Positions 1-64,000 of a stretch of 64,000 bases of DNA are shown one piece after another. Position numbers and translations under genes: made by a program. The DNA lies in NCBI GenBank assembly GCA_019828565.1, contig JAHDYR010000062.1, positions 1,188,421-1,252,420 on the forward strand, in the 5' to 3' direction. Each line of letters starts with the position of its first letter. Within the stretch, counting starts at the first letter, position 1. Under the pieces are notes generated by a model. That model was given only the letters and a program-made list of their open reading frames with translations. It was not told the DNA's origin and made no database searches. Source of the stretch: Carpediemonas membranifera BICM. Its lineage: Eukaryota; Protista; Fornicata.

Positions 1-207
1 CAGGCTCATTTCGTCAAACACTTGACGATCTCTATAGCCAATCAGTCAATGATGCGAAAAGTAAGCGGAGATGCTACCCACAGGCCAAGTCCGACTGTCT
101 TGATTATGAAACATCAAATTTCATCCTCCTTCCAAATTTCAAGTTTTGGGAGGGTCAACTCTTTAGTGTATCTATGGTACAAACGCTTTCCGCGATCTAT
201 AGACTGC

Positions 208-822
208 CTAGATGGTCATCTCAGCATAGAACGTCTTTCCCTGGTGCGACCTTGGCCAAATGGTCTTCTTCTGAGTCCGGTATACCAGCTGAACGCCAAG
301 GACGACGCTAACGGTGTAGAAGAATGTGGCGAGAAGGTCTCCGGCCACGCATAGCACGGGCCAGAACAGGGCGTTGAAGAACCACCCATAGGACCACAGA
401 AAGCGGGCGAGCTGGATGGCGTCCAGGACCATCGCTATGATCCAGCCGAAACCACTGAAGAAATCGAGAATTGGCAGCACCATGAGGGATGTGTACATCA
501 GACGGCGGTGGCAGAAGATCCTGAGGGCAAACACGACGATGCAGGACGACATAAGGAGGTCGCGGTGCCAGTTGTTGAACGAGGTGACGTCACCGAGCTG
601 CACAGCGATAACAATGAAGTTGAATGTAGCACGGAATACGATAAAGGTAAAAACTACGAGGAAACACGCCATACAGACCAGAAAATTGATCATCGAGAAG
701 TGCTGCAGAAGCCCAAGGTTCTTTCCAAGGTCCCTGAAGTGTAGGATATCTTTGACCTCATCCCAATAGCGTTGAGATGGTGTTTTGGTCACCGGGATGT
801 ACTTGGTTGTCCCTAGGACCAT
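208..822 (-). CDS. Hypothetical multi-pass membrane protein
   Basis: 204-aa ATG ORF with about 4 hydrophobic segments; no family recognised. Confidence 0.6.
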   Translation of the reverse strand: MVLGTTKYIPVTKTPSQRYWDEVKDILHFRDLGKNLGLLQHFSMINFLVCMACFLVVFTFIVFRATFNFIVIAVQLGDVTSFNNWHRDLLMSSCIVVFALRIFCHRRLMYTSLMVLPILDFFSGFGWIIAMVLDAIQLARFLWSYGWFFNALFWPVLCVAGDLLATFFYTVSVVLGVQLVYRTQKKTIWPRSHQGKTFYAEMTI

Positions 823-1017
823 TATTGGTATCGTGTGTCAAATCTGGCAAAACAATTGAGTGAGATGTCGGGCGAATCTGCAAGATACAGAGGTGATTCA
901 CACCAGCCCGATGCAACTTCCACTTCATTCGACCTCAACCACCAGCAACCTGACCTTCACCCAATGGCACCGTCCCAAGTGGACACCCAGCGCCGTTTAC
1001 TGCACCCCCCCTCACAC

Positions 1018-2172
1018 TCACTTGACGGACCTCTTCGCAGACGGCTTCTTCGTTCCAGCCCTCTTGGGCGTGGGCTTCGCGCCCTTCTTGGCCGGCGTCC
1101 TGGACGGGGTCTTCTTGACCGGTGTCTGGCTGACCTTGAAGAAGGAGTCGAGCCTGGTCTGCCCCGCCTTGCCCTTGCTGGCGACGATCCTCTTGAGCCC
1201 GCTCTCCACCCGCTCAGGGTTGAACATCTTCTCATCGACGAGGAACTTGAGCAGCTCCTCTTTCTTCGGCTTGCTGATGGCCAGCACGCTCTTGAGCTCG
1301 TCAGACGGGGTGACCTCCGGCTGCTTGAACAACCGCCGTGCCTCCTCGTATCTGAAGTTGTCGGGGTTGTACGCCTCCTGCTGCTTGGCCGAGAGGTGCG
1401 TGAGGACCGCCTCGATCGACTTGTGCTCCTTGATACCGTCCAGCGCCTTCTTCGGGCCGATACCAGGGATGGTCTCAGTGTAGTCGCACCCGCACATGAT
1501 ACAGACGTCCACGAACTGGTCCATCGTCAGGTCCATCGCAGCCAGGAGATCGGATACACGGTACTCATGCACAGCGATCTTCTTCTTCTCGGGGGCCATG
1601 AAGCGGCGAACCAGCTTGGGGCACCCGAAGGTGAGGGCGTCCATGTCCTCGGTCGCCACGGCAGCAACGAGACCGTCCTTGCACATCTGGACGCACTGGG
1701 CCTCGGCTTCGCCCTTGGCCTCGACCACAGGGATGCCCATGAGACGGAGCAGGTGCTTGGCCTCGTCCTGGTTCTGTTGCGAGAGACGGACCGTCTGCTT
1801 GGCGGCCTTGACCTCTTCCTCGGCATCGCCAACCTCCTTGGATTCAACGACACGCTGTTCGGCGGCCTGCTTGCGCTCCTTGCGCTTCTTGAGCTCACCG
1901 GCCTTCATTTCTGGGGGCTTGCCGTCGAAGACATAGACGGGCTTGATGCCACGCTCGAGGAAACGGATGGAGCGCCAGAACAGGCCTTGAAGATGGGACG
2001 TCGGATTGCCGTTGGCGTCGGCCAGGACGTCGCTACCTTGGCGGATAGCGACAAGGCTTTGGTACAGGAACATAGAGGCATCGATGGCAATCCAGTAGCC
2101 GAAGAAATCCTCAACTTGGCGTTCCTTCACGCATTCTGGGGGGATAATAGACCTGAGATTCTTAATGCCCAT
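1018..2172 (-). CDS. FEN1: Flap endonuclease 1
   Basis: MGIKNL start, AIDASMFLYQ, PVYVFDG, EAEAQC, TEDMDALTFG, GCDY..IPGIGPKKA; PIP box QTRLDSFF and basic tail. Confidence 0.97.
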   Translation of the reverse strand: MGIKNLRSIIPPECVKERQVEDFFGYWIAIDASMFLYQSLVAIRQGSDVLADANGNPTSHLQGLFWRSIRFLERGIKPVYVFDGKPPEMKAGELKKRKERKQAAEQRVVESKEVGDAEEEVKAAKQTVRLSQQNQDEAKHLLRLMGIPVVEAKGEAEAQCVQMCKDGLVAAVATEDMDALTFGCPKLVRRFMAPEKKKIAVHEYRVSDLLAAMDLTMDQFVDVCIMCGCDYTETIPGIGPKKALDGIKEHKSIEAVLTHLSAKQQEAYNPDNFRYEEARRLFKQPEVTPSDELKSVLAISKPKKEELLKFLVDEKMFNPERVESGLKRIVASKGKAGQTRLDSFFKVSQTPVKKTPSRTPAKKGAKPTPKRAGTKKPSAKRSVK

Positions 2173-2290
2173 GGTTCCGGGATTGCGCCAAGTAGCAGTT
2201 TAGGCATGACCTTGTTGTGCGCCTGCTGGGAGGTCATCTCAAGTGGCCAGCCCTACCTACACACACCTTCCCCGTGATGCACTATTTTAC

Positions 2291-2813
2291 TCACTTCTCC
2301 GGCTGCAAACGCTCGGCATACCGGCTGCAGATCAACCGGACCATCGAATCATGCGCCCGCTTATCCCCCGCCCGCAACAGGTTCCCCGCATCGCAGTTTA
2401 AGGGCGAATCTGGCTCTGGAGCGCCCATGAGCAGATGGATTGCCCTGACAACGTGCTGGAGGGACCAAGCCGGGGTCCAGGTGCTCTTCAGAATGTCTAG
2501 GCAGATCTCATGCGATGAGAAGTGGACGTTGCTGTGTGAAGGGGGGCTTGGGGGCGTACCAGTGGAAGATCTTCGTCACGAAGCGCACTTCAGGGGGCGT
2601 CATAGGGTATTGCGAGGGAATGTTGATAGATAGTTTGAATACAAAGCCTGAATATGCTGAATCATCGGGCCCTTTGATCGTAGCTGTCCACGTGTCGAGG
2701 GAATCGCTCACGGGCTCCAATGTCAGGATAGGATCAAGCGTTCCAAGCGCAGCATCCTTTCGAATGGTTGATAGTTCTTTCATAAGCCTTCTTGTCCGCA
2801 CATTCGTGGCCAT
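2291..2813 (-). CDS. PEX4: Ubiquitin-conjugating E2, PEX4/UBC21-like; 28-nt intron 2532-2559
   Basis: Spliced product reads KIFHCNVHFSSHEICLDILKSTWTPAWSLQHVVRAIHLLMGAPEPDSPLNCDAGNLLRAGD, close to the plant PEX4 C-terminus as I recall it. Confidence 0.75.
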
Positions 2814-3251
2814 TGGTTGTATTTGTGATCGGTGGTGCGTGTCACCAAAGTAGTGCGAACAGATCGAGTCGGGTCTGACCCAGGCCTTGTAAAAACTGCA
2901 TAGGGGCTACCGGGCGTGCTTATCGCGTGGCTGTGTGCATGTGGGGCACGGTGGTCGGGGGTTGTGCTGACCTCACTGTAGGCTGGGGTGAGCCGTGTCG
3001 TTGGCAGCAGCTCCAAGCCTCCAAGTAAATATGGTATGAGTGTGCTTATGACAGTCACGGGAGCGTCGCGGCTCATCCCGGCGGCGCGGATACTCAGAAC
3101 GGCGAACCTTGCTTGTACACCAAATCTCGGTAAACATCGCGACTGGCCTCATCCTGAACTATCTTTCTCACCCAGCTGATCAAATCGTCCATCGTTAACG
3201 TCGGCGATAGCCACCCACAGCGTCTGTTGGCCGGAGCTCCGGGAATACAAT

Positions 3252-3593
3252 TTACTTCTTCTTCTTGGAGCCACGGATAGCAACACCGGTAGTGGTGACG
3301 CCGCCGGCAGCCTCGTGCTTGTCGACGAGCTTCTCGGGCTCGTAGGGGAGCTTCGGGTGCTTGGACTCGAAGTGGTTCTTCATGCTTGTGGGATCAGGAG
3401 CGCATTGGCCGCAAACGTAGCACCTGCATAACATTGGGCTTTGTTGAACTTACTGGTACTTGATGTGACCAGCCTTGCCGCCTTTACGGTCAGCAGCGCC
3501 GGCAGCACCACCGCCTCTGTTAGTAGTGGCAGCCTTCGTCTTGCTCGCGATCTCCTTCGCCGTATGCTTTGTTGGCTTAGCCTTGCCGCCCAT
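3252..3593 (-). CDS. Small C2H2 zinc-finger protein, MBS1/ZNF706-like; 30-nt intron 3424-3453
   Basis: Spliced: MGGKAKPTKHTAKEIASKTKAATTNRGGG...KYQCYVCGQCAPDPTSMKNHFESKHPK...IRGSKKKK. Confidence 0.8.
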
Positions 3594-3961
3594 TCTGGGA
3601 AGTTGCCTGTGTTAGCGACGTGGAGGTTAGTTCCTAACCGAAACGCTTCAAGCTGAAGCAGAATTTAGCGCAAAGCTTAAAATCACATTTGAGAAAATCA
3701 CATTTGAGAAAAACGGATTCGGCCTGAAGGTGACGTGATCAGCATGCGTTCACATCAAGGTTGAGGGGATTAGCCCGTAGTCTGCGGCTTGTGCTCCACC
3801 CTCGGAACAAACAGCCACCGATTCACCTTGTCTCCCGATTCTCAAAAAGGAATTCAGACACAGTGGAAACTGCCGTTATTACATCTGGATTATCTCAGAG
3901 TCGTCTAATCATGGTCTCGACCCCCGTCCGCCCCCAGGGCCTCGGTCTGACATCTTTACTC

Positions 3962-4915
3962 TCAGTGCAGCCTCTTGGCGAGCACCGCCGCCACCGCGTC
4001 CTCGTGAGACGTGCCCATCGACATCTGAATGGCGACCTCCATCTGCTCGTCCTCATTGAGGTCAGCCGCGGCGTCCGGCTCGGGTGTGTGCTGGGCCTCG
4101 GCCATCAGAGGCTGTGTGGGGCCCTCCTGCATCGAAAGCTGGATGGCCCTGTTGAGCTGCTCCTCCTCGGTGAGCTCGCCCATCGGCTCGTCCATCTCGA
4201 TATCTGCGTGCTCCCGGCCCTGCTGCCGCGCCATGGCTGCCTCGTGCTCCATGAGGGAGAGACGCAGGGCCAGGGCGAGCTCGGGGTCGGTCTCCTCAAT
4301 GGTGTGGTCTGCTGCATTGTCGAACAGCCCGCTGCTGATGCAGTAATCGAGGGGGTTCATCCCGTGGGGCACGGAGACGAGGGAGGCACGCTCGCCGGCT
4401 GCGGCAACAAGAGACTGCAGCGCCTGGCCGTGCTTGTTCCCGGTGTCGCTTGGATCGGGCATGTGGACTATGTTCAGGTGTGTGCCGTTTCTCAGAAGCA
4501 TGGCACCGACCTCCTCGAGGTCATTTTGGGCCGCGTCAACGGGCGAGCCAACGAACATCAGGATCTTCTGGTGCTGCCTGTCATCTCTCCTGTGCTTGAG
4601 CGTCAGGTTAGCCGTCTTGATGGCGCGTACAACATCGACCTTCTTGCGGAGGCCCTTTGCCAATTCATCGCGGGAAAGATACTTCAACAAGATGTCCCGA
4701 CGTGCTGTCGAGGCACAAAGGAGCCGCGGATCAGCCATTTGAACCACAGCAACTGTTGCTTCTGGATGATTAAGCGATGTGGAGACGACATGCGTCGAAA
4801 GGTCGCACAGATGGCTTAGCCGGCTGGGAGTCCCGTTGAGCATGAACTCAGAGTTATCTATGCTGTGTTAGATGCTGCTACAGTTGCGTACAAACCACAG
4901 AACAAGCGCGTCCAT
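3962..4915 (-). CDS. RPN10: 26S proteasome subunit RPN10/PSMD4 (vWA + UIMs); 33-nt intron 4863-4895
   Basis: Spliced N-terminus MDALVLCIDNSEFMLNG; LKHR..QKILMFVGSP; UIMs DPELALALRLSL, EEEQLNRAIQLS, EDEQMEVAIQMS. Confidence 0.9.
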
Positions 4916-5139
4916 GTGTTTTGGTATTCGAGCGGTATGACATCAATCAGCTGGAACATCTGATTGGGCCACCCCGGCACATTTCTGGCAGGCCATGGCG
5001 CTTGGTCCGAGTCTGTGAACACGGGAATCGTGTGATAAATCATCAATCGTAGTCTACTCCGCCGGTCTTGGCCGCATGACAGGCCGGCGTAATACTCAAG
5101 CCAGGTGTCCTCAAGGAAAGATATCTATTTACGTAGTAC

Positions 5140-6102
5140 TTAGTACTTGGCCTTGTACTCCTCGAGAGTGGCGGGGGTGTAGTCGCCGGCGTGGCCAGCA
5201 GAGCCGAACGCGGTCATCTTGATCTCGGCCTGGGCCTGGATGGCGTCACGACCGGGGCGGAGGTAGTCGCGGGGGTCGAACTTATCGGGCTGCTCGGCGA
5301 AGACCTTGCGGATGGCGCCAGTCATGGCCATGCGGAGGTCAGTGTCGACGTTGATCTTGGCGACACCGTTCTTGACAGCGGCCTGGATGGCAGAGATCGG
5401 GACACCGCAGGCGTCGGGCATGGCGCCTCCGTACTTGTTGATCTGTTCGCGGAGCTCGATGGGGACGGAGGAGGAGCCGTGCATGACGAGGGGGATGTGG
5501 ACGCGGTCAGAGATGGTCTTGACAAGGTCGATGGCGAGCTTGGGCTCGGACTTGAACTTGTAGGCGCCGTGGGAGGTGCCGATGGCGACGGCAAGGCAGT
5601 CGACGCCGGTGGTCTTGACGAAATCCACGGCCTGGTCGGGGTCGGTGAGCTGGACCTCGCCGGAGATATCCTCCTCGATGCCGCCGAGAGTGCCGAGCTC
5701 AGCCTCGACGGTGACGCCGAACTGATGGGCGTAGTCGACGACCTCCTTGGTGATGCGGACGTTCTCTTCGTATGAGTGGTGGGAGGCATCGATCATGACA
5801 GAGGTGAAGCCGAGGTCGATGGCGGTCTTAACGGACTCAATGTTGTCGCCGTGGTCCAGGTGAAGGGCCATAGGGATCTCGGGGTTCTCCTCGGAGGCAG
5901 CCATCATGAGGTGCTTGAGGAAAATGAGGTTGGTGTACTTGAGGGCACCGCGGGAAGCCTGGACGATGAGAGGGGACTTGACCTTCTTGGCAGCAGCAGA
6001 GATGGCCTGGATGGCCTCCATGTTGTTGACGTTAAGAGCGGGGACACCGTAGCCGCCGGCGATGGCGTTGTCGAGGATCTGCTTGAGAGGGACGAGAGGC
6101 AT
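5140..6102 (-). CDS. fba: Fructose-bisphosphate aldolase class II (Giardia-like)
   Basis: MPLVPLKQIL start; ALHLDHG, SVMIDASH, VEAELGTLGGIEE, AIGTSHGAYK, LVMHGSS, KINVDTD; strong codon bias. Confidence 0.96.
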   Translation of the reverse strand: MPLVPLKQILDNAIAGGYGVPALNVNNMEAIQAISAAAKKVKSPLIVQASRGALKYTNLIFLKHLMMAASEENPEIPMALHLDHGDNIESVKTAIDLGFTSVMIDASHHSYEENVRITKEVVDYAHQFGVTVEAELGTLGGIEEDISGEVQLTDPDQAVDFVKTTGVDCLAVAIGTSHGAYKFKSEPKLAIDLVKTISDRVHIPLVMHGSSSVPIELREQINKYGGAMPDACGVPISAIQAAVKNGVAKINVDTDLRMAMTGAIRKVFAEQPDKFDPRDYLRPGRDAIQAQAEIKMTAFGSAGHAGDYTPATLEEYKAKY

Positions 6103-7010
6103 CTGTGTAAGGTAGCAATGATAAGATAGCGCATCAGGCGCTAAGTTGAACAAACTTGATCTTTCGGACTTTCTGTCGTTCTGAATGATGACGATTCGTT
6201 GAAGATCGCGTTCGAAAAAAAGTTCCAAGCCATAGAACTCGGGCGCACACGCGGTCGACGCGGCCGACAACAACATAAACATCGTCTCTCCACCCAGACA
6301 GGCCAGCTGCGGGGGCCAGTCAGGTTCCCCGCGAGACCCTGGAGCACGAGTTCGGGTCATGGAGCCCAATGTCGTCAGGGGCCCTGGGCAATTGGCAGCT
6401 GAATACCCGGTGCCAACGCAACCTCGCGGCTCCTCACTGAGTGCAATCCACTTCATCCCCTCCCAACATTACCCACAGCTCCGAACTCGACGAGCTGCCC
6501 TGACAACCTTGTTTCTATCGCTTGCGCTATAAGCGGAGTCAACTCGGATAGTGTCATGTGGAGCTTCTGGGCAAGCTTCTGAAGCATCGTAAGTGGAGTT
6601 TTGTGCAGCGGGTTCGAGGGCGAGCTGGTCGATAGCTCGAGGCGACTGGCAAAGGCGGTTGCCTGTGACCTCGCGTGCTGTGCGAGTCTTATTACGTACT
6701 GTACGGTGAGGCAACACGATCGAACCGATAGCCGATTGATATCTGACCCTGCCATGCTTGCAGGAGACTCGGCTGAGTAACCCTGCGTGACTCAGGTTGA
6801 GTCACATCGACAATAGAATATGATTACGCTGGGCTCACCATAGGTCAGACATGAGGAACAGAGCCGAAGACATCCATTGCTGCTGTAAGATCAGTAAGGG
6901 CTGCGGCCGTCAGACATGTCCCCGGCATGTGATTCATATTTCCACCGAGCTTCACACTAAGCTTACATTGATAAGCTTCACTCTAATATGCCATGGTAAT
7001 GAGGCATGGC

Positions 7011-8249
7011 CTAGTCGCTGAGCCGCCCTGGGCTCCAGTACTGGTTCCGCCAGAGGTGGGCCTGGGCGAGCACCTCCGCCAGCTCCTCGTCGCCCCAGGA
7101 GTCGGTCAGAGTCCGGACGTGCTGCAGCAGGTGGACTGTCTGCTGGAAGTCCGCCTCCAGGATCCCGGCCGAGAACTGGGCTAGCAGCGCCGCGCACACG
7201 AAGACATGGTACAGGGGCAGCCCGGCCTGGGTGCCGAGGGTCGAGTGCCCGGTCTCGGCCAGCTCGGACAGGTACGTGTCCAGCAGCCGGATGTCGAGGG
7301 CGAGGGGCAGCTCGCGGAGGAGCAGGCAGTTCATCCACCGGAAGCAGACGTGCAACAGGTCCGCCCCCACCTCGTCCATGTGTTGCTTGACCTCGGGGCA
7401 CACGTGGCTGAGGGCAGACCCCAGCTGACGCAGCATGCGGTGGATGCCCGGCTGGGACGCCGTGTACGCGTCCTGGAACGCCGCCAGGATCGCCTGGAAC
7501 GTGTAGAAGCAGTCCGCCTCGACATCGAGCCACTGGTCCTCGGTGATCCCGTCGTCCTTACCCGTCGTCATGTCGTACCCGCGGTGCCCGGCGAACACGG
7601 CCACGAGCGGCGTCACGACGTCCATGATACCCTGGACATAGCCGCAGGCAGGATGACGCGCCGCCCATATGTACAGCAGCCGGGACACGAGGGCTCTGAC
7701 GGGCGGGGTCTGCATCCCAGGCAGGTCTGGGGCGTTGCGGGGGAGGTCGAGGTCCGCGATCTGATGCCACGTCGGCTGGTCGGACGCGACGCCGTCTGCT
7801 GGGCCGAGCTTGTCCACTAGCTTGCGGTATGCGGCCCGATTGGTGGTGAGGAGCGCCGGGTTCTCCGATTCGATTCCACAGAGTCGCCGCCAGCTGGACG
7901 CCCTGAATTCAGGCGGTGCACCACTCCAACAGCAGTTGGCTAGTGAGATGAGCTCAATTTGAGTTGTATCTGCTGCCGCAAACATTGTGCGGACGCGACT
8001 GTGGTTGCTGCTCTGCGCTGGTGTTGGAGGAAGACCTGCCGAGCTCCCACGCCTCGTAGAAGTGGGTGTCGAAGGCATTTGTCGCATTTTGAGGATCTTG
8101 CTGGCATCTGCGCTTCCCCTGACGGCGATGGCTGGCAGTCGCATCTTGTGTGGACCAGTCCCGACCCAAGCTGCACATCGGGCCGCGAGATAGACGCCAC
8201 GGCCGGCTAACGGGCGGCAGGGTCGACCACTCGCCGTGCAGTAGACCAT
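7011..8249 (-). CDS. Rab-GAP TBC domain protein, TBC1D22/Gyp1-like (true start probably downstream of 8249)
   Basis: QIADLDLPRN arginine finger, HPACGYVQG glutamine finger, VEADCFY, FRWMNCLLLRELP. Confidence 0.9.
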   Translation of the reverse strand: MVYCTASGRPCRPLAGRGVYLAARCAAWVGTGPHKMRLPAIAVRGSADASKILKMRQMPSTPTSTRRGSSAGLPPTPAQSSNHSRVRTMFAAADTTQIELISLANCCWSGAPPEFRASSWRRLCGIESENPALLTTNRAAYRKLVDKLGPADGVASDQPTWHQIADLDLPRNAPDLPGMQTPPVRALVSRLLYIWAARHPACGYVQGIMDVVTPLVAVFAGHRGYDMTTGKDDGITEDQWLDVEADCFYTFQAILAAFQDAYTASQPGIHRMLRQLGSALSHVCPEVKQHMDEVGADLLHVCFRWMNCLLLRELPLALDIRLLDTYLSELAETGHSTLGTQAGLPLYHVFVCAALLAQFSAGILEADFQQTVHLLQHVRTLTDSWGDEELAEVLAQAHLWRNQYWSPGRLSD

Positions 8250-8433
8250 CCGGTTGCCCTTTGCAGGATCGGCAAGGTGTCAAAATGTGTTCGTAAACGC
8301 CAAGCCAGTCCATATCCAAGCTACTGTGCATTGAGCCAAGACCGTACTTAGATGCGCTAGTTCACCCGTTCTTGGCGATGGAAGGTGGCACTCCGCCCGC
8401 CACTGTCTGAACAGTAATGATGATACAACAGCT

Positions 8434-9981
8434 TTACTCGTGGTCGACGGTGTACAGGGTGGCGACCATGTGGAAGATCAGCTTCTGCTTGACCTCGAGG
8501 ATGTCCTCGGGGAGGGCGTACACGGTGCACAGCTTCCGGGCGGCCGTGATGACGTACTTGGCGTTCGCCATGCGTTCCTCGTCGTCGGCGCCCTCGTTGA
8601 TCTCGGCGTGGTCGATGACACGGTTGTCGATAGCGAAGAGGAGGTCAGCAAGCCACTTCGACGTCTTGAGCTCCTTGGCCCTGAAGGACCCGATAGTGCT
8701 CCCAGCGCGGCCGTTGGCCCATGACAAGATGCCCTTCTCGTCGAGCCCAGAGACGGAGCCGACGATGTGGTACTCCATGAGGCGCCACATGACGGCGAGC
8801 GTGTACATCTTGTGGCCCTCGACGAGGTTGTTCCCGTCGATGCCGACGAGCTTCATGCCAAGAGAGTTCTGGATGATGTCGATGACCTTGTTGCAGTTTT
8901 CGCTCTTCTTCCAAGTGTTGTTGGGAGTCTTGTTCACCTTCTTCCACTCAACGCAGCCGGGCTTGAGGTGGTCGAGGACCTGGAGGAGGATCACACCGTC
9001 GCGGAGGTCGTCGAAGAGGCGATCCACACTGCCCTCGATACCGAGGTTGTTGATCCAGTTACGGAAGGCGCGCTCCTCGCGGCCCATGGACTCGTCATCC
9101 TCGTCGAGGACGTCGCGGAGCTCACGAAGCTGCTCCTCGGACTCGATGACCTCGAGGGCGGGCCAGTTGTTGAACAGAGCGGCGACGAAGGCGAGGTTGA
9201 GCTTGGAGATGCCGTTGGTGATGTCGGAAGGCTGGATGAAGCGCTCAACGCCGAGCTTAGCAGCGCCGGCGATGACAGCCTCAGCGCGGTCCTCGGGGGA
9301 CATGCTGAGGGGGCTGCGGTTGCACTGCTCGGGGGCGATCTGGGCAAGAAGGACGGTGTAGTTCTCGCCGTCCTTGATGGAGCCGGAGAAGTCCTTAACG
9401 CGGCGTTCCCAGCCAGCAGCGGCGAGGTGGAAGTTGAACCAGCGGATGAGGATGTGCTCAGCGGGAAGCTTCATGAAGTCGGAGAGCTCCTCGCCGTCCT
9501 CGAGCAGGCGGTAGAGCTCGGGGTGATGGGTCAGGTTGATCTCGGAGAAGAGGGCGAGCTTCATCACCTGCCAGACGAGGCCGAGCACGAGGTGGGGGGT
9601 GCCGGCGGTCATGTCCTCGGCGCCAATGTTGACAGTGGAGCAGCCGACGGCCTTGGCAGAGTTGACGGCGATGTTCTGGTTCTCACCGATCTCGAAGTTG
9701 TTGAGGGCGCGGTTCTTCTTGTGGGGCCAGTTGACGGCACGCTCATCGATCGTGTTGGGGACGGCGAAGTTGAGGAGCTTGCAAAGAAGAGTACCGTCGT
9801 GGACAGAGCTGAAAAGGGACTCATCCATGGGATTCAGGGGAAGGAGGTCCTTCAGAGCCTCATCGGAGCCCAGGTTGTTGTTGATGAAGTTGGCGAAGGC
9901 CTTGGTCTCCTCGAGGGAGTAAGAGTGGGTGCCGGCGGCACCTTCGACGCGCTGGACGTCAGCAGTTACAAGATCAGCCAT
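8434..9981 (-). CDS. Fimbrin/plastin (four CH domains, no EF-hand headpiece)
   Basis: HSYSLEETKAFANFIN, DGTLLCKLLN, PHLVLGLVWQ, REERAFRNWIN, DGVILLQV, NAKYVITAARK. Confidence 0.95.
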   Translation of the reverse strand: MADLVTADVQRVEGAAGTHSYSLEETKAFANFINNNLGSDEALKDLLPLNPMDESLFSSVHDGTLLCKLLNFAVPNTIDERAVNWPHKKNRALNNFEIGENQNIAVNSAKAVGCSTVNIGAEDMTAGTPHLVLGLVWQVMKLALFSEINLTHHPELYRLLEDGEELSDFMKLPAEHILIRWFNFHLAAAGWERRVKDFSGSIKDGENYTVLLAQIAPEQCNRSPLSMSPEDRAEAVIAGAAKLGVERFIQPSDITNGISKLNLAFVAALFNNWPALEVIESEEQLRELRDVLDEDDESMGREERAFRNWINNLGIEGSVDRLFDDLRDGVILLQVLDHLKPGCVEWKKVNKTPNNTWKKSENCNKVIDIIQNSLGMKLVGIDGNNLVEGHKMYTLAVMWRLMEYHIVGSVSGLDEKGILSWANGRAGSTIGSFRAKELKTSKWLADLLFAIDNRVIDHAEINEGADDEERMANAKYVITAARKLCTVYALPEDILEVKQKLIFHMVATLYTVDHE

Positions 9982-10314
9982 TTCAGCTAGATAAGAATGG
10001 GAAAGAAGACTCAACTAACGAGTATAAGTTTTGACAATGGTGTGGTGCAGGAAAAAAGCTGGCAAAAAAATTATCTGCTTGATCAATGTTCTGCGTGTGT
10101 GTTCTGCTGTTCTCTGTAGCGTCACTACCATGCACTCGGAACGTTTACGCGCAACACAACTGTACAACGGCCACCATCTTCCCACAAGGACGCCGCGCTT
10201 TAAGACCCCCCACTGTAGACTGCGAGAATAGAGTTGACTGGCAATCCCCTACATAAGGGTCTAGCGGCTGCTCAGGGCCTCGTCTCGGTCGACAGTCATG
10301 ACGAGAGCAATAGA

Positions 10315-10780
10315 ATGAATTCCAGGAAGCAGGCCGAGCCCGCATTAGACAAGTACATCAAGGATATGCTGAGGCTCCAGGGTATCACTGAGTACGACCA
10401 GAGCGCTGTTCGTGCTCTCTCCGAGTTTTTGTACGGTTTGTGCTCCACTGTCCCAGTGTAACACAGGATACTGCAGAACACTCACCTATCAGACGCATAG
10501 AAACATGCTCCACCGCCATGCGTCGCAAACAACTCCTCAGGAGCAGGTATTCACTCCCGAGATGGTACAGTTCGCCATCTACCGCCTCCAAACCCTCCTC
10601 TATGCTGACGTAGGCGCACTTCCAGCGGTAGGCGTGCCCCAAATGCCGCCACAGCTTCCCCAGGCCCGCAACACCGGCACTAAGGTCCCTCGGCCAGACA
10701 TGTCGGACGCCACAATCAGCACGATGAGGCCGACCTTCGACTACCTCCCGAAGAAGCGCGACAACACGCAGGCCCAGTAG
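10315..10780 (+). CDS. TAF9: TFIID subunit TAF9-like histone-fold protein; 31-nt intron 10436-10466
   Basis: Spliced: MLRLQGITEYDQSAVRALSEFLYGYCRTL...EMVQFAI, matching the TAF9 MGITEYEP..LEF pattern. Confidence 0.6.
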
Positions 10781-10865
10781 GCTGTGTAGTGAGGCTGTTC
10801 TTGTTATGCACCGACGCCTATCAACCAGGCACGTGTCTTAAATGACTGCGGGTCCTTTTTATGTC

Positions 10866-11513
10866 TTAGTAGAAGTCCTCGTCGATGGTGGTACCACACA
10901 TGGGAACGCTGCCGCGGTACTGCTTCACAGCGGGGCGGCTCCAGCCACCGAAGCTGGCCCAGTTGTGGGAAAGGCTCTCGACGCCGTCGTAACGGGGCCA
11001 CCACAGCTGCATGTCGGCGAACTCCTTGCTGTTGCAGGCGATGGGGTTCCACTGGGACTCGGAGGTGTACATGCCAACGCGGCCAGGCCAAGAGGCGTGG
11101 AGGGTGTCGATGATCTTGTGGAGGAAGGCAACGTTCTCGGCGCATGTAGAGAAGTAGAGGGCCGTGTTCTCGACGTCGATCCACATCTGGATAGAGCTGC
11201 TGTAGACGCCGTCAGCCTTGAGCTTAGCAACGGTGTCGTGCACCTGCTGGACGGGGTCGTGGTGCTTGGAGGGGAAGAAGTACATGTCGACATACTTGAT
11301 GCCCGCAGCCTTGACGTTGCGGTAGGTCTGTCCGACATACTGGTTGTACGCACCAGTTGATCTCTGCGCTTGCAGGACGGCAAAGTCGCCGTAGCCGTTC
11401 TTCACGAGGCACTCGAAGTCGGAAATAGAGGGAGCGCCTTGGAAATAAGAGACATCAAAACCTCTGCTGGCAAGAACGACACCAATCAGAAGAAGAACGC
11501 AGATGTGCTTCAT
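10866..11513 (-). CDS. Secreted GH25 lysozyme (protist/nematode type)
   Basis: Signal peptide MKHICVLLLIGVVLA, RGFDVS, MWIDVE (DxE), LWWPRYDG, FGGWSRPAVKQY, IDEDFY. Confidence 0.92.
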   Translation of the reverse strand: MKHICVLLLIGVVLASRGFDVSYFQGAPSISDFECLVKNGYGDFAVLQAQRSTGAYNQYVGQTYRNVKAAGIKYVDMYFFPSKHHDPVQQVHDTVAKLKADGVYSSSIQMWIDVENTALYFSTCAENVAFLHKIIDTLHASWPGRVGMYTSESQWNPIACNSKEFADMQLWWPRYDGVESLSHNWASFGGWSRPAVKQYRGSVPMCGTTIDEDFY

Positions 11514-11868
11514 GGTTGTGTTTTGGTCTTCCAGATTCTTCTCCGTCGAAAAGCAGGAAATGAGCGTCATGTCCTTTTGGCATGTGGCAGACACCTTGTT
11601 TCCAGGGCTAACAGTCTGCAGCGCTGCTCTCTCGATCCTCGGCGGACCAGCCGACACCAGCTGCCGACGTCACAGATGTGCCATGCAGCTGGGTATCAGT
11701 GGCGCAGCCTCGGGGATGGCCAACGTCTGCTGGAGTCGGTGCCACTGCCATCTGGCGGTTATCCCCCTCACAGCCGGCATGGCCTTTGCTGGTTTGTCAT
11801 CTTCCATCGTGACTAGTTTGACTCGAAGGAGTCATCCACACATCGCAACGACAGTTGAACGAGCGGAC

Positions 11869-13572
11869 ATGAGACCGGAAGAAAGAAAGCAACGAGAGAG
11901 GGCGCTGATAGCGGTTTATTGCATCGCACGGGAGGTATCCTTCCCGCTACCCAAACTAGTGCTCCAGTTGATTCGTGAGGCATATTCATGCCAGTTCCAC
12001 AAAAATATGCCCTTTATTTCAGACGATTCAGCCTTCACAGAATATGCAAAAGCACTTTCTGTGGACGATTTCCTCTGCCTGCTCTCCTCTCTCCTCGCTC
12101 ACCAGCCCGAGGTCCCAAGATTGGCTCGGTCGTCCCTGCACAGGGCCATTAGACTCACTGTCGGCTCAGAACAGAGCATGAACGTCGAGCTCGCAGATGG
12201 GGAGGACCTCCCGGAAGTCCTGCACACCCTGATCCAGGGCACGCTGTGGGCCATCCTCATGGAAGCTGGAGCCAACCCGGACCTTGATGGCACGCGGCTC
12301 CTTAAGAAAATCGGCGAGCAATTCTGTCCAAAAGACAAGTGCATATGGTTCCTCTGCCGCAAGTTCTTCTTCACCTGGAACGTCGCCGATCGTAACGGCG
12401 ACCTCATGCAACGCGACGACCTGCCCGCTGCCCTGGACTGCAACACGACCGTCATGGACCGCTACTCCCAACTCATGTATTCTGGGCGTCTCTTCATGGC
12501 GTCATGGCTGTACGGCCCCCCCAAGTTCACCCGGGCTCGGCTGCCCCGGGTCAGGCCGGGAGCCCTGTCCCACGGTGGGAGCACGCACTGCGGGGGAATC
12601 ATCGCCCAGACGGCGAAGGGGCTGTGGACTTGGGGCCACAACGCCATGGCTGGGTCCCGTATGCCACTGTCACTAACGGACATGACACAGCCGTCCTACG
12701 TTTGGTTCGTACAGACGCCCGTCCGCCTCACCTTCCCCACAGGGTCCTCCTTGGCGAGCTATGAGGCCAGCCTCCCAGCGTGGCATAAGGACAGGATGGT
12801 TCTTGGCCTCGCATTCTTCTTCAGCGGCTTCATCGTCCTTACCCCAGCTGGCGTCGCGGTCCACGGGTTTGAAGGCCTTCCGAGAACCGAGACAGCGGGT
12901 GGCTTTTTCAATCAGCTCAAACTGCCGCACGGCTTTGTCCCAGATCACATCCTCGGTCCCAGCCCTATTGTCCTCACCATGGGCGACCGGCAGATGATAT
13001 TTGGGCCGAACGATGATGGTCAGCTGGGGCTCGGCTACAAGAGGAAGCTTTCTGCGTTCGACAAACCCACCCGCCACATCGACCAGGTCGTCACATCCGA
13101 ATCCAACTTCAATATTTACCGGCACGGGCATCAGCTGACGTTTGCCGGCAAGCCCCCGGCTGTCTTGTGGGGTTCCAGTCTGCTCCCCAAGTCCTACCAG
13201 AGGGACACAGCCCGAGTCGTCCCGCTCATCTTCCCCTGCCGTCCCGTGCGGCTCTACTGCCAGCAGCGCCTGCTGGTCTGGGTTGGGACGGACGGTCTCA
13301 CGCGTTGCACTCTCGAGAGCTGCGACGATCCGTACACCGGGTTCGCCATGGTCGCCTTCTTGTCGCTGCCCCAGCCTTGGGACCCCCAACCAACGTACAC
13401 GACGCTGAGCAACACGTTCCCGTTGGCGGCGATCTCGGTCTTGATTGACTCTGGTGAGAGGCACATGCTGCTTGAATCAGAGGACGGCTGGACCAAAGCG
13501 TGCCTCACGACAGGGTGCACTGAGCGCTGCGGTTGTCCCGGGATCGGGACCAGGCTTGTCGAGCTGCGATAA
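11869..13572 (+). CDS. Divergent RCC1-like repeat protein
   Basis: GLWTWGHN and FGPNDDGQLGLG RCC1-like motifs; start uncertain because the frame is open from 11503. Confidence 0.5.
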   Translation: MRPEERKQRERALIAVYCIAREVSFPLPKLVLQLIREAYSCQFHKNMPFISDDSAFTEYAKALSVDDFLCLLSSLLAHQPEVPRLARSSLHRAIRLTVGSEQSMNVELADGEDLPEVLHTLIQGTLWAILMEAGANPDLDGTRLLKKIGEQFCPKDKCIWFLCRKFFFTWNVADRNGDLMQRDDLPAALDCNTTVMDRYSQLMYSGRLFMASWLYGPPKFTRARLPRVRPGALSHGGSTHCGGIIAQTAKGLWTWGHNAMAGSRMPLSLTDMTQPSYVWFVQTPVRLTFPTGSSLASYEASLPAWHKDRMVLGLAFFFSGFIVLTPAGVAVHGFEGLPRTETAGGFFNQLKLPHGFVPDHILGPSPIVLTMGDRQMIFGPNDDGQLGLGYKRKLSAFDKPTRHIDQVVTSESNFNIYRHGHQLTFAGKPPAVLWGSSLLPKSYQRDTARVVPLIFPCRPVRLYCQQRLLVWVGTDGLTRCTLESCDDPYTGFAMVAFLSLPQPWDPQPTYTTLSNTFPLAAISVLIDSGERHMLLESEDGWTKACLTTGCTERCGCPGIGTRLVELR

Positions 13573-13731
13573 GCGGTGTAAATTACGATCGTTTGGGGGT
13601 GTTCTACAAGTATCGACAAGGCAATACTCTGGGCGTAGGGTCACGCCTCCGCCGGTCATGTTCAATCTTAACAGACACAGGGTGTACAATAAATCACTCA
13701 ACACAAGCGATATACTCTTTACACGTCACTC

Positions 13732-14947
13732 TTAGAACTGAAAACCTTTGTCGCCGAAGCCTGTACGGCGGGGGCGATGATCCCTGTGCTCGCGGTGGGC
13801 CCGGATTCCGCTGCGAGACGTCTCGCGCTTCATGTCATCAACGTCGGTCGGACGGGGTGTGATCCCGGTGCCCGTGTGACCCGGCTTGGGCTCCTCGGCC
13901 TTGGAGGTGCGTTCCCGCTCCCGGCCGCGGGACGGAAGGCGGCGGTCAGACCGACCGCTGGTCGCGCCAATGCGATTCTTGTGGTGCCGATCGGCGTCGA
14001 ACCCGATCATAACCCAGTCAAACTGGTAATCATAGGAGTACCCCTCACGGATGAAAAGCTCGCGGAACAGCTTGCGGATGTACGCATAATCGGGCTTATC
14101 GTCGAAGCGGAGGGCGCGGGTGTAGTGCAGGTAGGCCGTAAACTCGGCGGGGAAGCCGCGGCAGAGGGACTCGATGGGGGTCGCCATCTTCTTCTCAAGG
14201 ATCTTCTCGTACTTCTGCCGCTTAGTAGCGGCGCGGAGAGCCTGCCACGGGAGCTGGCCGCGAAGGAAGTAGACAAGGACATAGCCGAGGGCCTCGAGAT
14301 CGTCGCGCCTGCTCTGCTCGATCCCGAGGTGAGTGTTGATGGACGCATACCGGGCTGTACCGGTTAGCGACTTGTGCTCGCGGTAGGGGATATGTTGGTG
14401 GGTCTTGGGGTCGCGGTATCTCTTCGCTAGGCCGAAATCTATTACGTGGACGGTAGTCTGGCGCTTGCCCATGCCGATGAGGAAGTTGTCGGGTTTGATG
14501 TCACGATGGACGAAGTTCTTAGCGTGTACGTACTCAAGGCGTGTGATCATCTGATCGGCGAGCATGAGCACAGTTTTAAGCGAGAGCTTGCGGTGGCAGA
14601 TGTTGAAAAGGTCTTCGAGAGAGGGCCCGAGCAGGTCCATAACCATGACGTTAAAATCGCCTTCAATACCGTAGTAGTGCACATAAGGAACTCCGACACC
14701 GCCTTGGAGGATCTTGTAGAGCTTGGATTCGTACAAAAGTTGAGGGTGTTTGCAATCAACCCCTTCGAGCTTAATAGCCACTTCTTCGTTCGTCATCATG
14801 TTCACACCGCTGTGTTAGTGCATATATGAAGGGTAGAACATACCTATAGATCTCGCCGAACGACCCATAGCCGATTCTCTTTCCGATGCGGAACTAAGTG
14901 AGAGCAGGTGGCGCAAAACGTACCTTGTTGGCAACCCGTAAGTCCAT
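13732..14947 (-). CDS. CK1: Casein kinase 1; introns 14894-14923 and 14810-14843
   Basis: Spliced [26 protein letters not shown]; [30 protein letters not shown]. Confidence 0.97.
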
Positions 14948-15529
14948 TGGTTGATTTCTTTCTGTGTTATAGGCGGAGAAGGCCGAATACATACAGCAGG
15001 GGATGAAGAGCGAGGTGTTAGTTTTTTTTCGCGCAGAACCCAGTTTTTGTGCAAGTGATGCAGGCAATGCTAGAAATAGTGACCACACCGGCAAAACAGT
15101 CGGCTGATGCACGAGACACACCGTACGAGAGGATCACCCCGTGGTTTGAGTTCAGAAGGTGCAGATTTGGCTTTAAAAGGAATTGTCAGATGCGCACATG
15201 TCTCAAAAAGGTCGACACAGGGACACCCAGAAAATGCAAGACACGGAGCAAATTTGGGGTCACCAGCCCAGTTTGGCTCATACCTGTGCACTTGGTACAG
15301 CTGCCCCGACTGGTCACGGGCCCTGCCCTCACTGGTTGAACTTCTCAGCCCCCGCCGATTAGTCTCAAAAAGGGGTATCACACTCAGATTGGGTATCTAG
15401 CAGCGTGTCACCCCATAGGGGGGCCGGTGTGCACGTCAAAATGTCAAACGCTCATCCAAAACGAATCGTCTCCATCCTGTCCTGTTCACGGTGCGTACGG
15501 GGATACGCGGCACATTTATGGAAAGAAGC

Positions 15530-15720
15530 TTACAGGCCAATCTTGCTGCGCTTCCAGTGGCGGCGCTTGTTGTTCCAGCGGATGGCATTGTGGGTCTTAA
15601 TGCGGTACCTGTGTAACAAAGGAGCGGTCGGAGAAAAACGAACCAGTGAGGAACGGGGCGGTTCATCTTACGAAGAGAAGCGTGGCGAAGCTTCAGCTGG
15701 AGCGTCTTGTTGGAGCCCAT
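15530..15720 (-). CDS. RPL39: 60S ribosomal protein L39; 35-nt intron 15609-15643
   Basis: Spliced 51 aa: MGSNKTLQLKLRHASLRKMNRPVPHWYRIKTHNAIRWNNKRRHWKRSKIGL; not a complete ORF in the supplied track. Confidence 0.95.
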
Positions 15721-15898
15721 TGATCTATCCTGCGCTGCTATCGTTTTTTTCACGCAAAAAATGCATGAAAAAAGATGGAACGACCATAAGCCACGCCCTG
15801 ACCTGCCAGCAGTCGTAAAACAGACCTGGATGAAACCAGCACCCGCCGCGTCATAGTTGACCTGAGAATTTGCACCCAAATACCCTTGATCCGCAAAT

Positions 15899-17389
15899 TT
15901 AAACAGCGCCCACCTGGACCTCGACCTTGCCCGAATCCGGCGGCATATGGCAATGACGCAGGTTAATGCCGTTAACGACCTCCTTGAGGAGGATTCGCGA
16001 CGCCCTACCGCAGTCTGCCACGGACGCGTGATGCACGAAGCCCCTTGCCCTCGCCAGAGCCTCGAGTGCCTCGTGCGGTGTCATCTTCCTGTCGGGGTCA
16101 TCGTCGATCCCAGGCTTGGGGAACGTCATCTTGAACGCCTTGCCGAGTGTCTCTCGGTCGAACCAGTCGAGACAGAGCTTGGTCGGCGTCAGGTAGTTCC
16201 GCATCCGGTCGATCTGGATGACGCCGGCGAGCACCATCTCCTCCCTTGTCCTGGAGATCGTCGGGAAGACGAGGCCTGGGCAGTCGCACAGCACCATGGG
16301 GTCGGCGTCGCCAGTCTCGGCATCCACGGGCAGCAGCAGCGTCTGGTAGCGCTGGGTCTTGCCTGGGGTCGCGCCCGTAGCCACCCGCTTCCTCGTGAAC
16401 AGCGAGTTGATAAAGGACGACTTGCCGACGTTCGGGAAGCCCACAAGGCCCACAGTGTAGGGGTATTTGTCCATCCAGGGCCGGTCCACAGAGCCGCGCC
16501 GGCTGTGGAGGATGCGGATGATGTCGGTGCGGGTGACGATGGCCGCGGTGTTGGGGCCGACGGCGGCCTCCATGGGGGCGTCGGCCTGCTCGTCGGACTC
16601 CTCAACGGTCGCTGCGAAGAACACGAAGGAGATGCCCTGGCCGTTGAACCAGTCGGCCCAGGCTTGGCGCTGTTCGAGCGTAAGCAGGTCGGCCTTGTTG
16701 ACGAGGAGCATCGACTGCTTCTGGTAGTCGAAAGTGCGGCCCGATCCGGGGTTCTTCTCCTCGTACTGCTGCTGGTAGTACTCCCTGAGCCGCTTGGCGG
16801 TGAACTTGGTGTAGATCTCGAGATCCTTGCATCTATAAAGGAGCGGGTTACGGGCATCCACAACCTGAACGATCACGTCGCTCTTCTCCACAACATGCCA
16901 CAGCTGCCTCCACACGTTGATGCTCTTCTCGAACGGCGTGAGTTCGATGTTGTCTGTCTGCTCGATGGCAGCCATACCGCTGCGCCATTTGAGGAATGCC
17001 TCCTCCTCGACCTTGGGGAGCTCCTTGGGGGACACCATGCGCCAGTTGGGGCGGTATGGGATGCGGAGGAGCTTCATTACGCGGTCATTGACCTGGCTGG
17101 GATCCGTGTAGTTGAGACTGATCGGTTCATCGCTGGTGATCAGACGGGCCTCGCCCCGTACAGCCGAGAATGAACGGCCCTCCATCAGAGCCCGGTCTCT
17201 GAATGCATCATAGTCGTTGGTTTCGATGATAGACTGCAGGGCGGTCCCCTTCTGGTGCACGATCTCCAGTCCATTTGCATCGTCGGCATTCTGGATTCGT
17301 TCGAATTCCCTAATGCGGCTATTCTTCACGGTACGCTTATTGTTCATCAACGCGCGCCCGAGACCAGTCTTCTTCCCGTTCTTTCCCAT
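15899..17389 (-). CDS. LSG1: Large subunit GTPase 1 (circularly permuted)
   Basis: LTPFEKSINVWRQLWHVVEKSD, VDARNPL, NKAD before GFPNVGKSS, TPGKT, LCDCPGLVFP. Confidence 0.95.
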   Translation of the reverse strand: MGKNGKKTGLGRALMNNKRTVKNSRIREFERIQNADDANGLEIVHQKGTALQSIIETNDYDAFRDRALMEGRSFSAVRGEARLITSDEPISLNYTDPSQVNDRVMKLLRIPYRPNWRMVSPKELPKVEEEAFLKWRSGMAAIEQTDNIELTPFEKSINVWRQLWHVVEKSDVIVQVVDARNPLLYRCKDLEIYTKFTAKRLREYYQQQYEEKNPGSGRTFDYQKQSMLLVNKADLLTLEQRQAWADWFNGQGISFVFFAATVEESDEQADAPMEAAVGPNTAAIVTRTDIIRILHSRRGSVDRPWMDKYPYTVGLVGFPNVGKSSFINSLFTRKRVATGATPGKTQRYQTLLLPVDAETGDADPMVLCDCPGLVFPTISRTREEMVLAGVIQIDRMRNYLTPTKLCLDWFDRETLGKAFKMTFPKPGIDDDPDRKMTPHEALEALARARGFVHHASVADCGRASRILLKEVVNGINLRHCHMPPDSGKVEVQVGAV

Positions 17390-17414
17390 CTCAAACTGCC
17401 TGTGCCGCGCAGGA

Positions 17415-17608
17415 TTAGAATTGTTGAGTCCAAAGCTGCCGCATTCCTAGCTTCTGCTGGAGCGAGAACCAAGATCCCGCCCAGAACCGTCGCTCTTACC
17501 ATCGCCGACGCCCTCATGTCCGCTACCCTTCTGGTGTACGACAGGTGGGCCGTCAGACTGAACCTGTTCAGTCCTCTGGAGTTCATCCCAGGGGGGTCGA
17601 CAGCTTAA
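17415..17608 (+). mobile_element. 5'-truncated fragment of a dispersed coding element (putative non-LTR retrotransposon 3' end); left edge approximate
   Basis: Peptide ..LTIADALMSATLLVYDRW..LF.PLEFIP..stop is shared with 39679-39942; 51/53 nt identical over 17498-17550 vs 39799-39851. Confidence 0.55.
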
Positions 17609-17825
17609 GTCACCTTTACATGAATCCTCCACATAAACCCTCTAAATACCACACTGCCACCATCCTTAACCTGCCTCTTGATGCATCCCTGATGCGACCA
17701 ACCCAGCCTCCGTCCGCCTCGTGGGGGTGGAGGCACGTCTATCGGTGTTTATACATTCTCGAAATAAAACAGCACAAGTAATAATAAAGTCCACCGTCAG
17801 TCGAGCATTTTAAACCAGTCGGCTG

Positions 17826-18938
17826 TCAGCCCTTCTTCTTGTCATGCAGCCTAAGATGCCCAGCGTTGATCCCCACACCAACTAGCGCCCTCAGTGCAGC
17901 TATATTAGACGCTAGCCCGGCACAAGCCATCGTCCGGCCCAAACAGTCGGCCGTCGTCTCGGGAAGAAGACCCAGCGCTGCTCTGCAGGCCGGGTGAAAG
18001 GTGGTTAGACCACCCACGACACCGATGGGACACGCGACATCCACAGTGATTGTCAAAGTGGTTGTATCTGCAGATTCTGTGACCACACACCGTGACAGCG
18101 GCTTATACTGCCCGCCGCTGCCGGCATAGAGGTGGTTGGCGGCCTCTATCGCCCTAGTGTCCTGCCCACTCGCCATGGCGACAGCAATGACACCGTTCAT
18201 GATGCCCTTGTTGTGGGTCACGGCTCGTTCAGGCAGGGCCTGTGCCAGCTCGAATGCCCTGCTCAGGTCACCAAGTCGCCCCCGGTCCTCGCCAGACCCA
18301 GACAGTGTGGCAGACGCGGTGTACACGCGTCCCTTGGCGTCGTTCGACAGTATCCTACAGAGCACACGGCCCGGGGCGACGTCAAGCCAGCGTCCCACGG
18401 CCTCCATCATGCGGTTGATCGCATTGGCACCCATGGAGTCGCCTACGGACACCCTGACGGTGAGCACGGCGCTGTCTGGCCCCAGTACAGTGGCAGCCGC
18501 GTCGGTCGCCCGGCAATGGTGGTGGCCTCGGTTGGCCTCGGATAGGATGGCTTCGCGTTGGGAGTTCAAGTGCTCCACGACCCTCTGAGAGTTATCGAGC
18601 TCAATCAATTGGATCATTCCCGTCATATAGGGGTCTGGTGGCGCCGTGGTGGTGAACCCCCCATTGGCATGGACGAGGCGAGCCCCATTAGAGCATGCAG
18701 CGACGACTGATGACTCCTCAGTGCACATAGGAACAAGATACTCTAGGTCATCGATCTTGAAGTTTGGCGCTACAGAAAGCGGCAGTGCAACAGCACCGAC
18801 AACGTTTTCCGAGATCTTCTCAAGGATTTGCATGATTTCGTCGTCCAATCGCGGTATTTCAATCTTATTCCCGACACATGATGCTAGCTTTGCCCGCTTT
18901 TGCTCAAGTGTTAACGTATGAAAGCCGCTTATTCTCAT
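17826..18938 (-). CDS. HMG-CoA reductase class II (bacterial type)
   Basis: MRISGF start, ENVVG, PMCTEESSVVAA, DSMGAN, RILSN, THNKGIMNG, GQDTRAIEA, GINAGHLRLH. Confidence 0.93.
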   Translation of the reverse strand: MRISGFHTLTLEQKRAKLASCVGNKIEIPRLDDEIMQILEKISENVVGAVALPLSVAPNFKIDDLEYLVPMCTEESSVVAACSNGARLVHANGGFTTTAPPDPYMTGMIQLIELDNSQRVVEHLNSQREAILSEANRGHHHCRATDAAATVLGPDSAVLTVRVSVGDSMGANAINRMMEAVGRWLDVAPGRVLCRILSNDAKGRVYTASATLSGSGEDRGRLGDLSRAFELAQALPERAVTHNKGIMNGVIAVAMASGQDTRAIEAANHLYAGSGGQYKPLSRCVVTESADTTTLTITVDVACPIGVVGGLTTFHPACRAALGLLPETTADCLGRTMACAGLASNIAALRALVGVGINAGHLRLHDKKKG

Positions 18939-19221
18939 CCTAATCAAATGATTACCCATCCCATTTTGAAGTTCCAAGCCCAGCAATACGGATGTTTACA
19001 ATCAGTACCTCAACGGCAGAACTACTTCTATCCCAACGGCAGTGTCTCCACCATGGCCACCGCACTTTAAGACAAAATACCCCATGCCGCGCGGGGCGCG
19101 GTCTGGCTTACGTGTCACCGAGGAGTGTATGTAAAAACTTTAAGACACACTACCCACCTTCCTCGAAATATTCACCGCTGGATGTCAGCCTGCTCTGCTG
19201 ACTTCATCCGCTCCACACAAT

Positions 19222-19992
19222 TTACCAATCTACAGCCTGCACCGCGTTCGCCTTCTGCGACGACGACTTCTTCCGCTCCGCTCTTACTGTCTTTCTCAGC
19301 ATGACCAAGGAGATCATTGTTGTGATGAGGAGCGGCAGATGAGCGAGACAGGCGAGGGCCTCGAGGGTGTACAAGAGCCCCGAGGTCAGCTCGTACGCCG
19401 TGAACTCAGCCAGAAAGTGCTGCAAGAAGCAGTCGGTTAGGAAAATGAACCGAAGGAGGGCGAGGGCCACCACCATGCCTGCCGCGGCACACAGCGCAGG
19501 TAAGAAGAAGCGGGGCGGGGAGATGGCCACGAATATGGTGGTAATGGTGATGCCCGCTGGTACGAAGAACACCAGCACCGCGAGCCAGCTGCTGACCTCC
19601 GGGAAGATGGGGATCGTAGTCAGGCCGACGTTGAAGTTGCGGCCGTGCAGGGTAGGGAAGAGGAAGAGGATCAGCAGGATCAGCGTGAAGTGTGCCGTGA
19701 GTACGAGGACCTCTGCCTTGAGCTGGCGGCGGGTGGCGATGTGCCGGGACCGGATGGTGTCGTTGTTGAGCCCGGCGACGACATCCTTCTTGAATGACTT
19801 CATCTCGATGAGCAGCTGCTCGAGATCTACGGTCTTGGCCTCTCTGTTGCTCCGTATGATGCGCTCGAGTCTGTCTCTGCAGTTCTGGAGCCGCTCGGTG
19901 TCGTAATACGTGCGCTTGCCCGAGGAAAAGTGCGTTATGTCGTCAATGTCCGTTAAAATATCCTCTACAAGCTTCTCGTCTGATTCAAGCAT
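19222..19992 (-). CDS. Hypothetical membrane protein (about 4 TM)
   Basis: 256-aa ORF with a charged helical N-terminus followed by hydrophobic segments. Confidence 0.65.
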   Translation of the reverse strand: MLESDEKLVEDILTDIDDITHFSSGKRTYYDTERLQNCRDRLERIIRSNREAKTVDLEQLLIEMKSFKKDVVAGLNNDTIRSRHIATRRQLKAEVLVLTAHFTLILLILFLFPTLHGRNFNVGLTTIPIFPEVSSWLAVLVFFVPAGITITTIFVAISPPRFFLPALCAAAGMVVALALLRFIFLTDCFLQHFLAEFTAYELTSGLLYTLEALACLAHLPLLITTMISLVMLRKTVRAERKKSSSQKANAVQAVDW

Positions 19993-20099
19993 CGCTCAGC
20001 TGTTTCACTGCTTGATTGGATGCCATGTCAGCAACGCCTACAGTGGTCATGACAGATGCTCTCAAAATTTTTAAGATCGAATCTGAAGCACTGAAGCAC

Positions 20100-21533
20100 T
20101 CACCATGCCGCAGCCGCTCTCACCTCTGACTCCGCCACCAGCATCCCCAACGCTCTCCGGCCGTCGCGGGCATAGCTCTTGGCGGCATCCGGGATCGACT
20201 CGAAGCTGACCGTGTTCCAGTTCATAAAGGTCTGCATGAGCACGGGCCCGGTCCACAGCGGCGTCAGATAGCCCAGGGAGTCAAACTTGTACTTCCCCAT
20301 GATCTTGGTGATCTTGTCGACCAACTTCCGCCCGCCCTCAATGACAACAATAGTCCGGACGGCTTTGGCACTCCCCCCTTCCCCTTTTCCGGCCCTGATC
20401 ACCGCTATCTGGCCCAGGACCTTGGGTGTCGAGAACTCCCGGACCCCCGTCTCGGGGTCGGTCCAGCGGGGACAGACGGCGGCGTTGATTCGAAGGATAA
20501 ACTGCGAAACTTGTGACTCTGACACAGTCACTGATGTGACGCTCATGACGACGCCCTGTATCCGGTCGCTGCGGACCTTGGCCAGGGACCGCTGCCACTT
20601 CTCATCCACGGTCAGCTTCTGGGCCAGCTGGTGCTCCTCGTGGACCATAATCCGCCGGTCCCGCTCCTCCTTAACCTTCGCCTCCACCTCTGTCGGGTTG
20701 AGTGCCAGTCGGGTCGACAGGATACGCGCCATTGTCACCAGACGGACCCGGGTCTCCGGGGGCGGGTCCAACCCTGCGGCGACGCGCTGGTCCTTCACCC
20801 TGCTCGCCTCGACCCGCTCCATGTGCCGCTTCTTCTTCCGCTCGGCCTTAGTCAACATGGGCGGGAGGGCGACTGGCGGCCGCATGGCGTGGTCGGGGAG
20901 GGTCAGCTGGGGGTGCTGGATCAGGTGTGAGATCCGCATGCCGTTGAACCGGACGGACCAGGGCTGCGTGGACGACTGGGCGATCGTTGGGGCGGAGGCA
21001 ATGGAGAGTGCCGAGTCACCCTCGAGGGCACTGACCACCTCGTGGGACGGCACACCGCTATCACAGCGTCTGACGCTGTCTGTGTACGCCTGTCCACCGA
21101 GGAGGAGGGTCTCTGTCCCATCGGCCCAGTGGGACGTGACGACCAGGGGCGAATCCCACCATTCCACGCCCGGGACCTGGGCCAGGCGGACCTCCATTGG
21201 CGCTGTGATGGGTGCCGTGCGTCCTTCCGTGACAGCGGTCTTCGTGCCCTTGGAAAGGACACGTTTGATGTGCGCCTTGGGCTCTTTTGACAAATACGGG
21301 TTCAATGTAGTTTCTCTCTTTCTGACTACGAGCTTATTCCCATCATGATCATAGTAGTTTCCAAGATTATCCATTCCAGCCACCATATGAGACTCTATGT
21401 GGTCAACAATGCGTTCCGGAGCTGATCCTTGCTTTGGAATAAGGAGATCCGAAAGAACAGTCTCCATTCGTGTGCAGAAGTCATCGACATCGGGCCACTT
21501 TCTCGAGGACAGGAGCTCGTAGAGATCGGCCAT
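20100..21533 (-). CDS. PRP3: U4/U6 snRNP protein Prp3
   Basis: VEWWD, HLIQHP, LTKAERKKKR, GLDPPPETRVRL, NPTEVEAKV, VVIEGGRK. Confidence 0.88.
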   Translation of the reverse strand: MADLYELLSSRKWPDVDDFCTRMETVLSDLLIPKQGSAPERIVDHIESHMVAGMDNLGNYYDHDGNKLVVRKRETTLNPYLSKEPKAHIKRVLSKGTKTAVTEGRTAPITAPMEVRLAQVPGVEWWDSPLVVTSHWADGTETLLLGGQAYTDSVRRCDSGVPSHEVVSALEGDSALSIASAPTIAQSSTQPWSVRFNGMRISHLIQHPQLTLPDHAMRPPVALPPMLTKAERKKKRHMERVEASRVKDQRVAAGLDPPPETRVRLVTMARILSTRLALNPTEVEAKVKEERDRRIMVHEEHQLAQKLTVDEKWQRSLAKVRSDRIQGVVMSVTSVTVSESQVSQFILRINAAVCPRWTDPETGVREFSTPKVLGQIAVIRAGKGEGGSAKAVRTIVVIEGGRKLVDKITKIMGKYKFDSLGYLTPLWTGPVLMQTFMNWNTVSFESIPDAAKSYARDGRRALGMLVAESEVRAAAAW

Positions 21534-22054
21534 GGAGTGATGCCCCTTAAACTGCACCGGCAGTCCCTGCCTGGGGATGCCGCCCTACTGGTGCCGGTGT
21601 GCCACTATCCTTCGCTCTCCACCTCCTGGCATTCCTGAACTCTGGCAATTGGACATGGATCACTCGACTGACCTCACTCATCCCATCTGCTCGATGTGCA
21701 CTCAGGCATGCTTGAGTGTTGTCGACGCCCCGCTCTACTACTGTGCACCTGGACCGTGTACACCGGCTGACCGGACCAGGGTGTCCCCAACCCCGTGCTG
21801 GCAGTCGAGTAGCACTGTTTCATAAGAACTACTCTTCGCCTGCCTGCATCGCCCCCCAGTTGCACTATCGAGAATCGGTGCTGGCACATATCTTTCATAT
21901 CTCTCAGTCAGGTCACCTGAACTGATGTGCCGAGCCTAACAACCCCCTAGTGCCGCTGTTACCACTGTTACCTGGATACCCGCAGCAACCCCAATGGCCC
22001 AACATAGCCAGGATAGCACTGGGAACCCTCTACACTTCCATTGCTCTATCTAGT

Positions 22055-23326
22055 TTACTGGATGGTGATTCCGACCGCGCCCGGCTCGATGACGCCCACG
22101 TTGTAATTGAAGAAGTAGTAGTGCAGCGCCCCGTCGCCCCTGAGGAAGCCTAGACCCCGCAGGAAGGGCGGCGTGTTGTCCTGGATGTTCACGGTGTTGA
22201 AGACGTGGAAGCCCTCGGCCTTTGCCTTGTGGAGCATTGAGGCGAAGAGCTCGGAGCGGGTGAAGTTGGCGCCGGGCTTGACGAACGTGTACCAGTTGTA
22301 GGCGGCCTGCAGGAGGACCTCGCCCTCGCCGTTGGCCTTGATCACGGTCGACGGTAGCGAGTAGTAAGAGGCGCAGCCGAGGACCTCACCCTCCCGCTCA
22401 ACCACGAAGGCGGAGACCACGCCGGGCCTGCTGAGGAACCAGTGCTGGACCTCGTCCTCGCGGTAGACGGGGTGGACGTTAAACTGCGCCAGGTAATCGT
22501 TGAGAAGCTTCGTCACAGCGGGCACGTCGTCCAGACGGATGGGCCTGAGGTCATCAAGCGGGGCGGGTGCGAGTGCCTGGCGGTCGATGATGCGCTGCCG
22601 GACGTCTGGGTCGTTGGGAACGGACAGGAAGTCGATGTCGATGAGGAATGCAGGGTCGAGGGCGCGGTGGTAGTACGTCGTCTCGGCAAAGGGCGTGGGG
22701 AGGCGGACACCGGCCGTGTAGAAGCCCTGGAAGATGCCGATGAGGTTGGAGCGGCGTGTGATCTCCTTGATGAGGAGGGGCGCCATACCGGTGGCCCGCA
22801 GCGTGTGGTGGACGCACAGGAAGTTGATCTCGGAGCTGACGAACTCAGCGTCGTCCTGATTGACGTGGCAGGTGGTGGGGATGGCGCTAATAAAGCCCAT
22901 GAGCTCGTCACCCTTGTAGATGCACACGTGGAAGTCCTTGCGCCAGCCTGGGGGCGTCAGGGCGTAGCGGAGGAAGGGGATTGAGTAGTTGAACCGGAAC
23001 ATGGCGTCCTTGTCCTCGACGTAGTGGTCCCGGAGAAGGGTGTACAGCTTCTTGCACTCGTCGTCGTCGGCGAGGTCAAGATCTGCCCAACGCATGCCTT
23101 CGGGGAGGTTGTAAGGTTCCTGACGAATCTTCTTCGTCTTAGCGTCTTCAAGGCTTCCCTTTTGCAGCTTCTTGGCATCATCAACCGTCTGAGCGACGGG
23201 CTGCTCGTTCCAGAACTTGTGCTGCTTGGTATCAGCCTTCTCAGCTTCAGGTTCCATAAGGGAGTCAAGTGCTTCGCGAACGCTCTTCTCTTCGGGCATA
23301 TCTGGGTCAGGCAGATTTTGTGCCAT
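22055..23326 (-). CDS. NMT: Glycylpeptide N-myristoyltransferase
   Basis: HKFWNEQPV, HYVEDKDAMFRFNYS, EINFLCVH, APLLIKEITRR, GDGALHYYFFNY. Confidence 0.97.
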   Translation of the reverse strand: MAQNLPDPDMPEEKSVREALDSLMEPEAEKADTKQHKFWNEQPVAQTVDDAKKLQKGSLEDAKTKKIRQEPYNLPEGMRWADLDLADDDECKKLYTLLRDHYVEDKDAMFRFNYSIPFLRYALTPPGWRKDFHVCIYKGDELMGFISAIPTTCHVNQDDAEFVSSEINFLCVHHTLRATGMAPLLIKEITRRSNLIGIFQGFYTAGVRLPTPFAETTYYHRALDPAFLIDIDFLSVPNDPDVRQRIIDRQALAPAPLDDLRPIRLDDVPAVTKLLNDYLAQFNVHPVYREDEVQHWFLSRPGVVSAFVVEREGEVLGCASYYSLPSTVIKANGEGEVLLQAAYNWYTFVKPGANFTRSELFASMLHKAKAEGFHVFNTVNIQDNTPPFLRGLGFLRGDGALHYYFFNYNVGVIEPGAVGITIQ

Positions 23327-23540
23327 AAAATGCGGTGGCACACCTGGTAATGCATTCGTCGGTCAGCAAGGTCTACAAGGCTCTAGTGACCATTAGAACG
23401 TGTCTGGGCGTTTCTCCAAACTTTTTTGGAATCTTTACTGTCGGCCGAGAAGACAAATCTCGGCTCTTGCCTGCAGGTTTAACATAATCGAGAGATCCAG
23501 AGATATGTTCCAGGGAGCATCTAAACTTCATCTAGCCCCC

Positions 23541-25655
23541 TCAGAGCGCGCTCTCCTCCCACTCGTCGCTCTCACTGAGGAACAGCGAGTCGTCGGACAC
23601 CGGCGTCAATGGCGACAGTGGCGACTTCGACGGGCTTGGCGCATGTCTGTTCGGTGGTTGTGTACCTGGTACAGAGGACGCCGTGAGCGGGGCGGGCGGC
23701 AGGCGGGCGGGTGGATCGGCGCCCTTGGTATTCTCCCCCCAGCCCTTTGCGGTCGTCCGCGTCATCGCCTGGGCGTCTGGCGGCTGGTATGAAGTCGCCA
23801 CGAGGGGCATTGGTACGGACGCCTCGAGGGTTGCGGCCAGTGGCGACTCAGTGGCACTCTCGCCATGCTTGGCTGGCTCGGGTGTCGACTCCTCGGACTC
23901 GGCCGTCGATGCGGCCAGAGCCGCTGTCTCGGGCTCAGTGACCCCCTTCTCGGGCAGGGTCAGCTTCACGGTCTTCTTGCTGGCCGGCTGGGTCGACGGC
24001 ATGCTCAGCTTGGTGCCGATAACAAGGGGCTTAATGCTGGTCAGCGGCTTCAGCACCGGTGCGTCCACTGGCAGGGGGAGGTGATGGCCGAAGAGGGGCC
24101 GGCCGACCTTGAGCTTGAGAGTCTGAGCGCGCTGCTTCCTGGCAACCTCCGCCTCGTTGTCGGAGAGATCCGAGGACAGCTCCGCGTCGGACTCCTCTGC
24201 AGGGGGCTCAGGCTTCGACTCAGCCTTCGACTCGAGTTTAACCTCGGCCTCGGGCGCAGGCTCTTCGGGCGAGGGCTTAGCGGGGTCGACCTCGGGGACA
24301 GGCCTGGTTGCAATTGCGGCCATATCCTCGAGCTCAGCCATCGTCTCAGCCCTTTCAGACTCCTTCGCCTCTTCTTTTGCCTCAGCCTCGTCCGACTCGA
24401 CCAACGTGGACTCCGGCGTGAGAACTGGCGCCTCTGGTGTCATCGCCTCATCCCGTGACTCCACCGTTTGAGTCAGCCCCGAACGATCTGACACCGCCAC
24501 TGTCTCGACCGGCTCTTCCACAACGATTGTCTTCGCCAACCCGTGTGCCGGCCTCGACTCTGGTCTCGTCCCGGGAACCCTCGACTCCGGCATCCCGACC
24601 TTGAGCGACTGTGCCATCATTGTCGACGCCATGTCCTCGGTGGCCGACTCAGGCGACTGTACGGAGTCAGTGTATTCCAAGTCGTCGTCGAACGTGTCCA
24701 GAGTCTGGGCCCCTGCCCTGCTCGTCTCGTCGCTCACCATCGATTCAGTCTCTGATATAGCATCTGTATCTGGCGACGTGGGCATTCTTACCGACTTCGC
24801 GACAGTCCTGGCTGGCCCCGAGACGTACTGGCTCTCCACCAGCGGTCTCTCGGCCAGAAGCTTCCCCAGGTCGCCCTTCAGATTCTCTCTCTGCGGCAAT
24901 TCCCGGTGGCTTCCCGCCATCTCCAGCAACTGACTCAGCCCAAGAGTGCCGGTCGGCCCGAACTGCACCCCGAACTCGACTGCAGGCCCGCGGTTCATGT
25001 CGTGGCGGTACTGTCGGGCAAAGTGGGCATGGGCCGACCTGGACTCGTCAGTGTCATGTGGGTACTGGCTTGCATACTTGGGGTCGGAGTGTCGGTCGCA
25101 GTGCTCGAGCATGAACTTGATGGTTTCAAAGCGCTTCGAGCAGACGCCGCAGGGGTATGCGGCAGACTCCATTGCATGCAGCTGGGCCTCAAGGTCATTG
25201 AGTCGCCTCCGCTGTGCCTTGACCTTGCGCCTCAGTGTCGTATTCTCATCCTTGAGCTTCTCCCGGGCCCGATCAGACGCACCGAGCTTGTGTGTAGCTT
25301 CCGCAAGCTCTGCTGCCTGGTTCTGTGCGAGCGGGGCGAGGTACTGGACGACGCACTGGGCGGTGCGGTAGAAGAGTCGCAGGTTGGCGTAGTGGTCGTC
25401 GAGGGAGCCGTAGATGCTCTGCTCGGGGTCCCCGTAGGCTATGTCATTGATCACGTTGCTAAATGCTGGCGTATCCTCGGCAAACATCGCTCCAGCATTG
25501 AATATGGCCTCGACGTTGAAGCTTGCGAGGTTCTCCCACATGACTGCTTCATTGGGAGCATCGAATAGGACTTGCGAGCTCACAGCCTCCTTTGTTGCAT
25601 CGAATAAGGCATCTGTATCGTCCTGTGAGCTGTGTCTGCGCCGATTCCTACTCAT
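23541..25655 (-). CDS. DZIP1/Iguana-like ciliary protein (N-domain, coiled coil, C2H2 finger, low-complexity tail)
   Basis: WENLASFNVEAI..NDIAYGD..LFYRTAQCVVQYL, then a coiled coil and YPCGVCSKRF..EHCDRH. Confidence 0.6.
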   Translation of the reverse strand: MSRNRRRHSSQDDTDALFDATKEAVSSQVLFDAPNEAVMWENLASFNVEAIFNAGAMFAEDTPAFSNVINDIAYGDPEQSIYGSLDDHYANLRLFYRTAQCVVQYLAPLAQNQAAELAEATHKLGASDRAREKLKDENTTLRRKVKAQRRRLNDLEAQLHAMESAAYPCGVCSKRFETIKFMLEHCDRHSDPKYASQYPHDTDESRSAHAHFARQYRHDMNRGPAVEFGVQFGPTGTLGLSQLLEMAGSHRELPQRENLKGDLGKLLAERPLVESQYVSGPARTVAKSVRMPTSPDTDAISETESMVSDETSRAGAQTLDTFDDDLEYTDSVQSPESATEDMASTMMAQSLKVGMPESRVPGTRPESRPAHGLAKTIVVEEPVETVAVSDRSGLTQTVESRDEAMTPEAPVLTPESTLVESDEAEAKEEAKESERAETMAELEDMAAIATRPVPEVDPAKPSPEEPAPEAEVKLESKAESKPEPPAEESDAELSSDLSDNEAEVARKQRAQTLKLKVGRPLFGHHLPLPVDAPVLKPLTSIKPLVIGTKLSMPSTQPASKKTVKLTLPEKGVTEPETAALAASTAESEESTPEPAKHGESATESPLAATLEASVPMPLVATSYQPPDAQAMTRTTAKGWGENTKGADPPARLPPAPLTASSVPGTQPPNRHAPSPSKSPLSPLTPVSDDSLFLSESDEWEESAL

Positions 25656-25746
25656 CGCGATCGTTCGCAAAATCGTCAGAATTCTCGGAAACTCGTGACC
25701 GCCATTTCACGCTGGTCGCACAGCCTACGCAAAGGATTTATGGTAC

Positions 25747-26500
25747 TTACTCCTTCTTCTTGTCGCCAGAGGACTTAGCCTCACCATTGGCCTCGCCGGC
25801 GGCCTCAGCGGTGGGCTCAGCCTGCATCTTGGCGGCCTGGGGCTGCTTCTTGAAGCGCATCATGATGAAGGACATCGCAGACATCATGATGGCGGGGAGC
25901 ATGCGCTGGAGCATGGACTGGGGGGGACGAGTGGGGGCCTTGTTGAGGGCAGAGACGGCGGTCATCTCGCCGTCCTTGAGGAGGATGAGCTCGGCAGCGT
26001 TGGCACCGACAGCGACAACAATGGCGTCGTCATAGCCGGGGATCTCGATGTTAGCCTTGAAGAGGCCCGACTTGGCCTGCTCGAAGGAGAAGGTGGTGAA
26101 CTCCTCGAAGTCCTCGTCGGCGGGGGCCTCCTCGGTGTACTCAGCGACGGACATGACGCAGTTGAGGTCCTCCTCGACAGCGATCTTGATGTACTTCTGG
26201 TTAGAGATCTCGCCAGTCTCGTTGAGGAAGATCTGGCCAGAGAGGGTGCCGTTGACGCCAGTCAGAGCGAGGGTGTAGTACTCCTCAGCCTCAGCGTCGA
26301 CAGGGATGAGCCACTCACCCTTAAAGAAATCAAAAGCCTTGAACTTCTGGCCCTTGCCACCAGGGGGCATGCAGAAAACAGAGGCCACGAGGCATGCAAC
26401 CAAAATAAAACGGACAAAGGAGGTACTGTGTCAGGAATAGGGGGAAGCGCCAATGGAAAACATAAATTGGCGAGCAGTAGAATACAAACGCGGAGGACAT
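25747..26500 (-). CDS. Signal-peptide protein with a C-terminal hydrophobic segment; 64-nt intron 26426-26489
   Basis: Splicing yields signal peptide MSSATSFVRFILVACLVASVFC in frame; strong codon bias. Confidence 0.75.
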
Positions 26501-26551
26501 GCTCACAATGCTTCTCGATCAATCTCTCGGCTAAACTGCGAATGACTCTCG

Positions 26552-26618
26552 TGAAGTCTGCTATAGACGATTGAGAGTCCTACTTTACTGCTTGCACTGT
26601 GCACTCTATGATACTTCA
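26552..26618 (-). mobile_element. 67-bp TG...CA element (solo-LTR/MITE-like) with 5-bp TSD TCTCG
   Basis: Exact reverse complement of 40140-40206; ends TGAAGT/ACTTCA; TCTCG at 26547-26551 and 26619-26623. Confidence 0.85.
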
Positions 26619-26849
26619 TCTCGACCAAGAGCTGTGGCGGAACACGCTCATCACAGCCCTCGTCCCTACGACGGACAGGGCGTATCGACCTCGGCAACAC
26701 CAGATAATGACACCGACATCGGACACCAAGTCGCATGGTTAAGTTGCAGAGGAACAGGCGATGGGTTCTAGGATCAGGGCATAGAAACACCCAAATCTGC
26801 ATCAAGACATCCCTCTGCCGATGTCTCGAAACGGACAGTAAAGTGGCAT

Positions 26850-27356
26850 TTACGCGAGGAGCGACTGGTGGAACTGGGTGGCGACCACACGAGCGCGAGA
26901 GTTGACATCGAGCTTCATTTCCGAGATCTCCTTGTCGATTTCCTCGAGGAACTGGACGACGAAGTTGACAACCTTGGCCCGGGCCTTGGCCTCGACGTGC
27001 TTGTTCTCGATCAAAAGAGAGATGGAGTACCCCTCAACGGGCACACGGCGGAGGATGCCGAACATCTCAGCACGCTTCATGAGCCAGGAGCAGAACTTGT
27101 CGACGAGGATGCGGTCTATTTCATCAAGGAACTTCAGCTTGATGCTGATGCGCACAGAGTTCACAGATGGCTCAATAAAGACCTTCTCGTGAATAGTGCG
27201 GCAGATAGTGACGGGATTGAGGATCAGCTCGGGGTTCATCCTGGTCTCCACCTCTGGCTTGTTGTGACGCTCCACAATCTGGCTGGGGAAGTTTTCAATG
27301 CAGAGAGCTGCGTCCAGTGTCTCCCTAACTGTCTGGATAAAGGCTTGCTTGTTCAT
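26850..27356 (-). CDS. ARPC4: Arp2/3 complex subunit 4 (p20)
   Basis: [70 protein letters not shown]. Confidence 0.96.
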
Positions 27357-28082
27357 CGCTGCTTCTGCCGCCCAATAGCCGTTGGTTGTGTTGTACGAAT
27401 TTAAGGATGCCAAGAATTTTGGGCTTCGTTGTCTTCGAATGCAGCTGACAGTTCTCGAGCATGTCGCCTTCGAGCGCCGGAACACCAGGCCGTCATCTTC
27501 TGTATCCTGTATTTGTTTTCATGACCGAGAAGAAGGTGTAACACAGGCATGCGGGTTTAATGACAAGTCCAGTGCAGGGTTGTCAAGGATATGATATCAT
27601 GCTCATAGACGGGCAAGGGCCAGCTCTCGTTCATCCCTCAACTGCAGCTTCGTCGGCCTCGGCAGCCTTTCGTGCCAGCATTTTCTCGTTGTCAGTGCAC
27701 TCAGCATCCCTTTGGATTAATCTTTGCAATGCATCGCCAAGTGGTATCATTTCCTCTTCGGGAATGTCCGTTACTTCTCTCCCCGTGGCCACTAACCGGT
27801 CAATCGTATAGTTCAAGCTGCAGCGCAACTGGTTGATATCATCGGAGCCAGTAGCCTCTAGTAGCAGTAGTTTTAGGTTCTTTAGCGCTTCTTCTGCAGA
27901 CATCAAGACGGCTTACGGTCTATTTGCGTGATAACGCTGATGGCGCAAAATTCTCTTCTAAAGCTGCGACTCCAGACGCCATCGCCCAGAGGACAGCAGC
28001 CGACCTGCTGCCACGCTATGGTCCAGTTCCAATGCTTTCTTGTCCTTTTACGAGATGATGCCCAATATCGAGAGAGTGATAA

Positions 28083-28790
28083 TCAGAAGGGATGCCCCGG
28101 GCCGGAGCAGCCCCCCTTTTGCTTCAGCCGGTGAATAAAGTTCTGGCACTGGCGAAGGGAAGGAAGGTCGGCCCCGGGCATCATTTCTGCTAGATCTTTG
28201 AGGACCCGCGATGGCTTCTTCCCCTCGCCAATGGCTAGCTCGCAGATGGCGACCTTAATGTTTGCTGGGATCCCCCTGCGGGCCGGCTTCGGTGCGATCT
28301 GGGGGTGAGTGCCTGCTGTGTCCTTGTGTACAATGTGGCGGAGGTCGCAGTAGATGTAGCGGCACTCGAGCGTGCAGTCGGGCTCGTTGCACTGGCACTT
28401 ATAGCGCAGGCACATGATCGGGTGCCCGTCTGCACACATAGTACACGATACACGGTCGGACGCTTTCGCCAGCCATGTGGTGAGGCCCGAGTCCTTGTGC
28501 TGGCGGATGGCGAAGCGAACATCATCTTCTGCCCAGCTCTCTATGTTCAATTGGCTAGTAATATCAGTTGAAACCCACGGTTTGCCCGATATAGTGGGTT
28601 CTATGTCCAAGTCATCGTTTGAGCCGGGCAGCTGGTCGTTGCCGATGGGCTTGGTTATTGGTTTAGACCATCTCCGCCCGTCGACGATCAGCTTTCGACT
28701 TAGCTTCGCTTTGCGCATCTGTTTCGCCTTAAATGCAATAAGTTTCGCGTCATCGGCCTTCAGGGGCTCTGAATTGATGTTGAGCCCCAT
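28083..28790 (-). pseudogene. Putative MULE-transposase-like DNA-binding fragment (Zn finger plus helical domain), no catalytic core seen
   Basis: RYKCQCNEPDC...GTHP followed by RRGIPANIK..GKKPSRVLKDL..LPSLRQCQNFIHRLK; upstream frame broken by TGA at 28845-28847 and 28944-28946. Confidence 0.4.
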
Positions 28791-29165
28791 ACGGTGGTTG
28801 TTTCTTCGACTGAGTCCCGCCGAGTCTGTCTCAATATCTGGATGTCATCTAGCAGATCTTCTCAGCCTGGATGGATTGCCTGAGTCCAGCTTACTGCCAC
28901 TGCTGTCTCCCGGCGTGTGGTGTCGACTTGCACTCGACTCAAGTCAAGTCATGGACGATGAATGGATGGTATTCACGGTGGTTAGACGGGGTGCCGGCAC
29001 CATGTGATGTGATCTCGGCGGACAATGCAATCCACAGCCTCGGGTTGGGTAAAACTCGCTTCTTTTGCCGGAACTCAAAATCGTCTCATTCACAAGATTG
29101 AGCCAAATCGCTCGATAACACTCACTTTAATCAATCAAAAAGCAATCAACACCAGGGCACTCCCC

Positions 29166-29885
29166 TCACTCATCCCGCGTCATCCGCAGCCCATCCCGCC
29201 TCAGGGCACCGATCCATGCTCCACGGACAAGGCCGCAGGGCTCCTCGCATAGGTCTGCCTTGTTCAGAAGAATGTGCCGCTTGGCAGTGGGGACCTGTCG
29301 GGCTGCCTCCTCGTCCAACGCACGCACAACTCGCTCGAACGCTGGACGACTTAGGGTCGGCCCGCCGGCGATGGCGCGGACAAGCTCTGGTCTAAACACG
29401 GTGCTGTCCGATATCTCTGCCCCCAGTGCATCCAGCCCGGCTACTGTGACGATGTCAGTGGCGTGCTGGGCGATGACGGGCTCGGCCGGGCCGAACGCCT
29501 TGAGGGGAAGCATGCGGGCCCCGTCGGACTCGACCATGACGCAGTCCGCGATTCCGGCAGTGATCAAGGCGTGCGGGAGGGCGGGGTCGACGCCGACTAG
29601 CCGCTGGCCTCCGTTCATGTAAGAAGTGGCGAGGACGATGATTGAACCTGGCTCGATGGTGTGCTGGGACAAAAGTTCATCTGGGGAAGATGCGAAGATC
29701 GCTGGGATAGAACGGCCGTTGTTGAGGCGTGAATCACGATCAGGAGGCTGGATCTTCGTCGTTGTAGTGACGACGACGCGTAGCCCTTGTTGAGCGGCGT
29801 ATTCGGCGAGAAGATATGTCAAATGGGTCTTTCCTCCGCCTCCAACAGTGCATACAATCGTCCCTTTCCCGATATCAACGATCAT
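29166..29885 (-). CDS. yqeC: YqeC-like selenium-dependent hydroxylase accessory protein
   Basis: IVCTVGGGGKT, VVVTTTTKI, VMVESDGARMLPLKA...EPVI, VAGLDALG, VFRPE, ILLNKAD in the YqeC order and spacing; intronless. Confidence 0.85.
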   Translation of the reverse strand: MIVDIGKGTIVCTVGGGGKTHLTYLLAEYAAQQGLRVVVTTTTKIQPPDRDSRLNNGRSIPAIFASSPDELLSQHTIEPGSIIVLATSYMNGGQRLVGVDPALPHALITAGIADCVMVESDGARMLPLKAFGPAEPVIAQHATDIVTVAGLDALGAEISDSTVFRPELVRAIAGGPTLSRPAFERVVRALDEEAARQVPTAKRHILLNKADLCEEPCGLVRGAWIGALRRDGLRMTRDE

Positions 29886-30441
29886 TCGTTCACCCTTGCC
29901 TCTCTCGTGGCCCAACTCGCTTCGACCCACAGCCTGCCACGGGGCACAGTCTGACGCCATGGCAGCGTCGATCAATGCTCGTGCACTGACGGGCGCGATG
30001 TCCAACCTTACCCGCCGTCAGCAGCCTACTGCGTCGCCACCCAAGACCCCAAGGCACTGGGGCAGCCGCGTGCTGGCGCGATGGGCCACACTCTGCTCTG
30101 CTATCCTTGCGGTGACCTCGAGGCCACCGGGTACGTCCACAGTCAGTGTCCCCAGATAAACGTCAATTATGTGCCCCGATGGATGACAACAACGCTCGTG
30201 TCGGAGCAACAGTGTTGCTGAGCGTCACCGACAGGAAGGGGTGGTCATAATGTGTGAGCCACCCCAAAGGCATTGGAGCCACATCAGCCGAGCACAGCAC
30301 TTCCCAACCCCCCTGTTTCGATCCGCATGCCTCTAGGGTTGCACCTCTTACCATCCTTGTAGAAGCCCAGCCTCCCACGGTTGTACAGTTTATTCGACAT
30401 GTAAATGAACATCGGTAAAGATATTCAAGAACACACTCCCC

Positions 30442-31884
30442 TCAGCGACCCCGGACCTTCCGGATCATCCCAGAGACGTCCCCGAAGCTGGCCTCTGTCA
30501 CCACGAGCACGGCGTCCTGGACCCGATCCTCCCCCGTCGCAAACACCAGGTAGCCCTGCGACTCTGCCCACTTTCTGAGCCGGCCGAACTCCTCTGTCGA
30601 CACGAAGCCCCTGATGGCCCTTACGGAGGGGCTGAGCACCTTCACGCGGTGCCGCTCCTGCTCCCACAGACAGATCTGGTCCTTCACGGTGTCCGGGATC
30701 CACTTTAGACGGTCGCCCTGCTCTGCCGACTCTGAGGCGACGGCCTTGCCCTGCTCCTTGGCGTCCTCGAGGAGGCGGGCGAAGATGGCGGGGTGGACGT
30801 GCGCCTCGAGGTAGCGGATGATGTCACTGGCCGACAGACCGTGGTGGAAGGCGTCTCTTATGGAATGGGGTGTGATCTGGGACACCACGAGCCCGTCGAG
30901 CTCGTAAGCCAGCTCCGCGAACAGCTGGATGATCCCTATATGAAGTGGATCGTCTGTGTAGGCGTAGACCTTGAAGTTCGACTCGACCACGATGAATCCC
31001 GCCTTGACAGTGTCATACGTCGCCGTGATGGAGGAAAGCATGGCGCTCAGAGTGGTCGGGACGACGATCAGCTCGCCCGCAAAGGACTTGTCGGCGCCGT
31101 CGGGGGTCTTCTTGCCCGTGAGAGTGGGGGAGTAAACGATCCCCGCCTGGTGAAGGATGGCGATGAGTGACCGTATCGGATCGGATGCATCTGACACTAT
31201 GTACGGCGTCCCGGGGACAAGGGGGGCCAGCTGGAACAGCAGCGTCATGAAGCGGAGCACGAGACTGCTACCAGCATCCGTGGAGAAGGACTGGACGTAT
31301 CCCAGGCAGAAGAGCCACACCTGCGAGCGGGTACTCGAGAGGAGGAAGCGGCGACTGTCGCTCGTGGGACCGAGGAGGCCGTTCGCTCGCTTCAGTAGCC
31401 CGCACTTGAGTAGGGCGTCGAGGGTGGGGCTGCGCTGGGTGACGGTGTTGTTGGCCTGCAGCACGAGCTCCATGACCCGCTTCCACGAGGCAGTCGCATG
31501 GGCCTCTGCCTCGGCGGAGAGGGCCTGGCCCGGCAGAATGGTGAATAACGCGTCCTTCGATATTGTTGAGCCGCTTGTGACGGCGACTATGGCGTTGATA
31601 AAGGTCTCTTTGAACTCGGGGTTGATCTCATAGTTGAAGTCAGAGAGCTTGAGAACCTTCAGGCGGCATAGGAGGTCAAGATGCTCTCCAATAAGCTGCT
31701 TATACTCTGCTTTTGACCAGCTCTCGATCTCCGACCGTGGTGTGGCATAAGGCATCACTGAAAGACGAGTAACAATCGTTTGTGCTAATGGCGGCATATA
31801 CCGAAAGATAGAGTAAACGCACGACGTATTTTTGTACAATATTGCCACATTGTCGTCCTGGCGGAGCAGGAAGTCCCACAGCAT
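30442..31884 (-). CDS. TFB2: TFIIH subunit Tfb2/p52
   Basis: SIFRYMPPLAQ, FLLSSTRSQVW, GFIVVESNFKVYAYT, GLSASDIIRYLEAHVHP, IPDTVKDQICLWEQER.R. Confidence 0.93.
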   Translation of the reverse strand: MLWDFLLRQDDNVAILYKNTSCVYSIFRYMPPLAQTIVTRLSVMPYATPRSEIESWSKAEYKQLIGEHLDLLCRLKVLKLSDFNYEINPEFKETFINAIVAVTSGSTISKDALFTILPGQALSAEAEAHATASWKRVMELVLQANNTVTQRSPTLDALLKCGLLKRANGLLGPTSDSRRFLLSSTRSQVWLFCLGYVQSFSTDAGSSLVLRFMTLLFQLAPLVPGTPYIVSDASDPIRSLIAILHQAGIVYSPTLTGKKTPDGADKSFAGELIVVPTTLSAMLSSITATYDTVKAGFIVVESNFKVYAYTDDPLHIGIIQLFAELAYELDGLVVSQITPHSIRDAFHHGLSASDIIRYLEAHVHPAIFARLLEDAKEQGKAVASESAEQGDRLKWIPDTVKDQICLWEQERHRVKVLSPSVRAIRGFVSTEEFGRLRKWAESQGYLVFATGEDRVQDAVLVVTEASFGDVSGMIRKVRGR

Positions 31885-31979
31885 CGTGTCTGCGCAGGTT
31901 AAGGCGTAAACCGCTGCCGACCGCCCAGCACTGGATCAGGTCCTTCGTGGCCAAGGACGCCATCGTCGGCCTCGTCGCC

Positions 31980-64000: not shown

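Follow-up and report, generated by a model that had tools for sequence, protein, structure and literature searches.

A duplicated, apparently bacterial-derived yqeC gene in a eukaryotic chromosome of Carpediemonas membranifera

The yqeC locus and its surroundings

Carpediemonas membranifera is a free-living anaerobic fornicate (Metamonada) with a genome size of 24 Mb. The stretch of DNA analysed here, referred to as the window, is 64 kb long and carries, amongst eukaryotic genes, one open reading frame (ORF) of bacterial type. The protein that it encodes is on record, in identical form, on contig JAHDYR010000062.1 (1.55 Mb) of the C. membranifera assembly GCA_019828565.1. The features of the locus that are of relevance for this report are the following (window coordinates):

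26850..27356, minus strand: ARPC4, the 20-kDa subunit of the Arp2/3 complex (PF05856, 225 bits)
28083..28790, minus strand: ORF of 235 aa, Cys-rich, without Pfam or NCBIfam match; a gene in the public annotation and the adjoining downstream gene, 375 bp from yqeC
29159..29165, minus strand: post-stop stretch of 7 nt; downstream limit of the duplicated segment, the 3' flanks of the two copies diverging completely past TGAGGGG
29166..29885, minus strand: yqeC coding sequence, 239 aa plus stop, intronless; apparently laterally acquired bacterial P-loop NTPase gene (evidence: TIGR03172, PF19842, invariant residues, AlphaFold2 model, dN/dS)
29886..29913, minus strand: non-coding 5' leader of 28 nt, common to both copies apart from a 1-nt indel; marks where the duplicated segment ends on the upstream side
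30442..31884, minus strand: Tfb2/p52, a TFIIH subunit (PF03849, 208 bits; PF18307); adjoining upstream gene, 556 bp from yqeC
40274..41960, plus strand: CDK-like protein kinase gene (Pkinase, 210 bits) with two introns of approximately 35 nt, GTACGT...CAG

The ORF runs without interruption on the minus strand from 29166 to 30005, where it opens at TTG, and an internal ATG at 29885 provides the 239-aa reading. The original prediction had described an intact, intronless ORF of this length with a series of YqeC motifs, and both the uninterrupted frame and every motif that it had listed were recovered. It had also placed the gene between ARPC4 and TFB2; Tfb2 is indeed the immediate upstream neighbour, but the 235-aa Cys-rich ORF separates yqeC from ARPC4 on the other side. 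This downstream ORF was considered as a diverged YqeB and ruled out, as it matches neither TIGR03309 nor a custom YqeB HMM; custom HMMs for XdhC, MocA and SelD did not match it either.

The eukaryotic nature of the chromosome, which had likewise been proposed, is borne out by neighbours on both sides and by the kinase gene, 10.4 kb from yqeC on the same contig. The exon pieces of this kinase gene, located by reference, occupy 40274-40354, 40390-40455 and 40491 onward, and the GxGxxG, VAIK and later kinase motifs fall in three different frames; its GT-AG introns thus identify the contig as that of a spliceosomal eukaryote. Furthermore, in Pfam and NCBIfam scans of approximately 50 ORFs, all recognisable genes across the 64 kb are eukaryotic besides yqeC. 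They include a class-II aldolase, a RabGAP-TBC protein, a fimbrin-like protein with four CH domains, protein kinases, PRP3, N-myristoyltransferase, ARPC4, Tfb2, a condensin Cnd1-like protein, a kinesin, a proteasome alpha subunit, E2F/DP, a DEAH helicase, RRP36, a MACPF protein and a SANT/DAMP1 protein.

A divergent member of the YqeC family

The window protein matches the NCBIfam model TIGR03172 ('selenium cofactor biosynthesis protein YqeC') with 135.7 bits (E 1.9e-39), where the cutoff of this equivalog model is 73.05 bits, and the Pfam model PF19842 with 111.4 bits, where the cutoff is 27.6 bits. By both curated cutoffs, it is therefore a member of the YqeC family. The absence of a significant hit to a YqeC HMM had been named in advance as a result that would count against the identification; the scores lie far on the other side of the cutoffs, and the ORF is confirmed as a genuine YqeC-family gene, far beyond chance.

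The motifs are distributed along the protein as GGGGKT (residues 15-20), TTTTKI (40-45), ESDGA (119-123), PLKA (127-130), EPVI (135-138), GLDALG (150-155) and NKAD (208-211). In an alignment of 32 sequences, in which the window protein and its paralog (see below) are joined by 30 relatives of bacterial or metagenomic source, both Carpediemonas proteins retain each of the 17 invariant columns, those of the nucleotide-binding motifs included: G15, G17, G18, K19, T20, T43, E119, D121, G122, P127, K129, A130, E135, P136, G150, L151 and N208. Of the 14 near-invariant columns in the same alignment, 10 are kept, while K95R, A120S, P139A and G193E are changed. In addition, the GLFKG segment of the family is missing, the TIGR03172 profile match spans positions 1-195 of 209, and both copies stop approximately 15-35 residues short of their bacterial relatives. 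The changed positions, the missing segment and the short C-terminus may point to an altered activity.

A comparison with bacterial YqeC, such as that of Pseudodesulfovibrio (P0012), brings out both sides of this picture. The proteins pass the same family cutoffs, belong to the same length class and have in common the P-loop GGGGKT, TTT, E-x-DG, P..KA, EP, GL and NK.D; the Carpediemonas proteins differ in that their identity to bacterial members is only 34-41%, in that they lack GLFKG and, apparently, the last beta-strand, and also in their setting, which is a eukaryotic nucleus with two dispersed copies and no YqeB, MocA, XdhC or hydroxylase gene as a neighbour. Judged by their sequences, they are divergent members of the YqeC family.

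A second copy maintained by selection

The best database match of the window protein is a paralog with 92% amino acid identity in the same assembly, on contig JAHDYR010000015.1 (0.93 Mb), which NCBI names 'putative selenium-dependent hydroxylase accessory protein YqeC'. The genes around this copy are eukaryotic and unrelated, and code for MutS, RNase PH, AMPK-beta, an MRG/chromo protein and a GNAT acetyltransferase, and at least one called gene at this locus has internal stops if translated straight through, and hence contains an intron. A blastn comparison of the window with the paralog locus (L001) detected homology only between window positions 29159-29913 and L001 positions 10031-10784, a segment of 756 bp with 93% identity; outside this gene segment, there is no synteny between the two loci. 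The gene-caller models for the copies, of 264 and 258 aa, start upstream of the ATG that the copies share, and the 239-aa reading is preferred over them because the 1-nt indel in the leader breaks conservation of the upstream frame.

The two copies are identical in length and stop, and differ at 19 residues, none of which lies within the conserved motifs. Comparison of their coding sequences yielded a dN of 0.039, a dS of 0.169 and a dN/dS of 0.23, a ratio that indicates purifying selection on the protein since the duplication; both yqeC copies are maintained by purifying selection. Their GC3 values are 0.67 and 0.71, against 0.79 ± 0.05 for the host, and their codon adaptation indices are 0.585 and 0.609, against 0.69 ± 0.05. 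This codon usage, which is near that of the host and at its low end, fits a foreign gene that is ameliorating or weakly expressed.

The low codon adaptation of both copies would also be expected of a dead passenger, that is, a transferred gene that is silent and drifting towards loss, and the Carpediemonas genome paper reports some other acquired intronless genes without RNA-seq support. Such a fate is very improbable for yqeC, since both frames remain intact and of identical length after a divergence of dS 0.17, the dN/dS ratio bears the mark of constraint, and all catalytic-type motifs are kept.

Bacterial origin and the question of contamination

In a search of 5.8 billion proteins, the best of 620 matches, the paralog aside, are 36-40% identical to the window protein; all carry PF19842, and the named organisms among them are anaerobic bacteria. 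Among 185,579 reference prokaryote genomes, a scan found 80 named YqeC loci, with identities of at most 41%, from Thermodesulfobacteriota, Bacillota, Chloroflexota, Eisenbacteria, Spirochaetota and Acidobacteriota. Amongst the 5.8 billion proteins there is no match of intermediate identity (41-92%), and thus no eukaryotic ortholog was seen elsewhere, a statement that includes C. frisia if its data are part of the database.

A phylogeny had been proposed as a check, and two trees were built with a quick method, one from 95 metagenomic and one from 84 named sequences. In both, the Carpediemonas pair is recovered with 100% support, its stem measures 1.4-1.5 substitutions per site, and the pair is nested among bacterial sequences; in neither does it have a supported sister, and the backbone lacks resolution in that region, so that the donor cannot be named. 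The trees thus uphold the bacterial nesting, while leaving the donor without a name. Because the pair is nested in this manner, and because the sole eukaryotic relative seen is the gene's own paralog, yqeC appears to be a bacterial gene that was acquired laterally by C. membranifera, as the original prediction had proposed.

An intronless gene of a bacterial family, with GC3 and CAI values somewhat below those of its neighbours, evokes the question of bacterial contamination or of a chimeric assembly join, all the more so as prey bacteria are present in Carpediemonas cultures. This explanation is exceedingly improbable. Eukaryotic genes lie 375-556 bp away on both sides within a contig of 1.55 Mb, the second copy resides on a separate eukaryotic contig of 0.93 Mb, homology between the copies ceases at the borders of the coding sequence, with bacterial flanking DNA absent, and the highest identity to any bacterial protein is 41% (5.8 billion proteins; 185,579 reference genomes). 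The presence of two insertions at dispersed sites, in eukaryotic contigs of megabase size and without bacterial flanks, effectively excludes contamination and chimerism.

Predicted fold and biochemistry

The AlphaFold2 model of the window protein (pLDDT 87.9, pTM 0.85) is confident save for the last 12 residues, the chain being disordered past residue 227. The top Foldseek matches are FleN, FlhG, MinD, ParA/Soj, NifH/BchL, MeaB and SRP54/FtsY, with probabilities of 0.8-1.0 and TM scores of 0.3-0.47 that denote a remote relationship, and a family profile search recovered ArsA and FtsY only over the P-loop region (E about 1e-5). Neither Foldseek nor profile searches detected a solved structural relative of YqeC beyond these remote SIMIBI matches. 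The model and the matches place YqeC, as a small and divergent protein, in the SIMIBI class of P-loop NTPases, with a relationship to its members that is remote.

Some SIMIBI NTPases, among them MeaB and the G3E GTPases, ArsA/Get3, SRP54/FtsY, MinD/ParA and NifH, serve as cofactor or metal chaperones and as targeting factors. YqeC resembles them in overall fold class and in its deviant glycine-rich Walker A motif, and shares with the GTPases of the class a motif of the NKxD type, although TM scores of 0.3-0.47 and a profile match confined to the P-loop speak against close kinship. The combination of a glycine-rich Walker A, E-x-D-G and a nearly invariant NKxD suggests a nucleotide-dependent, chaperone-like protein. 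N-K-x-D is the guanine-specificity motif of GTPases and, if we read it in the same manner in YqeC, the nucleotide employed is probably GTP. The window protein has neither an N-terminal extension nor an organelle presequence, and a cytosolic location is therefore likely.

YqeC neighbourhoods in bacteria

The role of the family was approached through 82 bacterial YqeC loci, in which ORFs were clustered, recurrent neighbours were named by means of NCBIfam, HMMs were built, and all loci were scanned anew. Counts refer to the 52 loci in which yqeC is flanked by 5 kb or more on either side, and a partner is a gene within 10 kb:

MocA: 40 of 52 loci (77%)
YqeB: 30 of 52 loci (58%)
XdhC family: 24 of 52 loci (46%)
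Mo-hydroxylase large, FAD and Fer2 subunits: 21, 20 and 21 of 52 loci, respectively
SclA-like selenocysteine lyase / cysteine desulfurase: 9 of 52 loci
SelD: 7 of 52 loci (13%)

A partner of molybdenum cofactor maturation is found within 10 kb in 46 of the 52 loci (88%), and the canonical order, as observed in Pseudodesulfovibrio (P0012, L004), is Fer2-MoCoBD-FAD-MocA-YqeB-YqeC-MoCF. The bacterial relatives closest to Carpediemonas YqeC sit in such canonical clusters. The six loci without a partner belong mostly to a clade of Eisenbacteria in which yqeC adjoins GGDEF cyclases. From these neighbourhoods we infer that the family is tied foremost to maturation of the cytosine-dinucleotide form of the molybdenum cofactor that xanthine-oxidase-family enzymes carry, its link to selenium genes being looser.

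The sole yqeC knockout, that of C. difficile, had no clear phenotype, whereas the delta-yqeB mutant matched delta-selD; the signature of the selenium-cofactor trait in the literature is only that YqeB occurs together with YqeC, YqeC by itself not being diagnostic (Peng et al.), and the literature leaves room for selenium-independent roles of YqeC. These reports do not bear out the proposal that YqeC is in itself a marker of the trait.

A rival reading, in line with such roles, is that C. membranifera acquired or retained yqeC alone, and that the protein acts as an NTPase in a process unrelated to molybdenum hydroxylases, be it trafficking of selenium or another cofactor without a hydroxylase, or a process that has nothing to do with selenium. 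In metamonads, genes are commonly transferred one at a time; the length of the stem (1.4-1.5 substitutions per site), the truncated C-terminus and the four changed near-invariant positions fit altered constraints, and the bacterial loci without partners, Eisenbacteria included, provide a precedent. Nonetheless, the co-option of an orphan gene has to be weighed against the complete retention of the 17 invariant residues and against the link to molybdenum cofactor maturation in 88% of bacterial loci; missing neighbours, moreover, weigh little in its favour, as eukaryotic genes need not cluster. It stands as a sizeable but minority possibility. The probability that remains falls to intermediate cases, an example being molybdenum cofactor maturation without selenium.

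Selenium and molybdenum in Carpediemonas and other fornicates

Of the components of the selenium-dependent molybdenum hydroxylase trait, YqeC is present in Carpediemonas. Neither copy lies in a cluster of the bacterial type with MocA, YqeB, XdhC or a molybdenum hydroxylase, which is weak evidence as such clustering is not required in eukaryotes. HMMs for YqeB, XdhC, MocA, MoCoBD, FAD, Fer2, SelD, SclA-like and MoCF proteins, run together with that for YqeC on six-frame translations of the 64-kb window and of the 21-kb L001, found YqeC alone. Similarly, Pfam and NCBIfam scans of the approximately 50 window ORFs and of the unannotated L001 neighbours gave no match to YqeB, SelD, XdhC or any other partner, and no tRNA, tRNA-Sec, SECIS element or other Rfam family was detected in the 64-kb window. 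The genome paper on Carpediemonas and its supplements make no mention of selenium, molybdenum or xanthine dehydrogenase, the papers searched on the genus are likewise silent on selenium, molybdenum enzymes and xanthine dehydrogenase, and no link of YqeC to any eukaryote was met in the literature searched. Molybdate does figure in the paper on C. frisia, where its use is that of a sulfate-reduction inhibitor.

A precedent for part of this system comes from another fornicate, the diplomonad Spironucleus salmonicida, which possesses tRNA-Sec, the selenocysteine machinery, a bacterial-type SelD-NifS fusion and multi-copy genes of the YqeB family, the gene treated in the papers of Haft & Self and Zhang et al.; these homologs were billed as 'previously not detected in any eukaryotic genome', and a selenocysteine-independent use of selenium was the subject of speculation (Xu et al. 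2014, PMC3916229). The Spironucleus supplements and tables hold neither YqeC nor a hydroxylase accessory protein (PMC3916229). Spironucleus YqeB and Carpediemonas YqeC are alike in being markers of the same putative bacterial system for selenium and molybdenum hydroxylase maturation, and in being laterally acquired, multi-copy genes of an anaerobic fornicate host; the difference lies in that each organism has the other gene of the pair. The detection of YqeB in one fornicate and YqeC in another makes it more probable a priori that this lineage took up further parts of the system. The idea of a eukaryotic, non-selenocysteine use of selenium is thus not new, having been voiced in 2014 for Spironucleus, while YqeC itself has so far not been discussed in eukaryotes: Carpediemonas yqeC is a new eukaryotic member of a known family, whose paralog already bears the YqeC label in GenBank.

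These observations evoke the question of whether Carpediemonas holds the whole trait, which would comprise SelD, YqeB, YqeC, MocA/XdhC, molybdenum cofactor synthesis, an enzyme of the xanthine dehydrogenase family and a labile, non-selenocysteine selenium cofactor. A YqeC that scores above the equivalog cutoff, two copies under purifying selection, close bacterial relatives in canonical clusters and, in Spironucleus, selenium handling as well as the other marker within the lineage all speak for it. Against it stand the absence of any partner in the 85 kb around both copies, the silence of the Carpediemonas papers and supplements, Spironucleus tables that name neither a molybdenum hydroxylase nor YqeC, the limited diagnostic value of YqeC by itself, and the many further bacterial-type genes that would be required, MocA among them; we know of no eukaryote with the cofactor form that MocA makes. 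On balance, possession of the entire trait is unlikely, and the earlier suggestion that the protist may use a non-selenocysteine selenium cofactor is, with no partner gene in the 85 kb of window and L001, speculation. A broader version of this idea, in which fornicates inherited or assembled the bacterial labile-selenium system (YqeC in Carpediemonas; YqeB and SelD-NifS in Spironucleus), and in which either a selenium-dependent molybdenum hydroxylase is matured in C. membranifera or proteins of the YqeB/YqeC type there serve a selenium function other than selenocysteine, with no hydroxylase involved, is similarly doubtful. Either of the two, if true, would be a way of using selenium that has hitherto been described for prokaryotes alone.

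A model for YqeC in Carpediemonas and its implications

The explanation that best accommodates the observations as a whole, and which we consider likely, is that of a laterally acquired, duplicated and selected yqeC that encodes an accessory NTPase for cofactor maturation, whose partners would be encoded elsewhere. In this reading, a bacterial yqeC entered the nuclear genome of C. membranifera by lateral transfer, and a copy that comprised hardly more than the coding sequence then arose at another chromosomal site, unlinked to the first, with both copies retained under purifying selection. In bacteria, as suggested by gene neighbourhood, the family would provide an accessory factor that matures the MCD-type molybdenum cofactor alongside MocA, YqeB and XdhC. 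The Carpediemonas protein would, most likely, be a SIMIBI-type and probably GTP-dependent NTPase that participates in the handling, maturation or insertion of a cofactor, with partners from other parts of the genome.

Of the biological routes of selenium use, that through the labile cofactor of molybdenum hydroxylases is understood least, and it is regarded as exclusive to prokaryotes. One of its markers is now present in two selected copies in a eukaryote, and the other has been seen in the same phylum; Carpediemonas yqeC is otherwise one more bacterial gene among the many that anaerobic metamonads have acquired. If the partners are present in C. membranifera, the selenium trait would be extended to eukaryotes, and the organism would offer a system in which yqeC, a gene without a clear phenotype in bacteria, is retained in duplicate. 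If they are absent, YqeC would have a function that is independent of its partners, which would be informative for an uncharacterised family.

The second yqeC copy and its surroundings

The yqeC gene of the window has a paralog in a 21-kb locus (L001) on another C. membranifera contig, JAHDYR010000015.1:

L001 10001-10777: second yqeC copy, 92% amino acid and 93% nucleotide identity to the window copy

The duplication is confined to the coding sequence with the 28 nt that precede it and the 7 nt that follow it. The L001 copy lies on the strand opposite to that of every neighbouring gene, which might reflect an origin by retro-copying or by insertion of a small segment. Two more bacterial-type genes are present on this eukaryotic contig, near the yqeC paralog:

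L001 11705-13672 (-): protein of 655 aa, SBP_bac_3 (bacterial solute-binding) domains in tandem
L001 19616-20777 (-): Ldh_2-family dehydrogenase

Other genes of the window

Between yqeC and ARPC4 lies an annotated gene whose product carries a mid-protein run of cysteines in CxxC/CxC-like spacing, and for which no match was found in Pfam or NCBIfam:

28083-28790 (-): Cys-rich ORF, 235 aa, gene in the public annotation

Several further genes have bacterial-type or domain-level features of interest:

17826-18959 (-): HMG-CoA reductase, bacterial class-II (NAD, 'degradative') type
10866-11570 (-): GH25 lysozyme-like protein
33017-34822 (-): SIR2_2-domain protein
55917-56909 (-): MACPF/perforin-domain protein

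The HMG-CoA reductase scores 232 bits against TIGR00532, just below the cutoff of 260, and its gene is probably a further lateral acquisition, since no other gene in the window has so low a CAI (0.52) or GC3 (0.64). The GH25 lysozyme, SIR2_2 and MACPF/perforin domains often have a bacterial or patchy origin in protists.

Gene structure is of note in three cases:

5140-6456 (-): class-II fructose-bisphosphate aldolase
35697-37739 (-): kinesin ORF
40274-40535 (+): intron-bearing part of a kinase gene, two introns of ~35 nt, each running from GTACGT to CAG

The Pfam match of the aldolase begins at residue 123, indicating either an N-terminal extension of ~120 aa or a mis-set start. The low-complexity stretch that breaks the P-loop motif of the kinesin is probably an in-frame intron.

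YqeC neighbourhoods in bacteria

In five Candidatus Eisenbacteria loci (L003, L006, L017, L030 and L056), whose YqeC proteins form a tight clade, yqeC directly follows a GAF/GGDEF diguanylate cyclase gene, and neither MocA, YqeB, XdhC nor a hydroxylase is encoded within 10 kb. This clade is a bacterial case of YqeC without its partners, a hint that the family may have a second role. Among the 52 bacterial loci (within L005-L084) with at least 5 kb of flank on both sides, YqeC is linked to MocA in 77%, to YqeB in 58% and to SelD in 13%. Compared with its link to the cytosine-dinucleotide Mo cofactor (MCD), the selenium link of YqeC may be overstated by the name 'selenium cofactor biosynthesis protein'.
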